In this document: in pieces, positions 1-64,000 of the stretch
Layout of the letters: each line of letters opens with the position of its first letter
Numbering within the stretch: the stretch's first letter is position 1
Source of the DNA: a virus
Direction: 5' to 3' (one strand)
Length of the DNA stretch: 64,000 bases
IMG/VR virus record: IMGVR_UViG_3300028840_005911
Span: 96,001 to 160,000 of that record
The notes under the pieces: generated by a model
Database searches by the model: none
Told to the model about the DNA's origin: nothing
The model's input: the letters and a program-made list of their open reading frames with translations, nothing else
Position numbers and translations under genes: made by a program

Positions 1-175
1 GATCGAGTGTATGGCGGGTGGCTCGGCAGGAAGAGGATGCAAGTTCGGGGTGTCGTGGGTCGGCGAGGACGGGAGTTGGTTGGCAAGGATGTGGGAACGT
101 TGGAAGGTGCGGAAGTACGTCGTATAGTGTGAAAGGAAGAACGACGGCAGGGTAGCGCGCGGGATGGTGAGGAAC

Positions 176-204
176 AGAGAAAGGGGGCTTCATCCCCTTT
201 CTCT
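176..204. terminator. hairpin of the genome-wide terminator-like family
   Basis: AGAGAAAGGGG-GCTTCAT-CCCCTTTCTCT, 11-bp perfect stem; resembles hairpins at 799, 11283, 19777. Confidence 0.55.
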
Positions 205-627
205 TACCCCCACACCAAAATTTTTAGCTATTGGGAGCAACAGGTCTGTTGGGTGTCCCAGGTCTGGTGGATACTATAACCACCGGCCCAATATCCCCAT
301 CACTGAGGATCATCGCCTCATCCAACAGGGCTGTAGGTCTCTATAAATATGGGCCTGAAATTCTTACCTCTGTTCACCAGCACAGGGGTCCGCCTTTGAG
401 ATTTATAGGCATACTTGTGTGCAGTGATAGCTGTCCGCATTATGCCGCTCGTCTGTCCAGAGCCTCTGCGGCTAATTGGCTCTACAGGCTCTATGGGGAA
501 TATTCGGGCTATGGGGCTATGGGCGGGAAAGGGGTGGTACAGCACTGTTGGTGGTATAGGAGATAGTAGGTGATAGGTGGTACAGGGCTGGGTAGGGGGT
601 GAGGGGATTGATGTGAGGTGGACCACT

Positions 628-709
628 GTGTATCTGGTATGGGTGTATGAGGGGGGTACGGGACAAGGACTGTGTATCCTACGGGTGTATGGTTGGTCGG
701 AGGGTGTAT
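628..709. repeat. cluster of five GTGTAT hexamers in a G-skewed non-coding tract
   Basis: GTGTAT at 628, 643, 672, 685, 704. Confidence 0.6.
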
Positions 710-798
710 CCTGTGGCAGAGGGGTTAGATAGCAGGTCATCTTGCACCTATCCGCGCCTCCTCTGCGCGCTTTTCCTTCTGCGGGATGCTGGACATAG

Positions 799-830
799 GT
801 AAAAGAAAGGGTTCAGCCCCTTCCTTTTGC
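799..830. terminator. bidirectional intrinsic terminator
   Basis: GTAAAAGAAAGGGTTCAGCCCCTTCCTTTTGC just downstream of the ORF ending at 836. Confidence 0.7.
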
Positions 831-835
831 GCGCC

Positions 836-1189
836 CTAGAACACCAAGCCTGCGAACACCTGTTCCAGCTTCTCTGCCGACCTCCCTGTAAGCTCTACGT
901 TGCCGCATATCTCACTCCCCTTGACCAGCTCGAACCCGGCCTCACGGAAGCTCTCTTCAAGAGATGCGAGCCTGCCTCTGATATACTGATCGATAACGCC
1001 TGGCTCTACCTTCTCCTCGAACGCCCTCTTGACAGAGCTCTTCTCACCAACTACCTGCTCCTCCCACTCGAGAACCTCCCTGTTTCCGTCATACGCCTTC
1101 AGAACTATCCGACACATTATTGACTCTCTCATAAGATTCCTCCATACCGCCTCATTCGGGAGGCGCACCTCAGATACCATCTCCTTCAT
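836..1189 (-). CDS. hypothetical protein
   Basis: 117-aa ORF in the leftward gene run, followed by a terminator. Confidence 0.65.
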   Translation of the reverse strand: MKEMVSEVRLPNEAVWRNLMRESIMCRIVLKAYDGNREVLEWEEQVVGEKSSVKRAFEEKVEPGVIDQYIRGRLASLEESFREAGFELVKGSEICGNVELTGRSAEKLEQVFAGLVF

Positions 1190-1246
1190 GGCAGCTTACC
1201 AATGAACTTCTCCATCTCCTTTGCCCGCCTATTGAGCTCCTTGAGC

Positions 1247-1549
1247 CTACCTCTCAATTTGGCCTTTGCACCCTTGTGGCTCTCTCGCCCACGCCTTGAC
1301 GAAGGCGACCTCTTGCCAATCCGGGTCATTCTCCTCGTCATCAGGCCCCCAAGAGAAGACTGATGCCTGTTCTATCACCCACCCATCGCGATCAAAGTCA
1401 TACGATACGCGCACGCTGTCCGCAGCGCGGACATCAACCAGAGATACCTCGACGTGCTTGATAGGGTTATGGCGCGGGTAGTACAAATCCACGACCACTG
1501 AGTCTCCAAAATCCATGACCTCTACGTGGTCACCTACCACATGCTCCAT
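1247..1549 (-). CDS. hypothetical protein
   Basis: acidic ORF MEHVVGDHVEVMDF...; start moved to the ATG at 1549. Confidence 0.7.
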   Translation of the reverse strand: MEHVVGDHVEVMDFGDSVVVDLYYPRHNPIKHVEVSLVDVRAADSVRVSYDFDRDGWVIEQASVFSWGPDDEENDPDWQEVAFVKAWAREPQGCKGQIER

Positions 1550-2062
1550 CTGTGCCCTCCTCACCAGTATCATTCCTGTCTGCTTCTCGAGAGTATGCAG
1601 AGACGGGAACAGAGCTCATGTAGCAAGACAGCTCATCGAAGCTGACAGGCCTGAATCCCCAACAGTCTACACCGACATCGCACCGGAGCTTTCCATGTCT
1701 CCTCGTCAAACCGTGACTATGGCCGTGGACATGCCAAGCCCCGCGATTAGAGCTTTCCCAGCTCACCAGAGGGTAATGGCTCAGGACAATACGCTGCCCG
1801 TGAAACTTGAACGAGCGCAGGTCCCACCATCCCTCGAGCTTCTCACCATGCTCCCGTACAAACCTGTTCCACCACCCCATGTCGTGGTTCCCCCTAAACC
1901 AGTGCCAACATCCGGGCAGGTTAGGGAAGTACTTCTCCACGAAGCGGTAGTTCATCGCGAAGTCACCCACGTAGAATACCCGATCCTTCTTTTTGACCAC
2001 GGAGCAGAACTGCTCAACGACCACGGCGTCCATCTCGTCCACCGACTCGAATGGCCTGTGTT
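1530..2062 (-). pseudogene. calcineurin-like metallophosphoesterase, 5'-truncated
   Basis: GDFA, GNHD, SHYP, HGHSH, DVGVD motifs; frame continues upstream as ..QHRPFESVDEMD then hits TGA with no D-x-H first motif or proper start. Confidence 0.65.
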
Positions 2063-2120
2063 GGAGGAAACACTCTCCCGTAATGGTGCCACACCCCGAA
2101 CAGCTTACACCACCAGTCCT

Positions 2121-2360
2121 TCATGTCCCTATGGCTCCTTCGGCTTTATCGCGGATGAGCTCAAGGAACATCATCCTTTCCTTTGCCGGCCCGGCTATCC
2201 CGCACATCGCATCCTCGAGAATGAGGCGCATGTCCCTCTCGAGTTTCTCGACGCGGGCGCGGAGGGTGCGGTTCTGTTCTTTCAACCTGAGACGACCGCA
2301 CTCCGAACACTCATGCGTTGAATTGATATTTATCAATCTGCCACATGCGCAGTATCCCAT
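2121..2360 (-). CDS. small Zn-binding/coiled-coil protein
   Basis: CxCG...CxxC followed by a heptad-like stretch; RBS from the junction repeat. Confidence 0.65.
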   Translation of the reverse strand: MGYCACGRLININSTHECSECGRLRLKEQNRTLRARVEKLERDMRLILEDAMCGIAGPAKERMMFLELIRDKAEGAIGT

Positions 2361-2361
2361 C

Positions 2362-2547
2362 TCACTCCTCCCTCGCCGCGCGTTCTATACGCAGGCAGAT
2401 ATCGCAACACTCGTTTTCGGGCGGCCTGTCTCCATCAATCATTGCAGTTTTGGGAGCATGGATGAATCGACCACATACTGTGCGACTATTGCACATGCCT
2501 TTTAGGTGCCATTTTGTTCTGCGTCCATTTGCTTTGGTCCATTCCAT
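2362..2547 (-). CDS. small Cys/His protein ending RAAREE
   Basis: 61-aa ORF bounded by junction repeats; H..CG..CxxC. Confidence 0.7.
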   Translation of the reverse strand: MEWTKANGRRTKWHLKGMCNSRTVCGRFIHAPKTAMIDGDRPPENECCDICLRIERAAREE

Positions 2548-2775
2548 TTAACTCCCCTCCCTCGCCGCTCGATACTTGTTGCGGCACTCGGTGCATCCAT
2601 TTTTCTGCAGATGCCACTCGGTAATCGGGACATCAATATCCCATGAGACGATCTTGTTGCACAATGACATGGTGTCTGCGCCACCACCAAGCCTACGGCC
2701 ACGATCCGTTAGCGGTCTGATATGCCACACGCCGCCAGGCATTGCTACTGATGTCTCGCAGAAAGAATATTCCAT
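2548..2775 (-). CDS. small Cys/His protein ending RAAREGS
   Basis: 75-aa ORF bounded by junction repeats; WH..LC..CxxC. Confidence 0.7.
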   Translation of the reverse strand: MEYSFCETSVAMPGGVWHIRPLTDRGRRLGGGADTMSLCNKIVSWDIDVPITEWHLQKNGCTECRNKYRAAREGS

Positions 2776-2776
2776 C

Positions 2777-2974
2777 TCACTCCTCCCTCGCCGCGCGTTT
2801 GGCTACCATGTTCCAGGCGTCAACAGCTACGGTTTTTCTGTCATCAGATGGGCCGCGAGCACCACAATCAATCGGGTTGCCACACACCACATACCATTCA
2901 TAGTCAAAGCTGTTCTGGTCAACGTCGGCCGGGTTTCCACAGTATGGACACGGTGCTGGTTTCTGGTCGCTCAC
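2777..2974 (-). CDS. Lar-family (restriction alleviation)-like Zn ribbon
   Basis: PCPYCG...VVCG...CGARGP...AWN pattern; GTG start at 2974 after the repeat RBS. Confidence 0.65.
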   Translation of the reverse strand: MSDQKPAPCPYCGNPADVDQNSFDYEWYVVCGNPIDCGARGPSDDRKTVAVDAWNMVAKRAAREE

Positions 2975-3150
2975 TTCCCTACCTCCCTCGCCGCGTCTGG
3001 ACCGTCGAGTACTTTGCATAGATAAACTTCAGTCCAGTGCTGCCGAATGCTCTCGTGTAAAGCCTTCGCCATATCGTAATCATCATGCGGGTACACCTGT
3101 GGCTGACAGGTGCTGTCTCCGATGAATACAATCAGGTACTTGATGTTCAT
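2971..3150 (-). CDS. 59-aa protein ending DAAREVGK (below ORF-track cut-off)
   Basis: manual translation MNIKYLIVFIGDSTCQPQVYPHDDYDMAKALHESIRQHWTEVYLCKVLDGPDAAREVGK; 4-nt overlaps on both sides. Confidence 0.75.
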   Translation of the reverse strand: MNIKYLIVFIGDSTCQPQVYPHDDYDMAKALHESIRQHWTEVYLCKVLDGPDAAREVGK

Positions 3151-3353
3151 GTTGTCTTCCCCTCCCTCGCCGCGCGTTTGGCAAAAGACAGCGCTTCATC
3201 GAGTGTTCTTATCCCGGCATCATGCATCTCGCGTAACTGCGGAGCAGCCGAACCAAACGGAAAGCATGTGGCGCTCCACAGCAAATCGTTCTTCTCTTGT
3301 TGGGTCAAGTGCGGAAAATATTTGTCCAGAGAATCTTGGCACTCTTTACACAT
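3147..3353 (-). CDS. small protein ending RAAREGKTT
   Basis: 68-aa ORF bounded by junction repeats. Confidence 0.7.
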   Translation of the reverse strand: MCKECQDSLDKYFPHLTQQEKNDLLWSATCFPFGSAAPQLREMHDAGIRTLDEALSFAKRAAREGKTT

Positions 3354-3924
3354 TACTGCCCTCCCTCGCCGCGTGGACGGCGGCCTCGATCTCGGCCCAC
3401 GTGAAATGCTTGCGCACGATCCGCGCGTGCTCGATGTGTGCTGCCTCGGCTGCCCTGACCACCCTGGCAGCCTGGGCTACCTCGGCCTCCCCGGCCGCCA
3501 AGGCTGCCCTGACCGCTGCCTTGGCTGTCTCGGCTGTCCCGACTGCCTTGGCGGCCCAGTACGCTGCCTCGGCCGCCAAGGCTGCCCTGACCGCTGCCCT
3601 GGCTCTCCTGGCTACCTCGGCTCGCTTGTCGTCGCTCGCATCACCGCGCGCCCATGCCTCGATGAACACGAGCGCGTCACGTGACTCACGCGGCATCCAC
3701 TCCCACGCGGTGCGCGCGAGTTCGCACGCCAGTGCCGTGCGCCTGCGCTCGTCTGTGATTACGATGTCCACCAGCCAGGCCGACCACTCACCACGCGGGC
3801 ACGCGCGCCAGAGTTTAGACGGGCTCAGCGTTGGATTCTCGCGGATCCATGTCATGGCAGAGTCTGGGCCGTGATCACATGCCCTGTGCTCGACCAAGAA
3901 TCGTATCAGGTCATCTCGTCTCAT
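3346..3924 (-). CDS. Ala-rich Imm5-like phage protein
   Basis: LACELARTA...EAWARG followed by an internally repeated Ala-rich tract; ends HAAREGSNV. Confidence 0.55.
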   Translation of the reverse strand: MRRDDLIRFLVEHRACDHGPDSAMTWIRENPTLSPSKLWRACPRGEWSAWLVDIVITDERRRTALACELARTAWEWMPRESRDALVFIEAWARGDASDDKRAEVARRARAAVRAALAAEAAYWAAKAVGTAETAKAAVRAALAAGEAEVAQAARVVRAAEAAHIEHARIVRKHFTWAEIEAAVHAAREGSNV

Positions 3925-4006
3925 CTATCTTCCCGCACATGAACACTGGTCCATCTGTCGAATCCTTTCCGCATCAACCCACATCCTGTAGGATAGCGCC
4001 ATTTCG

Positions 4007-4189
4007 CTATTCCCCCTCATCGCTTCTCCTCTCGATATCGTCGCATTCTGCGCAAAGGTCTCTGCCCTTCTTGAAAAACCATCCTTCCTTGCGCGCTTCC
4101 TTACGAGCTTTTTGGACGGTGCTGACGCTGTACTGAACCCACCGCTCGCATCTGTCACACCATATCGTTATCTGTTTGGAGCAGCTCAT
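4007..4189 (-). CDS. small Zn-finger protein
   Basis: CDRC...ARKEGW...DLCAEC. Confidence 0.65.
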   Translation of the reverse strand: MSCSKQITIWCDRCERWVQYSVSTVQKARKEARKEGWFFKKGRDLCAECDDIERRSDEGE

Positions 4190-4248
4190 GGCTTACCCTC
4201 CAGGGCGGCTATCTTACCGAGCAGGCCTGTCTCATGGTAGTTCATGCT

Positions 4249-4578
4249 TCACCCCTGCATAGCCAAGGACAAGGATTTGATAGCTTCCCCCAAGGCCTTG
4301 CGCTTCTTAGGTCCGTATTCTTCCAAGATCTCCGGCCTCCCATCGGCCAGCGCCCTATCCCAATCATCGATAGCCCCCACTAGACCCAGCAGCTTCTCGT
4401 ACAGATCTGGGGCCGCAGTTATCAGTCTGGCATCCTCCAGACGTTCCACAGATGCAATCACCCTCGGGCGGGAGGACGGGGTATTGCCAGTGGTTAGATA
4501 GGCGTAGTCCCCGCCAAGTACGTAGTACTTACCGTCCCCTTCTTTTATAGTCCAGGGTCCATCCTCGTATCCGCTCAT
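4249..4578 (-). CDS. conserved phage protein (GPW...ARLITAAPDL type)
   Basis: motif common in phage accessory genes. Confidence 0.65.
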   Translation of the reverse strand: MSGYEDGPWTIKEGDGKYYVLGGDYAYLTTGNTPSSRPRVIASVERLEDARLITAAPDLYEKLLGLVGAIDDWDRALADGRPEILEEYGPKKRKALGEAIKSLSLAMQG

Positions 4579-5006
4579 AACGAGGTACCATCGGTTCTAA
4601 CGGTCTCGATGTAGGGACTCGGCGGTCTACAGAATCCGCACCTGTCTGACCATGGCGCATTACCGCATTTGCAGACAGGGCACATCCACCCTTGAGCCGG
4701 CTTCTCCCCGTAGAGTTTCTCCCCCAGACTGTCGAGTTTCTTAACCAGAGGGTTTTCAGGGCAATTCCAGTCATGGCTTTCGTCGGTATTACTGCACCTG
4801 CATGTACTCATCCTGGTCTCCAATTCCTCGATCTTCTTGTCTCTGCTCGAGAGGGCTCTCTCGCGGTCGTAGACGCTGTTATCGCGCATCTCCTCAAACT
4901 CCTCGACTCTCTTTCTTAGAGCCCTGTTCTCGTCCTCGAGCTTGTATATCTTCTTACGCTGTGCTGCCAGCTCGTCCTGAGCAAGTCTAAGGTCTTGAGT
5001 TACCAT
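4575..5006 (-). CDS. coiled-coil protein with C-terminal Zn ribbon
   Basis: heptad N-half; GWMCPVCKCG..PW..RC. Confidence 0.65.
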   Translation of the reverse strand: MVTQDLRLAQDELAAQRKKIYKLEDENRALRKRVEEFEEMRDNSVYDRERALSSRDKKIEELETRMSTCRCSNTDESHDWNCPENPLVKKLDSLGEKLYGEKPAQGWMCPVCKCGNAPWSDRCGFCRPPSPYIETVRTDGTSL

Positions 5007-5206
5007 CGCACAGGCTTCCTGCACGCACGGATGGCATCCTCAACCTCGTATAGGTATAGGACCATCTCTTTATCCTCAAACTCGATGCGTATCAGCGTAT
5101 TCGGGGCTTCAGGGTCTCTTTTGAACACCATACGTGGTCCTGTCACATCGTCAACTTCCTCCCCATTAATGGACAGGATGCTGACCCCGGATTTCACTTC
5201 TATCAT
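5000..5206 (-). CDS. hypothetical protein
   Basis: MIEVKSG...; start moved to 5206. Confidence 0.55.
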   Translation of the reverse strand: MIEVKSGVSILSINGEEVDDVTGPRMVFKRDPEAPNTLIRIEFEDKEMVLYLYEVEDAIRACRKPVRW

Positions 5207-5357
5207 ATCCTCTTTCCCTCCATATCTCTTTGATGAGGTCCTCAAGGGGCGTTGTTTCATCGAGAACGTAAGCTTCTCCTTCACACCAGTCGCAGGTCAG
5301 GGCCTCCTTATCGCCCTCCCACTCATGGTGGCACTCTTTGCAGTGGTATAGCGGCAT
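5166..5357 (-). CDS. small Zn-ribbon protein
   Basis: MPLYHCKECHHEWE...CDWC; GGAGG RBS. Confidence 0.6.
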   Translation of the reverse strand: MPLYHCKECHHEWEGDKEALTCDWCEGEAYVLDETTPLEDLIKEIWRERGYDRSEIRGQHPVH

Positions 5358-5369
5358 GTTTGCCCCCTC

Positions 5370-5897
5370 CTAAAAGCGCTTGTCGCCCGGCATGGGCTGA
5401 CCCTTTCTCTTCTCCTTCAGAATCTTCAAAATCTCCGAATCCTCCTCTTCCTTGATTTCTTTGACCCTCAAGTCATGGATGTCATCGTAGACGTCTGGGC
5501 TATGGTGAGGCCCTTCAGTATCCTTATGACGGATTTTCAGCGCAGATTCACCGTAGGGCCCTCCCTTCTTGTGCGGATGGACATAGCCCAGGTCCTTCTT
5601 CTTGCCGCTCCCGTCTACAAGGAACCCGGCACGGGGATCTACCTTCTCAAGGGTCTTGCCCTCGTCGTTCATGAGGTAACCCATCGTATTGAACTGTGCG
5701 ACGACCAGGTCCTTGCCGGAAGGGGTGTACCTGATAGCACTGACCTGAGCGAATTTCTGCTCCCTGTCAAGATCATTGATGTCAAGATTGAGATGTGGAG
5801 GGTCCTCCACCAGATCCTTGTCCGTCAGCACCGTGACCTTGGAAAGGTTGTCGAGGTAATGCCACGAGCCATTGGGGTTCTGCACCTTCAGAATCAT
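5370..5897 (-). CDS. hypothetical protein
   Basis: 175-aa ORF with GGAGG RBS, first gene of the leftward run. Confidence 0.7.
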   Translation of the reverse strand: MILKVQNPNGSWHYLDNLSKVTVLTDKDLVEDPPHLNLDINDLDREQKFAQVSAIRYTPSGKDLVVAQFNTMGYLMNDEGKTLEKVDPRAGFLVDGSGKKKDLGYVHPHKKGGPYGESALKIRHKDTEGPHHSPDVYDDIHDLRVKEIKEEEDSEILKILKEKRKGQPMPGDKRF

Positions 5898-5983
5898 GTC
5901 TGCCTCCTGTGTCTAGTTGTCTATCTACCTAACTGCCTGGCAGAGATGGTACCATCGACGCTGGCCATTTTCAAAAGATTTAC

Positions 5984-5993
5984 GATATAAGAA
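5984..5993 (+). promoter_or_regulatory. variant of the GGTATAAGAA promoter motif
   Basis: GATATAAGAA in the divergent intergenic region upstream of the rightward run. Confidence 0.45.
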
Positions 5994-6029
5994 TTGTGTA
6001 GGAAAGTCTTACTCAAGGAGGGATCTATC

Positions 6030-6308
6030 ATGGGTATGTACGATACGGTTTACTACCACTGCGGGGCCTGTCACAGCAGCATAGAGGTACAGTCGAAGGC
6101 AGGGGAGTGCGGACTCAGGAAGTACAAGAGCAACGACGTGCCCGTGGAAATCGCGGCATCCATCAACGGGAAAGCGGTGGAGTGCGAGGAGTGCGGCGCG
6201 GAGTGGGAAGTGAGGGCCCTCGTATCCACAATGGTGCCAACGATGTTGGTACCCCACGAGCCCGATCTCTACAACGAGTACGACTACGAGATCGAGGAGG
6301 ACTTCTAA
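6030..6308 (+). CDS. conserved phage Zn-binding protein
   Basis: MGMYDTV..CGAC...QSKAG.C; AAGGAGG RBS. Confidence 0.7.
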   Translation: MGMYDTVYYHCGACHSSIEVQSKAGECGLRKYKSNDVPVEIAASINGKAVECEECGAEWEVRALVSTMVPTMLVPHEPDLYNEYDYEIEEDF

Positions 6309-6481
6309 TGAACCAGTACAACCCACCAAGCACAAAGTGCCCGTACTGTGGGCGCACCGACTGCGGCGTAAGCTCACCGCCATATAGCCACGACCCCTAC
6401 TGGACCTTCTACTGTACCTGCAACGGCAGCCGTAAGGAGTTCAAGACGGACTCAAGCGGTAACGTGGTATGGGACCACTGA
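6308..6481 (+). CDS. 57-aa Cys-rich protein
   Basis: TAATG overlap; KCPYCG...YCTC. Confidence 0.6.
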   Translation: MNQYNPPSTKCPYCGRTDCGVSSPPYSHDPYWTFYCTCNGSRKEFKTDSSGNVVWDH

Positions 6482-6482
6482 G

Positions 6483-6671
6483 GTGTCGGAACACGGATGG
6501 TACTGCCCTGATTGCGGAGCGTGGTGCCACTGGATGGAACCTAGATGCTGGGGGTGCGGGTTCGTGAACGACTACACCCCGCAACCACTGCCCAGGAGAT
6601 ATTACGATGATGAACGACCAAGACGAGATTCTTCTCGAGAAGATCGACAAGCTGGAAAAAGAGAACGCTGA
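6483..6671 (+). CDS. small Zn-ribbon protein
   Basis: WYCPDCG...CWGC. Confidence 0.5.
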   Translation: MSEHGWYCPDCGAWCHWMEPRCWGCGFVNDYTPQPLPRRYYDDERPRRDSSREDRQAGKRER

Positions 6672-7086
6672 GCTGAAGAGGAAGCTCAAAAAGAAGACGC
6701 GGCCCCTGCTCAACTTCAAGGCCTTCGGCAAGTCCGTGAGTGACAGTGAGTGGTGGCTTTTTCCAGGTCTCCCACTCGCGATGATAGTGGTAGCTGCACT
6801 GGTGGTCATCGCTTCAGACGTGCAGAACGCGAAAAGTGTGTCCGCAACCTGCGGGTCAGCTGGTGACTTCTACGTAGTAGGGTGTCGTTACCACGAGGGG
6901 GAATTCAGGGTAATGAGGAAAGTGGCCGGGGGAGACGACGCGAAATACACCAAGTGCGTGAGTTACGTAGAGGCACACGCACTGTTGAAAGGGATTGACC
7001 AGATTCACGAGGAGGAACGCCGTGAAGGAAGCGAGAGAGCTCGACAAGATGCTCGAGGTCAAGGAGAAGTCGCAGACAATAGGTGA
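6607..7086 (+). CDS. membrane-anchored hypothetical protein
   Basis: coiled coil then one hydrophobic segment. Confidence 0.6.
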   Translation: MMNDQDEILLEKIDKLEKENAELKRKLKKKTRPLLNFKAFGKSVSDSEWWLFPGLPLAMIVVAALVVIASDVQNAKSVSATCGSAGDFYVVGCRYHEGEFRVMRKVAGGDDAKYTKCVSYVEAHALLKGIDQIHEEERREGSERARQDARGQGEVADNR

Positions 7087-7187
7087 GTTCCTCGAGTGGC
7101 TCAGGGACACAAGGGGTCTGGCCCCGAAGATGAAGAGAAACTGCCCCGAGTGCTGGAAAGAGTACTACCTGGGATTGGGAGAGTGAC

Positions 7188-7538
7188 ATGGTAGATCAAG
7201 AATGGGAGCCGCCTTCAACCAAAGAGCAGATCGAGAAGGTGCTGAAGGATTACGACATCGAGTTCCTGGACAGTCTCACAGAGTTCAGCGATAGGCTCTA
7301 CGATGAGGTCTGTGGACTGGAGTCATTCGACCTGAGTGAGCTGGCAAACATCATTACCGACTACAAGCTGACCAGGAAGCAGGTCTACGACAAGACGGAT
7401 GTTGCCGTCAACGAGATCCCGCAGCTACCTCAGGTTCAGTACGACACAGCTTCTCAGCTCCGCCAGGCGGCCGATGCCGCCAACAAGCTGGGACTCTACG
7501 ACGCGGCAGACGTCATAAAGGACTGCATAAAGAGATGA
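7188..7538 (+). CDS. hypothetical protein
   Basis: 116-aa ORF in the rightward run. Confidence 0.65.
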   Translation: MVDQEWEPPSTKEQIEKVLKDYDIEFLDSLTEFSDRLYDEVCGLESFDLSELANIITDYKLTRKQVYDKTDVAVNEIPQLPQVQYDTASQLRQAADAANKLGLYDAADVIKDCIKR

Positions 7539-7778
7539 GCTCATCCAAAGTACTGCGCCTAGACTACCCGGGGGTATCCTCCGATTGACATCTCGCTGAT
7601 GATGTCCCACAAAGGGTACGTCGTACTTGGTATCGAGCGTGGCAAGAATGGATACGCCTTTGAAATCACCCCGGCCGGCAGGAAGGCCTATCTCCAGGAG
7701 TTCGAGCCCTATAACGAGGACGAGCCGATCGTGGTAGCAAGGATGCCAGAAAAGGAAGGTACCGAGAATGGTGTGTAA
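7535..7778 (+). pseudogene. small gene apparently frameshifted at a G5 run
   Basis: ATGA-coupled start stops at codon 18; removing one G at 7570-7574 joins an open frame to 7778. Confidence 0.4.
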
Positions 7779-8220
7779 AGACCCGAACCACATGGAAGAG
7801 CCCGTCCTCTGTACTGGATGCGGTGAATGGGCGGAACTCACAGAGTGCCGTAGATGCGATTATTGCGAACAGATGTACTGCAAAGAATGCTTCGTCATCG
7901 AGCCTTGTCTCTGTAAGGAGTGCGAGGAAATAAGAATAGAGGAAGGTGAGGAGATGGAAGACGACATCGCGATCATCTGCCCACACTGTAAACACAACCA
8001 CCATGTTACAGCCGTCGACCTTCCCTTGTACGTGGATGAATATGCACAATTCGATTGCGAGGGGTGCAAGAGGGTCTTCGAAGTCGCCGCTGAGCTCAGC
8101 GTCATATGGTACACAAGACCGATGCAGGAGAAAACCATGGGCGAGCTCAAGAAGGTCGAGCAGCAGATCGAGGAATCCAAGAAGCTGCGTGGCAGGCTCA
8201 AAGAGAAGTACGGACTGTAG
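7768..8220 (+). CDS. multi-Zn-finger protein
   Basis: several CxxC pairs plus a coiled-coil tail. Confidence 0.65.
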   Translation: MVCKDPNHMEEPVLCTGCGEWAELTECRRCDYCEQMYCKECFVIEPCLCKECEEIRIEEGEEMEDDIAIICPHCKHNHHVTAVDLPLYVDEYAQFDCEGCKRVFEVAAELSVIWYTRPMQEKTMGELKKVEQQIEESKKLRGRLKEKYGL

Positions 8221-8221
8221 C

Positions 8222-8416
8222 ATGGCTGAAAAATGTCCACACTGTAACGGTACCGGGTACACAGACGGTGTGAAGAGGTACAGTAGCATCTGGGAGTTCT
8301 ACGCTGAGATGCGGCCCAACTACCTGAAGAAGCTCATAGAAGATGGGCAGAAGAAGTTTCTTCAGGTGATTGGGATCAAGCCGGTTAAAGAGCCCAGGAA
8401 AGGAGAACGGCAGTGA
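8222..8416 (+). CDS. small protein with CPHCNGTG motif
   Basis: ATG at 8222; DnaJ-type CxxCxGxG half motif. Confidence 0.6.
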   Translation: MAEKCPHCNGTGYTDGVKRYSSIWEFYAEMRPNYLKKLIEDGQKKFLQVIGIKPVKEPRKGERQ

Positions 8417-8730
8417 GCATTGAATGTACGTGCATAAACGTCTACCCTGACCTCGAGTCTCCTGGGTTTCAGACCATCACCGAACGAACGGCGCGCAAAG
8501 AGCACGTATGCTGTGAGTGTGAAGGAGATATCAAGCCGGGAGACAAGTACGAGGAAGTCAGGGGAAAGTGGGATGGGGAGATCCGCGTCTTCAAGACCTG
8601 CATGCCTTGCGTCATCATGTGTGATGACATCTTCTGCGGCTCCCGCCCGCTGGGTGACGCCCACGAGTACATATGGGAAGCGATCGGTGTGGACATCATC
8701 ACCGGGGAAGTGCAGGATGACGACGAATAG
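8413..8730 (+). CDS. conserved phage Cys-rich protein
   Basis: ARKEHVCCEC...I.PG.KY...FKTC..C. Confidence 0.7.
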   Translation: MSIECTCINVYPDLESPGFQTITERTARKEHVCCECEGDIKPGDKYEEVRGKWDGEIRVFKTCMPCVIMCDDIFCGSRPLGDAHEYIWEAIGVDIITGEVQDDDE

Positions 8731-8759
8731 TTGAACACCCGACCGGGGTTCGCTACAAT
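8731..8759 (+). promoter_or_regulatory. sigma70-like promoter for the tRNA
   Basis: TTGAAC-17 bp-TACAAT ending 6 nt before the tRNA 5' end. Confidence 0.7.
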
Positions 8760-8765
8760 CGACGC

Positions 8766-8841
8766 GGATCGGTAGTTCAGCTGGTAGAACGCTGGTCTGT
8801 TAAACCAGAAGTCCGAGGTTCAAGTCCTCGCCGATCCGCCA
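8766..8841 (+). tRNA. trnN: tRNA-Asn (GTT), CCA encoded
   Basis: acceptor GGATCGG/CCGATCC, D stem GTTC/GAAC, anticodon arm CTGGT-CTGTTAA-ACCAG, T arm CGAGG-TTCAAGT-CCTCG, 76 nt. Confidence 0.97.
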
Positions 8842-8887
8842 ATCACTGCTACGCAACAATTCAATCTATAACGTTTGGAGAATACAA

Positions 8888-10888
8888 ATGTTCAAGGATT
8901 TCCAAAAGGCACTCAAGGAGCACTTCCAGGAGATGGACCAGAGGTCACTCTTCCGGGTAGACATCGAGCCGGACAAGCTATGGGAGAAGTACCTGGCCAG
9001 CTTCCCGCCCGGCACCAACGAGGTGTTTCGAGAAAGGACCGAGCACGACTGCTCATGCTGTCGTGCGTTCATCAAGAAGGTAGGCGGGCTGGTCTCCATA
9101 GAGGACAACCAGCTGGTCTCCATTTGGGATGTGGAGGTCGAGGGGTTCTACCAAGAGGTAGCCGACAAGATGGGCAGGATGGTGAGGCGGGCAAAGGTGA
9201 ACGACCTGTTCCTCCACTACGAGAAGGGCGTCGGCACCCTCTCGAATAGGGAGCTGATCGGTGACGAGGTTCACACCTGGAGCCATTTCCACCTGGACCT
9301 GCCGCCCCGGTGCGTGGTCACCAATCAGATTGATCTCAATGCGAAGGTCGGCGAGTACAGGGAGTCCAGGAACGTGTTCAAGAGGGGGCTGGAGGAGCTC
9401 ACGTCCGAGGCTCTGAACATCGTCCTCGACCTTATCGACCAGGACTCTCTGTACCGTGGAGCGGAGTTCAAAACGTCGATCAGCAAGTTCCTGCAGGTCA
9501 AGACTGCTTACGAGAAGCTGCCAAAGAAGAAAAGGGACAACTTCTGCTGGGCCAACGCAGCGCTCCCCTGCTCTCGTCTGAGGAACACGGCCATCGGCCA
9601 GCTGCTCATCAACCTGTCCGATGACATGGACCTGGACACCGCAGTCAAGAAGTACGAGTCCATCGTGGCTCCGGCCAACTACAAGCGTCCCAAGGCCTTG
9701 ATAACGCCCCGCATGATCAAGGACGCCAAGAAGAAGATCGAGGAGCTCGGCATCGAAGAGGCCTTGTACCGTAGGCATGCAACCCTGGATGACGTGAACA
9801 TCAACGACATCCTCTACACGGACAAGTCACTGAAGAAAGAAAAGGACCTGTTCGAGCAGCTGATCGATGACACCCCGGTCAACCTGAAGAAGCTGAGCAA
9901 GGTGGAGGAGATCAGCATCGACGACTTCATCGAGAAGGTCGTCCCGAAGGCGGAGAAGATAGAGCTGCTCGTGGAGAACAGGCACAACAATAACTTCATG
10001 AGCATCTTGGCACCCAAGAACGGGTCTGATGCGAAGATCTTCAAGTGGGACAACCTGTTCAGCTGGTCGTACAACAACAATACCGCCGACTCGATGAAGG
10101 AGCGGGTCAAGAGCATGGGCGGCAACGTTGAGGGCATCCTCCGGTTCAGCCTCCAGTGGAACGAGGACGGTCAGGACCAGAACGACCTGGACGCCCATTG
10201 CAGGGAGCCGGATAGGAACCTGATCTTCTACCAGAACAAAGGGCGAGTCCACAGGTCATCGGGGATGCTGGACGTGGACATCATCACCCCCGGCAAGGAC
10301 GTCGCGGTGGAGAACATCGCTTACACACATCCTGGGAGGATGAAGACCGGTGTGTACACGTTCTTGGTCCACTGCTACAGCTACCATGGAGGCACAGGAG
10401 GCTTCCGGGCAGAGGTAGAGTTCGACGGGGTGATCCACTCGTTCAACTACCCGAAGCCCCTGCGGCAAGACGAGAAGGTCACGGTTGCCCAAGTCAAGAT
10501 GAGCAAGCACGGATTCGAAATGGTCAAGTCCCTGGACTCAATCCAGGAGAACAAGGAGGTATGGGGAGTCACCACGAATCGTTTCCACGAGGTCTCGATG
10601 ATCATGAACTCGCCGAACTTCTGGGACGGGAGCTCCATCGGAAACAAGCACTTCTTCTTCATCCTGAACAAGTGCAGGACTGAGGACAAGATGCGTGGGT
10701 TCTACAACGAGTTCTTGCTCGATGAGCACCTCAAGCATAGGAAGGTTTTCGAAGTGCTTGGCAACGCCCTCAAGGTGGAGCCGAGCGAGCAGCAGCTGAG
10801 TGGTCTGGGGTTCTCCATCACTCAGCGGAATTCAGTCATCTGTCGGGTCTCGGGAAGTTTCTCGAGGACCGTGAAAATCAACTTCTAG
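8888..10888 (+). CDS. large conserved phage protein with a DUF2135/YfaP-like C-terminal domain
   Basis: HDCSCC near the N-terminus; NDLDAHC.EP...GMLDVD...VENI motif. Confidence 0.6.
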   Translation: MFKDFQKALKEHFQEMDQRSLFRVDIEPDKLWEKYLASFPPGTNEVFRERTEHDCSCCRAFIKKVGGLVSIEDNQLVSIWDVEVEGFYQEVADKMGRMVRRAKVNDLFLHYEKGVGTLSNRELIGDEVHTWSHFHLDLPPRCVVTNQIDLNAKVGEYRESRNVFKRGLEELTSEALNIVLDLIDQDSLYRGAEFKTSISKFLQVKTAYEKLPKKKRDNFCWANAALPCSRLRNTAIGQLLINLSDDMDLDTAVKKYESIVAPANYKRPKALITPRMIKDAKKKIEELGIEEALYRRHATLDDVNINDILYTDKSLKKEKDLFEQLIDDTPVNLKKLSKVEEISIDDFIEKVVPKAEKIELLVENRHNNNFMSILAPKNGSDAKIFKWDNLFSWSYNNNTADSMKERVKSMGGNVEGILRFSLQWNEDGQDQNDLDAHCREPDRNLIFYQNKGRVHRSSGMLDVDIITPGKDVAVENIAYTHPGRMKTGVYTFLVHCYSYHGGTGGFRAEVEFDGVIHSFNYPKPLRQDEKVTVAQVKMSKHGFEMVKSLDSIQENKEVWGVTTNRFHEVSMIMNSPNFWDGSSIGNKHFFFILNKCRTEDKMRGFYNEFLLDEHLKHRKVFEVLGNALKVEPSEQQLSGLGFSITQRNSVICRVSGSFSRTVKINF

Positions 10889-10903
10889 TTGAAGGAGGGT
10901 AAG

Positions 10904-11278
10904 ATGTTCGAGAAAGCAAGTCGGAAGAAGCTGCGGTTCAAGCACACCAAGGGTATGATCAGTGTCGAGGAGCTGTGGGACCTGCCCCTGAAGCCGGACC
11001 TGGACAACCTGGCGAAGGCCAGCTACCAGAAGCTGCAGAGCTCGGTCAAGAGCTTCGTGGACAAGAGGAAGCCCCGAGAGAACGCCGATGAGCAGCTCAG
11101 GCTGGACCTGCTGAAGCACGTGATCGGGGTCAAGATCGATGAGATCGAGAACGCAGAGAAGCTCGCAGCCAAGAAGGCACAGAAGGAGCGCATCCTGGAC
11201 ATCATCGAGGAGAAGGAGGACGAGAAGCTGGCGTCCAAGAGCGTCAGCGAGCTCAAGAAGATGATCAAGAAGCTGTAG
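10904..11278 (+). CDS. conserved helical phage protein, partner of the upstream gene
   Basis: MFEKASRKKLRF...VEELWDLPL; GAAGGAGG RBS. Confidence 0.75.
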   Translation: MFEKASRKKLRFKHTKGMISVEELWDLPLKPDLDNLAKASYQKLQSSVKSFVDKRKPRENADEQLRLDLLKHVIGVKIDEIENAEKLAAKKAQKERILDIIEEKEDEKLASKSVSELKKMIKKL

Positions 11279-11282
11279 CTAC

Positions 11283-11316
11283 GTAAAAGAAAGGGGTTGA
11301 GCCCCTTTCTTTTAGC
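11283..11316. terminator. bidirectional intrinsic terminator
   Basis: GTAAAAGAAAGGGG-TTGAG-CCCCTTTCTTTTAGC between convergent genes. Confidence 0.85.
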
Positions 11317-11318
11317 CC

Positions 11319-12770
11319 TCAGTGGATGGTGGCTCCAAGTTTTGTCAGGTGACGCCTTGGGGGCCAGACCACTCCGTGGCGAGGGACTTCGAGACGATTG
11401 AGAAGCTCAACCCACCCTTTCCGAGACCGTTCGACTCTGTTCTCAAGTATGATAGGGCTCCATTCCTGGCTCATCACGCCCTTACTAACGCAGTACAGTT
11501 TTGGCCACGGTACCGTGGCGTATGCCCTGGCCCTCTCATTTGGAGTTGACTCGTCCGTGAGAATCACGACCCCTGTGAGGTCCGGGAGGCCTTCCTTGAA
11601 GTCCTCCGCAGTCTTGATGCCGTGCCCCCTGAGATATTCAACGGTGTCGTCGTAGTTGTAGCCTGTATACGGGAGACCGACACTCCTGGTGAGTGCTGCC
11701 AGGGCCTCCGTCCAGGTACGGAAACTCTCCGAGAAATTATTTCCCCTCCGCATGACCACCTTGTACCTGCCGCCCTCCAGGTTATTTTGGAAGAGGTGGT
11801 AGACCGTGTAATCTTGCGACCTTGCCATATCGATCCCTTTAAGAGAATCCTTCTCGAAGAACACTGCAACTTTCGAAAGGTCCGAGGCGTTGGGCTTAGT
11901 CGCTTCCTGGAAATCGACCTCCAGCTTAGCCCCTCTGTTCCTGAGCCTGAAGAGGAACTCAGAGGTGTTGCTTTCCGGGTCATCGTACTCCACCTGAGTG
12001 AAAACCAGAGGAGTGTGAAGGAGGCTGAACAGGGTCTCCCAAGCTATCCTCCAGTTTGGTACAGTCGTGCAGCATCCGGCTCCTCCTTCTGTCCCGTCGA
12101 CCACTATCACGTGCTTCGCCCAATGCCATATTACATCTACTCGTGCGTTGTCGGAGAGGATGTAGATACTGTAACCTTCCTTGTGTGCCCGAGCTATTGC
12201 CGAGGTGTCGTATCTCCTTTTGCCGAATTGCTCCACGAACACAGCAACCTTGCTGAGGTCTGGTTTGTTACCGCCCCAGAACGTCCCCTCTGGCCTCTCC
12301 GGAGTTGACAACACACCCTGTATCTCACGCTTGAAAGAGTTCTTGGTGAGGTCCCATGTCGCCTGGTACATAGCAGTGTCATCCCTCTCTGAGCTGTCTT
12401 GCTCTGGGAACTCGGCGCGGACCTTCTCTGCAGCCATCTCGTCGTTGAAGATGGCAATCTTGTTCCTAGTATTTTTGTCCCTCACGACGACCCAAGGCCA
12501 CTTGCCGTGGAGGGCGAGAACGACTGGGACGATATCACTGTTGATGTGGAACCAGCGCCCCTCTGACCCGGGAGGGAACTCATACCCGACGAGCTCGAAG
12601 AAGTACAGATCCTTTGACCACCTGAGGTGCTTGAGAACTATAGTCTTCATACACTCGAACCGTTCCCTGTCGTCGTACCTCCACTTGTCTATCTTGATGC
12701 CGCCGCCGAGCATCAAGATGTTGCCGAGCTCAGAGCTCTTGATCTTGCGGACCTTTCTCATAATCTTCAT
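11319..12770 (-). CDS. hypothetical protein, paralogue family A (IKSSEL N-domain)
   Basis: VRKIKSSEL...LRWSKDLY...WPWVVV...IFND; internal DLSKVAVF repeats. Confidence 0.75.
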   Translation of the reverse strand: MKIMRKVRKIKSSELGNILMLGGGIKIDKWRYDDRERFECMKTIVLKHLRWSKDLYFFELVGYEFPPGSEGRWFHINSDIVPVVLALHGKWPWVVVRDKNTRNKIAIFNDEMAAEKVRAEFPEQDSSERDDTAMYQATWDLTKNSFKREIQGVLSTPERPEGTFWGGNKPDLSKVAVFVEQFGKRRYDTSAIARAHKEGYSIYILSDNARVDVIWHWAKHVIVVDGTEGGAGCCTTVPNWRIAWETLFSLLHTPLVFTQVEYDDPESNTSEFLFRLRNRGAKLEVDFQEATKPNASDLSKVAVFFEKDSLKGIDMARSQDYTVYHLFQNNLEGGRYKVVMRRGNNFSESFRTWTEALAALTRSVGLPYTGYNYDDTVEYLRGHGIKTAEDFKEGLPDLTGVVILTDESTPNERARAYATVPWPKLYCVSKGVMSQEWSPIILENRVERSRKGWVELLNRLEVPRHGVVWPPRRHLTKLGATIH

Positions 12771-13080
12771 CGCTTCCCTCCTTTATTGGTTCGTACCTGT
12801 GGACTTGCTCAAGATACCTGATGGCATCCTTCAGGACCAAAACCGAGTCCCGTAGTTCAAGAAGTTGGACCCTCATTATGCAGATATCTTGGTGGAGATG
12901 CTCGGCCACCCTCCTTTCAGGAGTGTTGTCGCTCCCGTCCGATAGAAGATCGTAGGTCTTCCTGATAGCATTGGCGGCATTGAGCATGTCATCTCCAGCA
13001 CTCAGGAGGTGAGAGTCAGCCTCACGTGTCCGCGCTGTCGCCTTACCGAGATTCTTCCAGTTCATCTTCATTCTTGCCAT
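12730..13080 (-). CDS. helical hypothetical protein
   Basis: MARMKMNWKNLGK...; start moved to 13080. Confidence 0.55.
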   Translation of the reverse strand: MARMKMNWKNLGKATARTREADSHLLSAGDDMLNAANAIRKTYDLLSDGSDNTPERRVAEHLHQDICIMRVQLLELRDSVLVLKDAIRYLEQVHRYEPIKEGSDEDYEKGPQDQEL

Positions 13081-13484
13081 ATCCATATCCCTTGTTGCCC
13101 CTTGGCGGGTATTGGTTCGTCGAACTTCTTGATGTCCTCGAGGAACAGACCGTAGATCTTGTACCCGAGGAAAGCAGGTGGAGTAGCGCAGCTGCACAGA
13201 GCTCGAGACGAGTCTCCGTCATTCAACTCACGGTGGGCCACTACCTCTGCGGTAGCCAGCACACATCCGAATGGGAGACGCTCCGGTATATATTTGAACA
13301 GCGTCACCGTATCGACGTAATTCCCAAGCGCCATAAGGTAGTGCTGTGAGTACGACTTAGCCGCGTGTATTGCTATCTGCTGTCCTAAGAGGGATTTGAA
13401 CCTGTCATGCTTCCTCGTCTCTATCGTCTTCAGCCCGTCTGCTATCAACGACGCCCAGGGTTGCCAGATCGTGATTGCTCTCAT
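13068..13484 (-). CDS. ASCH domain protein
   Basis: AITIWQPWASLIADGLKTIETR ... PAKGQQGIW. Confidence 0.9.
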   Translation of the reverse strand: MRAITIWQPWASLIADGLKTIETRKHDRFKSLLGQQIAIHAAKSYSQHYLMALGNYVDTVTLFKYIPERLPFGCVLATAEVVAHRELNDGDSSRALCSCATPPAFLGYKIYGLFLEDIKKFDEPIPAKGQQGIWIWQE

Positions 13485-13520
13485 CGCGTGTCTCCTTCTG
13501 GGTAAGCTTTTCCTTCACTG

Positions 13521-13530
13521 TTCTTATACC
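13521..13530 (-). promoter_or_regulatory. GGTATAAGAA promoter motif
   Basis: exact motif between a terminator and the ASCH gene start. Confidence 0.65.
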
Positions 13531-13558
13531 AGAAGATGAGAGGATTCTTCGAAGGAGT

Positions 13559-13590
13559 AAAAAAGAGTGGTGGGGTAGGATCACCACTCT
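13559..13590 (-). terminator. intrinsic terminator
   Basis: AGAGTGGTG-ATCCTACCC-CACCACTCT-TTTTT. Confidence 0.8.
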
Positions 13591-13764
13591 ATGTGACTCA
13601 GCAGGGATAATCCCCTGCTGGAAACATGTCCGGCTTTCACCCCGGCACTTCCCTACCCAGTAGAGTTGCGAGTCACCAGCATCTCTACCCCAGGTGAGTT
13701 ATCCATGCTCACCCGGAAAAGTGGTCGTTGGCGAGTGACGTCCGGGCAGGACGTATTCCTCGCC
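13559..13764 (-). ncRNA. candidate structured non-coding RNA with pseudoknots
   Basis: five hairpins plus three long-range complementarities (GTGACTC/GAGTCAC, GGGTAGG/CCTACCC, ACCACTTT/AGAGTGGT) filling an intergenic gap. Confidence 0.65.
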
Positions 13765-14052
13765 TCACTGTTCTTGTACCACATCCACGGTCGGATTTTC
13801 CACCTTCATGATGGGCCGGTCACCTTCCTTCCAGACCGGGATGGGGATGTCCTCTTTGACGGCGCACTTGTAACAGATGCGCTCTTCCTTGACGACCTCA
13901 GTCCCAACTCCGCCACGGTCTATTCTGCGGCTCTTTCCCCATCCGTCGGGAGTGAACCTCTCGGGGTATTCTTTCTCCCGGGTCTCGGAAACGATCTTGA
14001 TTTCCCGCTGCCCGAGCTCCGAATGCTTGCCGCACCTATCACACTTGTACAT
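13765..14052 (-). CDS. small Zn-binding protein
   Basis: MYKCDRCG ... ICYKC. Confidence 0.7.
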   Translation of the reverse strand: MYKCDRCGKHSELGQREIKIVSETREKEYPERFTPDGWGKSRRIDRGGVGTEVVKEERICYKCAVKEDIPIPVWKEGDRPIMKVENPTVDVVQEQ

Positions 14053-14065
14053 CTCACCTCCTAGA

Positions 14066-16345
14066 CTAGGTATTGCCCTTTTCGATGACCACCTTCTTCA
14101 ACCTCACCGAGAACATCAGCCTCTTCAGCTTGTCCAACTCGACATCTACCTGGTGACCGGTCATGGTGCCAAAGCGCTTGAAGGGGTATCTGGAACTCCT
14201 GAACTTGAAGGCCGCTCCGTCGCGGCAGAACGTGAACTTGAGCCTCAGTTCTTGCTCATCAAGGACTGGCTCTATGTGCACCTCGTCGTACTCCGTACCC
14301 ACGCGATCCTCGATGTGATCGAAGACGTTCCTTGAGAGGGATGGGTACTGGGTATCTTCTTGGGTCTCCTTGATGATCCTCCTCAGTTCCATTTCCGCAT
14401 CGACGGTGAGAACGTATTCTCCCTCTACCATGGACAGCTCTTCAGGGAGAAGCCTCCCAGATACGCTGCCAATGAGATCGTCATTGCGGTAGAGGCGCAG
14501 ATTGGCGAAAGCCTTTCCGTGTCTGGTGCCCTTGGTGATGAACTCCGGCCTGATGGAGCCGTAGGACTTGTCCAAGTTGTTTTCCCACGTCACGCTGACA
14601 TCTGACCAGATATGATCTTTCTCAGGAAGCGGGAAGTACTTCTCTCCTCTCATCCACACCGGCACAGATAACCTTTTGGCGACATCCATCATCGCTTTGT
14701 AGATGACCGAGGAGTCGTGGAACTTTGACCAGTACTCATCGACATCCTGGAAGGAAACATCGAAGTCCCTGCGGCAAACCAGCTTGTTGTCCTTGTGAAG
14801 GCCAATTGTCACGCGCGCCGTCACACCAACGAAGTCAACGGAGTTCCCGCTGACCGACGCTCCATCAAATTCGAGGCTCCGGCTAGACGCCCACTCGACC
14901 ACCTCGTTGGCAAGGTCCTCTGCGAAACTGTTCGTACCGCCCCTCTTCCTACCCAGCCACACCTTCTGAGCTGCGGCGCAGGCCATCTTCTGTATCTGCT
15001 CGTAAACGTCCCCGGCACCGAGAAGGTGCCTGTTGTCGAATTCCAACCTCATGGTTCCGCAGGGTCTGGCGTTCGACAACAGCCTGACATCGACTATCGT
15101 GGTGCCGTTCACAGGGGAGTTCAAACAGGTTTCCGCGTAGAAGGAATCGAAGTCGTCCCCTTCTGAGAAATCGAGCTCTGGATCTTCCGGGTACTCTGGT
15201 AGATCGGTCATGCTCATGACCTCTCTACTGGTGAATATCTTGGTCAGCTTACGATCCTTGACGGCGCAATCGGACATCTCCAGTGGCCCTCCACCTTGCT
15301 TCTTCCAGTACCTCTCCGCAGCTGCGCACATCATCTTGAAAGCGAAGTCCACCAGATCGTTGAAATCCTCCACGGACTCCGGTATCTCGCTGTTGTGGAT
15401 GGGGAGTCTGACCTCCCCTACCCTATTGTCCTTGTTGGCATGCGCGGGTGAACCGTACAGATAAGCCGCAGCGAATATACCACCTTTGCCCGGAACTAGA
15501 CGGGTCATCATGAATGAGGAGAACTCGTCCCCAGGACTTTTGTCCCAGTAATCGACACTGAGGTCACAGATGGGGTCCTCCTCGAATGACTCGTCCCCTC
15601 TCCAATGGGATTTCCACTGGGATTTGCGCAGCGTCTTTACGTGACCGTGCTCCTTGAACAGCTCCGCCACACCTTCATCGGTGAAGAACGTGGGCAGCTT
15701 GGCAGGGGGCGCTTCTACCCGCCTATCGACGACAGGTTTACCGAGCTTATTGACCTCCTTCCTGAGCTTCTTGAGATTGGAATCGAGGTTGTCTTTCCGT
15801 ACAACAGGCTCCGGATGTCTGTAGGTGTACTCAAGAGGTTTGATTCCAGCCGGGAGGTGCTTCAGATCCTTGAGGGAGTTTTGGACAATAGACTTGGTGG
15901 TTTCGTCAAATTGTCCAACGACTCCTTTGGTTCCTTCTTCGATGCCGGCGGTTACAGTAGCGTACATGCAGTACATCTCCGCGAGCTCGGCATCGTTCAT
16001 CACCGAAACCCTCTTGTCATGGCGGAAGGAGAAGACTTCGACAATGGGGTACTTGCTTGGCGTAATGTACCCATACCCATGGCCCAATCTTGGAACGGTC
16101 AGGAGTCTTTTTTCATCCCCATCCCGGTCCCGGGGGTACGAGACATCCTCGAATCTATCATCCCACTCCATGACGTACAGCTTCTTTTGCCACCTGAGGA
16201 AGCTCAGTATGGCCGTCACACCCCTTTCCACCCGTTTCCAGCCGTGACGTGTGAAATCCTCCTTTGGGTAGGTTCCCGGGTCAATATTGAGCTTGCAGAT
16301 CAGGAAATCTTTGAGCTCGGAGCTCTTTATCTCACGAACCTTCAT
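14066..16345 (-). CDS. 759-aa hypothetical protein, paralogue family A
   Basis: VREIKSSEL...LRWQKKLY...YPIVEV...VMND; repeated KM.CAAA...W units. Confidence 0.8.
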   Translation of the reverse strand: MKVREIKSSELKDFLICKLNIDPGTYPKEDFTRHGWKRVERGVTAILSFLRWQKKLYVMEWDDRFEDVSYPRDRDGDEKRLLTVPRLGHGYGYITPSKYPIVEVFSFRHDKRVSVMNDAELAEMYCMYATVTAGIEEGTKGVVGQFDETTKSIVQNSLKDLKHLPAGIKPLEYTYRHPEPVVRKDNLDSNLKKLRKEVNKLGKPVVDRRVEAPPAKLPTFFTDEGVAELFKEHGHVKTLRKSQWKSHWRGDESFEEDPICDLSVDYWDKSPGDEFSSFMMTRLVPGKGGIFAAAYLYGSPAHANKDNRVGEVRLPIHNSEIPESVEDFNDLVDFAFKMMCAAAERYWKKQGGGPLEMSDCAVKDRKLTKIFTSREVMSMTDLPEYPEDPELDFSEGDDFDSFYAETCLNSPVNGTTIVDVRLLSNARPCGTMRLEFDNRHLLGAGDVYEQIQKMACAAAQKVWLGRKRGGTNSFAEDLANEVVEWASSRSLEFDGASVSGNSVDFVGVTARVTIGLHKDNKLVCRRDFDVSFQDVDEYWSKFHDSSVIYKAMMDVAKRLSVPVWMRGEKYFPLPEKDHIWSDVSVTWENNLDKSYGSIRPEFITKGTRHGKAFANLRLYRNDDLIGSVSGRLLPEELSMVEGEYVLTVDAEMELRRIIKETQEDTQYPSLSRNVFDHIEDRVGTEYDEVHIEPVLDEQELRLKFTFCRDGAAFKFRSSRYPFKRFGTMTGHQVDVELDKLKRLMFSVRLKKVVIEKGNT

Positions 16346-16358
16346 GGCTGGCCCTCCT

Positions 16359-17300
16359 TCACATGCTGTTGAACTTCTTCATGTCGTCGGGGTTGAACTT
16401 CACTTCTACGCCAGGCTGCGGAAAATTCTGCAAGGCGGGTCCGTCGGACCGGTCCCGTCCGAAGAACTTTGAAGGTAGCGCGTACGTCTCGAGGGCCAGC
16501 TTATTGAGGAGGTCCTGGAATTCCTGAAAAGTCTCAGGCTTCTCTTCCATTTCGATACACCCTATGTCCTTACTGTACCGGATGTCGGAGATGCGCCCAC
16601 TTTCGGGTTCAACTATCTCGAACGTGAAGGCTCCCTCACGTATCTCAGACCTCTTGGTGACGTACAGCCTTATTTCGGAGTTGCGAGCCACAACGTAGGT
16701 TTGGCCGGCTCCAGCCCCTCCAGTTATCTTCACGAGCTTGCCAACGTGCTCGTCCCCCTTCCACTCACCCTTGTCCCTCACGATATTCCCGACCGAGTCG
16801 TAGATCCCGGACTGTTCCTTCTCAATGACGCGCACTCCTCCGCTGAGGGTGAACTGCGGCTCTGCCTTGTCGTCCTCCTTGAAATGGCTATTGATGCTCT
16901 CGATCACATCAGAATTAGCCCTCATGACCGTGTCGATTGGCTCCCGGTCGTTGAAGATTGTGAACCCGCCGCCCGGGGAAAGAACCTCAACAAGCGGCCA
17001 ATCCCCGATGAGGTGGCCCTGTACCAGGACTGAGTTGTGGGCGAAGCCCTGGCCCCAAACCCAGCAGTTCTCCTCGCCTTTGAGAAGACGGAGGGGCGAC
17101 ACCAGATACAGCTCCTTCTGCCACTTGAGGAACTTCTTGATCTCCAAGACGAGGCGCTTGACGCACTTGTCTTCCTTGCCGAGCCGGCTCTTCGGGACCT
17201 TGAGGCTCTCCTCGTAGGTTCTCGCGAAGATCTTACCTTTACCACGAAGCACGCTCTCGAGCTCAGAGATCTTGATCTTCCTAATCCTTACGTCACTCAT
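16359..17300 (-). CDS. hypothetical protein, paralogue family A
   Basis: IRKIKISEL...LKWQKELY...WPLVEV...IFND; start MSDVR at 17300 (ATGA overlap). Confidence 0.75.
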   Translation of the reverse strand: MSDVRIRKIKISELESVLRGKGKIFARTYEESLKVPKSRLGKEDKCVKRLVLEIKKFLKWQKELYLVSPLRLLKGEENCWVWGQGFAHNSVLVQGHLIGDWPLVEVLSPGGGFTIFNDREPIDTVMRANSDVIESINSHFKEDDKAEPQFTLSGGVRVIEKEQSGIYDSVGNIVRDKGEWKGDEHVGKLVKITGGAGAGQTYVVARNSEIRLYVTKRSEIREGAFTFEIVEPESGRISDIRYSKDIGCIEMEEKPETFQEFQDLLNKLALETYALPSKFFGRDRSDGPALQNFPQPGVEVKFNPDDMKKFNSM

Positions 17301-17596
17301 GGTTTCATTCCCTCCTTGTCCGGCAGCTTGTCGAACTTCTCGTGGTATTCTACAAACAAATCGGACAGGATTGCCATCTTTCTTATACAGCTCCATTGCT
17401 CGTCGGTGAAAAGCCGTCTGAAGTGTTCAGCATCCTCTACGGTGCCGACCATCTCATCGACCTGGTCCTCGAGCTCCACGAAAGCGTAGTAGAATACGTT
17501 CTTGATGTGCTCGTGGCTCGCCCTGTCCGATAGCAGCTCCAGTTCCTTCTTCTTGTACTCCTCATACTCTTCCGGTGAGTATACCTTAATCGCCAT
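17297..17596 (-). CDS. hypothetical protein
   Basis: 99-aa ORF in the coupled leftward run. Confidence 0.65.
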   Translation of the reverse strand: MAIKVYSPEEYEEYKKKELELLSDRASHEHIKNVFYYAFVELEDQVDEMVGTVEDAEHFRRLFTDEQWSCIRKMAILSDLFVEYHEKFDKLPDKEGMKP

Positions 17597-18014
17597 GGCC
17601 CTTCTCCTTGCACCTCTTCTCGAGCTTCTCTATGCCGTGAAGGAGCTCGTCCACCACCCCTTTACAGGGCGGCTTCTTGCACGGGCCCGCCAGTCTTCCA
17701 GAGCACTCGTCTATTCCCCAGTCTATTTTGCGGCAGATTTTCGTGCCACCGTAATTGGCGGAGTCGAGGTAGTATTCGCACGTTGCGGACGAGGGTACTA
17801 TCGCGGCCCCCAAGGCGTAGAGCATCCAGAAGCAGCAGAAGACCACGAACAGGTAGGCCACGAAGTGGTAGTCTCCCACGGCCCACTCCACGAATCTCTT
17901 GAACTTGCTCTCGAACTTCCTTTCCTGCTCGAGCCTGTCCGCAGCCTTCCTGAGGTCTTCTTCTAGGACCTCGATCCTTCTCTCGTAGTATTCTTTGCTA
18001 TCAGCCACTGGCAT
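17586..18014 (-). CDS. membrane protein
   Basis: coiled coil, hydrophobic segment, Cys-containing C-domain. Confidence 0.6.
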   Translation of the reverse strand: MPVADSKEYYERRIEVLEEDLRKAADRLEQERKFESKFKRFVEWAVGDYHFVAYLFVVFCCFWMLYALGAAIVPSSATCEYYLDSANYGGTKICRKIDWGIDECSGRLAGPCKKPPCKGVVDELLHGIEKLEKRCKEKGHGD

Positions 18015-18681
18015 CGTCTCTTCCTTTCAGCGCCGGGGTATATCCCGACTTCAGCGCGTCCAGACCGGTCTGGTGTACCATCATCGTCACGAAGGCGTCC
18101 ATCTCGGCCTTGGCCGACACGACCACCTTGTCCATGGCCTCTTCGAAGAGCTCGAGCATGAACGGCAGGTGGTTGGTCAGCTCACTGTGTACCGCCTGGA
18201 ACTTGGCCACGAGGTTCTTGCGCTCCTCTTTGTTGAGAGGTCTCTTCTCCTTAAACCTCTCCCTGGTCTCGATGACAGCTTCTTTCAAGTAGGTCACGGC
18301 CTCCCTGATATTCTTCCCGACCACCTTCCTGGACCTCTCGTGTACGTGCTCTTCGGCCGGCGGAGGGGGAACGCCCACCATCTCACCTTCACGGACCCTC
18401 TCCAGGGTACACGGAACCCCGCCAGCCCCCATGTTCACGGTCGTCAGCATGGTAGCGAACTGAGCAGCCGACATCCTGAGCCGCAGGATGGGCTTGTCAG
18501 GCATGTATAGGTCTTCGGTCGGCATCTCTCGGTCACGCTCTACTCTGCCTTCGTACACTTCGATTGACATGTACGAGCCGTAGGAAGGCAGGGAAGAAGC
18601 GAAGAACCTCACGTCTCCCTGCGTCCTTCTCAGGGCTATCATCCCATAGCTGGGGTGCCGGTCTGTGTATCTGTCCTTCAT
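18001..18681 (-). CDS. conserved phage protein
   Basis: HPSYGMI...RFFAS...MS.AQFA...S/T.N.G.GVPCTL pattern. Confidence 0.75.
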   Translation of the reverse strand: MKDRYTDRHPSYGMIALRRTQGDVRFFASSLPSYGSYMSIEVYEGRVERDREMPTEDLYMPDKPILRLRMSAAQFATMLTTVNMGAGGVPCTLERVREGEMVGVPPPPAEEHVHERSRKVVGKNIREAVTYLKEAVIETRERFKEKRPLNKEERKNLVAKFQAVHSELTNHLPFMLELFEEAMDKVVVSAKAEMDAFVTMMVHQTGLDALKSGYTPALKGRDDASG

Positions 18682-18716
18682 GAATCCCTCCTTGGGTTAA
18701 TGTGTTTCCTTCATGA

Positions 18717-18757
18717 TTCTTATACCTGAAAAGATGCCGGCTTTTGGGGTATAAGAA
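18717..18757. promoter_or_regulatory. palindromic back-to-back GGTATAAGAA promoters
   Basis: TTCTTATACC-TGAAAAG-ATGCCGG-CTTTTGG-GGTATAAGAA between divergent genes. Confidence 0.75.
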
Positions 18758-18777
18758 ACGTGAGATGAAAGTTACCG

Positions 18778-18805
18778 TCAAGTACCCATCAAGTACCCAT
18801 CAAGT
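18778..18805 (+). repeat. 11-bp tandem repeat (TCAAGTACCCA x2.5)
   Basis: lies between the promoter and the RBS of the HicB-like gene. Confidence 0.8.
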
Positions 18806-18817
18806 TAGGAGACCACC

Positions 18818-19270
18818 ATGGGAATACAACCTTCTGACAACATAATAGACGAGCTCGTCCGAGACATCGAGTACCCTATCACGGTCCACACCTTGCCGAA
18901 AGAAGATGGAGGAGGGTTCTTTGCCTATCTCCCAGACATCGGTCACTCGGCATGTAGTGCTGCCGGAGACACCCTCGAGGAGGCCATCTATATACTCAAA
19001 GACGTTCTTGAAGGAGTCACCGAGGTCTACGAAGAAAGAGGTTACAAGATTCCTCGACCCTCTGGAGATCCAGTCAACGACGACTTCCCCACGGCCAGAG
19101 TCCTACTAAGGCAGGCTGTTTTCAAGCTCGAGTCCGACGATCCGGCAGATGGATCCTGGACCAGCTGGATAGAGAATGCCAAGAAGCGGGTGCAGTGGGA
19201 CCCGGAAGTGGACGGCAAACCACTATCTGACGAAGATCGAGAGCTGCTGAAGAAGCTGGAGGGAAGATGA
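18818..19270 (+). CDS. HicB-like antitoxin domain protein
   Basis: YPITVH...DGGGFFAYLPDI..C.A.GDTLEEAI. Confidence 0.75.
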   Translation: MGIQPSDNIIDELVRDIEYPITVHTLPKEDGGGFFAYLPDIGHSACSAAGDTLEEAIYILKDVLEGVTEVYEERGYKIPRPSGDPVNDDFPTARVLLRQAVFKLESDDPADGSWTSWIENAKKRVQWDPEVDGKPLSDEDRELLKKLEGR

Positions 19271-19527
19271 GTTCATTCGAATGTCCCGTATGCGGGAAAG
19301 AGTTCTGGGGGTCTACTTGCTCGCACTGCCTGAAGAGTATGACCACTCTGGAGTTCGATACGCGCCTGAGAGAGATCCTCAAAGACATGACCGGAGAGGA
19401 ACTCCTGGATATTCCCGGGGTGTACGAGGCAGTTTCTGAGTATTTCAACAACGAGGTGCTGGACAACTGGTATAACGATAAAGTGATGGAGGTTGGATAT
19501 GGACAACGAGAGCCGCTACAGGACTGA
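19267..19527 (+). CDS. hypothetical protein (Zn ribbon + helical domain)
   Basis: FECPVCG...CSHC; ATGA overlap. Confidence 0.65.
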   Translation: MSSFECPVCGKEFWGSTCSHCLKSMTTLEFDTRLREILKDMTGEELLDIPGVYEAVSEYFNNEVLDNWYNDKVMEVGYGQREPLQD

Positions 19528-19774
19528 CCCGACCTTCAAGGCATACGCCGATATGGTGACGCGCATCATAGAAGATGGGCAGATAACTGCAGAGGAACTG
19601 CTTTCAGCAACCAAGGTCGGTATCACCAACTACCAGGTCAGGAACGTGGAGCTCCGCTATTACCCTGTCATCTGCGGGCATACTCTGAAGTGCATCACAA
19701 CCCCTGACAGAGTGTGTCGTAGGCCTAAGGGTCACGGCGGGGCCCACGGCGATGGGGACGGGTACATGTGGTAA
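19493..19774 (+). CDS. hypothetical protein
   Basis: C-terminal C..C.RPKGH.G.H motif. Confidence 0.6.
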   Translation: MDMDNESRYRTDPTFKAYADMVTRIIEDGQITAEELLSATKVGITNYQVRNVELRYYPVICGHTLKCITTPDRVCRRPKGHGGAHGDGDGYMW

Positions 19775-19776
19775 AG

Positions 19777-19808
19777 GTAAAAGAGAGGATTCAACCCTCT
19801 CTTTTAGC
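19777..19808. terminator. bidirectional intrinsic terminator
   Basis: GTAAAAGAGAGG-ATTCAAC-CCTCTCTTTTAGC between convergent genes. Confidence 0.85.
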
Positions 19809-19810
19809 TC

Positions 19811-20200
19811 TCATTCGAGAACCCACATCGCACCATTGTGGTTGTATTTCTTACCGCACTGGCACTCGAAGAAACTTGAGGCATCACTGATATAGCCGGA
19901 CCACCCGCATTCGCACCGGTAGTGATGATCTTCCCCCACTGCTGTCAGCTTCTCTCCTACTGGAGGCCAGTACTCTTCAGCCATAGTCATGATCCTGAGA
20001 TCGAGGCCAATCTTACGGGCGTCCTCGAGCATATCCTGAAGGACCTTCCGCACGACGACCACCTTCTCCAGCATTGGGGTGGGATCAGTGCCCTTACTGG
20101 CTATCAGTATCCTGTCCAAAGACCCAAGGCACCCTCTGATCCTGTCGTCGGCCTTCTGCAGGTCTTCTTCGGCTGCTTCTAGAGCATCCATCCTGGTCAT
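19811..20200 (-). CDS. hypothetical protein with C-terminal Zn ribbon
   Basis: YRCECG...FECQCG. Confidence 0.65.
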   Translation of the reverse strand: MTRMDALEAAEEDLQKADDRIRGCLGSLDRILIASKGTDPTPMLEKVVVVRKVLQDMLEDARKIGLDLRIMTMAEEYWPPVGEKLTAVGEDHHYRCECGWSGYISDASSFFECQCGKKYNHNGAMWVLE

Positions 20201-20400
20201 TCTTTCTTCCTCTCACGGACAGCCCTGGCAACAGCGCAGGCCGTGCAGTCACAATCGTCTCTCTTGGCTCTCCTGGACTCTCGGCAGACACGTGATACTA
20301 GGACAGCGTTCTTTACGTTGTCCGGATCCCAGTGCCATCGGTTGTCTACTACAGCGCTTCCATCTGCTTTGAGCTCTACCGAGACCACGGCCTCCTCCAT
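20197..20400 (-). CDS. small hypothetical protein
   Basis: 67-aa ORF in the coupled run. Confidence 0.55.
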   Translation of the reverse strand: MEEAVVSVELKADGSAVVDNRWHWDPDNVKNAVLVSRVCRESRRAKRDDCDCTACAVARAVRERKKE

Positions 20401-20871
20401 TTAGTTGGGTTCTACGATTGGTATGGTGTTTCCGCCGACGTTGATGAGAATGGGTTTGTCCCTCCTGATGGGCATAGCCTTCAATATGTCTTCGATTGAT
20501 GTTCCCTCCTCGAAGGTCCAGATCTCCCTGTCATCGAGCTTCTCGATGTTCTCGACATGGTCGGGGAGCTTGGACAGCTTGACAGCCGTCAAGTGGTCAT
20601 AGAGACATTCTACGCTGCAGAACGTGAGCATCGTGTTCTTACTTGTAGGCCCGCCCTCTCCTTCGGAGAGAAAGAACATCTGTGCGCTGTGCGACCCGCA
20701 CTGCAGGCAAACCTGCTCGTTGATGTGCGTGTCCCATAGGTGGTCAACCAGTTCAGTTGCGGTGAGGTTACGCAAGATGTTCGAAGGGTCGTAGTTGCCG
20801 TCTTTGAAGAACAGATCCTGCATATTGAAGGAGACGACCAGGTCGCCGTCCTCTACACGTACTTTTGCCAT
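20401..20871 (-). CDS. hypothetical protein
   Basis: 156-aa ORF, C..C...FCS..C. Confidence 0.65.
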   Translation of the reverse strand: MAKVRVEDGDLVVSFNMQDLFFKDGNYDPSNILRNLTATELVDHLWDTHINEQVCLQCGSHSAQMFFLSEGEGGPTSKNTMLTFCSVECLYDHLTAVKLSKLPDHVENIEKLDDREIWTFEEGTSIEDILKAMPIRRDKPILINVGGNTIPIVEPN

Positions 20872-20874
20872 TTA

Positions 20875-21264
20875 TCACCTTTTGTTCCAAGGCTTGAACT
20901 TCAAGAGGGTGTGAACGTTGGGGAACTCACCCTCGAAGCAGAACGCCCTGTTATCGATTGATATGAACGCGGCGGGCTTGTGGGTAGGGTACTCAAGGTT
21001 GTTGATGAGGACCGTCGCCTCATCCGCACCGAGCTCCTCGGTAGCCCACTGCTCGATTGCTTTCTTCATCGCAGCGATACCCTGAGGATATCTGGACCTG
21101 CTGCTGAAGATACTCACGTTGAAATGATCGATGGCCTGCCTGAGCCACTGCATCGCACCGGGGACCGGGCCGTCCGGTATCTTGTCCGGGCCTTTCCACC
21201 CACTTGAATAGAGATGGAGTACCCCATCGAAGTCACAGCTCAAGGTAGGCTTTCGGTCAATCAT
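20875..21264 (-). CDS. HAD-superfamily phosphatase (5'-nucleotidase-like)
   Basis: DFDGVLH motif I; FSSR; K..A...IDNRA. Confidence 0.8.
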   Translation of the reverse strand: MIDRKPTLSCDFDGVLHLYSSGWKGPDKIPDGPVPGAMQWLRQAIDHFNVSIFSSRSRYPQGIAAMKKAIEQWATEELGADEATVLINNLEYPTHKPAAFISIDNRAFCFEGEFPNVHTLLKFKPWNKR

Positions 21265-21265
21265 T

Positions 21266-21517
21266 TCATTCTCCTGTTTCGACTTTAATCCCGACGCTGG
21301 CCTTTAGGAAGTAGATGGCCCACCAGCACAGAAAGATGTCCCAGAACTCGAGCATCGGGGCATCTTTCCAGAAGTTGGGGACCATATTCTGCCAAGCGGC
21401 CTGGAACAGGAACGAAGTCACCAGGCTGAGGGCGAATGTGTAGCACAAGGCGACTACGATCATAAACAGCGTCAGCAGGGCTATCGTGAGCCACTTGCCT
21501 ATTACTTCGCCCATCAT
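21266..21517 (-). CDS. small membrane protein
   Basis: two hydrophobic segments. Confidence 0.6.
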   Translation of the reverse strand: MMGEVIGKWLTIALLTLFMIVVALCYTFALSLVTSFLFQAAWQNMVPNFWKDAPMLEFWDIFLCWWAIYFLKASVGIKVETGE

Positions 21518-21647
21518 CGTCTCCTTATTGCGTCGACCAGGTCCAAAGCCATGCCGGCCGGGGCCTTGATAATCCAGGCGGTCAGCTCTTCTAAGAGGAC
21601 CCTCGCCATGGCAGTAAGCATGGCGATGAGGTCGGTGTGTTCGTCGT

Positions 21648-22094
21648 TCATTCTATCATCTCTGGGAGCTCAAAGTGCTTTTTGCAGTGCGGGCACTGGA
21701 TATTCTTCCCCGGCATGGGGACCCCTACGTGGCGTGCACCATCCGCATCACAGGACAGAATCCAGATGTCCCCGGGGTCGTCCCCGCTACACTTGAAGGT
21801 GCCGTTCAGAGTGAAGTCCGGCCATTTCTCTCGCATCTTGTCGATGACGAAGTTGACCTGGCCGACCATGTCGTAGCTTTTCTCCGCCCCGTTCCACTTG
21901 ATACCGAGCATGTCCTCGGTCAGCTTGAGATCGATGCCGTACCACTCCGGTTTCCACCCTACGAAGCCCTCAGACCACTCCGGATGCTTACGCCTGTCTT
22001 CTCCAAGGTACTTTTTGAGCTCGACTATCTGGTTGACGGTCGGATCTCCGCTCCCTATGTTCAGGACTCCTGAGAAATTAGTGTTGTATCCCAC
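21648..22094 (-). CDS. conserved phage protein
   Basis: GY.T.F.G...WNG.EK.Y...G.D..D.W pattern; GTG start. Confidence 0.7.
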   Translation of the reverse strand: MGYNTNFSGVLNIGSGDPTVNQIVELKKYLGEDRRKHPEWSEGFVGWKPEWYGIDLKLTEDMLGIKWNGAEKSYDMVGQVNFVIDKMREKWPDFTLNGTFKCSGDDPGDIWILSCDADGARHVGVPMPGKNIQCPHCKKHFELPEMIE

Positions 22095-22096
22095 TT

Positions 22097-22318
22097 CTAT
22101 ACCTCGTAGGACTCGGCCTTCCTCTCAACTGCCCGGAGGTCTCCAGCGAGCTCCTTCAGGAGCTCTATCCTGTGTTCGTCGGTGTTGAGCCTGATGAAGG
22201 CGGATTTTCTGTTTTCTGCTTTTGTATCGAGTATCGTGGCTAGGGAACCTAGCACTTCCGTCAGGCCGAATCTGCCGGCCAAAGCGTTGAGTTCATGCTC
22301 GAGGACTGTCCACTCCAT
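22097..22318 (-). CDS. small helical protein
   Basis: 73-aa ORF with GGAG RBS. Confidence 0.6.
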   Translation of the reverse strand: MEWTVLEHELNALAGRFGLTEVLGSLATILDTKAENRKSAFIRLNTDEHRIELLKELAGDLRAVERKAESYEV

Positions 22319-22727
22319 GTTGTTCTCCTTCTACCTTCAGCTCGAATCTCCCCGTCTCGTGATTAAAGTTGCGGTCCTTCCCCCACGCTGTACATTCTGG
22401 GCACATCTTCCACTTTCCAAAAGAGATGACCGTGGGGCTATCTACGAACGGCTCTCCACACTGCCTGCATAGGAACCTACCGGGTTCTTTCAGAGCCGGT
22501 GGCTCAGAGTCAATGACACCATCATCGGTGATGGGTTTGATCATGAGGCCGGGGGAGAACCCGATCTGTGGGTCGAAAACCAACCTGTAGTCACTATCCC
22601 TGCCTCTCAGAATGACGTCTAAGACACGAACGTGGTCTTTGGCATCACTCAGCACCTCTTCGCTGCTCAAATCCTCTGTGAGCTCAATCTCGAGCCTCAG
22701 GGGCACGGTTACGACTGGATTCTTCAT
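22293..22727 (-). CDS. hypothetical protein with Zn ribbon
   Basis: MKNPVV...; CRQC..CPEC. Confidence 0.6.
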   Translation of the reverse strand: MKNPVVTVPLRLEIELTEDLSSEEVLSDAKDHVRVLDVILRGRDSDYRLVFDPQIGFSPGLMIKPITDDGVIDSEPPALKEPGRFLCRQCGEPFVDSPTVISFGKWKMCPECTAWGKDRNFNHETGRFELKVEGEQHGVDSPRA

Positions 22728-22915
22728 GCTTCTTCCTCCCTGGGGGGACCGTTGAGGAGGTAGAAAGCCTTCTCGATGCAATCCTGCCTGTCGGGGCAGT
22801 TTGCGCAGTCCCCCTCGTCGAAGTTGGGCTGGACCATCTTGAATGGTCCCATCCTCTCGTCGTTGACCTCGAGATCCTCGTCCGGGTCAAATCTCAGCTG
22901 AATCTCTGGCATCAT
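22724..22915 (-). CDS. small Cys-containing protein
   Basis: MMPEIQL...CANCPDRQDC. Confidence 0.55.
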   Translation of the reverse strand: MMPEIQLRFDPDEDLEVNDERMGPFKMVQPNFDEGDCANCPDRQDCIEKAFYLLNGPPREEEA

Positions 22916-23108
22916 TGCTCCCTGTCTTGCTGTATCCGTCCTTGGCCCATCCACCTCCAGCGAGCTTGAAGCTGGATAGCGAGATGACCCTGTTCAAGGA
23001 GCCCCCACAGTGGTTGCAGGACAGGCCCTCGTAGGGGTCGTCGGTGATCCTCTGCTCTATCTCCTTGATCTTGGCGCAAGTCAAGCACTGATATTCATAA
23101 GTAGGCAT
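22887..23108 (-). CDS. FmdB-family Zn-ribbon protein
   Basis: MPTYEYQCLTC...CNHCG...F.L.GGGWAKDGY. Confidence 0.85.
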   Translation of the reverse strand: MPTYEYQCLTCAKIKEIEQRITDDPYEGLSCNHCGGSLNRVISLSSFKLAGGGWAKDGYSKTGSNDARDSAEI

Positions 23109-23430
23109 GGCTACCTCCAGGTTACATAGTACTTATCCCAGAATACCGCTCAAAATTCAAGGTTTTCTGATGAGCTGATAGCAGGATGGTCTCCCAACCC
23201 ACCGTATGAGAACCCAGGTATCGCTCTCCATGTCTTCCGCCAACTTGTCCAGCTTCCGGCCCAGGACCGGGTATTGGACCACCTCGAACCTCTTGATGTT
23301 GAAGACATGGTGCCGGAACATCTGGTTGTTGAACACCCCGGCCTTTACGAGATCTGAGATGGTGACATGCCTAGCCCCGAACTTCTTCCACCACTTTCTG
23401 AAGGTGTCGGTAAATCCGGGAGGAGCACCC

Positions 23431-24036
23431 TCAAGAGCAGCCACTGGTGCCGCCACAGTTCTGGCACCTATAGCACGTCCCGTTACGGACCATAATGCTT
23501 CCACAGGTAACGCAGGTAGGCGCATCCGACTGGACCACGAAGGTAGGTTTCACACCGTTGGACAAGCTTGGAGGAGCCTTGATGTCACTGGGCTTATCCC
23601 CCAAGAACTTGATGCCAAGCCACTTGGCGATGTAGTCGGTCACCGACTTGGCAAAGGCGATATCCTTGTTGTCGGTGTAGCCGCAGGGCTCGAAGCGGGT
23701 ATGCATCATCTTGTCCACGATGCACCGAAGGGGGACACCATGCTGAAGGGAGATAGACACGAGGGTGGCTATGGTATCCATGAGCCCCCGGACCGTGCTG
23801 CCCTCCTTGGACATAGTGATAAAGAGCTCACCGGGGGTGCCGTCTTCGTAGACTCCCACAGTGATATAGACCTTGTGTCCTCCGATAACCACCTTGTGAG
23901 TGACGGCCTTCCGCTCGTCAGGCAGTTTAGATCTAGTTGCTGGAGAAGCCCCTACCTTCTTGGAGGCCTTCTTTGGCTCTGGCTTCTTGGTCTTCTTTTT
24001 TGGCTCTGAAGGCACGGATTGACTGACAGTTTCCAT
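23431..24036 (-). CDS. stand-alone TSCPD domain (class II ribonucleotide reductase C-terminal module)
   Basis: VYITVG.YEDG.PGELF..MSKEGST...SLQHGVPL...RFEP.G...SV.DYI...C..CG..M.R.G.CY.C..CG.TSGCS. Confidence 0.88.
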   Translation of the reverse strand: METVSQSVPSEPKKKTKKPEPKKASKKVGASPATRSKLPDERKAVTHKVVIGGHKVYITVGVYEDGTPGELFITMSKEGSTVRGLMDTIATLVSISLQHGVPLRCIVDKMMHTRFEPCGYTDNKDIAFAKSVTDYIAKWLGIKFLGDKPSDIKAPPSLSNGVKPTFVVQSDAPTCVTCGSIMVRNGTCYRCQNCGGTSGCS

Positions 24037-24147
24037 CTGTTGGTCTCCGGAAAAGGTTTATGGCACTATTTTTCCCACCAGGACAGGTTACACCAGCTAG
24101 GGATGGCCATGCAATCAGAATGATCTTTCCTCCAATGAAATCGGGGA

Positions 24148-24927
24148 TCATGTATCGCCCGCAGCATCCTCGATGACGACATCGTATGTATAGACGCCAA
24201 ACCTATCCATGACCTCTTTGACAGGGTCCGAGAAGTCCATGTCCGTGGTCAACGCTTTGACCGCCGGGAAGAGAAATGGGTAGGTGGAAAACAAGCTACT
24301 GACGATGGCCGGGGTAGCGCCAGTCAGGAACGTGTTCCTAATGTGTTTTGACCAGTCCGTGTAATCTACCGTTGAACTGATACACAGACGGCCAGCGCTA
24401 CCCAGCAGGCTCTTGACCATCTCCCTGTCCGATGAGGTGAGTGAGTCAAGATCGAGCAACAGATTGAACCCGCAGTAGTACCTCGTAGAGAAGTCTACGA
24501 GGTCGTCCACGACCCGCAGCTTCCCCTTCTCAGGAGACTCCTTGAACTCCTCCCTCTCCTCCTCGGTGATATTCAGTATCTTGCTGATCTTCTCGGCGTT
24601 CCTGACCTTGAAGCAGTGACCTGTCACCGACTCTAGATAGTACAGAGCGTGGTAATAGTTACCCAAGATATGTCCGTAGGCTCTGCCGAGCGCGAGGGAC
24701 AATTTATTGACCAGAGCCAGGTCCCTGTCAGAACACCTGTGGACCATTCTTGGTTTGTCCCACAGGTCGGCGCTCACGTCATGCAGATAGTCGGTTTCCG
24801 ACGAGTGTGGAGTCTCTATCTGGATGAGCACGTAGTCCCCGTGGTGTCGTACAGCACGGTACTCCTTCCCCTCCGGGCTGACCAACACATCACCCGGCCT
24901 AATCTCCTTGAACTCCCTTTTCTTCAT
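24148..24927 (-). CDS. hypothetical protein
   Basis: 259-aa ORF, start MKKREF. Confidence 0.65.
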   Translation of the reverse strand: MKKREFKEIRPGDVLVSPEGKEYRAVRHHGDYVLIQIETPHSSETDYLHDVSADLWDKPRMVHRCSDRDLALVNKLSLALGRAYGHILGNYYHALYYLESVTGHCFKVRNAEKISKILNITEEEREEFKESPEKGKLRVVDDLVDFSTRYYCGFNLLLDLDSLTSSDREMVKSLLGSAGRLCISSTVDYTDWSKHIRNTFLTGATPAIVSSLFSTYPFLFPAVKALTTDMDFSDPVKEVMDRFGVYTYDVVIEDAAGDT

Positions 24928-25297
24928 TTTCCTTCTCCCTGATACGCTCATCCAGGAGGTCGTTGATAGTCTCCTCTCGTATGAACTGATCGATGAACGC
25001 CACTTCTCCCATGTCGTTGATCATCTCCCCAACCGCTTCGTTTAGGACTTCCTGATTGATCATGGCCAGGATCTCCTTACCATCGTACTCCTCAAGAACG
25101 ACATCAGCTAGATCGCTGAGCATATCCTGCCTTGAATACTCCCCAACGGTTTCCCACGGGTCTAGCGCCATATTCAGGTGCCAGCTGTCCACCACCTCCT
25201 GTAGGTTGTCCTCCTTGATGAAGTACAGGCGCACCTCGACGCCGTTCACATAGGGACCTATCTCCACCTTTTCGCACTGCACCTTTGCTTCGTACAT
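24899..25297 (-). CDS. acidic hypothetical protein
   Basis: 132-aa ORF with AGGAG RBS. Confidence 0.65.
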   Translation of the reverse strand: MYEAKVQCEKVEIGPYVNGVEVRLYFIKEDNLQEVVDSWHLNMALDPWETVGEYSRQDMLSDLADVVLEEYDGKEILAMINQEVLNEAVGEMINDMGEVAFIDQFIREETINDLLDERIREKENEEKGVQGD

Positions 25298-25312
25298 ATC
25301 TTCTCCTAGCTA

Positions 25313-25347
25313 AAAGGAAGGCGACAGATAATCTGCCGTCTTCCTTT
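25313..25347 (-). terminator. intrinsic terminator
   Basis: minus strand AAAGGAAGACG...CGCCTTCCTTTTAGC right after the stop at 25352. Confidence 0.7.
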
Positions 25348-25351
25348 CTGC

Positions 25352-26062
25352 TCAGTCGTCCAGGCTACCCACGATGACCTTATTGACACCCTTGAAACGC
25401 CCGATAATCTCCGAGAGCTCGCTGGCCTCGTCCGGGTCATCCAAGAGAACAGCCAGGAAAGTAGAAGCACCTGCCTCACTTGACTCCTTCTTTTCCTTCT
25501 TCGGCTGGCCGAGCACCGCACAGTCTTCGCACCACATGGGGCCTGTCATCAGCTTGTTGGCACCCAACTTCTTGAGACCTTTTCTCGGCACGAGCCTGTG
25601 ACACCTGGCGCATATTATCTTGGCTCCGTCCCCCTCGTTGAACTCTCTGATATACTCCTCGGTCACTTCCCTGATTTTGGGCTTCTTGCTCTTTCTGGGC
25701 GTTCTCTTTTGCGGGGGAGCAGAAGAGAGAGTCTGGGCAACGGTTAGACCTCTCCTGAGCCTGTTGATGATGGTGGTCTTGTGAACACCGACCTCCTCCG
25801 CCCACGCCTCTACCGGGAGAGTGGACCCCCTGTAGGTCAAACAGAGTCGGCCATCCTCATCTGCCGTGGTGTGCGGCACTGACTTACCATATCCAGGCTT
25901 TACCTTCTTCACCGGAGCGGTGAAGGCCTCCTCAACTGACTTGCCCCTCCTGAGTCTGCTGATCAGTGTGGGCATCCCGATGTTCAGGATCTTCGACCAT
26001 TCCTCGATGGTGTTCTTTTGACCGTCGTGCTTGATTACCGTTTCTTTGTTGAACGTAGACAT
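25352..26062 (-). CDS. tandem HTH (homing-endonuclease-type DNA-binding) protein without a nuclease domain
   Basis: two repeats of EW...L.I...TL..RL.RG..VEEA; Zn ribbon; C-terminal ACT-like stretch. Confidence 0.65.
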   Translation of the reverse strand: MSTFNKETVIKHDGQKNTIEEWSKILNIGMPTLISRLRRGKSVEEAFTAPVKKVKPGYGKSVPHTTADEDGRLCLTYRGSTLPVEAWAEEVGVHKTTIINRLRRGLTVAQTLSSAPPQKRTPRKSKKPKIREVTEEYIREFNEGDGAKIICARCHRLVPRKGLKKLGANKLMTGPMWCEDCAVLGQPKKEKKESSEAGASTFLAVLLDDPDEASELSEIIGRFKGVNKVIVGSLDD

Positions 26063-26099
26063 ACCTATCCTCCTTTGGATGTAAGTTCTTCTCTCAATG

Positions 26100-26109
26100 T
26101 TCTTATACC
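26100..26109 (-). promoter_or_regulatory. GGTATAAGAA promoter motif
   Basis: exact motif 38 nt upstream of the 26062 start. Confidence 0.65.
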
Positions 26110-26221
26110 GGAAGAAGCTAGGCGATTTTCTTGAGCTGGTAGGGCTTGAAGTTGTCTCGTTCCCAAGGCGGGATCTTGGTTCCCCACATCCGATAGCGGA
26201 GGAACAGGTACAGCTTGCGTA

Positions 26222-26884
26222 TCATTGGTCTCCTCGTTCTCTCTCGTGCTCGACGTAGAGCTGATTCAATATCGGCTCGAGTCTCCACAACTCTTCGTTC
26301 TCGTGTTTATAGTCAGGTCTCCACTTGCCAGGATCCTTCATCCTGAACCGGAGGGCATTCTCGTCTATGAGGTGGAGGATCTCATGGTAGAAGGCAGACT
26401 TCTCAATGGATCCTTTCCAGTGAACGATGATGGACTTTCTCTTCTGTATGCCGGCCTTCCCTTCGACTGCCCATCCGAGTCCCATGAGGGATATGGGCTC
26501 CTGTCTGAACTCTATGGTACATCCCGACAGGGCGCGCATGATCTCTTCGAAATTGGCTATGTTGGTTCTCCTCGGGAAGTTCTTGAGCAGGAGGAACAGG
26601 GCGTTCTTTATCATCGGCCTCTTGATGACATCTATCCCGTTGGTCCAGACGTAGGCCGGGTAGTCCTCCAGCATGAAGTCCCACCCTCTGGAGTACTGGA
26701 CCAGTACACCGGCGATGCTGATTCCGATCAGGGCCGATAGCACGAATAGCATAATCAGGATCTCGGCTATCTTCCACTCCTGCGGGGTCAAGACAGCGGC
26801 TACGGTTGCAGCCACGGCTATGAGGATTGTGGCACCGAACCACCAGATGTCTCTCCACGGGATGTATCGTTTCTTCTTAGTCAT
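26222..26884 (-). CDS. membrane protein with an HExxH-like motif
   Basis: two TM segments; FYHEILHL. Confidence 0.6.
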   Translation of the reverse strand: MTKKKRYIPWRDIWWFGATILIAVAATVAAVLTPQEWKIAEILIMLFVLSALIGISIAGVLVQYSRGWDFMLEDYPAYVWTNGIDVIKRPMIKNALFLLLKNFPRRTNIANFEEIMRALSGCTIEFRQEPISLMGLGWAVEGKAGIQKRKSIIVHWKGSIEKSAFYHEILHLIDENALRFRMKDPGKWRPDYKHENEELWRLEPILNQLYVEHERERGDQ

Positions 26885-27024
26885 CTCTTTGGCCTCTTCT
26901 TCGCGCTGATCCTATCCATGTACTCCTGGTAGCATTTGTCGCATAGAATGATACCAAAAGGGAAGAGCTTGGTGGCAACTGCCCTCTTGCAACTATGGCA
27001 TATGTGAACTACCTCTCCCAAACG

Positions 27025-27708
27025 TCAGTCTACCTCCAGCGATAGAAGCTCGTGGTAGGTGCTGAGGACCTTGTCCACGTAGCCATTACGGCCAGGGTCC
27101 CTGTCCTTGACGAGATCCCAGTCCACCTTGCTAGGCCCGCGATTGTACGCTGCGAGGGCGGTGTCGAGATCCCCGTACCACTCCTCGTAGAACCCGAGAA
27201 CCGTGAGACCGCACTTGATGTTGGTCTCCATGTCGAACAGCGACTTCTCTACCTTCAGGATCTCCGCCCAGCTCGGCATGAGCTGCATAAGGCCTTTCGC
27301 CCCGACCTTCGATACCGCCTTGGGGTTGAAGTGTGACTCCCTGTACATGATGGCCATGATGAGCTCGGGGTCTCGGCTGTACTCCTTGGAGTACTTGACG
27401 ATTGACCTGGACAGCCGCTTGCCGAAGCTGAGGTCTATCTTCTTCAGGTACATGATCTTGAGCAGGACAACCGTCTCCTCGTGATTGTTGGACACACTGT
27501 TCCGGATCACAGATAGTGTGGAGATCACCTGCTTATTCTGTGCAGCGGTTTTGCTACCTTGATGCACGCTGAACAGCACCAGCATACCGAGGGTCAACAG
27601 CACTGGTATCGATACCAGCATTATCAGTGCCGGTTTGCCGATAGAGATGATCTTGACCGGCTCAGGCAGTGGGTTCTCCACCGGTTGTAATTTCTTCGCA
27701 GCAGTCAT
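27025..27708 (-). CDS. membrane-anchored lytic transglycosylase (SLT domain)
   Basis: RES.FNPKAVS.VGAKGLMQLMP...ALAAYNRGP. Confidence 0.92.
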   Translation of the reverse strand: MTAAKKLQPVENPLPEPVKIISIGKPALIMLVSIPVLLTLGMLVLFSVHQGSKTAAQNKQVISTLSVIRNSVSNNHEETVVLLKIMYLKKIDLSFGKRLSRSIVKYSKEYSRDPELIMAIMYRESHFNPKAVSKVGAKGLMQLMPSWAEILKVEKSLFDMETNIKCGLTVLGFYEEWYGDLDTALAAYNRGPSKVDWDLVKDRDPGRNGYVDKVLSTYHELLSLEVD

Positions 27709-27853
27709 CGGTTATTTCCTCCGTATAATTTTGCACGAACAATCGGGCGTCTGCCACATCTTTGATCTCCTGGGAGGTCCATTCCTCACGCTCTATGCCG
27801 ACCAGGCATAGGAGATTCCTGATGTGCTTAACCGCTGATTTGATCTCCTTCAT
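27662..27853 (-). CDS. small hypothetical protein
   Basis: 63-aa ORF between dinG and the SLT gene. Confidence 0.5.
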   Translation of the reverse strand: MKEIKSAVKHIRNLLCLVGIEREEWTSQEIKDVADARLFVQNYTEEITDDCCEEITTGGEPTA

Positions 27854-29834
27854 CGCTTCCCTCGAATCCTTTGAGGAAGTGGAAGACGTCCCCGATGTCT
27901 GGAGACTCGTAACAATCCCTTGGGAAAGCGCTCATGAACTGTTGGCCGTAGCCTTTCGTGTTGATTCTGACGTCCAAGACGACTGCTGCTCCATAATCGG
28001 TTTCAGACCTTATGAGTCTTCCAACTCCCTGTTTCATAGAGATTAGCGCTCTGGGTATAGAATACTCGAAGAACGACCTTGAGCCCAGGTGCTTGTTCAT
28101 GTGGTGCAACACAGGATCGTCTGGCGGTATGAAGGGGAGCTTGTCGATAACCAGGCAGCTAAGCGCCTTTCCGGGGATGTCCACACCCTGCCAGAAGGAT
28201 GCTGTGGCCAAGATGACGGCGTTCTGTCCATCCGCCTTCTTGAACCTGTCTATGATCTTGCTCTTGGGCAGTTCACCTTGCATGAGGATATCGAACCCCG
28301 GGAGCCGGAGCTTGGACCTGACCTCCCTCATGTTGCGGTAGGACGTGCAAAGGAGCATGGTCCGGCCGCCGATCTTGTGAGCTATCTCCTGGACGACGTT
28401 AGCCACCTCATCGGACCACCCTCTGTCCCTGGGGTCAGGGAACGGATGATCAGGGACCACCGCAAGAACCCTCGAGGAGTCGAATGGTGTCGGGGTGATC
28501 ATCGAAGAGTACTCCGAAGGTTCGAGACCAAACTGGTCAGCCACGAAGTCGAAGTTGTTGTTTGTGGCCAGGGTTGCGGAGGTGGCTACGAGGGTTTTGC
28601 TGTCCAGAATCTCTTCCCTGAAGAACCCCTGAACGTCTATCATCTTCCCGCACAGGGAGGAATCACCTGCCGCGCCTTTCTCGGTGTAGTACACGAGCCC
28701 GCCGGGCAGTTCCCCATCGAGGCCGAGACAAGCCACTTCGATGGTGGCTGCATGTTCCCGACACTTCTTGGATCGGGCTGTCCACTTCTTCTGTTGGACC
28801 CTCATCGCCCCTGCCGTCTTACCGGAAGTCCCGGAGATATTCTTCTCGAGATTCCTGGCGGCCTTCATATACACCCCAGCGGCATCCTTGAGAGCCTGAA
28901 TCAGGCCGAAGTCGGGACCCAGAGGACGGTCGATGATCTTCTCCCTTCGGGCACCTATCTCGGCGAAGAACAGGTCGGCTGCCTCACCGGCCCTGATTTT
29001 GACGCTCACTCCTCCGATGTTGCTCAGAGACGAGAGGTTAGCCAATGCCCATCCAACGCTTCTGCGATTGACCTGGAACCCCATGAAGTCTCTGGCGATG
29101 TCTACGGCTTCATGGGCTTCGTCCATCACCAAGACCTCATGGTCCGGGAGCAGCTTGACGAACTCCTCGGTACCGGACCGCACCACGAAGTCACTGTACA
29201 GGTAGTGGTAGTTGGTCACGATGATGTGGGGCGGATTATCCTCCTTCCTGGCATTGTAGAGGAAGCACTTGCCCGCCCTCTTGTACTCGCAACTCTCCTT
29301 GATGCACTCATCTGTCTTGCAGCACACCTCTGACCATTGAGATTGGGGGTACTCGACATCCATATCGCTCTTGTCCCCAGTCTCCGTCTTCTGAGACCAG
29401 GCCAGTATGTCTGCCAACCACCTAGGGTAGTTCTCGTAGCTTTCCAGCATAGAGTCCAGCTTGGACTGGCACAGGTAGTTCCCCACACCTTTCATGAGGG
29501 AGAACTCGAGCTCGGGGAGCGGCTTGTCTTTGTACATGCGTCCTTTCAGGATCTCCCTGACGGACGGCAAATCTTTATTGATGAGCTGCTCCTGCAGGGT
29601 GATGTTGGCAGTGACTACCACCACCGGTCCGAACCCCTCCATCGCGTAGAGCGCAGAAGGGATCAGGTAGGCCTGTCCTTTCCCTGTTCCAGTGACCCCC
29701 TCAACTAGAAGGTGCTTGCCGCTGGCTATGGAAGCAGCCACGTTCTCAGACATAGCTATCTGCCCGGGCCTCGGACGGTAGCCTTCAAGCTTCTCTGCTA
29801 CCCACGTGTCGAATATTTCGGCTATCGAAATCAT
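27828..29834 (-). CDS. dinG: DinG/YoaA-family ATP-dependent helicase
   Basis: R.GQ, EG.TGTGK, Fe-S Cys cluster, DEAHE, SATL, FWQGVD.PG, QG.GRLIR; start MISIAEIF at 29834. Confidence 0.93.
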   Translation of the reverse strand: MISIAEIFDTWVAEKLEGYRPRPGQIAMSENVAASIASGKHLLVEGVTGTGKGQAYLIPSALYAMEGFGPVVVVTANITLQEQLINKDLPSVREILKGRMYKDKPLPELEFSLMKGVGNYLCQSKLDSMLESYENYPRWLADILAWSQKTETGDKSDMDVEYPQSQWSEVCCKTDECIKESCEYKRAGKCFLYNARKEDNPPHIIVTNYHYLYSDFVVRSGTEEFVKLLPDHEVLVMDEAHEAVDIARDFMGFQVNRRSVGWALANLSSLSNIGGVSVKIRAGEAADLFFAEIGARREKIIDRPLGPDFGLIQALKDAAGVYMKAARNLEKNISGTSGKTAGAMRVQQKKWTARSKKCREHAATIEVACLGLDGELPGGLVYYTEKGAAGDSSLCGKMIDVQGFFREEILDSKTLVATSATLATNNNFDFVADQFGLEPSEYSSMITPTPFDSSRVLAVVPDHPFPDPRDRGWSDEVANVVQEIAHKIGGRTMLLCTSYRNMREVRSKLRLPGFDILMQGELPKSKIIDRFKKADGQNAVILATASFWQGVDIPGKALSCLVIDKLPFIPPDDPVLHHMNKHLGSRSFFEYSIPRALISMKQGVGRLIRSETDYGAAVVLDVRINTKGYGQQFMSAFPRDCYESPDIGDVFHFLKGFEGSDEGDQISG

Positions 29835-29835
29835 A

Positions 29836-30036
29836 TCAGTACTCTTTCCCCCAAATGTCTGCATCCATCTTCCCGCCCTCAACGAAGTGGACGACATTTT
29901 TTATCCGGAAGTGTCTTCCGTCCTCCAAAGCCACAGCTTCACCTATTTTTGGTATTTCTCGAACCTTGTATGTCCCAACAAGGTGAGGATCTTTATCGCA
30001 ATCCTTCCACAGCCGTATTTCGATAGCCTGGTTCAT
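29836..30036 (-). CDS. small hypothetical protein
   Basis: 66-aa ORF, ATGA overlap. Confidence 0.55.
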   Translation of the reverse strand: MNQAIEIRLWKDCDKDPHLVGTYKVREIPKIGEAVALEDGRHFRIKNVVHFVEGGKMDADIWGKEY

Positions 30037-30458
30037 CTCGTGTCCTCTATTTCTGGGTAAAGTATCTCGTAGGCCTTCTCGTACCTTTTGGACAAGCTCT
30101 CTGGTATATTCTCTTTTCTATTTAGGTGATCGACGACGTCGTAGTACTTTACCAACCTACCAAGCTTGTTCTTGGCTGCGCGGTCTATGAAGTCCATGTA
30201 CTCCTCTCCCTTTCTCCTGGTTACCGCGTCGACCGCTTCCACAATCTCCTCTGTGAATCCGAACTCACGGAGCTCTTCTAGAGTGACCGGGGTGTCCTCC
30301 ACGATGTCGTGCAGCGCGGCCACGATCTTCATCTCGATTGTGTGACAACCCTCCATGACGCTGAGGACATGGAGAATGTAGGGGTGACCAGCCTTATCGA
30401 CCTGGCCCCTGTGAGACTCAGCCGCAAGAATGATAGCGGCGGTCAAATGTTCGTGCAT
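30033..30458 (-). CDS. HD-domain (p)ppGpp hydrolase-like protein (Mesh1/SAH type)
   Basis: A...H.GQ.DKAG.PYI.H...ALHDIVEDT...VK..D..D. Confidence 0.85.
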   Translation of the reverse strand: MHEHLTAAIILAAESHRGQVDKAGHPYILHVLSVMEGCHTIEMKIVAALHDIVEDTPVTLEELREFGFTEEIVEAVDAVTRRKGEEYMDFIDRAAKNKLGRLVKYYDVVDHLNRKENIPESLSKRYEKAYEILYPEIEDTR

Positions 30459-30530
30459 ATTTCCCTCCTTGTAACCTGCCCATCGCTGCCGCCCGCCCTG
30501 AGGAGAGCGGCAGAGTGGAGAGGCCACTTG

Positions 30531-30881
30531 TCAAACTATCTTTGTGCGCAGCACAGTGACATTTTCACCAGATAACTCGTCCACTATTCTGGTGCGGTAG
30601 GCCTCCGGTTTGTACAACCTGGGTATAGTGAATTTGAAGATGACGTCCGTTTTCCTGCAGGTGAATGACCCTTCCTCGTTAGAGAACAGCTCAGTTCCCC
30701 AACCCTGCATGCTAACGTTCTCAAATCCCCCCAAGGCTATAGAAGCTTCACACTCTTGGTAGGCAGGTACCTCAACGAAAACGTACCTGTGCACTAGTCT
30801 GGGAAACAGAGAGATTACGGTTACCGAGATAATGCTACCAAGTAAGAGGCCGGCTGCGAACCACATCACGGTCATCTCCAT
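30531..30881 (-). CDS. membrane-anchored hypothetical protein
   Basis: N-terminal hydrophobic segment. Confidence 0.6.
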   Translation of the reverse strand: MEMTVMWFAAGLLLGSIISVTVISLFPRLVHRYVFVEVPAYQECEASIALGGFENVSMQGWGTELFSNEEGSFTCRKTDVIFKFTIPRLYKPEAYRTRIVDELSGENVTVLRTKIV

Positions 30882-31952
30882 TCAGTTGAGTCCGGCGACC
30901 TCGCCCGCCAGAGACTCGAGCTCGAGACGACGGTGGTCATCCACGTCATCGCTCTTGGCGAACCAGGAGATGGCATTGGAGAAGCGCCACTTGGTGTTGC
31001 CCGGAGGGAGCTCCTCGACGCCGCCCATGTTGAAGACCTCGACGATCTTGTCCATCTCGCTCTTGTTGATCTTGCTGTTCTTCCGGAGCTCCTCGAGGGC
31101 CTCCTTGAGGTTGACCTTCTCCTCGCTGCAGGCCTTCAGCCTGTCCAGGTTCTCCTTCACCTTCTCGGGCTTGAACTGGGCCTCGACCACGTCCCTGGTC
31201 AGGGAGGCCAGGGCCTCGTTGTCCAGCCTGTGGGTCTCGTCGCTGGCCTCTACATCGTCAGGGATGCGGCTGCCGAGATGCACCTTCCTGAGGGCCTCGG
31301 TGCCTGTCATACCGTTCAGGCACGTCAGGCGGATGAACACCTGCCTGAGGCTGAACGCGCCGTCTCCGAAGTCGGAGTTTGACATGGCCATACCGACGAT
31401 CATCGGCTCGCCGGGGAAGGGCTCCACGATATCTGTGAGGCCAACCTGGATGGCAAACTTGGTGTCCATGCATCTAGACCACGTCGGCACGGCGTTGAAC
31501 TTCTGGACCGACTCGATGAAGGCCTCGACGCACAGCGGGGTGTCCAGCCGGCGGTACTTGTCGCTCAGGAACCCCCTGACTTCTCCTCCGACCGTGCGGA
31601 TGAGGTGCCTGGAGGCGTCTCGATGCCCGTAGAGGGTGTTCAGGTTGTGGACCAACAGGTCACGTCCCCAGTTGGTGCTGGAGAGGGTATCCACGAACTT
31701 CCTCTGGAGGCCGACCTTCTCCGTACACTGCTGCATGGCGTGCCGGTGGAGGTTGAATCCCACCTGATCCCCCTTGAAGGGGAACCCCATCTGCACCCTC
31801 TCGGCCACAGGAGCGTGGCTGTAGACGATTTCTGTGGTCGGTGCGAGGTAATCCTTGGGTTGGGACTCTTGGACCCTCTGTAGGGCCTCCTGGGCGTTCT
31901 CACGGCCATTGTTGATGAGTTCCTGGAGCTTATTTCTTGCTGTCTGACTCAT
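30882..31952 (-). CDS. DUF932-like phage protein
   Basis: VRGFLSDKY..LD...SNSD.G.GA.....RL.CLNGM. Confidence 0.7.
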   Translation of the reverse strand: MSQTARNKLQELINNGRENAQEALQRVQESQPKDYLAPTTEIVYSHAPVAERVQMGFPFKGDQVGFNLHRHAMQQCTEKVGLQRKFVDTLSSTNWGRDLLVHNLNTLYGHRDASRHLIRTVGGEVRGFLSDKYRRLDTPLCVEAFIESVQKFNAVPTWSRCMDTKFAIQVGLTDIVEPFPGEPMIVGMAMSNSDFGDGAFSLRQVFIRLTCLNGMTGTEALRKVHLGSRIPDDVEASDETHRLDNEALASLTRDVVEAQFKPEKVKENLDRLKACSEEKVNLKEALEELRKNSKINKSEMDKIVEVFNMGGVEELPPGNTKWRFSNAISWFAKSDDVDDHRRLELESLAGEVAGLN

Positions 31953-31966
31953 GGCGATCTTCCTTC

Positions 31967-32491
31967 CTAGAATTGTTCGATGTCTAACTTTCCCTTGGGG
32001 GTCTGGGAGTAGCTCAAAGAGACTTCAACCTCCCGACCTCCCATGTTCCTGGCTGAGCGCATGGCATCCACGTTGCTCCTCTGCAAGTGAGAGGCCATGC
32101 CGACGTTTGGGTTCCCCACCCTGAGTACTGCCCCGGGTCCGGGGATGTAGTTCTGTCTGCATCTCCCGTTCTCGAGGTTGTTGGTGTCATAGACGGCTGA
32201 CTTGGACAGGACGTGACGCATGTTCAGCTTGCTCAGGTAGTGCTTCAGTGGCAGCCCCTCTTCATAGGCGACCTTGTATTCGCCCGGGGCGTATCCCTGT
32301 ACTCCTGAGATGATGAACACAACAGCTGATGGATCCGTGGCCTCTTTGCTGGCCTCGTTCTGAACCCCCAAAAAGGGGGGTGGTACGAATTCGTCTGGCG
32401 GCTTCTTTTTCTTGGGTTTCTCCTCCTCTTCTTCGCTTTTCCACGGTATGTTCAGTGGGTTGATCAACTGCCATCTCCCCTGAAGAGCCAC
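31967..32491 (-). CDS. hypothetical protein
   Basis: 174-aa ORF in the leftward run. Confidence 0.6.
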   Translation of the reverse strand: MALQGRWQLINPLNIPWKSEEEEEKPKKKKPPDEFVPPPFLGVQNEASKEATDPSAVVFIISGVQGYAPGEYKVAYEEGLPLKHYLSKLNMRHVLSKSAVYDTNNLENGRCRQNYIPGPGAVLRVGNPNVGMASHLQRSNVDAMRSARNMGGREVEVSLSYSQTPKGKLDIEQF

Positions 32492-33321
32492 ATCGGGTCC
32501 TTCTCCCCCCTGAGGACGTAGATGACGTCCAGGATGGCTTTGAACCTGGGGTTCTTCGGGTAGTACTCATGGAGGTGAGTGACCTCCTTCTGGATGATCT
32601 TGCACCTCTCCTTGACATCCTTGGTCAGGGGGAAGTCCGCAGGGTCCTTCGGGATGTAGTTCACCTTGTTCCTGGACCCGGCCTTGGATTTGCCTATCTT
32701 CATCCTACCGGACTTCTTCTTTTTCTTCTCCTCTTTGACCTCTTTCTCTGCAGCGGCCGTGGGCTTGCCTTTGACCTTGGATAGGACCTTGTTCTGCTTC
32801 CTCTTCGGCAGGGAGGACACCTGGGACCCCACCCGGGTGCTGATCCCGCCCTTTTTGGCCGGCTTCTTGGCGGCCTTCTTCACCTGAGCGGTGCCGGACT
32901 TGAGGATCTTCTCGATCTCCTTGATCTTCCTGGCGGTCAGCCCCACGGCCTCCTTGATCTCCTCCGTGGTGGCGTCATGCTTCATCAGACGCTCCACGGC
33001 GTTGACCTGCTCCTCTTTGGTGAGAGGCTCCCGGTTCTCGTTGGCCGTAAAGGAGATGATGAGCGCTTCTTTGTAGGTCACCTGACCGAGGTCAACTACG
33101 TCTATCTCGGTCAGGCCGCATTTCCTGGCAGCTCTGAATCTCCTCTCTCCGTCGATGACGGATGGCTTCTCGTCGTTGTCTATCCTCCCCATGATTATAG
33201 GGGCGACCATCCCCGTCTCTAGGATGGACTCTATCATCTCGATGGGGGGATCTGTGTCCTGTCTCGCGTTGAAGTTCCGTTTGATCTTGACGTCACGTAG
33301 GGGTATCGTCTCCACTTTCAT
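32464..33321 (-). CDS. ParB/Spo0J-like protein
   Basis: N.RQ...SI...G...PI....IDGERRFRAA...ENREPL. Confidence 0.85.
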   Translation of the reverse strand: MKVETIPLRDVKIKRNFNARQDTDPPIEMIESILETGMVAPIIMGRIDNDEKPSVIDGERRFRAARKCGLTEIDVVDLGQVTYKEALIISFTANENREPLTKEEQVNAVERLMKHDATTEEIKEAVGLTARKIKEIEKILKSGTAQVKKAAKKPAKKGGISTRVGSQVSSLPKRKQNKVLSKVKGKPTAAAEKEVKEEKKKKKSGRMKIGKSKAGSRNKVNYIPKDPADFPLTKDVKERCKIIQKEVTHLHEYYPKNPRFKAILDVIYVLRGEKDPMWLFRGDGS

Positions 33322-33643
33322 CCTCCTCGATGGTGACAACCCAAGGTTGTCCGTCTTTGAAATCGATATACCTGGGGACTGGTTCCCCCAGTATTGGCCT
33401 CACGAACTTCATTGGGCCTTTAGGCCTTTCTGGGTCTGCATCAGGATGCAGAAAGACATGGAGGGGATTGGGGACCCACACGGAGCCATCCTCCTTGGAG
33501 AAGATGGTGGATGTCCCGAAGGTCTGTAGGGACTTGGCGGCTATGGTACCGAGAAACATGATGGCCGCAGCCACTACCTGCTCGTCCTTGGACTCGAGCA
33601 TGTCCATGTGGAAATCAACGGCTTCTTCTTCTTCTTCAGTCAC
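33293..33643 (-). CDS. hypothetical protein
   Basis: 116-aa ORF, coupled overlaps. Confidence 0.6.
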   Translation of the reverse strand: MTEEEEEAVDFHMDMLESKDEQVVAAAIMFLGTIAAKSLQTFGTSTIFSKEDGSVWVPNPLHVFLHPDADPERPKGPMKFVRPILGEPVPRYIDFKDGQPWVVTIEEDESGDDTPT

Positions 33644-33846
33644 TTTGAACCCCTCGACCAGGTAATCATGGCGTCGTCGTAATCATCCACTGCTTTCCTG
33701 AGATTGCCCACCAGCTCTGCTGCTTGTGACAGGGACGCAGGTGATATGTCTTTGCCGGTGGTAAAGTCTCTGCCTCCTGTCAACAGTCTTACCAGGGCAG
33801 CCAGTCTGCCTGCGCATTCCAAAGCTCTCTTCTTATCCTTGTTCAT
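33640..33846 (-). CDS. small helical protein
   Basis: MNKDKKRALE... with GGAGG RBS. Confidence 0.55.
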   Translation of the reverse strand: MNKDKKRALECAGRLAALVRLLTGGRDFTTGKDISPASLSQAAELVGNLRKAVDDYDDAMITWSRGSK

Positions 33847-34613
33847 GGAACCTCCTTGGTGTATTCGCAGCTCGCTGCTACTCCACTCTGAAGCACAAAC
33901 CCTTTCTCGGTATGTCCACCGACGGCGGTCGGTACCCATCCTGCATCGATCATGCACATCCACTGCTCGTAGGTAGCCGTCTCGTACCCAAATGCGCTCG
34001 CGCCCGTATCAGCGAGCCACCTCGCCAGTTTTTCTGGCGTGTCGAAGACAGGGCTGATTGGAGATCCTTCTGACACGGTCTCCCATATCTGCCATCCCTC
34101 ACCTGCTGGGGGCTCTTCAGGTTCCCAGAGCTCGTATGCTTCTTTAGCTCCTTTTTTGGTCCAGACGTTACCATCACCTTTACAGGTCTCACAGAGACCC
34201 CAAACCCCCTCCCTCTCTGCCCTGGCTCGTACGCAGACGTATTGGTCGGCACCACTGAATAAGGATGTCGACCTCTGTGACCACTCGTTCACCTGCTCTG
34301 CCGTTATCTTGGGCGGTGGCTCGATCTTCTTCCAGCCGTCCTCCCTGGTCCACATGTGCGTGAAGTCCTTCAGGCAGTTATGCTCGATGAGGGCGTCGAC
34401 CTCGTGCTGGGTGATGTTGTAGCACCACTTGCGGCCAGTATTTGCGAAGTCGTACCAGTCGTCCGAGATCTGCTTCGTCTCCGGATTGTACCCGGACCCG
34501 TCGCAGTAGGGACATCTTTTGCAGTGTTCATAATGCGGATTGATGAACCCTTTCCAGACTTCTCTCAGAGGCCAATCGAAGTCGGGCGCGACCCTCTTTA
34601 CTTCTCTTCCCAT
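33843..34613 (-). CDS. conserved phage protein
   Basis: MGREVKRV..DFDWPL...CPYCDGSG...EPP.GEGWQ.WETVSEGSPISPVF. Confidence 0.8.
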   Translation of the reverse strand: MGREVKRVAPDFDWPLREVWKGFINPHYEHCKRCPYCDGSGYNPETKQISDDWYDFANTGRKWCYNITQHEVDALIEHNCLKDFTHMWTREDGWKKIEPPPKITAEQVNEWSQRSTSLFSGADQYVCVRARAEREGVWGLCETCKGDGNVWTKKGAKEAYELWEPEEPPAGEGWQIWETVSEGSPISPVFDTPEKLARWLADTGASAFGYETATYEQWMCMIDAGWVPTAVGGHTEKGFVLQSGVAASCEYTKEVP

Positions 34614-34705
34614 ATTCTCCTCCTGGTGTTTCCACAGACTAAATCCTGGAGAGGTTTTAGTCAACGGTTGTTTTTGTCGAATGGTTGGACTAAAATGAAG
34701 ACGTT

Positions 34706-35026
34706 ATGATGAAGCTGAGCGGCAAGCGATTCGACTTTGAAGATAAGGCGAGTGATTCTACTTTGCTTGTACCAAAAACTGACGTAAATTTGAAGTCATC
34801 CAGACAGGTCATCAAGTTCTCTACACACGAGCTCAAGATCCTCTCGAAGTTCCGTAAGGAAGTCAACAAGGTGAGAGAGAAGGAAGGGAAGAAGGTCCTT
34901 AGCCTGTCCGACCTCGTCCGGCTCATAGTCCTGGATTTCATTGCCAGTTTGAAGAGTCCATTCTACTTCGTGGACCTCGACGGGACCCTCGAAAAGTGTA
35001 AAAATGACCCTCGAAAGTACGTGTAA
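34706..35026 (+). CDS. putative small DNA-binding regulator (RHH/CopG-like)
   Basis: isolated plus-strand gene; beta strand then SLSDLVR helix. Confidence 0.45.
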   Translation: MMKLSGKRFDFEDKASDSTLLVPKTDVNLKSSRQVIKFSTHELKILSKFRKEVNKVREKEGKKVLSLSDLVRLIVLDFIASLKSPFYFVDLDGTLEKCKNDPRKYV

Positions 35027-35106
35027 TTATTAACGAATTCGTTTACCACGTGGCATAAAATTTCCTTAATGATTACTACGGGTTGCAGAGGCAACTTTTA
35101 CGCTTA

Positions 35107-35142
35107 GACCACTGCCGCAAGGAGGGTATGTCGGCAGTGGTC
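35107..35142. terminator. hairpin at the end of the morphogenesis operon
   Basis: GACCACTGCCG/CGGCAGTGGTC 11-bp stem, no U-tract on the minus strand. Confidence 0.5.
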
Positions 35143-35166
35143 CGGCGGCCGGGACAACCGCCTACC

Positions 35167-35373
35167 TTATATCCTGGGTGCGTAAGCTCGAGGGCCTTCG
35201 ATCTTCTTGGTCTTCAGCTTCACCGCCGGCGTCTTGGTAAGCCGACCTTCGAAGCCGTGAGGGCACTTGTCTATCTTGGACGTGGTATTGCCCTGGATGT
35301 TCTGTTCCAGGACCACGTTGGCGATCTTCTCCAGCTCCTCGAGGAAGGCTGGGAGGAGGTCATGCAGGTCCAT
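35167..35373 (-). CDS. small putative head cargo protein
   Basis: N-terminal FLEELEKIA motif. Confidence 0.6.
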   Translation of the reverse strand: MDLHDLLPAFLEELEKIANVVLEQNIQGNTTSKIDKCPHGFEGRLTKTPAVKLKTKKIEGPRAYAPRI

Positions 35374-35375
35374 TG

Positions 35376-36355
35376 CTACAGGGCCAGCTGATCCGAGGCA
35401 TCCAAGCCAACCAGGGCAAGGGCGCTGACTGCGACGGGCAGAGCGCGCTCGAACTGAATGCCGACGTTCTCCTGGATGATCGTACCCTGGGAGTCGGTGG
35501 CGATGGTGTGGTTCGGGATGTAGCAGGACTCCATGTACACCGCTCCGACCGTGTCCTCGTTGGAGTCACGGAAGTAGGCCATCATCCCAATCGGCTGATT
35601 GAAGAGATCAGAGGCCAGATTGATGTACATGTTCTCGTAGCCCGGCGGGATCTTCACGTTGTGCGCGTTGGCCACGGTTAGAGCCCCGAGGTTGTTCGCC
35701 CCGATGACACTCGGCACCAGAGTGGGCGGGAACAGGTCCTGGTAGTATGCATACAGGACGCGGAGCAGAGAGGGGCCGTGGTAGAGCACGCGGCTCAGAC
35801 CAACCTGGCCCACCGTCCGACCACTGATGAAGAAGGACCGTTCGGACCCGATCTCAAAGATCCGGTTGAACTGCCGGGTGTGACTGAGATTGAAGTTCTG
35901 CACAATCCCGATGGGGAAGACGATGTCGTCACCTGCTCCCTCGGCCAGGCCGGCTCCCACGAACGTCTGGTTTCCGATGTTGGCTAGACGGGGCGGACCT
36001 GCGGCGAGCAAGGTGAAGTTCCCCGAAAGAAATTGCAACCGTTACGAGGGCTGTTTAGACCCTCCCAGGAGTTTCCTCCTGGTGTCGGACTATATCTTCT
36101 CCCCGAAGGGAGCCGGGCACTCGTGGGGCCGCTTATTGCTTACGCTGCTCACAGCCCTAGTCTCTGAACCTTCCGCAGTACTACGTGCGCTTCCTACGGC
36201 TTGGCTGCTGATTCCCACCACCTCAACGTGCTGAGGGTCCCAGCAATTCACCCGGTGCACCTGCATGATTACTCCTGCAGGGGGCCAAATTGACCGTCTA
36301 CCAACCCCGCTTGAACATAGTTCGTATACGGAGCCCACTGAGATAATCTAGCCAT
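35376..36355 (-). CDS. tail tube protein, two exons (36355-36293 + 36035-35376), 240 aa after splicing
   Basis: MARLSQWAPYTNYVQAGLVDG^QFLSGNFTLLAAGPPRL...; IG..QN, FEIGS.R, ESCYI...ENV.IQFER; downstream of the sheath gene. Confidence 0.8.
36036..36292 (-). ncRNA. group I self-splicing intron, 257 nt, no internal ORF
   Basis: P GAATTGCTGGGA (36238-36249), Q AATCAGCAG (36205-36213), R GTTCAGAGACTA (36158-36169), S AAGATATAGTCC (36087-36098); U at the 5' splice site, terminal G; in-frame exon joining. Confidence 0.93.
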
Positions 36356-37061
36356 GTTTCCTAACCTCCTGTCTCTGGTTATGGACTTCCAGGATGGTGG
36401 AGCACATCTCCAGGAGATCGTCAACGGACATGTTGCTCTTCATCTCGTTTACCACTCTACAACAAAGAACCACGTTGTCCTTCGTGTACCCTTTACGGGA
36501 ATCGACCCTGTCTATACTCACCGCTTCAGGTTTTCTTCGCCCGTCGAATGTCATTTTACGACTTGTGTAGTGGCACAGCCCCTTCTGTCTGTACCACAAC
36601 CGGACCAGGAACTCTTTGGTAAGATCGAAATCCATACCTGCGTTCCTGGCCCTTGTTCTGGACGCACCCAGAAGGCTCATGAGCCTATGGGAGGGAGACT
36701 TACCGAGTCTGCGCTTGTCGTATTCAAGGCGGCACTCTTTACAGTAAGTATCAACATCCTTCCCTTTTCCGTAGTACTCCTCAAGGGGTTTGATGAACCC
36801 ACACTCTCGACAGATGCGGGCCCCGTCCAGCTCGGAGTCGATCTCCTTCATCTTCTTGGCTTTGGCCGCCCTAAACCTGAGCTCTTCGGCCTTCTCGACT
36901 CCAACTACCTTTTCCCGCCTACGCTGTTGGGACTCCAGGGCGCTGGCCTTGGCGCACGGCTTACAGTAGCCGGCAGGTTTACCCTTCCTGAAGTAGAACT
37001 CCCGGAAGGGTTTGTGCTCCTCACAATGAGGGCACCACCTGGTCTGGTCCGCAGAAGACAT
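36348..37061 (-). CDS. free-standing His-Me finger (HNH-like) homing endonuclease
   Basis: two CxxC..F/Y..YCKxC Zn fingers; LCHY...SIDRVDSRKGYTKDNVVLCC..VN.MK. Confidence 0.85.
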   Translation of the reverse strand: MSSADQTRWCPHCEEHKPFREFYFRKGKPAGYCKPCAKASALESQQRRREKVVGVEKAEELRFRAAKAKKMKEIDSELDGARICRECGFIKPLEEYYGKGKDVDTYCKECRLEYDKRRLGKSPSHRLMSLLGASRTRARNAGMDFDLTKEFLVRLWYRQKGLCHYTSRKMTFDGRRKPEAVSIDRVDSRKGYTKDNVVLCCRVVNEMKSNMSVDDLLEMCSTILEVHNQRQEVRKHG

Positions 37062-37065
37062 TCGA

Positions 37066-37791
37066 CTATGTCACGATCCCGAGCGTGATGGGATCCGCTG
37101 TGACGCCGTCCGACGAGACAGTACACACCGCAGCGTCACCATTTGCCATGCCGGTCAGGTCGGTGACCTCGAGAGGAAGAGCGGTGTCGGTGATGGCACC
37201 GTTGACTTCCTGCGCGATCCCGCCGACTGAGACCACGAAGCCTTCGCCGACGCCCCCCGACAGAGACGCCTGAGCGGTCACGACCGGAACACCTGCGCCA
37301 CCGGAGACGACCTGGACCAAGCGCGCCGCATCGGCATCACCGTCGATGGCCACCTTGACGGCGTCTGCGTCGTCCGAGGCACCACCCTTGTCGATCTCGA
37401 TGTCGGTTCCAGACACGGCGATGGCCAGACCACCACCGGCGCTGTCCACGATCTCGACCGTGATGCTGTTGCCGGGCTCGCCGGGACGATTGGCGGTGAA
37501 CGCCAGCTCCGCAGTACCGGTGCCGACCGACAGCGTAGCCTTGGTCTGGCTCTGCAGGAGCTCGGTGCCTGTGATGGCGACATCGACAGGGAGGCCGGCG
37601 ATGGAAATCGCAGTACCGCCTGTTGCGAAGTCGACGGTCGGGAATCCTGTGCGACCTTCCAGACGCCCGAATGCGGACTCGGTGTCGTCGCGAAGGTCAG
37701 CGACCTCTCCTGCTACGCCGCCCTTGCCGAGCCGGACAAGGTGAGGCTTGTTGGGGCCTTCATTGCTGAATGAGCGTGATCCTGATGACAT
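37066..37791 (-). CDS. virion structural protein (tail-associated, Ig-like)
   Basis: Gly/Thr/Ala-rich beta protein; FTANRPG..GN.I.V...LSGG pattern typical of sheath insert domains. Confidence 0.55.
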   Translation of the reverse strand: MSSGSRSFSNEGPNKPHLVRLGKGGVAGEVADLRDDTESAFGRLEGRTGFPTVDFATGGTAISIAGLPVDVAITGTELLQSQTKATLSVGTGTAELAFTANRPGEPGNSITVEIVDSAGGGLAIAVSGTDIEIDKGGASDDADAVKVAIDGDADAARLVQVVSGGAGVPVVTAQASLSGGVGEGFVVSVGGIAQEVNGAITDTALPLEVTDLTGMANGDAAVCTVSSDGVTADPITLGIVT

Positions 37792-37806
37792 TGTGTTCTC
37801 CTCTTC

Positions 37807-38631
37807 TTATTGTAGTCTAGTGAGTATTGCCTTCATACGGGCAGCTACTCGCTCCCCGCCCGACATCTTCTTGTTTACCAGCTTTTCGAGAACGGTGATG
37901 GCCTCCTCCACGTTCTGAATAGGCTCGTGTCCGTACCCGTGGGACTTCTTGGTCCGTAGTTGGAGATTCTCTATCCGGTTGTCGTCCCTGGTCCCGTTGA
38001 TGTGGTGCACGACCTCGTCCGCAGTAAGGTATCGTCCTACGTGCTCCTCCATCACCAGCCGGTGCTCCAGGACGTAACCATCTTTGTCGGCATTTGGGTG
38101 CCCCTTGCACATCTTCTTGAGATACCCGCGCTGATAGGTGCGATAACCCTTTGGGAGACGTCCCCTGTTCTTTTTCTCCCTGAGCTTGTTCCCGTCCTCG
38201 TCGATGATCCCAGCTTGGCGCTGGATTGCATGCTTGTTGCACATCCACCGATTCACAGGGCGTCTCTCGCAGCCAGGGACCTTGCACTCGGCGGCCTTCG
38301 GGTACGAAGCTAAGGATTTTCCGGAGTCCGCCTCCGGGACCTTTACTCCGACATCCTCGCCCTTCTTCCATCTCTGCCAATGAGCAGAACAGAGGCCTCG
38401 CCCTACTGGACGACTCCCGCATTCTGGAACTATGCACCTGGCTCCAGGGCCGTAAGAGCGCACCCTTTTCGGTGGGCGAAGCTCCTCTCCGGTCTCTACA
38501 TCTATTTGACCTCTGCGGGTCGCCATGTAGTGATTGAAGCAAAACCCCTTCGCCCCCTTCTTCGTAGTGTTTGTACACCCTTCGAACCTGCATTCCGGCC
38601 ACTCTGTTCTCTTCGGTCTTCCTTTTTTCAT
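37807..38631 (-). CDS. HNH homing endonuclease with three Zn-finger repeats
   Basis: C..PxC......GxC..H repeats; GYVLEHRLVME..VGR.L...EVVHHING.RDDNRIENLQL. Confidence 0.93.
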   Translation of the reverse strand: MKKGRPKRTEWPECRFEGCTNTTKKGAKGFCFNHYMATRRGQIDVETGEELRPPKRVRSYGPGARCIVPECGSRPVGRGLCSAHWQRWKKGEDVGVKVPEADSGKSLASYPKAAECKVPGCERRPVNRWMCNKHAIQRQAGIIDEDGNKLREKKNRGRLPKGYRTYQRGYLKKMCKGHPNADKDGYVLEHRLVMEEHVGRYLTADEVVHHINGTRDDNRIENLQLRTKKSHGYGHEPIQNVEEAITVLEKLVNKKMSGGERVAARMKAILTRLQ

Positions 38632-38664
38632 GAGGTAACCTCCTTTTCGGTTACCTCACTTATA
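38631..38664 (-). promoter_or_regulatory. RBS-sequestering hairpin with an abutting TATAAG box
   Basis: TATAAG-TGAGGTAACC-GAAAAGGA-GGTTACCTCA-TG; perfect 10-bp stem covering AAGGAGG and the start. Confidence 0.75.
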
Positions 38665-38676
38665 ACTAACTTTGGA

Positions 38677-41600
38677 CTAAACTACAAGTACGAGTCTCAC
38701 GTAATTGCATGGATATGGAACGTCCAAAGTGATGTCGATCAACACCGTGTCCGGGTTGTCAGCGTCCTGGATGATGTTGTTCACATCCGCCCCGATGACC
38801 ACATTGTTCTCCCTGAGGAACGACCCCAGGCCCTCAACCACCGTGCTGAGGTTGTCCAGGAAGGGCTGTGTGATGTTGGACCGTCCAATGAAGGTCCGCA
38901 GACCCTTGCGGTAGAACTTCGCACAGTAGTCGACCACCTTCGTGATGGACAGCTCTCGGGTCTCGATACTGGTGAGGTCCGTGGAGAGCTGGTGGCGACA
39001 GATGACCGGGGCACCATCCTCGTCCTGGACCAGAATGTATGTACCACCGGCCGCCATCACGTTCATCTGGCGGTTGGTGAACTTGTCGTTCGACCCCACT
39101 ACCCTGGTCAGGCCGGTGATCGGGAAGTTGGTGAACCCCTGCTGCGGAGGCTGCTGGCCAACCATGCCCGAGATACAGGCTGTGGCGTAGTACCCCTCCA
39201 CGAGCTGCTCGAGCCCGGTGACGTTGATCCCACACTGATCAGGGTGGACGTAGTACATCCTCCGGTCACCGTAGGTCTGAGCAACACCCTGGATAGTCTC
39301 GGCGATGGCCTGATAGTCAGGCTTGGTTGTGCCCGAGACCAGGAGCTCGTCACCACGGATGTACAGAGACCAGTCGTCGCTGATGATCCCAGTGGGGAGC
39401 GTAGTCTCGCTGAAGAACGAGTCGGAGTTTCCATCCCCAGTCGCGAAGGTGGTCCGCAGAGTGATTGTCGTACCCCCTGTCACCTTCTGGACCAGGTAGT
39501 ACTTGTCGTCGGTCCCCAGGTCGATATAGACCTCGTTCTCGATTGCTCCCGTGGTCGGGTTGATGTCCAGATTGGGATCGATACCCGCTGCGATGAGGGC
39601 CGGAGCCACGTTCACATCCACGGTGAGCTCGTTCGAGGTCGGGGTGGAGTTCGCATCGGTTCCAGATGCCAGAAGGTCCGGGGAAGCCCGGTCCGGGATC
39701 TCCGGGTTGAAGAAGTAGATGCGCTCACCCTTCTGCTCGGGCTCGCTCATGAAGTTCACGTGGGTCTGGAAGGTCTGATGCACCACCGGGTTCTGCGAGG
39801 CGGTACAGATGGCGTAGACCTCCTTGCTCTCCAGGTACTCCGCGCAGGTGGCATATCCTGCCGGGGTGCCGTCCGGTGCATCCGCAGAGACCTCAGGGAC
39901 GCCGATGGATGCCACTGTCACGCCGGGGGCGTTGAGCAGTTGCAGGTAGAGCATCAAGGCACCGGGGTTGTCGGTGCTGATGGGATCTGCAACCTCTCCG
40001 ACCGTCGATGTGTCATCCACGGTGAGCAGGCTCGGCTCATCGGCGTCCGGGCTCAGATCGAGACGCAGTGCCTTGTAGGCGATGTACGTGTCCGCGAACC
40101 CGCCGGCGAACGGATCACCGGTCAGGCCGTCACGCAGGATCTGGCTCTGTAGAACGATGTTACCACTGACGTCGATAGCCATATCAGGGGCAGGCCTGCC
40201 GCCGCCAGTAACGCTAGTATCGTCCGTAAAACCGAGAATAGAATTCGCAGAACCATCTGTCACCTCGATTTCGGAAGCCTCCCCGACCTTGTTGCTCTCC
40301 AGCTTCAGGTACGGGGGAGAGTCGGAGGTGGCCTCGGCGATGTTGGTTGTGAGCTCGTTGATCTTGTCGAGGACATGCTGCAGGGAGGTCCCGCCATCAT
40401 CCTCGTCGGCCACGAAGGTCACGTCATACTCTGTCGGGTTGTTGTCCAGAGACCACTTGAAGTTGGTACCGTCCAGGTCGGTATCCGTACCGTTGTAGGT
40501 ACCGATGGCCAGGTTGGGAACGGAATCCGTGGCGGTGATATCGATCTCTGCTGTGAGACCAACGTTCTCTCCACGGGTTCGGATGGCGAAGTAGGTCCCT
40601 GTAGCGGACTCCACACCTGTGCTGAGTGCGGAGTAGGCCTCGGTCCAGAGTGCCTGAGAGTTCCAGTCAGCGATGGCGGCTGACAAGGTGCCGTGGGCGG
40701 CGGCCCAGGTAATGGTCTCCGCCGCCTTGGCCGTACCCTTGAACTCCGGGGTATAGGTGATGGTCTCAGCATTGACCGTGGCGCTGAAGGCAAGGGCCCC
40801 AACCGCGAACGCCGGGGTACCGGGCAGGTACCTGATGTTCTCACCGACGTCGGTGCTGGCCAGGGTCATACCCAGGTTCATGCCGGCCGTCTCTGCGGAG
40901 TAGGTGATCCCCGCCCCGGAGCCGGTGTTGTCCGCCTTGGTGCGCAGACCAAGGTAGGTACCCGTCGAGTGCTCGTCACCGACGTCGTTTGCCGGGTAGG
41001 CCTCGAAGTTGGTCGCTGCAGCATTGATTCCGGCGATGGCTGCGGCAAGGTCTGCCCAACCCGCCCCGGAGCTGATGGTCTCAGTGGTCTGAGCCACACC
41101 ATCGATGGTGACATCGCAGTCGAAGCTCTCGCTGGCCCCAATCGGGTAGGTACCGGTCGAGGCACCCACGATGTAGGCGACCGAGGCGGCAGATGTCTGC
41201 TGGGTTCCGGTCTGTGCTGCCGCCGTGCTTGCCGACGGAGCCGGGTAGGAGAGCCCGTTGGCCCTGACCCAGAAGTACTTGGGAGCAAACGGCACGTTGG
41301 CCGTCATGATGTTCTGCTCGACCTCCATGGTCAGGCGGCTGGTAGTCACCGACACCACTTCCCCGATGTCCACACCCTCGGCCACGACCGTGTCGCCAGC
41401 CAAGATACTGTAGGAGGTGAAGTCCACAGCCGAGGCGGCAGGGGTGTCACCAGCGCTGAGCAGCTTCTGAGTGGTACCCTGGTAGAACTCGATGCGGGGG
41501 CTAAGCAAATCGCTGTCCCCATCGTCGATGGCGTAGAACCCGGCACCGACAGCCAGCTCGGGCTCGGCGGCGCTGAATCCGAGGCCATCGGCCACAGCGT

Positions 41601-42276
41601 TGGCTGTGCCAGTCTCACGCACGACCACGGACGCACGGGCTCCGTACCTGGTGGACTGCAGAGCCAGCTTGCCAGCGTCCCCACCGACACCGGTGATCTC
41701 CTGGCCGTCGAAGGCGACCCCAGGGACAACGGCGTTGATCTGGGCTATGACCTCGGAGATGGTGAGGGTCCCGCCCGGGGTAGTGGCCGCGAAGGTGATG
41801 GTGACATCAGCAGACGTCGGCAGGGTCCCAGCAGTCGGAGGCAGCGCAGTATGGCTGTCCTTCTGGAAGATGAGGGTCCTGCCATCGATGTCGAACCCAG
41901 CGGGCTGCCCGGTGCCCATCACGTAGGGCTGGGTGGACGTGTTGATGTTCGCCAGGAAAGCCTGAGTCTGGCTGAGCTCGTTCAGGGCTCCTCCAAAGTT
42001 GAAGAAGGTCCTGATGCTGTCTTCCTGGATGTCCACCTCATCGATGTTCCCTCGCGGAGAGGGGAACGATGACTGGCTGACGGTGACCTCGAACTGCACG
42101 TAGAGGTCTGTCAGCTTGGCATCACTGTTCACAGTCCCGTCGCTGTTGGTCACCTCGATCACTTCGAAGAACGGAGCGACACTGCAGGGGACCAGGGTCG
42201 GGGTCACAATCGTGGGGGATGTCGACTGGAACTCCTGGATTACTTCTGTTCCCGGCCTTGCGAGCTCAGTAGCCAT
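38677..42276 (-). CDS. contractile tail sheath protein
   Basis: 1199 aa; N-term PGTEVIQE; C-terminal QGFTN, RHQLSTD, ELSITKVVDY, D.PD.V...L.VPYP.NY. Confidence 0.9.
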   Translation of the reverse strand: MATELARPGTEVIQEFQSTSPTIVTPTLVPCSVAPFFEVIEVTNSDGTVNSDAKLTDLYVQFEVTVSQSSFPSPRGNIDEVDIQEDSIRTFFNFGGALNELSQTQAFLANINTSTQPYVMGTGQPAGFDIDGRTLIFQKDSHTALPPTAGTLPTSADVTITFAATTPGGTLTISEVIAQINAVVPGVAFDGQEITGVGGDAGKLALQSTRYGARASVVVRETGTANAVADGLGFSAAEPELAVGAGFYAIDDGDSDLLSPRIEFYQGTTQKLLSAGDTPAASAVDFTSYSILAGDTVVAEGVDIGEVVSVTTSRLTMEVEQNIMTANVPFAPKYFWVRANGLSYPAPSASTAAAQTGTQQTSAASVAYIVGASTGTYPIGASESFDCDVTIDGVAQTTETISSGAGWADLAAAIAGINAAATNFEAYPANDVGDEHSTGTYLGLRTKADNTGSGAGITYSAETAGMNLGMTLASTDVGENIRYLPGTPAFAVGALAFSATVNAETITYTPEFKGTAKAAETITWAAAHGTLSAAIADWNSQALWTEAYSALSTGVESATGTYFAIRTRGENVGLTAEIDITATDSVPNLAIGTYNGTDTDLDGTNFKWSLDNNPTEYDVTFVADEDDGGTSLQHVLDKINELTTNIAEATSDSPPYLKLESNKVGEASEIEVTDGSANSILGFTDDTSVTGGGRPAPDMAIDVSGNIVLQSQILRDGLTGDPFAGGFADTYIAYKALRLDLSPDADEPSLLTVDDTSTVGEVADPISTDNPGALMLYLQLLNAPGVTVASIGVPEVSADAPDGTPAGYATCAEYLESKEVYAICTASQNPVVHQTFQTHVNFMSEPEQKGERIYFFNPEIPDRASPDLLASGTDANSTPTSNELTVDVNVAPALIAAGIDPNLDINPTTGAIENEVYIDLGTDDKYYLVQKVTGGTTITLRTTFATGDGNSDSFFSETTLPTGIISDDWSLYIRGDELLVSGTTKPDYQAIAETIQGVAQTYGDRRMYYVHPDQCGINVTGLEQLVEGYYATACISGMVGQQPPQQGFTNFPITGLTRVVGSNDKFTNRQMNVMAAGGTYILVQDEDGAPVICRHQLSTDLTSIETRELSITKVVDYCAKFYRKGLRTFIGRSNITQPFLDNLSTVVEGLGSFLRENNVVIGADVNNIIQDADNPDTVLIDITLDVPYPCNYVRLVLVV

Positions 42277-42290
42277 CTTAGCACTCCTCT

Positions 42291-43076
42291 TTACGTGGGA
42301 TATGATTCCTCATCCACTTCTTGTTCAAAAGATACCTCGGGCGGCTCTGTCACCAATGGTTGTGATGTAACGACCCGTCCCCTCACTCGAGGGGGTCTAA
42401 CTTGGTTAAGCCTCCCGGCGCTGTACATCGATTGAGCCTTGTTGACCTTGAGGGTCAGCTCGAGCTTCCTCCAGACCTGGGTGTCCAGGCTCCGAATGAT
42501 CCACTGGGGTTGCCAGAAGAACGGCACCGTGACTACCACACCGATGAGCTCGTCCACGGCCAGCGGGCCGACGTAGGCGGACGCCGGAGACTCTTCGCTG
42601 ATTCCATGGTTCTGCGCCACCTTGTGGATGCCATCGATCTTGCACATGATCCTGTGGAACACGTTCGTGTAGAACGAGGCGTTCCACGCCATTACCCTGG
42701 CGAAGTTGCCGGACTTGGACATGCAATGGTAAGCCATAGTCGAGGAGACCAGGTCTGTGTGCTTCCGCTCCCCGGTACTGAAGGTAGTATGCTGGTGTTG
42801 GTCGAGGCTGATGTTACCCCACTGCGACTTTCCGAGTATACATACGATATGCGGCAGCTTCTCGATAGCCGATACCTCTGGCTTCTCAGCGGTTATCATG
42901 AGCTCGGTCATCTCTTCATTGGGGCTCCACCGAAGACCGCAACCCTCTGGGAACTCCCTGAAGAGGTTCTGCAAGAAGTAGACGAAGATGCGCTGAAGCT
43001 GGGTCATGGGGTCGGATCCCATCCCAGGTTCGAACGGCTGGAAAGGCCGCGCTGTTGCTGCGGGGCTGTTCGTCAT
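42291..43076 (-). CDS. putative tail terminator / neck protein
   Basis: position just upstream of the sheath; size and beta-rich content. Confidence 0.5.
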   Translation of the reverse strand: MTNSPAATARPFQPFEPGMGSDPMTQLQRIFVYFLQNLFREFPEGCGLRWSPNEEMTELMITAEKPEVSAIEKLPHIVCILGKSQWGNISLDQHQHTTFSTGERKHTDLVSSTMAYHCMSKSGNFARVMAWNASFYTNVFHRIMCKIDGIHKVAQNHGISEESPASAYVGPLAVDELIGVVVTVPFFWQPQWIIRSLDTQVWRKLELTLKVNKAQSMYSAGRLNQVRPPRVRGRVVTSQPLVTEPPEVSFEQEVDEESYPT

Positions 43077-43396
43077 TTCTTCGCCTTCCTCATACCTTTG
43101 GCAGCGGCCTGAGCAGCGAGTTGCTGCTGTTGTCCAATCGCCATTGCCGCGCCCATCGTGGCCACACTACCAAGAGTCCCGGCTACCATCTTGAAGAGCT
43201 GGGGGTTCTTTATCAGATTGGGAGCCAGCTTCCTTATGCCGGGCTCTATCCCAGCTGCCAGGGCCATCCCTGCACCCATCCCGACTCCAGAAGCGAGCGC
43301 GTTCTTCAGAACCTGCTTCAAGACCGACTGGTTGACAGGAAGACTCTCCTCCTGAGCGATCTTCTCGAGCTCGTCTATGCAGGCATCGAAGTTCAT
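43073..43396 (-). CDS. putative head cargo protein with hydrophobic Gly/Ala helices
   Basis: N-terminal CIDELEKIA; GVGMGAGMALAAG. Confidence 0.6.
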   Translation of the reverse strand: MNFDACIDELEKIAQEESLPVNQSVLKQVLKNALASGVGMGAGMALAAGIEPGIRKLAPNLIKNPQLFKMVAGTLGSVATMGAAMAIGQQQQLAAQAAAKGMRKAKK

Positions 43397-44274
43397 ACTT
43401 CACCCAGAAGGTTCGGCACGGGGTTTCCGGCTCTCGGAGAGAGTGTCATTGGTCTTGTATACTCCCTCTCCGGAGAGAAATCCTGAGAGATATCAAGGCG
43501 GATGGGCACCTTGGACCTGATTTCCCCGGGCGGGATTCTATGTAAGACAAGTTCCTGATGCACAATAGCTCTCAGCTTCTCTGTCGTGGTCAACCTCTCG
43601 ACATGCCAACGTTTATTCTCAGCCTCTACAATCATATCTTTGGGCTTTATAGGTGGGAAGGCGGAAACCCTGGCGGTAGTATCCTGTTTGGCGCGCTCAT
43701 TGGGGTCGGTTCTCTGGATAGACTTCGACGAAGGGTCGATCTGGATGTAGATCTTTATCGGGCTCGCAAAGCCCCCAACCCATCTCATGTCGTAGCACGT
43801 GCCGCAGTTCTGCATCTTACCACGGCCGATGGTATTTCCTTCTGGACCGACGTCCACGCAGTGGCGGCATTTCTGTCCAAAGGTAAGGGCCGGGTAAAGG
43901 AGAGCAACCCTGCCGTTGAACTCCTTGAGCAGAAGGTAGTGCCTCCTCTGGATCTCAAGGGCTATCCTGTCAGGCTTCTCCCTGAGCCACTCCGGACCGA
44001 AGTTGCGTTCGGATCCGTCGTCCTTGTTCACGATCTTGAGACGGTAGTAATAGTTCCGCCACTTGTGCAGAAGATGTACGTCAGGGTCGCGAAGGAGGTA
44101 GATGTTCTGTAGGGGCCCAGCCAGTTGATGGTAAGGTCCACCGGGCCCATCGACGCTGCGGTAGACGTAGAAGTCGAAACGCGAGAGGATCTCGTCAGAG
44201 GTGACAACCTCCCAGAAGATGTCCAGATGGTCGAGGTCGAATGACCTCACCACGAATTTGGTGACTTCGATCAA
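43393..44274 (-). CDS. putative head-closure/neck protein
   Basis: FN3-like N-part, C..C...C.TCY, head-closure-like C-part; located between capsid and sheath genes. Confidence 0.45.
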   Translation of the reverse strand: MIEVTKFVVRSFDLDHLDIFWEVVTSDEILSRFDFYVYRSVDGPGGPYHQLAGPLQNIYLLRDPDVHLLHKWRNYYYRLKIVNKDDGSERNFGPEWLREKPDRIALEIQRRHYLLLKEFNGRVALLYPALTFGQKCRHCVDVGPEGNTIGRGKMQNCGTCYDMRWVGGFASPIKIYIQIDPSSKSIQRTDPNERAKQDTTARVSAFPPIKPKDMIVEAENKRWHVERLTTTEKLRAIVHQELVLHRIPPGEIRSKVPIRLDISQDFSPEREYTRPMTLSPRAGNPVPNLLGEV

Positions 44275-45951
44275 TCATCCACCAAGCAACTGAGAAAGGT
44301 CTACTCCCTTGGACTTGGCCCACTCGAAGACTGAGTTTTTGCCAGCTTCGAAACCCTCTTCAAGGCCCATGTTTCTGGCCTTCACGGCTGCATTCTCGGC
44401 TACCTCTTCCAGTCTCTGAAGACCGCCTGCGGCTTCCCTACCGAAGGTCTGCGCAGCCAGTCCTCCCAGCCCACCTACAGCCGCCCCGGTGAGTCCGCCG
44501 ATGGCAGCCCCCCGTGCTGTCTGACCCTCAGGGGCACCGATGGCACCTGCTCCGGCTCCACCGAGACCAACCAACCCAGCTCCTACAGCTGCGGGACTGG
44601 TGGCCACCCCTTTGAGCAGCGACTTGATGCCCGACCCTGCAGCTGCTCCCTCTTTACGCAGGGTCGGTGTGCTAGGGACCTGACTCCCTTGGGGAGCGTT
44701 CCCAGTCAGTGCTCTGTGGTAGAGGGCCGCGCCGATGAGCGCCCCCTTACGGAGACCCATGAGAGCCCCGCTCCGGATGCCCTCCTGTTTACCGATACCG
44801 TACCCCCTGGCCATCTGAAGGTTCTGGATGGTACGTTCCTCCTCAGCTTCTTCACCCCCAACTCGCCTGCCGAGGGCCCGTCCACCGACGGCTCCTCCGG
44901 CCAGTCCCAGTCCCGCGCCGATGGCTGCACCAAGCCCGGTCCTGCCGGCCAGTCGACCGATCCCGGCGCCCAGACCTGTACCGAGGGCGCCACCTCCGAG
45001 ACCTCCGAGGATTCCTCCTCCAATGCCGTACTGGCGCTTCATGAATTCCGGGTCCACTCTCTCACGGGCTTCCTCGAGCGCCTCACGGAGCTCCTCTGGA
45101 GTTGCAGCAGTCTTCTCCTTCACAGCTTCCTTGATGGCCTTTACTCCCTTGCCGGCAAGCATACCACCGAGAGCTCCACCGCCGACTGCCCCAGCCCCGT
45201 AACCGAGAAGACCAGCCGGTAATCCAAGTCCGGGCCTTTTCAGGGCTCTGGATATCAAAGCGCCGAGACTTTGGCCTGCGGCGGCGCCTGTGATTCCGCC
45301 AATGCCAGCTCCGAGGGCTCCGGCGGGCAGTCCAGCGTAGCCCCCTGCCGGGCCCCCTTCTGCTGCTCCTGACATCATCCCACCTACCGTACCGGCAAGA
45401 AGGGGCAGGTGCTCCGGCCCAAGAACGACGCCAGACTTCTTCTCTTTCCAAGGCTTGATCGGCCCCTTGTATGGGGGGCCCTGTTCTTGCTTCCCAGGCT
45501 TGCCTTGGCGGGCAGCGATGCGGGCCTTCATTTCGGCCGGCATGTCAGGATGATCCCGCTTGAGAGCGCGGTAGATCTCCTTGACCTTCTCCGGGCGGTC
45601 CTGCTCTGTGAAAGAGGGCATGTCCTTTTTGGCCAGCTTCTCCTTGATGGGAACCCCGACAGGTCCTTCACCTTTGCCGACGCCCTTTCCCCTGCCTTTG
45701 CCCTTCGACTTGATCTTTCCTCCGGGGCATTCCTCGGCAGCCACCTTGCGCATGCCGCACATGCACTTCAGGATGGACCCGGTCTTCACCATGCCTCGCC
45801 CACACTGTGGGCAGTTGTCCTCGGGCATAAAGACCCCGGCCAGTTTGGCAAGATCCTCCGCCGGGAGTTTGGAGAGCTCCTCGGAGACTGTGTTCTTGGT
45901 CTCAATCTCCCCGGCTTCATTCTTCAGTTCCTCGAAATACTTGTCCAGCAT
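44275..45951 (-). CDS. modular Gly-rich putative internal/ejection protein
   Basis: several glycine-zipper hydrophobic tracts separated by KxA motifs; Zn ribbon. Confidence 0.55.
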   Translation of the reverse strand: MLDKYFEELKNEAGEIETKNTVSEELSKLPAEDLAKLAGVFMPEDNCPQCGRGMVKTGSILKCMCGMRKVAAEECPGGKIKSKGKGRGKGVGKGEGPVGVPIKEKLAKKDMPSFTEQDRPEKVKEIYRALKRDHPDMPAEMKARIAARQGKPGKQEQGPPYKGPIKPWKEKKSGVVLGPEHLPLLAGTVGGMMSGAAEGGPAGGYAGLPAGALGAGIGGITGAAAGQSLGALISRALKRPGLGLPAGLLGYGAGAVGGGALGGMLAGKGVKAIKEAVKEKTAATPEELREALEEARERVDPEFMKRQYGIGGGILGGLGGGALGTGLGAGIGRLAGRTGLGAAIGAGLGLAGGAVGGRALGRRVGGEEAEEERTIQNLQMARGYGIGKQEGIRSGALMGLRKGALIGAALYHRALTGNAPQGSQVPSTPTLRKEGAAAGSGIKSLLKGVATSPAAVGAGLVGLGGAGAGAIGAPEGQTARGAAIGGLTGAAVGGLGGLAAQTFGREAAGGLQRLEEVAENAAVKARNMGLEEGFEAGKNSVFEWAKSKGVDLSQLLGG

Positions 45952-45960
45952 GGTCTTCTC

Positions 45961-46563
45961 CTAGTAGCCGTAGCCGGGTTGAGGTGTTGGTTGAGATCCC
46001 AGCATGTAGGCGCCGAGACCAATCGGCACAGAAGCGCCAATTGCCACGTTCAGTGGGTTGATCTTCCTGCCGCCCTTCCCCATGACCCACTTGCTCTTGC
46101 CAGAGACAACTTTCGGGACCCCTCCCAGCTGCCACTGGCTAGTGCCGGTCGCAACGCCCGGCTTCATCCCGAGTCTCTGAGCATAGGTACCGAGTCTCTT
46201 CTTCAGGATGCCTGCCCCAGCCTTCAGCCCACGGCCGATACCGAGGCTCCCGAGACCTTTCAAGAGGGCGATTCCGGCATTCTTCTCGATCTCATCCGCC
46301 CAGTTGACGTAGAACTCTGCGAGCTCGTTGCTGCCGGCCATCTTCTGGAGGCCGTCGAAGTTGCTTGCGACCTCATAGGCCAGGTCCCAAGGCTCCTTGC
46401 CGATCCCATAGGCCAGCTTGACGAACTTGGGGGTGAGAGCTCCGGACTCCCATTCCTCCCGCTCGAGGTCGTAGAGATACTGCACCTCTGCAGTCTTCTC
46501 CATTGGAGGTCCGCAGAGGTCGAACAAAGTGTTCAGGTTCTGGACCAGGCTTTCAGAGTTCAT
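45961..46563 (-). CDS. putative virion protein
   Basis: EKTA, KMA, DEIEKNAG motifs; C-terminal hydrophobic segment. Confidence 0.55.
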   Translation of the reverse strand: MNSESLVQNLNTLFDLCGPPMEKTAEVQYLYDLEREEWESGALTPKFVKLAYGIGKEPWDLAYEVASNFDGLQKMAGSNELAEFYVNWADEIEKNAGIALLKGLGSLGIGRGLKAGAGILKKRLGTYAQRLGMKPGVATGTSQWQLGGVPKVVSGKSKWVMGKGGRKINPLNVAIGASVPIGLGAYMLGSQPTPQPGYGY

Positions 46564-46716
46564 GGTACACCTCTACGGGATCCAGTAAAACAGGACCCAC
46601 TGGCCGTCTTTCTCGATGATCTTGACGATGTTGGCCGTGGCGACTGGCTCATCGTTGATGAACTCCACCATGGCATCGGCAGTCGCAAAGTGTACATGCG
46701 CAAGCATGGCTCCTCC

Positions 46717-47208
46717 TTACCACGGGCCCAAGAGGTTGTTGACGTAGGCGTATTCGGAGTGTAGCCCGTCGCCATCCAACGCCCATTCGATGTTGAGAGC
46801 CTGGAGGGCCCTGAGCTTCTTCTGCTCGTAGTTGTTCTTGAACAGCTGAAGAGCAGCCTGGATCATCTGGGGGTTCTCCGTCTGCACGTTGATCCCACCA
46901 TCCGAGTACGCCAGGTAATTCCTCATGTGGAGGATCATCAGGGACTCGAGAAGGGAGATGACCACCCCACGGATGAAAAGACCCCTCCAGTTTCTCTCCA
47001 TGAGAGTGTCGAGGTCAGATATCAGAAAGGGTGGGGTCGATGACCAGTCACTGACCGCGTCCAGAATAGCCCATGCAATATGCCTATTGCTGTGGTCCAC
47101 CCCCTCAGTCAGCCGGTTGAGTTCCGGAAAGTCTCGAAGAAATAACCGTACATCACCGATCAGAGTCCGAGTGTGGGGGCTGTTCAGGATATCCTGTACC
47201 CCGGCCAC
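46717..47208 (-). CDS. putative head-tail adaptor
   Basis: helical 163-aa protein, VRLFLRD..ELN.L...Y.DGG; position after the capsid genes. Confidence 0.55.
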   Translation of the reverse strand: MAGVQDILNSPHTRTLIGDVRLFLRDFPELNRLTEGVDHSNRHIAWAILDAVSDWSSTPPFLISDLDTLMERNWRGLFIRGVVISLLESLMILHMRNYLAYSDGGINVQTENPQMIQAALQLFKNNYEQKKLRALQALNIEWALDGDGLHSEYAYVNNLLGPW

Positions 47209-47664
47209 TTACTCCTCCTTCTCCTCTTCCTTCTTCTTGCCACGGCCCCGCCGCTTCGGCTTCTCTTCAACCTTCTCCTCAGGCTTCTCTTCGCTGGCCT
47301 CGAGGATCTCGGGAACTTCCTCGGTCGTCTTCTCCTCGACCTTGGGCTCCTCTTTTGGGGCCTCTTCGGGCTTCTCCTCCTGAGGCTCCTCCGCCTTGGT
47401 CTCTAGAAGAGCACCGTGAGCGAAGACACCGTTCAAGGGCTTCTCAGCCTTGGGAGGCTTCCTGGCCTTCAGGTAGTCTTCTGGGGGAGTCTCACCGAGG
47501 TGAGCCAGGCCGGCGGCGACTTCCTTCATGAGCTTGCGGGGGTTCTTGAGGGCCTCGTCGGGGACACGAACGAAACGACCCGGAGCCACTGAGCGGCCAT
47601 AGAGGAAGAGGTTCTGTGCCTCCACATCGGTCTCGGGATGGTCTGAAATGTTCCATACCTTCAT
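47209..47664 (-). CDS. hypothetical protein with a Glu/Lys-rich tail
   Basis: small N-domain plus low-complexity EEKPE repeats. Confidence 0.65.
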   Translation of the reverse strand: MKVWNISDHPETDVEAQNLFLYGRSVAPGRFVRVPDEALKNPRKLMKEVAAGLAHLGETPPEDYLKARKPPKAEKPLNGVFAHGALLETKAEEPQEEKPEEAPKEEPKVEEKTTEEVPEILEASEEKPEEKVEEKPKRRGRGKKKEEEKEE

Positions 47665-47667
47665 GCT

Positions 47668-48153
47668 CTACTCCTCTTCGTCGGGCTCCATGAGTGCGTC
47701 GATGATCTCGCCCTTGGTCTTGTAGTCCTCGGGGTCGAGTCCGTATTCCTCTGCGAGCTCGTCCAGCTCCTCACGCTTCATCTTCTTGAGAAGCGCTTCG
47801 TCGAGGAACTCGGCATCATGCTCACCGGCGTCATCTTCGCCTTCAGGTTCCTTCTCGGGTTCCTTTTCGGGGGCCTTGGCTGCCACCTTCCCGCCGGCCA
47901 TCTTGATCAGATCGTCAGCGGTGAGCTCGGCACCGGTCTCCGTGGAGACGACGGAGATCCACATCTCCTCAATGCCTTCACACAGCTTCTCCAGGTTGGC
48001 CTTCAGGGCACCCTCGTCGAGCTCGGTGCCACGACGTCCGCGACGGCGGATACGGGTACCATCCTCGAGCAGGAAACCGGTCCTTCTACCGGAACGGAGG
48101 ACCCGCGCAGTCCTGCTGATCTTCTTGTGGGCCAAGTTCGTTACTAGGATCAT
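47668..48153 (-). CDS. protein with a C-terminal HeH/Rho-N-like DNA-binding module
   Basis: KMKREELDELAEEYGL...KTKGEIIDAL. Confidence 0.65.
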   Translation of the reverse strand: MILVTNLAHKKISRTARVLRSGRRTGFLLEDGTRIRRRGRRGTELDEGALKANLEKLCEGIEEMWISVVSTETGAELTADDLIKMAGGKVAAKAPEKEPEKEPEGEDDAGEHDAEFLDEALLKKMKREELDELAEEYGLDPEDYKTKGEIIDALMEPDEEE

Positions 48154-48172
48154 GGGAGTCCTCCGGACAATC

Positions 48173-48230
48173 GAGGTTGAGTCCTGGCCACGGAGGATGG
48201 AGGCCTTACCCGCAACCAGGACTCAACCTC
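48173..48230 (-). other. long hairpin downstream of the major capsid gene
   Basis: GAGGTTGAGTCCTGG/CCAGGACTCAACCTC 15-bp perfect stem. Confidence 0.7.
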
Positions 48231-48259
48231 AATCAGGTTGGTGTCTCAGTCAGCTTCCC

Positions 48260-49384
48260 CTAGTACTGCTGCACTGCGGGGAAATGCAACCCGTCATCTA
48301 CCCTGTTGTTGATGGCACCGAGGTCCTCCTCAGCGCTCGGAATCTTGGCCTCGAACCCGGTGTCGGTGGCCGTGGGGCGAACCGAACCGCGATAGAGCTC
48401 GAGCTTCCGGCAGGAGGCGATGTTGATGATGCCGATTGCGATGTCCTCCCAGCTCTGCCAGGTGATGACGTTCGCGATCTTGTCGATGTAGAACTTCGTG
48501 TTGTTCAGGATGTAGAACTTCCCGAAGAACTGCGGAGCGGTGAACACGTACACGTTGCCGGTACGCAGGATGTCCGTCTTCACTGTGCGGATCACCTTGC
48601 GGCCGAGCAGGGTGTTGTACTTGTACCCGTCCACGACGGTCTCGCTCTGGATGCGGTCACCGAAGTCCTCGACGGTCCACTGGAGCACATCGTCGTGGTC
48701 CCCCTCGGTCAGGAGAACGCGCTCGCTGCGCAGACGATTGTTGTCCAGGAGCTTGAAGAGGTTCACGAAGTCCGGGCGCTGGATCGGACGAACGGTGAAG
48801 TCCGTACCGTCAGCCGCCAGGGCCAGCTCACCCTTGACCACGGAGACCACCTGCGCGTTGACATTGCCGGCGCGGATGTTGGTGGCGTTGTACTCCACGG
48901 TGGTCGTGGTGTTGGTCTCGGTCTGCAGAGCCTGCACACCGGCCTCGATGTGGCGCAGGAACTCGCGGTCCTCGATCTCCTGGATGTCCTTCACCGTGTT
49001 GTCCTCGATGACCTTGGTGATGGGCATCTCGTAGGCGAGGAGCTCCTGCTCGGGCTTCTCGAACTTCTCCGAGCTGATGGTGAAGAAGGGGACTTCGGCC
49101 TTGGGCGCACGCACGAAGCGGGCGGTAGGCTGGCTGCGGAAGTCAATCGCCATGGCGCGGGACTGGGGTTCCACGTCGACGATCTTCACCAGGGTGTCGT
49201 GGTTGGTGCTGCGCTGGCAGTCCGTTCGGGTCACCTGCTCGGGGGGCAGGATGTGACGGCTGAACGCCACTTCGCGCAGTCGGTCACGAATCCACGATCC
49301 GCCCAGCTCGGCGGTTTTGTCCTTGCCTTCCTGAGAGTCGAGTCTCTGATTGAAGAGCTCGATTGCTGCTTGTACCATACTCAT
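48260..49384 (-). CDS. major capsid protein (HK97-fold)
   Basis: 374 aa, strongly biased codon usage, follows decoration- and scaffold-like genes; KDIQEIEDREF spine-helix-like motif. Confidence 0.8.
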   Translation of the reverse strand: MSMVQAAIELFNQRLDSQEGKDKTAELGGSWIRDRLREVAFSRHILPPEQVTRTDCQRSTNHDTLVKIVDVEPQSRAMAIDFRSQPTARFVRAPKAEVPFFTISSEKFEKPEQELLAYEMPITKVIEDNTVKDIQEIEDREFLRHIEAGVQALQTETNTTTTVEYNATNIRAGNVNAQVVSVVKGELALAADGTDFTVRPIQRPDFVNLFKLLDNNRLRSERVLLTEGDHDDVLQWTVEDFGDRIQSETVVDGYKYNTLLGRKVIRTVKTDILRTGNVYVFTAPQFFGKFYILNNTKFYIDKIANVITWQSWEDIAIGIINIASCRKLELYRGSVRPTATDTGFEAKIPSAEEDLGAINNRVDDGLHFPAVQQY

Positions 49385-49406
49385 GACTATTCTCCTTTCT
49401 TTCTCA

Positions 49407-49883
49407 CTAGCCGTGGAAGGCGGACACGAACCGCAGCCAGCCGTTGTTGTTGGCCGGCAGGCGGGTCACGTAGCCCACGACAAAGCCGGCACTCTGCTCG
49501 GCCAGGCCGCGACGGATGATGCCTGCACCACCGAGGTCGAGGTCGAAGACCGCCAGCTGATCGCCGATGGCCAGACCGGTGGAGTCCATGACCTTGGTCT
49601 CGGCCTCGTACATGGTCATGTACAGGATCGGACCCTTGCCAAGGGCCTGGGTCTCGTAGCGGCCCCGTTCCGCGAAGTACGCGAAGGAGGGGACCGTGGC
49701 CTCGTCGGTCATGTCGCCCGCATTGTCACCGCCGCGATCCATCTTGTAGGCGGTGTCCAGCTGGAGCCACTCACCCTCGATGAGGGGGCGTACGTTGTCG
49801 GGGTTGAGAATCGCCGGCGTAGCCATCTCGAAAGACCGGCGATGGATGTTCTGGAACTCACTGATGAGTTTGAAGTAGTTCAT
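49407..49883 (-). CDS. putative head decoration/cement protein
   Basis: 158-aa beta-rich gene directly upstream of the MCP. Confidence 0.6.
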   Translation of the reverse strand: MNYFKLISEFQNIHRRSFEMATPAILNPDNVRPLIEGEWLQLDTAYKMDRGGDNAGDMTDEATVPSFAYFAERGRYETQALGKGPILYMTMYEAETKVMDSTGLAIGDQLAVFDLDLGGAGIIRRGLAEQSAGFVVGYVTRLPANNNGWLRFVSAFHG

Positions 49884-49914
49884 TTTCTATTCCTCCGTTT
49901 CTTTGTTTCCTGTC

Positions 49915-50262
49915 CTATCGAGGGTCTTCGCCGGTCATGACGAAATGCTCGAAGGGGTGGGTTCCGTTGCCGGGGATCTCGGACAGCCCGAACATATTCG
50001 ACTGAGGAGAGGCCAGCTTGATGGCTTCCTCGGTGACGTCCAGGTTCTCGACCTCCTTGAGAGCAGCAACCTTCGCTTCGATGGTGAGCTCGTCATTGAG
50101 GCCTTTCTCCTCCATCTCTTGAGCAATCTTGACGATCCGCTCGTCCCGCTCCTTGGCAGCGATCTTCTCCTTGAGATCCCTGTTCTCGTCGACGAGATTG
50201 CGAATCGCGGCCCCTGCCTGCTTCAGAAGGGCCTTGGCTTTCTGGGAACTGATCTTTTCCAT
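49915..50262 (-). CDS. scaffold-like helical protein
   Basis: coiled coil; KQA/KIA/KLA motifs. Confidence 0.55.
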   Translation of the reverse strand: MEKISSQKAKALLKQAGAAIRNLVDENRDLKEKIAAKERDERIVKIAQEMEEKGLNDELTIEAKVAALKEVENLDVTEEAIKLASPQSNMFGLSEIPGNGTHPFEHFVMTGEDPR

Positions 50263-50288
50263 CTTAGTCCTCCTAAACGGCGTTGGGC

Positions 50289-51761
50289 CTACATTTGACC
50301 AGTCGGAGGCATCGGGGGAGCTGCAGCAGGAGCTCCGGCGGGAGCCGCCGCAGGTGCCGCACCGGCCGGAGGCATCGCAGGCGGTGCCATCGGAGGGGGT
50401 GCTGCTTGACCTGTAGCAGGCGGAGCGCCGGCGATCATGCTCTCCTTCTCTGCCTCTGACATCTGCTGGGACTCTCCTTCCGCCGCTGCGTCCGCGATGG
50501 CCTGTGCGGCAACCATCTCTTCGGGAGATGCCTCACCTGCCATACTGGCCTCTTCAGGGGTGAGATCCGCCCCTTCGGCCATCTTCACCAGGACCCCGAT
50601 CTTCTTCTTGATGTCGGGATCGGATGCAGCGAGCTTCTTGAGAAGTTCCCGTGCCGCTGAAATCTTCACACCTGCTTCCTGGGTGTTATCCAGCGACTCG
50701 TGAAGTGTCTTGTCATGGGTCTTGGACATGGCCGGCTCGGTGAGAACCTCTGCCAGCTGACCCTTGTTCTGCTGTTTGGCCTGGCCCTTGGTAGCGTCGA
50801 TGGCGGCATCGTTGCTACCGACCAGCTCACGGCCTCCACCGGCGCCTTCGGTCGGGGCTGCCTCACGAGGAGTCAGCTCACCAGCCTCGGAGCCCTGGGA
50901 CTGTGCCGGGGGGACGCCAGCCGGGGACTGAAGGTCCGGGGTGGTTCCGCCCTCGATGGCGTGTCCCTGTTGGCCGATCTTGGCCGGGTTGATGGCGTCT
51001 TCGGCCAGCTTGCCGAGCAGGGCCTCAGCAACGTTCTTGGGAACGTGGCCCTCTTCTGCCATCTTCTCGGTGAACTCGGAGGCCTTCTTCAGGGTCCCAC
51101 CACCTGCGGTCTCGGCACCAGGCTTCTTGGGGTCCTGAACAGCAGACACCTGCATGGCCTTCTGTGCCATCGCGGGGGTGATCTGCTTGCCTTCCTTCTC
51201 GAGGACCTCACGGACTTTGGCCTGGGCCTGCTTGAGGACATCCTCAGGCTGCTCGGCCATCATCATCTCTTTGTTGGTCTCGAGGGCGTTGGGGGCGTCG
51301 GCCGGGTTCGGCTTCTCCGACGGGGCGACCGCCTTCGGGCTCTGATGGCCCGGGGTGGCCTCGCCACTCTCGCCGGCGTCCAGGGAAGTCCCAGGGGCGT
51401 CGGCCTGTTCTGCCTTCATGGCAGTTCCGGGCCCGCCGGGCAGAGGCGCCCCGCTGTCCAGGGGCGGATTCTGAGGAATCTCGTCCTGGGCCGCCTTGAG
51501 GAGCTCCTCGTGGACGGTTGCGTACTCGGCCAGCTTCTCTTCGGCAGAGCGGTCGTCGATGACTTCGTGGAGATGGTCCGCCAGGTAGTCACATCCCTCG
51601 GCGATCTTCATGATCTCGTCGAGGTCGGCCTCCTGGGGATTCTCTTGAGCAGCGACTTTCTCCTCTGCCTCCCCGCCCGTTTCAGCCTCAGCTGTCTTGA
51701 GCATAGACTTCGAGCTGGCGAGGACCTGGCTGACCATTTCCATGATGGAAGTATTACTCAT
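50289..51761 (-). CDS. scaffold/core-like acidic Ala/Pro-rich protein
   Basis: at least 10 KxA motifs; low complexity. Confidence 0.55.
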   Translation of the reverse strand: MSNTSIMEMVSQVLASSKSMLKTAEAETGGEAEEKVAAQENPQEADLDEIMKIAEGCDYLADHLHEVIDDRSAEEKLAEYATVHEELLKAAQDEIPQNPPLDSGAPLPGGPGTAMKAEQADAPGTSLDAGESGEATPGHQSPKAVAPSEKPNPADAPNALETNKEMMMAEQPEDVLKQAQAKVREVLEKEGKQITPAMAQKAMQVSAVQDPKKPGAETAGGGTLKKASEFTEKMAEEGHVPKNVAEALLGKLAEDAINPAKIGQQGHAIEGGTTPDLQSPAGVPPAQSQGSEAGELTPREAAPTEGAGGGRELVGSNDAAIDATKGQAKQQNKGQLAEVLTEPAMSKTHDKTLHESLDNTQEAGVKISAARELLKKLAASDPDIKKKIGVLVKMAEGADLTPEEASMAGEASPEEMVAAQAIADAAAEGESQQMSEAEKESMIAGAPPATGQAAPPPMAPPAMPPAGAAPAAAPAGAPAAAPPMPPTGQM

Positions 51762-51773
51762 TTTTCGGTCTCC

Positions 51774-52037
51774 TTAGGTTCTCACCGGGGGCGGGGTAAC
51801 CGCTTTGCTCTGTGCAGCTGTACCTTGCGCCGCCCTTGGTGGTTGCGAGTTCACTACGGTGTAGTTTGTTGACTTCACTTCGGACTTCAAAGAGGTAGAG
51901 GGCTTCTGTCCGGTGGTGACGGTGGCCGGCTTCGTCGGAGAGGAAACAGCAATATTTGACGTAACAGGACCAATGGCCTTGTTCGCCGCTATCTTTGTCA
52001 GCTCATCCATGAACGAAGCCAGCATCACACTGTCCAT
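51774..52037 (-). CDS. small putative head cargo protein
   Basis: N-terminal FMDELTKIA. Confidence 0.6.
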   Translation of the reverse strand: MDSVMLASFMDELTKIAANKAIGPVTSNIAVSSPTKPATVTTGQKPSTSLKSEVKSTNYTVVNSQPPRAAQGTAAQSKAVTPPPVRT

Positions 52038-52055
52038 CTCTACCTCTCGGAGGTC

Positions 52056-52841
52056 TTACTCGGAGTCCTGCAGGAATCCATGCTCACCGAGCATTTCCCA
52101 GGCACGCTTCTCGACGGCCGCCGCCAGCTTCTCCTCGTCGGTGGCCTCGGTCTCGACGTCGTAGCCCGCCTCCTTCAGGATCGCGACGGCGCGCTCCTCA
52201 GCCAGCTTGTCCAGGAAGTCCACGGAACTCTTCTTCGACATGGCTGCGCCAGCACCCAGGCCAGCGAGACCAGCAGCACCGGCAGCCTCCGCCTTCGGGA
52301 CCTCTCCCAGGGCGCCCAGGATACGCTCCTTGGCGCTGCGGCCGACCTGACCACCGCTGCGGCCCGGCTTCGACCACTTTCCAGCGGCCTCGGCCACCGG
52401 GGCGTAGCGACCCTTGATGGCCTTGAGTACCTTGCCCCCCACCGCCTTGACTGCCTCGCCCTTGCCGGCGGACTTCTCGATGGTGGCCAGCTCGTCGACG
52501 TAGGCGTGGGCCATCTGGCGCCCGAGGAAGTCGGCCTGAGCCATCTTCTCTTCGACGCTCTCCTCTTCCTCCTTCTTCTCTTCCTTCTTCTCCTTGGGAG
52601 GCGCCTCCTCGGAGGTCTCCTGGGCGACCTTCACGATGGCGCTGTCATCGCCGAAGACGGCGTGGGCGACCTTCATGATGGTGTCATCGCTCAGGCTCTC
52701 GATGTCGTAGCCCTCTCCGGCCACGAGCTCGTTCAGAAGCTGGGCTTCCTCGAGGATCTGTGCCTCTGCCAGCTTCTCGGCATCCTCAGAGATGCCGATG
52801 TTCTTGTGAGTGTTGTACATCTCGGCAAGAAACGGATTCAT
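52056..52841 (-). CDS. scaffold/core-like protein
   Basis: helical, many KxA motifs, YVDELATIEKSAG. Confidence 0.55.
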   Translation of the reverse strand: MNPFLAEMYNTHKNIGISEDAEKLAEAQILEEAQLLNELVAGEGYDIESLSDDTIMKVAHAVFGDDSAIVKVAQETSEEAPPKEKKEEKKEEEESVEEKMAQADFLGRQMAHAYVDELATIEKSAGKGEAVKAVGGKVLKAIKGRYAPVAEAAGKWSKPGRSGGQVGRSAKERILGALGEVPKAEAAGAAGLAGLGAGAAMSKKSSVDFLDKLAEERAVAILKEAGYDVETEATDEEKLAAAVEKRAWEMLGEHGFLQDSE

Positions 52842-52906
52842 GTTGTTCTCCTCTTACAAGAGTTTTGAGTTTATTCCTACGGCACTTCGCAAAGGCTGAA
52901 CTCCTC

Positions 52907-55714
52907 TCATGCCGATGTTCCACGAACGATTCGACCGCCGGCCTGCTCGAGCTCCTGGGCAGCTTGCTGAGCCTGCGGAGTCTTCATGATCTGACGGATT
53001 GCCGCTGCCCCACCCATTGCGGTCAGCCAGGGGTGATCCGCAATGAGCTTCGAGAGGATATTCAGATCCTCCCCTTGCTGAGCTTCTCCACGGAGGTGTG
53101 CAGAGTACATGAGGGTCAAGGGGATGGACCCCAACACGGCAAGGATAGTATTCCTGTCCGGGACCCGGATACCGCCTCGTAGAGCTGGTGGCAATTGAAT
53201 TTCCCCTACCTTGAAAATGTCGCTGTCCCTCATGTCGTAAAGACCGGCCTGTAGCTCCGGCTCTTCCGAAATGATCTCGGGTGCGTATGTCGCAGCCTTT
53301 ATCATCTCTCGTCGATACCAATTGTAAGCGGACGAAACTTTGGAGAGAAGGGGAGACTTGGAAATTTTCTCCGATACGTCCCTTTTTGGGGCAATGGTTA
53401 TGCGAACCACACGCCGTTCCATCACCGGCTGCGCGTAGGACCTCTCCTCCAAAAAGGGGAGAAGTTTCCGCATGAGGTCCTTTAGGAAATATTGAGGGCC
53501 GAGCTGGTCGCATAGGGGTGTTTCTCCAGAAGCGGGTCCGAATATCTCTCCCCGCCTGCCGAAGTGATCAGCGAGTCCTTTCTGACCCAGGCTGACCAGA
53601 ATGATTCTCTGGAACTCCCTTGGACGGAGCACCATCCCCATAAGAGATGGCGTTGAGAGCGCACTTCGTAGGTCACCTTTTCCAAGCTCATCCAACACCT
53701 CTATCGGAAGGTCGGGTTCCCTCTCAGCCAGCAGCGGGGAAACTTTCCCTATCGCCGCCTCCGGGCCGATTTCTTTTACTATCTCAGCCCACTTTTTGTG
53801 GGAAGCCAGCTTGAAAGGATTGATGGCCGCTGTCTTTTCCATGTTAGAGAAGCTGTCACCGAGGCCGGAGCCCACATGGTAGGTCTCTTCTCCACTCACC
53901 TTGTTCCTCCAGATCCTTTCCCGGCGGACGGGCTTCTTTGAGGAAAATAGGTCCTCGAGCTTGATATCCGCAGCTATCTTCTCCAAGGATGCCACCTTCT
54001 CACCCTTAACCTCTCCCTTGATAACCTTCTTGAAGGTCGTCATCGGCATGATGGTCATGGACCTGAAGAACTTTGGGCTGTCGTAGTGCTTCAGATAGGC
54101 ACCCTTAGCCTCCTCCGGGGAGTTGAAGCCCAGCATGGCCTTGTCCTCATCGTACTTCCCAGTCTTGACGAAGTTCTGGTGGACGATATACGCGAACTTG
54201 GCCTTGGGGTTCGGGCCTAGGTAGACGTCCAGGCGGTCCTTGTCGGTCCCCTTCGTGCCCAGGATCTCGCCGTAGGCGTTGATCATCTTCGTCTTCCAAC
54301 CCTTACCCTCACGAACACTGCCAGGCTTGTTCTCGATGTAGATCTTCAGCCCTTGGAAGACCGCAGTACCTTCGTAGGGGTACTCCTTCCTGTTTGGGGT
54401 CGGAGGCGGGCCGATCTTGATGGCCGCCGTCTTCTCGTCTTTCCCCTCGAAAAGGGGGCAGACGCCTCCAAGCTCGATTGGACCGTCCACCAGATCACAT
54501 CCCTGCGGCTCTATGAAGTGCTCGCAAACCCCGCACCTCTTGTTCTTGTCAGTCTCCGAGGTCGGCATATATCCGGCCTCATCTTTGCTATAGGGAGGGG
54601 TGGTACTGGTCTGGGCCACCTTCATAGGCGGGGTAAAAGGGTCCTCGATTTGGGTTTCTGATCCGTGTTTTGTGAGTATGAATCGTGCAAGGTTCTTGCT
54701 GAGGTTCATCCTCTTAGCCACGGTCCTGAGATCCTCGGTAGAGACTTCCTTCGAGGCCGGGGGTGGAGGAGCCAACTTCTCGATCTTGACCTTCCCCTTG
54801 CCATCTGTCTCGAGCCCGCTGACCAGGTAGTGTTTCTTCGGTTCACCGGTAGCTTCACGAGCCTTCTCAATCTTGAAGGAGGATACGGAGGCGGCTTTCA
54901 TGAGTCCCTCCTCGGGCATTGGTCCGTACAGATGGTCGGCATCCACAATCGATTGTGGGAGATGCTCGACAGAAGCCAGCTTAGACATAACCCAGGAGGT
55001 CTTGTCTGCTCCGATGAAGACGAAGCTGATATCGAAGAACCTGGGGTACGGGTTGTCCACCGATACCTGCCTGCCGTCAGGAAAGATGTGGCCCATCCCA
55101 TATTTCTTGATATGGATGCAGTAATCCTTACGTGTCTTGGATTTGTTCCCACAGATCTCGCAGATGTCGTACGGCGTCCTGCAGCCCATCGATGTCGAAG
55201 GATAGTGACCGTCGTCTATCTTGGCTACTACCTCTGCAGCGCCATTGCACAGGGCCTTGTCTCTGTTGACCAGAACAACTAGTTCGACGCGCTTCATAGC
55301 CGGGTTGAGACAAGCCACTTGGATGGTGCCGAAGGCTCTGTTGGGATCTTTATTGCGGTGGTGAGCAAAAGCGTGAGCTGTATAGAATGTCCAATACCCG
55401 TAGGGAGGGATTATCTTGTTGGTGAAGTCGTCTATTCCGTGGTCTTTCGGACCATGGGTACGGCAGTCGTGCTCCAGTACGGGCCACCTGAACCGGTCGC
55501 CGTTGACGTTACTCCCGTAGTACTCTGATGCGCCGAGGGCGTTCACCAAGAGAGCGATGTTCTCCATGTCTGACTTGTAGGTGCCAAGCCAGTCTTGGAT
55601 CTCCGGCATGACCGGACCGGCCAGCTTCTTGATAGACTGCCCCGGCCGGAAGATCTGCACGAGCGGCTCCCCGTCTGGAGCTACGCCCGAAAATGTGGAG
55701 AGCTTGGTCAGCAT
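52907..55714 (-). CDS. prohead protease fused to HiPIP-like and inorganic-pyrophosphatase-like domains
   Basis: aa ~50-245: HH.N...SMGC...C.ICGN...C.H...FFDISFV..GAD; aa 372-425: C-x2-C-x8-C-x12-C; aa 445-566: IENKPGS.R...YG.I.GT.G.D.D.LDVYLG...DEDK.MLGF. Confidence 0.72.
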   Translation of the reverse strand: MLTKLSTFSGVAPDGEPLVQIFRPGQSIKKLAGPVMPEIQDWLGTYKSDMENIALLVNALGASEYYGSNVNGDRFRWPVLEHDCRTHGPKDHGIDDFTNKIIPPYGYWTFYTAHAFAHHRNKDPNRAFGTIQVACLNPAMKRVELVVLVNRDKALCNGAAEVVAKIDDGHYPSTSMGCRTPYDICEICGNKSKTRKDYCIHIKKYGMGHIFPDGRQVSVDNPYPRFFDISFVFIGADKTSWVMSKLASVEHLPQSIVDADHLYGPMPEEGLMKAASVSSFKIEKAREATGEPKKHYLVSGLETDGKGKVKIEKLAPPPPASKEVSTEDLRTVAKRMNLSKNLARFILTKHGSETQIEDPFTPPMKVAQTSTTPPYSKDEAGYMPTSETDKNKRCGVCEHFIEPQGCDLVDGPIELGGVCPLFEGKDEKTAAIKIGPPPTPNRKEYPYEGTAVFQGLKIYIENKPGSVREGKGWKTKMINAYGEILGTKGTDKDRLDVYLGPNPKAKFAYIVHQNFVKTGKYDEDKAMLGFNSPEEAKGAYLKHYDSPKFFRSMTIMPMTTFKKVIKGEVKGEKVASLEKIAADIKLEDLFSSKKPVRRERIWRNKVSGEETYHVGSGLGDSFSNMEKTAAINPFKLASHKKWAEIVKEIGPEAAIGKVSPLLAEREPDLPIEVLDELGKGDLRSALSTPSLMGMVLRPREFQRIILVSLGQKGLADHFGRRGEIFGPASGETPLCDQLGPQYFLKDLMRKLLPFLEERSYAQPVMERRVVRITIAPKRDVSEKISKSPLLSKVSSAYNWYRREMIKAATYAPEIISEEPELQAGLYDMRDSDIFKVGEIQLPPALRGGIRVPDRNTILAVLGSIPLTLMYSAHLRGEAQQGEDLNILSKLIADHPWLTAMGGAAAIRQIMKTPQAQQAAQELEQAGGRIVRGTSA

Positions 55715-56314
55715 CTAGGGCTTCTCGGTATGATCTGCTGGGCCACCAGGGAACACTGCCGCTGGTTTCACTCCGGGGATGGCCCTGGCGGGTTCGGGCA
55801 GGAGACTCTCTGACTTCCTGGTCTCTGCGATCTGCTTCCTCGAGGACACGAGCTCATTGATGCTCTTGATCGGAGCCCCTTCCATGCTCACCGCTTGAGA
55901 GACGTACTGCCCGGCGACCATGGGGTCCTTGGCGTAGTGCGGGTTGAACCGGTAGAGAGTGTCGAAAGACTTCTGTACGGACTCTGAATCCATCTCACCC
56001 AGCTGAGGGTTGTCGTCCATCATGGCCTTGTACGACCTGCTCTTGTTGATAGCGTCCGAGATAGCACCGAACCCCCTGTTGATGAGGCCTTCGCCCGCTC
56101 GAGCAGCCAGTCCCATGGCTGACAAGGCACCGGTGTAGATGAGCATGTCCTTCAACATCTTGGGGTCGATTGCCGACAGCTTCTCCATTGCCTGTTCAAA
56201 GAGCTCGGGGTTGGCCTGGGCCTCCTTGATGAACTCGGAGGTGTTCCTTCCGATCCTCTCCACCTGTTCGTCGGTCAACTTGCCTGTCTCTACGAGCTCG
56301 TTGATGATACTCAT
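55715..56314 (-). CDS. conserved putative virion protein
   Basis: 199 aa, hydrophobic central helix; located in the head cluster. Confidence 0.6.
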   Translation of the reverse strand: MSIINELVETGKLTDEQVERIGRNTSEFIKEAQANPELFEQAMEKLSAIDPKMLKDMLIYTGALSAMGLAARAGEGLINRGFGAISDAINKSRSYKAMMDDNPQLGEMDSESVQKSFDTLYRFNPHYAKDPMVAGQYVSQAVSMEGAPIKSINELVSSRKQIAETRKSESLLPEPARAIPGVKPAAVFPGGPADHTEKP

Positions 56315-56571
56315 GGCATCCTCATCTTCGTGAGTTGACTTGCGGGAATGTTATGGCGAAGACCGAGCCTGGCCTTCTTCATCTGCTGTGCCAGGTGGGC
56401 ACCACCCCACAGAGTACCTCCGGCTACGGCCGCCTGACCAGGGTGCTTCCATGCGTAGCGTCCCAGGCCCCCAAGCATCTCGGTGCCTCTGAGAAGAGCC
56501 CGGGGGAGTAGCTTGGCGATGCTACCCTCCTTGGTCAGCTCCTGGGAGACTCTACTGAGCCTGAGCAACAT
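56311..56571 (-). CDS. small basic/hydrophobic putative virion protein
   Basis: MLLRLSRVSQELTKEGS...; start moved to 56571. Confidence 0.5.
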   Translation of the reverse strand: MLLRLSRVSQELTKEGSIAKLLPRALLRGTEMLGGLGRYAWKHPGQAAVAGGTLWGGAHLAQQMKKARLGLRHNIPASQLTKMRMP

Positions 56572-57811
56572 GGCTCTTCTCCATGGCTTGCTTGAGGACA
56601 CCGTCGACTTCCTTGAGGTTGTCGAGGACAACGTCAGCGGCCTTGGCCAGCTCCCTGTACCCCTTCGCCATGTCATTGAAGGCCGAGAAGGTCTTGACCA
56701 GCTCGTTGTCCGGGTTGATGGTCCGGTGAGTAGCCGCCTTCTCCATGTCGTACCTGATGACGTCGACCTGGGTCTGGGTCAGATCGAGGCCTCGATTGAC
56801 CAGCCTGGGGACGATCTCCTCCATGGCCTCCTTGACGATGTCGGCGTCCCCGACCTTCGACAGAGCGTGGGTGATCTCTCCGAGAGTGACTCCCTCATAG
56901 AGACTCTGCTCGATCATGTGGGCCATGCTGTCGACAGCCTCCTTGATCATGTAGGCGTTCTTTACCAGGGCCTGGCTGGAATCCTCTGCCATCTTCACCA
57001 GCTTATGGCGCACCCTGACGAGGTCACCGAAGGGGTTGCTCTGGGGATACTCTTCCTTGCCGCAGGCAAACTTCTTGATGGACTCCAGTGAGACGCCCCG
57101 ACCCAGGTCGTCACGCACCAGGTCGGCGTGTACCCCGCCGAGCTTCACGTGCTCCATGGCAGACTTGCCCAGCGCCTCCTCTTCCATCTCCTCGAGACGG
57201 GTATAGTAGTCCGGGATCTCCGCCAGGTGGTCCTTGGCGATCTCATGGGACAGGCCAGGGTCGTTGGTGTGTTCCATCTCTACCTTGTCGCCCATCCTGA
57301 GCTCGGCCGGGTCGAACGCTGTGTCGGGCCTGTTGTCGGCGAGACCTCCCTTCAGCCTGTCCTTCGCCATCTTTTCCATGACGGGGCTGACCGGCTCCAT
57401 CCCGAACATCCTGCACAGGACGTCGTCTGCGGTCAGATTCCTGTTCACATCGGCAGGCGGGGCGGTGAAGTATTCCTGGTTGGCTGCCGTCTTCTCCACC
57501 GGGCGTGCATCCTTGTCCAAGGTGCCAAGCACAACATCCGGATCGGCGATGTCGAAGTTCACGTTCTTGTCTCCTGCCTGCTTCTCGAAGATGGACCGGA
57601 AGGTATCGACGTTGGCGAACTCAACGACCCTCCGGATCTGGTCGCTGGAGATGTCGGGATGCTGACGGACCTCTGAGAGGACAGCGTCGTTCAGAGACGC
57701 CACCTTGTCCAGGTACATGTCAGCTGCCCGACGGCCCATGATCTCCAGGTCCGTGGTTGAAAGATCCGCATGCGGAAGTTGCCTTTCGAGACCGAGGAAT
57801 TTCTCATCCAT
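56552..57811 (-). CDS. conserved head-cluster protein with a DUF5661-like insert
   Basis: aa 151-213 KGGLAD...FD..EL.MG.KVEMEHT.D....EIA.DHL.E..DYY..L, bracketed by EKMA and GKSA. Confidence 0.65.
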   Translation of the reverse strand: MDEKFLGLERQLPHADLSTTDLEIMGRRAADMYLDKVASLNDAVLSEVRQHPDISSDQIRRVVEFANVDTFRSIFEKQAGDKNVNFDIADPDVVLGTLDKDARPVEKTAANQEYFTAPPADVNRNLTADDVLCRMFGMEPVSPVMEKMAKDRLKGGLADNRPDTAFDPAELRMGDKVEMEHTNDPGLSHEIAKDHLAEIPDYYTRLEEMEEEALGKSAMEHVKLGGVHADLVRDDLGRGVSLESIKKFACGKEEYPQSNPFGDLVRVRHKLVKMAEDSSQALVKNAYMIKEAVDSMAHMIEQSLYEGVTLGEITHALSKVGDADIVKEAMEEIVPRLVNRGLDLTQTQVDVIRYDMEKAATHRTINPDNELVKTFSAFNDMAKGYRELAKAADVVLDNLKEVDGVLKQAMEKSHVAQAQ

Positions 57812-57829
57812 TTCAGTGTCTCCGTTCCT

Positions 57830-57858
57830 TTGACTACTATTTGGCTACGCAGTACACT
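57830..57858 (+). promoter_or_regulatory. sigma70-like promoter
   Basis: TTGACT-17 bp-TACACT upstream of the HTH gene. Confidence 0.65.
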
Positions 57859-57888
57859 TCAACTAAAGCCTAGCACGGAGGTAAAATA

Positions 57889-58236
57889 GTGGGAAGGATT
57901 GTGTATGATGGAGAGACAGTTGTTGATCGGGAAGAAGCCCTTGAGATTTTAGGGATAAGTAAGCGCTGGCTGTGGGATCTCGTCAAACAAGACATCATTT
58001 TGACGGTCAAGCTCCCGGAGGAGAAGAAACCTTACTACTACCTGAGAAGCATTGAGAGTTACCAGAGGGCCAAGAAGCTCATCAAGAACCGTACCGGGGC
58101 AATCATCCGACTTCTCACCCGGGTAGACGAGCTCGAGCACAAAATGTCCTGGTTGATGAACAATATGCCTGCCCCGATAGAAGAGTACCACGATATCCGG
58201 AAGATCATGAACAAGAACCACCCCGACCTTTTCTAA
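57889..58236 (+). CDS. HTH DNA-binding protein (MerR/Xis-like)
   Basis: EEALEILGISKRWLWDLVKQ; coiled-coil C-terminus; GGAGG RBS. Confidence 0.7.
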   Translation: MGRIVYDGETVVDREEALEILGISKRWLWDLVKQDIILTVKLPEEKKPYYYLRSIESYQRAKKLIKNRTGAIIRLLTRVDELEHKMSWLMNNMPAPIEEYHDIRKIMNKNHPDLF

Positions 58237-60041
58237 CGGTCGATGTCCCACTCCTCCTTCTCGCCGCTATCCTTGTCCAGCTCCTTGACTGGTGTGATGA
58301 TGTCCGGCCTCTTCCTGAAGTGGAACGACGCCAGGAAACAGAACAGGGCTGAGTGAAAAGAGTCATCGGGACATCCCGGGGCGTGCTTGTACACATCCAT
58401 ACGCAGTCTGTCATTGTACTCTGAGAATATATTCAGGAAGTCTCCAGCGAAAGGTTCCTCAAACTCCTCCCATCTCGGGTATCGAAAGACGTCCCTTCTC
58501 TTGACCGCATTAAAGTAGTCCGACATCACCTCGGTCCGGTGGCAGACGTACCTCGGCACTCCGAGCTGGGGGTCCCACTTGATCTTTCGCTTGACGTTGC
58601 CAACCCACTGGTACTTCTTGATCTTCTCAGCTCCGTACTGCCGCACTAGGGTATCGTTGGGCCAGAAACCACCACCATAGTCTGCGCCAACGTAGGACAC
58701 GTTGAACTTGTCGATGAGCCTCATGATCTCTCTGATCTGAACCTCCGGCTCTGACTCGAGGCCTTCGAACCTCTTGAAGTAGAAGTACACGAACTCCTCC
58801 CCGGATGTGATAGGGAGGTACGCAGCGAGACAGACAACGGTGAAGGCGTTCTCACTACCTCCGCTCCAGTCGATACCCATGAACACCGGGTAGCCGGAGG
58901 AGTACTTCTCGGCCACCTCCAAGTAGTGTTGCATCGATAACTTGCTCCAGCAGTTGTCCCTGACATCCTGCCGGGTGAGTGGACGGGTGCCGGAGTCATA
59001 GCTAAGTCCGAGAACCTCGTTGTAGAACTTCGCCCTGCTGTACTGCCTCTGCTTGTGGAGGATGTCATCCCACTCTACCCAGGGGACCATGAGCTGAGGA
59101 ATGCGGTAACCTTCAAACGGTTTCTCGACCCGGGGCTTCGGATTCAATGAAGCCCATTGCGCGTCGGGGTCCATCGGATGTATGGGTTCTCCGCACTTGT
59201 CACAGATGAGCCCTTCCTTGCCGATGTTATCTTCAGCCAGGATGTTCCAGTGCCACGACCCCTTGTTCTTTGGGGTGCCATGATGCCGGCAGGGTACCAC
59301 CCACTCGTTCTGGGTAGAGAACTTGGACCAGTAGTGCTCAATGGTACCGTCCAAAGACTTCGGGGTACCGCTGTAGGTGTGGAGCTTGTAGGATGAGTGG
59401 GATGCACACTCCTCGATAACCGGGATGTTATCCAAGAGAACATCCTGGAGCTCATCTATGTTTATCATGTCGGCTGGGACACCTCGAACGCGGTCCGCAT
59501 TAAGGAAGGCAAACCTCATCGTGATCTGACTACCGTTGATGAACTTCTTCTCGAGAATGTTGGACAAGAGTTTGGTGTTGGTCAGGGATCTGATCTCGGG
59601 GGAGACCTCTATCGGCTCTTTGACCCTGTCCCGGCTGAACACTTTGGTCTGGGTGTTGGACGGGCTGACGTAGAGGGATCTGAAGTAGGGTATCAGGCTA
59701 CAGTACGTTAGTATCCTGTTGCCCACGTAGCTTGATTTTTCAACTTGGCGTCCCGCCTTGAGGAGCAGCCTCTTATGGCTAGTGTCATAGATGGGGCGGA
59801 GATATCTACGCTCCTCGAAGTTGAAGCTCTTGAGCTCCCCTCCGGCAGGTATCTTTATAGCAAACTCAGTGAACCTCGAGGGTGGTACGTCCAGCTTGTC
59901 GGTATTGTCCAAGTCTAGGAGGTCTTCACCTTCTTGTGCAACAGGGCAGTTGGAATACCATTTGAATGCCTCATCCTCATCGATGGAGGCTCTCTTCTTA
60001 TGAGATGTAGCTTGACCAAACTGTCCCGAGGTCACTATCAT
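58233..60041 (-). CDS. terL: terminase large subunit (GpA-like)
   Basis: K.GRQVEKS, RG...D.I.IDE.QD, GTPK, W.VPC, FMGIDW, .DD..H. Confidence 0.9.
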   Translation of the reverse strand: MIVTSGQFGQATSHKKRASIDEDEAFKWYSNCPVAQEGEDLLDLDNTDKLDVPPSRFTEFAIKIPAGGELKSFNFEERRYLRPIYDTSHKRLLLKAGRQVEKSSYVGNRILTYCSLIPYFRSLYVSPSNTQTKVFSRDRVKEPIEVSPEIRSLTNTKLLSNILEKKFINGSQITMRFAFLNADRVRGVPADMINIDELQDVLLDNIPVIEECASHSSYKLHTYSGTPKSLDGTIEHYWSKFSTQNEWVVPCRHHGTPKNKGSWHWNILAEDNIGKEGLICDKCGEPIHPMDPDAQWASLNPKPRVEKPFEGYRIPQLMVPWVEWDDILHKQRQYSRAKFYNEVLGLSYDSGTRPLTRQDVRDNCWSKLSMQHYLEVAEKYSSGYPVFMGIDWSGGSENAFTVVCLAAYLPITSGEEFVYFYFKRFEGLESEPEVQIREIMRLIDKFNVSYVGADYGGGFWPNDTLVRQYGAEKIKKYQWVGNVKRKIKWDPQLGVPRYVCHRTEVMSDYFNAVKRRDVFRYPRWEEFEEPFAGDFLNIFSEYNDRLRMDVYKHAPGCPDDSFHSALFCFLASFHFRKRPDIITPVKELDKDSGEKEEWDIDR

Positions 60042-60059
60042 AATTTTGCGCCTTTTTGT

Positions 60060-60069
60060 GGTACAAGAA
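60060..60069 (+). promoter_or_regulatory. variant promoter motif GGTACAAGAA
   Basis: preceded by CTTTTTGT as in the other copies; 1 nt before the ATG at 60071. Confidence 0.4.
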
Positions 60070-60070
60070 G

Positions 60071-60589
60071 ATGGACCAACGAGAAGTTACCATTCGGAAG
60101 CGGCTGGGATGGGTTGAGCATCTCAGAAACGATCTTCTTTTTCTCATTGGTGAGGAGGACATACATCATACCTTCAAGATATATCCTACTGTCGACCCAA
60201 TCAAGTTCATAATGCGCGCCCTCCTTACAGGAACCCTACCGAAAGATAGCAGGCAACCACTCCGGGACTTCATCAGGGGCTGGGCAGAGAGATACGACTG
60301 TGAGATCCCAAGGATCAAGATTCACAAAGGCGTTGTGTCTGCAGAGGTCTACACCAAGCGCAGACACTGGACAGGAGATACAGATGAGAATGATAGCAGG
60401 CCTGGACGAGGTCGGGATGGGGAGCCTGGCCGGCCCTCTAGTGATAGTGGTGACAGCATTCAAGAGCGGGACGGAGATGCCGGAGGGGGTGATGGACTCG
60501 AAGAAGCTGACCAAAAAGAAAATGCGAAGTCTAGTAGAACCTATCACCAGTATAGCGACGTTTGTGGGTGTAGGCTGGGCATCGAATGA
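60071..60589 (+). CDS. hypothetical protein
   Basis: MDQREVTIRK...; the last ~70 codons overlap rnhB and look non-coding. Confidence 0.55.
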   Translation: MDQREVTIRKRLGWVEHLRNDLLFLIGEEDIHHTFKIYPTVDPIKFIMRALLTGTLPKDSRQPLRDFIRGWAERYDCEIPRIKIHKGVVSAEVYTKRRHWTGDTDENDSRPGRGRDGEPGRPSSDSGDSIQERDGDAGGGDGLEEADQKENAKSSRTYHQYSDVCGCRLGIE

Positions 60590-61094
60590 GCTCATAGACG
60601 AGATAGGTATCGCTGATTCCTGGCAGACCGCCAGCTCAATAGCCCTCGAGAATATACCCGAGCTCGATCTGCTTCTGATCGATGGGGTAAGAGAGGTGAA
60701 GAGCTACGAAGGCAACCAGGTAACGGTGAAGAAGGGTGACGACAAGCACTGGCAAATATCAGCGGCCAGCATCATAGCCAAGGTCATCCGCGACCAGGAG
60801 ATGAGATACCTGCACGACTTTTACCCGAGCTATGGGTGGATCACCAACTCTGGGTACGGGACGAAGGTTCATAAGGAGGGCCTGTTGGAGAGAGGACCGT
60901 GCCCCCTCCACAGGAGGACATTCCTCAAGAAGATACTACGCGGGAAGAACTCCTTTGGCGGCCTGCTCCCTGAGAAATCTCTCTCGGATGGCGGCAATGG
61001 GGGAGACCCCAGACTCCGTGGCCCGTGGCACTGGGCCCACCGAACCTCTGAATGCTTTCGGAGGCGTGGCTCCCGCAGCGATAGCCTTACGTAA
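60384..61094 (+). CDS. rnhB: ribonuclease HII
   Basis: GLDEVG.G.LAGP, DSKKL, IDG, KGD...I.AASIIAKV.RD, N.GYGT..H, HRRTF; AGGAG RBS. Confidence 0.95.
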   Translation: MRMIAGLDEVGMGSLAGPLVIVVTAFKSGTEMPEGVMDSKKLTKKKMRSLVEPITSIATFVGVGWASNELIDEIGIADSWQTASSIALENIPELDLLLIDGVREVKSYEGNQVTVKKGDDKHWQISAASIIAKVIRDQEMRYLHDFYPSYGWITNSGYGTKVHKEGLLERGPCPLHRRTFLKKILRGKNSFGGLLPEKSLSDGGNGGDPRLRGPWHWAHRTSECFRRRGSRSDSLT

Positions 61095-61388
61095 CCCGAC
61101 AGGGGACGTAGCCAGTTGCTGCGGGCCCATCGTCCATGTCGCACCACCAGGAACCGTCGGAGGGGGCATCTTCACCGACCTGGTAACCCCCTTAGCAGCT
61201 TGCCCAGCGAACGTCGGAGGACCGGTCACCTTCGTAGCCGCAGTCATTTCCGGAGCAAGCTTCTTCCCCATACGGGTGAGGAACTTCCCGAGCCCAGTGC
61301 GGAGAGCTCTGATACCTGCTTCTTTCTCGATAGACTCGAGCTCATCAAAGAAGGCTGCCATCATGGCTTCTGTTGCGACCTTGTCCAT
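60936..61388 (-). CDS. putative head cargo protein
   Basis: AAFFDELESIEKEAG followed by a basic Pro/Ala-rich tail. Confidence 0.55.
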   Translation of the reverse strand: MDKVATEAMMAAFFDELESIEKEAGIRALRTGLGKFLTRMGKKLAPEMTAATKVTGPPTFAGQAAKGVTRSVKMPPPTVPGGATWTMGPQQLATSPVGLRKAIAAGATPPKAFRGSVGPVPRATESGVSPIAAIRERFLREQAAKGVLPA

Positions 61389-61389
61389 A

Positions 61390-61773
61390 TTACACCTCGT
61401 AAAACAGGTACCATCGACCATCTTTTTGCCTGATGTCTACGATATCAGACGCGGCTGCGAAGATGGCCGCCAGGGTAAGGTTGAAGGTGGCATCGTCGTT
61501 ACCTGAGCCTCCGGTGACCGACACCGGGTTGGTCGGGTCGGTGGTGTACGCCCCCTCGAATTCTACCGCGATACCATCGATGACTTTTCCGGTCTCGCTT
61601 GTGACCTTGAGGGTAGCAGCAACCTCAAACCCTCCACCGACTACGGTCAGGATGTCGTCCACTTCGTACCCGTTCCCGCCAGCCACTATGGCCGCGTTGG
61701 TAACCTCCTTGGCGGCGCCGGCGAAGGTAGTGAGGGCATCCGGAGACTCGAATTGAAGTACTCTTACTGCCAT
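61390..61773 (-). CDS. small beta-rich virion protein
   Basis: GG.GY.V.D.LTV.GG...A...V...G.Y...P.NP....GG.G pattern. Confidence 0.55.
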   Translation of the reverse strand: MAVRVLQFESPDALTTFAGAAKEVTNAAIVAGGNGYEVDDILTVVGGGFEVAATLKVTSETGKVIDGIAVEFEGAYTTDPTNPVSVTGGSGNDDATFNLTLAAIFAAASDIVDIRQKDGRWYLFYEV

Positions 61774-63278
61774 GTCCTGATCCTTTCGAGTTCGTTGAAG
61801 AACGCTGCCTTCTCTATGTCACCTTTGTCCAGGTGCCATTCTTTGAACCTGGGCTGGAACATGGCTCCCAGGCTACCGTCCTTCTTTTTGAATACCTTCC
61901 TAGCTTTCACTTTGGCTACTCTCCCTACGTAGGCATCTGGGTCCTCAAGCATGCGCCGCCCCTCCTCGTGTTTGAACCCACCTACCTGTCCTACTATAGG
62001 ACCATCCACCGTCCATGAGTAGCTCACTGACCCGGCCCTGTCCAAGGTCTTCCCGTCCTTGCTGACCGCTGGGTTCACCTTCCGCGCCACGACGTCGAAG
62101 TCGGGCAGCACCTTAGCCTTCACGGGCTTACTGGTCTCACCTTTACTGACAAGGACTACCCCTTCATCGGTGAGAGGATACTTCTTAGACTTGACGGCAT
62201 TGAGTAAACCAATCTTCTCCAATGCGCCGATAACCATCCTCGGGAGAGGGAGCTCTTCTATCTCGTCCGTCACCTTCTCGAGGATCTTTATCTTCTCCTC
62301 GAAAGGTTCCTTGCTGACATCTTTCCCTTTGTACTTGAGGACATTGAATGGGATTGGGACCAGCTTGATACCTGACTTGGCCTGCTCTTCTCTGCTCCTC
62401 CACACCTTGGCATTGAGAAGGCCACCAAGCTGCTCTGCGGGTATGGCCTTGCCGTCTTTCAACCTGACCCCGATGGTCTCGGCAAGCAGGAGCGTGTTAT
62501 CGAGCTCCTTCGGCACCTTCTGTTTCAGAAGCTCCGGCATCTTGTGGGTGTGCTCGATGAGTCCAGTCTTCGCCCTCTTAGCAACCCGGTACGAGAAGGC
62601 CCGGGGCGCCCTCCCAGCCTTCAGGTCCAAGACGGTGTGGGCCCCGTCGAACTTCGGCATCATCACCTGGGTGTCGTCGGTGGGGTCGACGGAGTCGATG
62701 TCGATCTCTTTGTAGGTCTCCTTACCCGAAGGGATGTCAGGCCTCTTGGACCGGGTCTGTGTCTTGTTGTGGAGGAACCACTTCCCCTTGCCATCGGTCC
62801 GTATCGAGTACTCCTCTGGCTGGTCGCCCTCGTACAGGTTGAACCTGAGCTTGGTCTCCTTGTCCTCCCCCGGCTTGGCGTGGTAGACCTCAGCCTTCTC
62901 CCGCCTCCCCTTTTTTACTACACCTTTTCCGTAGGTCGTTGTGATGGGACCCGTGTAGTCCATGTACGGGACCTCGTGGTCGAACGTGGGGATAACCCTC
63001 ACGGACTCCCCAGGTCCGGGAAGATCAGACCGCTTCGGCATTACGAACGAGTGGGCGATACCGGTCTCCGGGTTGCCAAATCTGATGTCGGTATGTAGCC
63101 CGGCCCTCTCAGCAAGGTGTGGGTGAGCAGAGAACTCCCATGTCTCCGGCTCGGTTACAGTCGGGAGCCCGCTACGGTGTCTTGCAGGAACCCCTGGCCC
63201 AAGATAGCCCTTCTCGTAGTGAGGCTTCTCACCTCGAGTGACAGCCTCGGCAGCCTTGGACAGGAGGTACAGATTCAC
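61764..63278 (-). CDS. LigD-type 3'-phosphoesterase fused to ATP-dependent DNA ligase
   Basis: PE: H..R..LH.D.R...S..PK...DH...Y...G.I...YG.G; ligase motifs PKFDG, LAE, FNVL, EG.V, K.K, FQPRF..W..DK. Confidence 0.85.
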   Translation of the reverse strand: MNLYLLSKAAEAVTRGEKPHYEKGYLGPGVPARHRSGLPTVTEPETWEFSAHPHLAERAGLHTDIRFGNPETGIAHSFVMPKRSDLPGPGESVRVIPTFDHEVPYMDYTGPITTTYGKGVVKKGRREKAEVYHAKPGEDKETKLRFNLYEGDQPEEYSIRTDGKGKWFLHNKTQTRSKRPDIPSGKETYKEIDIDSVDPTDDTQVMMPKFDGAHTVLDLKAGRAPRAFSYRVAKRAKTGLIEHTHKMPELLKQKVPKELDNTLLLAETIGVRLKDGKAIPAEQLGGLLNAKVWRSREEQAKSGIKLVPIPFNVLKYKGKDVSKEPFEEKIKILEKVTDEIEELPLPRMVIGALEKIGLLNAVKSKKYPLTDEGVVLVSKGETSKPVKAKVLPDFDVVARKVNPAVSKDGKTLDRAGSVSYSWTVDGPIVGQVGGFKHEEGRRMLEDPDAYVGRVAKVKARKVFKKKDGSLGAMFQPRFKEWHLDKGDIEKAAFFNELERIRTWQ

Positions 63279-63286
63279 CGGTCATC

Positions 63287-63856
63287 CTATTTGAACTTGG
63301 CCACCCCGACGTCGAGCTCGGTGTAGATCTTGTTGATCATCTCGAACAGGGTCTTGTCAGGGAGGGAGCCCGCCCCTTGAATCTGAACAGCGTAGGACCC
63401 GAGGTTGACAACGACCTCCTCATCGGAGCTGTCACGCCCGATGACGGTCCCCTTGTCCACGGCGTAGTCCCCGTGCCAGCTGCGGTCCATTGCCACCTTG
63501 ATGATGGCTTCCATGTTGTCAGGGAACCTGAGGTCGGAAACCGTTTCGAACCTACCAGGGATGTACCTGAGCCTGGTACCTCCACAACGTGGGCAGGGCT
63601 GGACATGTCCGGGCGCAGCCTTGATCTCGGTGTTGCATTTCAAACACCTTGGGATGTAGTGACCCTCGGTCCAGACATCATCCTTCCCGCCTCGGGGGAA
63701 GAGGTGGAGGATGACATCGCCCTCTTTGCGGAGCCACTCGCCAAAGATGTTGGCGAAGTCCAAGACCTTGTTCAGCTCAACGAGCTTGTAGCTTGCCTGG
63801 GACATCGTCTGTCCGAGTTGTTCGTCCATTGCCGAAAGGCTATCCGACATCTCCAT
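63287..63856 (-). CDS. hypothetical protein with Zn ribbon
   Basis: CLKC...CPRC; AAGGAGG RBS. Confidence 0.65.
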   Translation of the reverse strand: MEMSDSLSAMDEQLGQTMSQASYKLVELNKVLDFANIFGEWLRKEGDVILHLFPRGGKDDVWTEGHYIPRCLKCNTEIKAAPGHVQPCPRCGGTRLRYIPGRFETVSDLRFPDNMEAIIKVAMDRSWHGDYAVDKGTVIGRDSSDEEVVVNLGSYAVQIQGAGSLPDKTLFEMINKIYTELDVGVAKFK

Positions 63857-64000
63857 GGTACCCTCCTTACTTTCCTGATTCACTGTGTGATCCTTCTGAC
63901 GCGATCTCCGCCAGGGCTTTGATCTTCTGCTCCTCTGGTACGAGCAGGAACTTGCTGAACCGCTTCAGCATCTCCTCGAAGCCCGCACCCTCTGCGAAGA

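Follow-up and report, generated by a model that had tools for sequence, protein, structure and literature searches.

Why should six unrelated small genes of one phage end in the same 13-nt block, read in the same frame, and does the block exist for the protein that it terminates, for the gene that it precedes or for the exchange of genes across it? The question is raised by a window of 64,000 nt, the whole stretch of DNA that was analysed, which corresponds to positions 96001-160000 of the complete 192,446-bp genome of an uncultured phage with direct terminal repeats and 55% GC (positions given below are those of the window unless the genome is named). The original prediction described a cassette-like array in which the block recurs six-fold at given positions and spacings, with one ORF per unit and with no copy noticed elsewhere in the window, and these observations were confirmed. 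An exact search locates the 13-mer GCGGCGAGGGAGG six times, always on the minus strand, the whole set spanning 2367-3372 with core spacings of 189, 226, 200, 179 and 199 bp and one ORF between successive cores (Table 1). A scan of the whole 192,446-bp genome returned no further exact copy of GCGGCGAGGGAGG on either strand, the chance expectation for further copies being ∼0.006, and GCGGCGAGGGAGG tops all 13-14-mers of the genome in repeat number.

All six cores are read as the codons GCG GCG AGG GAG (AARE) near the 3' end of genes A to F. The stop codon follows AARE after 4, 4, 3, 1, 2 and 1 codons in genes A to F, respectively, giving the tails AAREGSNV, AAREGKTT, AAREVGK, AAREE, AAREGS and AAREE; the constant reading frame just ahead of the stop that had been predicted is thus observed, at a distance of 1-4 codons. 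The 3' half of the block, GGGAGG, lies at Shine-Dalgarno (SD) distance from the next start at all joints, GGAGG being placed 6-10 nt before five ATG starts and one GTG start, in agreement with the proposal that the element is positioned as the ribosome binding site (RBS) of the next gene. At all six joints the upstream stop overlaps or abuts the downstream start. The own end of gene G carries an ordinary GAAGGAG SD in another frame, with no AARE.

GGAGG itself is the general SD of the phage, occurring 769 times in the genome and 4-10 nt before the start of 116 ORFs of at least 50 aa genome-wide. The eight bases 5' of GGAGG (GCGGCGAG) are common to the six array joints alone, and no common sequence was found upstream of the embedded GGAGG among 28 other coupled joints of the genome. 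Frame constancy is weaker evidence than it appears, because the xxG-GAG-Gxx frame also occurs at 15 of these 28 joints, which are likewise tightly coupled and have GGAGG within the upstream ORF; given this proportion, the occurrence of six of six cores in that frame has a p of ∼0.02-0.05.

Table 1. Genes and junction cores of the array, in the order of transcription (window coordinates; spacer, distance from GGAGG to the next start).
Feature	Coordinates	Strand	Description
Gene A	3346..3924	-	192 aa; first of array; ends ...VHAAREGSNV; all-helical; GC 67%
Core 1, A to B	3360..3372	-	AARE codons of A and SD of B; 6-nt spacer; stop/start overlap ATGTGTAA
Gene B	3147..3353	-	68 aa; orphan; ends ...FAKRAAREGKTT
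Core 2, B to C	3161..3173	-	10-nt spacer; ATGA overlap
Gene C	2971..3150	-	59 aa; orphan; ends ...PDAAREVGK
Core 3, C to D	2982..2994	-	7-nt spacer; GTGA overlap with GTG start of D
Gene D	2777..2974	-	65 aa; GTG start; Lar-like restriction-alleviation zinc ribbon (predicted); ends ...WNMVAKRAAREE
Core 4, D to E	2782..2794	-	6-nt spacer; TGAgATG; chimera-like flanks
Gene E	2548..2775	-	75 aa; Cys-rich; ends ...CRNKYRAAREGS
Core 5, E to F	2556..2568	-	8-nt spacer; TAAATG; sole copy without preceding C
Gene F	2362..2547	-	61 aa; Cys-rich orphan; ends ...RIERAAREE
Core 6, F to G	2367..2379	-	6-nt spacer; TGAgATG
Gene G	2121..2360	-	79 aa; zinc ribbon and coiled coil; last gene served by the element

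Family assignments could be made for part of the array. Gene A has 469 relatives detected by HMMER, and of the 30 that were aligned (E 1e-16 to 1e-6) 18 match Pfam PF21805, Imm5_like. A Pfam search of gene A itself gave no match, the family link running through these HMMER relatives, by which gene A appears to be related to Imm5-like putative immunity proteins. Its AF2 model has a pLDDT of 83, with the tail at low confidence, and a comparison of the model with the solved structures in the PDB gave no match. The GC content of gene A stands against 51-56% for genes B-G and falls within the top 0.6% of genome windows (z 3.4). Gene D matches Pfam PF14354 above the cut-off (30.7 bits versus a gathering threshold of 28.6, E 3.8e-7, residues 8-56) and phrog_599 (E 8e-11), while its score of 33 bits against TIGR03655 is under the cut-off of 39.6; these matches confirm the Lar-like protein anticipated among the cargo, and the 65-aa product with its GTG start is the form on record. 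Gene E has the homologues P0154 (63% identity) and P0155 (54%). No match was obtained in Pfam, PHROG or NCBIfam for genes B and G, nor in Pfam or PHROG for genes C and F, and a structure search of gene B in the Atlas returned merely generic helical look-alikes. Cultured phages contained no match to B, C, E or F by tblastn, nor to the array DNA.

Genes of the A, D and E types occur in differing neighbourhoods in other phage-like contigs, and one of these contigs has an Imm5-like gene beside DNA methyltransferases and at a distance of two genes from Lar-like genes. The anti-defence hint of the original prediction is in keeping with this cargo, whose Lar-like and Imm5-like genes have a counter-defence flavour predicted from family names, and a counter-defence or host-takeover role of the A-G operon is plausible when judged from these family names alone.

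The relationship between the block and the gene bodies is seen in A, D and E, the only genes with detectable families, in which the block starts within a few residues of the end of homology. The relatives of gene A share a C-terminal IVRkhIPW..v..A motif, after which their ends vary and AARE is found in none of them. The Lar domain of gene D stops at residue 55-56 of the 65. Gene E and its homologues align through C-x-x-C-R-x-x-Y and diverge exactly at the start of RAAREGS; in L193, the SD ahead of the homologue is of the ordinary type and lies within an endonuclease VII gene. In these three genes the AARE tail is an add-on and not native, because family homology stops just before the block. 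The suggestion that incoming ORFs are fused to a ready-made tail is borne out to this extent.

Sequence shared around the cores differs from joint to joint. Most joint pairs have 0-2 nt in common beyond the core, and the cores at 3360, 2982 and 2556 share almost nothing past 13-14 nt. Cores 2 and 4 have nine extra upstream nt in common (gccaaacgc), cores 6 and 2 have five upstream bases in common, and cores 4 and 6 have five nt upstream and ten downstream in common, the segments 2353-2384 and 2768-2799 around the latter two cores being identical at 31 of 32 nt. The shared stretches of 28 bp (2367/2782) and 22 bp (2782/3161) noted originally were recovered. Core 4 consequently resembles a mosaic of the left flank of core 2 and the right flank of core 6. 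Compared with random sets of six SD-anchored sites on the same strand of the same genome, the extended flank identity has p values of 3e-4 and <5e-5. This mosaic sharing of 22-32 nt at some joints indicates copying. Over positions -5 to -1 the similarity (consensus aaCGC) falls off gradually, and copying of one sequence is suggested because such gradual decay would be unexpected if six genes had converged on a 13-nt consensus. The three bare cores (3360, 2982 and 2556) fit a discrete selected site as well as they fit repeated crossovers.

Related phages and databases were searched for further carriers. A terminase search identified four contigs at 65-67% identity and one at 48%, and four of these five were compared in full; near-identical assemblies of the phage are on record and were outside the comparison. 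The four relatives contain no array genes, no core and no analogous junction k-mer. The closest of the relatives is a 192,137-bp record with a terminase 67% identical and a GC content of 47.5%, and the array lies within a ∼40 kb hypervariable region (genome 84-124 kb) which has almost no tblastx similarity to it. A neighbouring 666-aa gene has relatives at 44-46% identity only. Scans of IMG/VR with a two-copy pattern, an 18-mer and a 22-mer revealed no other carrier. In metagenomes, a two-copy 11-mer gave at least 120 matches, of which all those listed are GC-rich coding or tandem repeats and none of those listed combines unrelated bodies with a stop and start; in 185,579 species genomes, a two-copy 13-mer gave 10 matches, all whole-unit tandem repeats. 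Among IMG/VR, the metagenome matches listed, the 185,579 species genomes and the four relatives scanned, the element is private to this phage.

The small accessory genes A-G make up a single, translationally coupled operon in a hypervariable region, an operon that probably serves host takeover or counter-defence. The best reading of the element, to which we would give about an even chance of being correct, is that of a copied junction module which acts as RBS and coupling signal and in which the AARE tail is a passenger. The 13-nt block would function as a 'standard connector', copied from joint to joint upon gene insertion or replacement via recombination in short homology and kept for the strong RBS and tight coupling that it would offer each downstream gene. 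The connector would set the upstream stop on the next start, and the AARE tail on the upstream protein would be tolerated. In addition, six 13-bp direct repeats ∼200 bp apart could be substrates for deleting, circularising or swapping whole genes. The presence of six exact copies within 1 kb of a 192-kb genome supports the connector, against which stands the finding of no second genome with the element and of no gain, loss or swap at a core. Also in its favour are the SD spacing with coupled stops and starts, the identical codons, the end of family homology just ahead of the block in A, D and E, the ordinary SD of the E homologue in L193, the unrelated gene bodies, the deviating GC of gene A, the mosaic flanks, the hypervariable location and the differing neighbourhoods of A-, D- and E-type genes. 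RBS function alone is insufficient to account for the full 13-nt length because five of the 13 bases (GCGGC) are unable to pair with the standard 16S 3' end, reasoning from the conserved anti-SD.

The constant tail could alternatively be the reason for the constant block, AARE serving as a C-terminal tag (a degron, sorting or cleavage signal) on proteins A-F, as the original prediction also allowed. The shared frame in six of six genes, an Arg which precedes AARE in four of six and is encoded once by another codon (CGA versus CGC), and the Lys-x-Ala found in two tails are in keeping with such a tag. However, GCG is a minor Ala codon, representing 18% of Ala codons in the genome, and GCG-GCG in all six tails has a p of ∼1e-9 under selection on the peptide alone, for these two Ala codons alone. 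Furthermore, AARE is followed by differing residues, and by differing numbers of them, and hence is not C-terminal, no other ORF in the whole genome ends in AARE, by other codons or otherwise, and xxG-GAG-G is the usual frame of ORF-embedded SDs in the phage. The block is thus conserved as DNA or RNA and not as peptide, and the peptide tag is rejected as very improbable, given the identical codons and the absence of AARE from the end of every other ORF. The Lys-x-Ala protease motif was also rejected as the function of the tail, being present in two of six tails only. The array could also have arisen by tandem duplication of one ancestral small gene, the bodies having diverged while the joint stayed fixed. 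Units are of similar size (179-226 bp), and D, F, G and perhaps E are small Cys-rich zinc-ribbon-type proteins, but a comparison of the seven tail-trimmed proteins and two neighbours detected no pairwise similarity (best E 0.086 in this nine-sequence database). Moreover, A is a 192-aa helical Imm5-like protein encoded by a gene of differing GC, D is Lar-like and E belongs to its own family, which lacks the tail. Paralogy from tandem duplication, one of the refutations proposed with the original prediction, is therefore not seen; the six genes are unrelated as described, and we hold an origin by duplication to be highly unlikely.

Two further readings assign the 13-mer a role as nucleotides. 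In the one, capture is integron-like or otherwise site-specific, the 13-mer being an attachment site or target-site duplication. The repeat-gene-repeat layout, with unrelated single-gene cargo in one orientation, resembles such cassettes; against this, a tyrosine recombinase (PF00589) is absent from the complete genome, in a search whose controls were positive, the joints contain neither attC-like nor other inverted repeats, cassette ends are not conserved past the core, and no other array with the core occurs in IMG/VR or the 185,579 species genomes. This reading is scarcely credible. In the other, the 13-mer is a start-associated regulatory site, in mRNA or DNA, bound by a putative phage or host protein or RNA. 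This is the main rival of the connector, although we place it clearly short of an even chance; control of this kind has been proposed for the start-associated sequences of Cluster K mycobacteriophages and shown for the stoperators of Cluster A. All 13 positions are invariant and similarity is lost abruptly in three of six copies, SD pairing leaves the 5' GCGGC unexplained, orientation and placement before starts are fixed, the element is limited to one operon, and the anatomy is near that of the start-associated sequences of PMC3203893. On the other hand, no candidate factor was found, the RegA and RegB profiles having no match in the genome, with the controls for both profiles equally silent. 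The array has no Rfam match and its joints have no common RNA structure, the folding of six 101-nt joints being no more stable than that of shuffled sequences (z -0.5 to +1.1). Some joints are identical over longer, mosaic stretches, which shows copying and not convergence on a 13-nt consensus, and conservation in relatives, by which selection could be demonstrated, was not found. The factor would co-ordinate translation, decay or transcription of genes B-G. Selection on a regulatory site would act on its nucleotides and would not require the site to be a recombination joint; this reading is compatible with the junction module that we prefer.

There is no intergenic space between the array genes, and neither promoter-like nor terminator-like sites were found on the minus strand between them. 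Targeting by the G-every-fourth-base RNAs of this genome was considered and discarded, there being no sign of it because, outside the array, the genome does not contain the complement of the core.

A more far-reaching version, which we regard as doubtful, is that the 13-mer is a dedicated cis signal of an unsampled lineage, either a gene-exchange connector or a translational-switch site for a phage factor. If this were true, a plug-in connector would exchange whole counter-defence genes between co-infecting phages, or a phage factor would switch a whole anti-defence operon on or off at translation. A fixed peptide tail would also be imposed on each preceding protein, because the upstream ribosome must read through the element. 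Phage accessory regions are where counter-defence genes turn over. To our knowledge, the movement of single genes in such regions is understood in few systems only, namely the PeSLs and the lambdoid boundary sequences. Should the block turn out to be a site of recombination or of regulation, it would extend such connectors to coding sequence and would offer a lead to new counter-defence genes; at present, the array is one private instance.

Among known systems, lambdoid boundary or linker sequences at mosaic joints were reportedly described by Juhala et al. in 2000 and Clark et al. in 2001. They are short, conserved sequences at gene boundaries, proposed as targets of homologous recombination between unrelated genes. 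Whereas they are defined by the breakpoints between related genomes, the array is known from one genome. Stoperators are DNA sites for a phage repressor, distributed genome-wide in a temperate phage in one orientation near gene boundaries. Those of Cluster A mycobacteriophages are given as 13-bp asymmetric repressor sites in PMC3203893. The array sites are similarly 13-bp, asymmetric, near gene boundaries and in one orientation relative to transcription; unlike stoperators, they number six, all in a single operon, and precede the starts at a fixed distance, and no repressor was identified.

By comparison of anatomy, the closest system is the start-associated sequences (SAS) of Cluster K mycobacteriophages, a 13-bp asymmetric repeat containing the SD core (Pope et al. 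2011, PMC3203893). SAS occur in one orientation a few bases before the starts, mostly ATG, of unrelated non-structural genes, at 3-7 bp from the downstream start codon, and include invariant positions incapable of 16S rRNA pairing; neither other phages nor the host have them, and they are suspected of acting in translation, the repeat having been described and not explained (PMC3203893). The array element is likewise 13-bp and asymmetric, contains an SD core and lies in a single orientation before starts, and its distance from GGAGG to the start is slightly wider than the spacing of SAS. The two differ in sequence, GCGGCGAGGGAGG in the array and the consensus 5'-GGGATAGGAGCCC in SAS (PMC3203893). 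SAS are present in 11-19 copies over half the genome, the non-structural half, and are conserved across the phage cluster (PMC3203893), in contrast to six contiguous copies in one operon of one phage and none in the four relatives. About half of the SAS have upstream 17-bp inverted repeats (ESAS), and the upstream stop is often inside the SAS (PMC3203893); inverted repeats are absent from the array joints, and the array SD is at the 3' end of a block that is translated whole, in a single frame, as the tail of the upstream protein.

The abilities of such repeats are best documented by the PeSL (promoter-early stem-loop) of T4-type phages, short repeats that separate small, non-essential ORFan genes in hyperplastic regions (Arbiol et al. 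2010, PMC2839356; PMC4122927). The last part of each PeSL is the SD and start of the gene that follows, and when copies recombine, genes are deleted, swapped or circularised, giving mini-circles (PMC2839356; PMC4122927). The array resembles this arrangement in lying in a hyperplastic region among ORFans, B, C and F having no cultured-phage homologues and G no family match. PeSL are intergenic and longer, with a sigma-70 early promoter and a terminator hairpin (PMC2839356; PMC4122927), whereas the array element is coding, has no promoter or stem-loop and connects the genes of a single transcript. For PeSL, shuffling is documented; for the array, we infer it only. The array element belongs with the RBS-associated junction repeats between phage accessory genes, a known type, in which it is unusual in that the whole element lies inside the upstream ORF, and therefore places one tail on six unrelated proteins. 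One block of 13 bases is protein tail, RBS and direct repeat at once, which makes the array a compact example of the type.

Three consecutive genes of the minus-strand array, E, F and G, open with ATGGRAT, their proteins starting MEY, MEW and MGY, respectively. This likeness may reflect chance, because MEYSFCET belongs to the native sequence of the family of gene E, or the first codons may have been carried along with a copied joint, the 13-base block that ends genes A–F and carries the SD of the next gene. The same 13-mer occurs 13 times, at a spacing of ~195 bp, between positions 900 and 4000 of a Nitrosopumilaceae MAG contig (L169). These copies are embedded in a conserved ~195-bp repeat unit, probably a repeated protein domain, and are therefore unrelated to the phage element.

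The repeats within gene A encode Ala-rich AAxAAxxA helices, typical of Imm5-like relatives; over this segment the structural model is at its least confident (pLDDT 55–65). Outside the window, several 11–14-mers, e.g. ACAGGTCCTACCGG, are each present 4–7 times in 6.5 kb of the phage genome (G000:C1:43015-49500), which suggests one or more genes with repeated Gly-Pro-Thr-type units.

Features and their coordinates (window positions unless a contig is named)
Feature	Position	Strand	Remarks
Phosphoesterase region	1530-2124	-	phrog_547, E 1.8e-32
36-aa ORF	2014-2124	-	frame differs from phosphoesterase; ATGA overlap with gene G stop
ATGGRAT starts of genes G, F, E	2354-2360, 2541-2547, 2769-2775	-	
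Nested direct and inverted repeats	3440-3633	-	within gene A; 9-nt phase
666-aa protein gene	8888-10888	+	phrog_1735 (function unknown), E 5.7e-255
875-bp segment	L190:5502-5506 vs L191:1764-2640		one contig only; breakpoint overlap 5 bp, inside genes

The phosphoesterase is probably inactive, as its gene may have lost the N-terminal part or undergone a frameshift. The N-terminal metal-binding motif WFTSDTHFGH, present in all five homologues compared, is missing, alignment with homologues begins at RPFESVDEMD, and there is no in-frame start codon upstream of the GTG (2042). The 666-aa gene lies inside the hypervariable region on the strand opposite to the array; its phrog_1735 match spans the protein from end to end, and its nearest IMG/VR relatives are only 44–46% identical.

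Two contigs carrying the same Imm5-like protein, L190 and L191, are 100% identical outside one 875-bp segment, which covers a PAPS-reductase gene and portions of two others, encoding 195 aa and 91 aa. The difference is a natural microhomology indel in a phage lineage other than that of the window (G000).

Follow-up and report, generated by a model that had tools for sequence, protein, structure and literature searches.

Some phage RNAs are made as stand-alone transcripts, with their own promoter and their own intrinsic terminator, as is the case for the pRNA of phi29, RNAs C and D of T4, and DicF. In transcriptional ON riboswitches, such as the pbuE adenine, ZTP and guanidine-I riboswitches, the 3' strand of helix P1 is also the 5' arm of the terminator, while the put RNA of phage HK022, ~70 nt in length, folds into two hairpins and alters the polymerase in such a way that downstream terminators are passed. 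Structured RNAs have also been gathered into catalogues by comparative genomics, where each entry is supported by several homologues.

Accessory cassettes without an assigned role are numerous in large uncultivated phages, and here we describe one from a phage genome deposited in IMG/VR. The explanation that we favour, and which we hold with about even confidence, is that positions 13766-13559 of the minus strand are a stand-alone early/accessory structured ncRNA gene, the product of which probably acts in trans. The stretch of DNA analysed (64 kb, referred to as the window) comprises bases 96001-160000 of a 192,446-bp virus record with direct terminal repeats, and the candidate RNA sits in it between a 95-aa ORF (14052-13765, minus strand) and a 138-aa ASCH-domain gene (13484-13068, minus strand). 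These genes belong to a leftward gene string, 18.7-11.3 kb, inside which the terminator of the RNA is the sole terminator. The coordinates of the features are collected in Table 1.

Table 1. Predicted features of the candidate RNA and its immediate neighbours, in window coordinates.
Feature	Coordinates	Strand	Details
Upstream 95-aa ORF	13765..14052	-	Two CxxC pairs; RNA promoter inside last 12 codons
Phage-type promoter of RNA (putative)	13765..13800	-	-35-like hexamer 13800-13795, 14-nt spacer, extended -10 13780-13771, TGA 13767-13765
Predicted RNA, transcription unit without ORF	13559..13766	-	~205-208 nt; fold z -4.6; no Rfam family
P0, 5'-terminal two-part hairpin	13730..13764	-	Outer stem 6 bp, inner stem (13754-13738) 6 bp; probabilities 1.00 and 0.97
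P2 hairpin	13690..13716	-	9 bp, 9-nt loop, one G-U; probability 1.00
P3 hairpin	13660..13688	-	6-7 bp, 17-nt loop; probability 0.44
P4	13622..13654	-	4-bp tip 13645-13630 (probability 0.98); irregular ~12-bp hairpin when extended
P5 hairpin	13599..13620	-	8 bp, 6-nt loop; probability 0.89
27-nt 3' segment	13573..13599	-	Three parts, complementary to 13676-13670, 13725-13718 and 13658-13651
Long-range helix H_a	13725-13718/13590-13583	-	8 bp, one G-U; 3' strand within terminator 5' arm
Long-range helix H_b	13676-13670/13599-13593	-	7 bp
Long-range helix H_c	13658-13651/13580-13573	-	8 bp; 3' strand within terminator loop
Intrinsic terminator	13559..13590	-	9-bp stem 13590-13582/13572-13564, 9-nt loop, five U (13563-13559)
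Second promoter-motif copy, ahead of ASCH gene	13515..13550	-	PWM 29.7 bits, rank 14
ASCH-domain gene, 138 aa	13068..13484	-	Pfam PF04266 and phrog_3193

The ASCH gene scores just over the cutoff of 21.2 bits against Pfam PF04266 (22.2 bits, E 2.5e-4) and matches phrog_3193 with an E-value of 4e-30. It is a neighbour of the RNA, and a functional link between the two is at most putative; no paper in the literature connects ASCH genes with a phage ncRNA. The RNA cassette and the ASCH gene are surrounded by large ORFs of 483, 759 and 345 aa (11319-17396, minus strand), and neither Pfam nor PHROG gave a match for the three ORFs of the neighbourhood that were scanned, those of 483, 759 and 155 aa. 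Elsewhere in the window there is a tRNA-Asn (GTT) gene (8766-8841, plus strand), convergent with the leftward gene string that carries the RNA, and a full-length Rfam group I intron match of 66 bits (36065-36313, minus strand). When the genome was compared by tblastn with that of a 192-kb relative, G003, none of the crude ORFs in a block of 43 kb (G000 80.8-123.8 kb, window positions -15200 to 27800) had a match, and outside this block 83 of the 247 crude ORFs did. Judged from such sequence comparison, the RNA is within a hypervariable early/accessory block that is rich in promoter-terminator cassettes.

The initial annotation had described the gap between the two genes as fully structured, and a script check placed every word of its hairpins at the minus-strand coordinates that it gave. 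All three of the long-range complements that it listed are also present, although the third, H_c, is 8 bp in length and thus one longer than was counted, and two of the three do overlap the terminator, H_a in the 5' arm and H_c in the loop. The minimum free energy (MFE) of a 216-nt stretch spanning the RNA is -94.1 kcal/mol, with a z-score of -4.6, and 0/200 dinucleotide shuffles were as good; the extension of P4 is seen in this MFE structure. The 143-nt core (13725-13583) by itself gives a z-score of -4.5, and the terminator has a pairing probability of 0.95 in the full-length ensemble and an energy of ~-13 kcal/mol as an isolated hairpin. On a grid of 1850 windows, covering both strands of the whole genome, the GC-corrected energy was lower in just four, placing the RNA about fifth, a comparison that slightly favours the RNA stretch, as its borders were chosen and those of the grid were not. 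The plus strand folds about equally well (z -5.7) because the stems are almost pure Watson-Crick, and the orientation is therefore read from the U-tract, from the promoter and from a modest asymmetry in energy and G-U pairs. Specifically, the minus-strand fold has an advantage of 3.7 kcal/mol and contains six G-U pairs, compared with three on the plus strand, and a terminator with a 9-bp stem and U-tract is found on the minus strand only. A single-sequence fold, whatever its z-score, is not proof of selected structure.

Upstream of the RNA is a copy of a recurrent promoter motif (GAAAAT, 14 nt, GGTAYAAGAA, 3 nt, TGA), of which there are ~20 in the genome, mostly on the plus strand at 80-95 kb. 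Using a PWM trained on 12 other promoters of the genome, with both copies at the locus (13800-13765 and 13550-13515) excluded, the RNA promoter scored 23.7 bits and ranked 19 of ~385,000 genome positions, where noise falls below ~7 bits. Its -10 block has a C where the consensus has T, a variant seen in other members of the promoter family too. Shine-Dalgarno-led ORFs begin 18-72 nt after the training promoters, whereas the RNA promoter leads to a terminator, at +174..+203, with no Shine-Dalgarno-led ORF before +281. Within the unit 13766-13559 there is no ORF of at least 20 aa and no Shine-Dalgarno-led start, and the start of the sole short frame is sequestered in P2. Thus, with a promoter of its own and no credible ORF, 13766-13559 of the minus strand reads as a separate promoter-RNA-terminator cassette. 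The class of this promoter is assigned from its sequence and position only, and transcription is predicted to start at ~13766, two bases ahead of P0, given the usual spacing from the -10 element. The 17 bases that lead up to the stop codon of the 95-aa ORF reappear directly past the terminator (17/17 allowing Y), and the Shine-Dalgarno site and ATG of the ASCH gene are found ~30 nt downstream of the second promoter copy.

The same promoter motif was also found in G003, which has 67% TerL identity with the phage, and a promoter class whose -35 element is unusual may thus be common to the whole clade. The word common to the two phages consists of a -35-like GAAAAT, 14 nt, an extended -10 of GGTATAAGAA, 3 nt and TGA. 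A second promoter-to-terminator unit of ~205 nt is present ~6.9 kb ahead of the window start (G000:C1:89045-89265, plus strand); it likewise has no Shine-Dalgarno-led ORF, folds with an MFE of -98.5 kcal/mol and contains a tract with a G at every fourth base. ORF-less promoter-to-terminator units are therefore not unique in this phage. There is no likeness between the two units, and the period-4 G pattern is absent from the RNA 13766-13559.

We infer the transcription, stability and mode of action of the RNA, and propose the following. Transcription would start from the copy of the recurrent phage promoter motif inside the end of the 95-aa ORF, and the nascent chain would form a protective 5' hairpin (P0), then a compact multi-hairpin core (P2-P5) and finally the intrinsic terminator. 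Since the next promoter adjoins the terminator, the RNA would be insulated as a cassette, in the manner of the small protein-gene cassettes found in the region. Transcripts of the upstream operon would also stop at this terminator, so that the same sequence may double as their 3' end. Once released, the RNA could have a trans-acting role in the infected cell, perhaps by binding a protein or as a decoy, in the course of host takeover or counter-defence. We infer this role purely from the position of the RNA, in an accessory block that is hypervariable and for the most part absent from relatives; a block that varies between related phages is the usual place of host-takeover and counter-defence functions.

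The RNA matches no known family. A scan of the 64-kb window with the covariance models of Rfam 15 gave no gathering-level match in 13400-13900, and at E<=10 nothing relevant was found with queries of 501 nt and 216 nt, the best sub-threshold matches, to unrelated families, being of 12-17 bits against thresholds of 40-100. This includes raiA, cobalamin, group II, HEARO, GOLLD and ROOL, none of which reached its gathering threshold. The likeness to raiA-motif RNA that the initial annotation proposed for a few words of the sequence is not borne out, as the 216-nt query had no raiA match even at E<=10. Membership of raiA, cobalamin or another Rfam family is ruled out, there being no relevant covariance-model match at E<=10.

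Homologues were sought by several routes. The region 13400-13900 had no blastn match in 50,697 phage records, and model R1, which as a positive control scored 276 bits on the phage's own genome, had none in 80 IMG/VR phage ASCH loci (at most 39% identity). Searches with TerL identified 5 relatives and then 354 related stretches, from a clade of 180-210 kb phages with 51-67% identity. The RNA was not found in the first five (G001-G005) by BLAST, nor with R1 in G001, G003, G004 and G005, four genomes from which the ASCH and 759-aa proteins are also absent, and R1 had no match in 50 further relative records (11 near complete), such that 54 related phage records, 12 of them near complete, gave none. 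Pattern scans of IMG/VR, for which two plain words and a 22-base descriptor with gaps were used, returned no match, and neither did a 27-mer in reference genomes; a 20-mer had two matches in metagenomes, each of them fortuitous, one being an unrelated iteron-like spacer and the other a bare hairpin. For the 95-aa and 759-aa neighbours there are no relatives, the former having been sought among 5.8 billion proteins, and an encoding-contig look-up returned nothing.

No paralogue of the RNA was found within its own genome. The 14-nt word at the junction of P3 and P4 (13660-13647, minus strand) does recur there, at G000:C1:52025-52038 (plus strand) and 58513-58500 (minus strand), and through one of these copies the RNA is perfectly complementary, over 14 nt, to the mRNA of a minus-strand gene at G000 51628-52129. 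Each of the two matches has an E-value of ~0.1 and may be chance, and the RNA segment involved also pairs with the terminator loop.

Taken against these searches, the claims of the initial annotation fared differently. That the locus holds an unannotated, structured minus-strand RNA with a terminator is borne out by an ORF-free unit with a strong fold, to which the promoter adds support. A new class of ncRNA is not established, as no collection searched, whether phage records, IMG/VR, metagenomes, reference genomes or the 54 related records, holds a homologue. The link to the ASCH gene is weakened by the stronger promoter that the ASCH gene has of its own and by the 80 loci that lack the RNA.

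The long-range helices raise the question of whether the RNA could instead control its own terminator. In nested folding of the full-length ensemble P3 (probability 0.44) and H_b (0.55) are rivals. When helices of at least 7 bp with at most one G-U were counted, three disjoint ones within one 27-nt stretch were improbable if that stretch was shuffled (P = 0.006), and the same clustering was found anywhere in 2.75% of whole-sequence shuffles that were scanned (P ~0.03). In folds of nascent prefixes the helices join the MFE structure successively, H_b by 13592, H_a by 13582 and H_c by 13573, with nascent-chain probabilities of 0.92 for H_a (at 13583) and 0.86 for H_c (at 13573). The terminator prevails in these predicted folds only after its 3' arm is present, the energies running -86.0, -88.6/-89.4 and -91.4 kcal/mol, and the full-length fold that contains it is just 2-5 kcal/mol better than terminator-free folds. 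The bases that H_a and H_c need are in part those of the terminator arm and loop, and the two helices dominate the nascent ensembles, so that the predicted anti-terminator and terminator pairings are mutually exclusive. The predicted fold of the 143-nt core is that of a closed multi-branch domain with its ends paired through H_a. Sequential formation of the long-range helices before the terminator is, in these models, suggestive and no more, and an index of terminator competition, for which a crude finder supplied only 5-8 other terminators, did not set that of the RNA apart as a clear outlier. Both the pseudoknot and the switch are unproven.

These predictions could be read as a cis-acting conditional terminator, namely a riboswitch-like or protein-dependent ON switch, and we consider this unlikely. 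An aptamer-like domain of 143 nt would then be closed by H_a as its P1, with the terminator 5' arm as the 3' strand of that helix. Locking of H_a, H_b and H_c by a ligand or protein would keep the terminator from forming, allowing transcripts from the RNA promoter and from the upstream operon to reach the ASCH operon. Such a layout may be compared with known ON switches that share the P1 3' strand with the terminator, as does the pbuE adenine riboswitch, and it is consistent with a multi-branch core with paired ends, with the prediction of H_a and then H_c ahead of the terminator 3' arm, with the small energy difference from terminator-free folds and with the clustering of three competing helices in 27 nt. 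However, a pattern picked by eye calls for a stronger statistic than a P of ~0.03, no clear outlier emerged when other terminators (8 cases only) were compared, and simultaneous formation of H_a and H_c looks strained with a linker of only 2 nt between them. Moreover, the terminator and the ASCH start are separated by the 29.7-bit promoter, and read-through would therefore contribute little control of ASCH. It also counts against a switch that no Rfam riboswitch or leader family matches, that 0/80 other phage ASCH loci carry the element and that the RNA, as a single sequence, offers no covariation.

Alternatively, there may be no dedicated RNA function, the sequence being the structured 3' end or terminator region of the upstream operon and a cassette boundary, with hairpins that either shield the mRNA or owe their presence to chance, and with a promoter copy that is weak or silent. 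As the sole terminator in the 18.7-11.3 kb string is that of the RNA, upstream transcripts must end there, and an operon end would be consistent with stems of almost exclusively Watson-Crick pairs, for which either strand folds as well as the other, with an orphan sequence that shows no sign of conservation in the collections searched, and with the C in place of the consensus T in the -10 block. However, that C is shared with other promoters of the family, and the promoter match is well over noise, with a correctly spaced -35-like hexamer and the downstream TGA present. In addition, a terminator needs far less than 205 nt and five or six stable hairpins, and the region is among the most structured of the genome. 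We regard this explanation as rather improbable.

It is decidedly unlikely, in our estimate, that the 143-nt core is the first-seen example of a new pseudoknotted RNA, either a sensor or ribozyme-like, in which successive long-range helices decide whether the terminator forms. If true, the hypervariable early region of the phage would carry an ON switch or an RNA that remodels itself, and, if the competing helices are functional, a new regulatory RNA architecture.

Finally, a highly improbable role is that of a very small peptide, from a 17-codon frame with its ATG in the P2 loop after a partial Shine-Dalgarno-like word at a short spacing resembling that of the 95-aa ORF, or of a palindromic DNA element for protein binding or recombination, where the flanking promoter copies (17/17 shared bases allowing Y) could serve cassette exchange, but the start and the word upstream of it are within a stem of pairing probability 1.00, no ORF of at least 20 aa is inside the unit, and the palindromes are all different and so make no repeated operator.

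Returning to the stand-alone ncRNA gene that we favour, its value at present, as a single orphan sequence, is that of a well-defined candidate and not of a discovery. Its promoter, 5' hairpin, core and terminator are each defined, as predictions, to within a few bases, and if expressed it would be a clean, small and tractable example of an early phage ncRNA.

How, then, does the candidate compare with the systems described at the outset? Like the entries of structured-RNA catalogues from viral metagenomes it is intergenic, structured and carried by a phage, but it has no homologues and therefore could be neither found nor supported by comparative catalogues. It is similar to raiA-motif RNA in length (~200 nt) and in having several hairpins, though it has no match to it at E<=10. 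With HK022 put it shares being a phage stem-loop RNA with a proposed action on termination; however, it has five to six hairpins and a terminator of its own, and nothing ties it to polymerase modification. The likeness to ON riboswitches consists of a closed multi-helix domain, a closing helix that overlaps the terminator and alternative folds a few kcal/mol apart. Here, by contrast, no riboswitch model is matched, there is a separate promoter ahead of the downstream gene, and with one sequence only a conserved ligand-pocket motif is not definable. To phi29 pRNA, T4 RNAs C and D and DicF there is no likeness in sequence or by covariance model, the Rfam set including pRNA and many sRNAs, but the RNA shares with them, as predicted from its sequence, an own promoter, a Rho-independent terminator, the lack of an ORF, a length of 100-200 nt, a location in an early/accessory region and terminal hairpins. 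We conclude that the RNA, while not shown to be a new class, is a credible orphan phage ncRNA gene of the same kind as these phage-encoded small RNAs.
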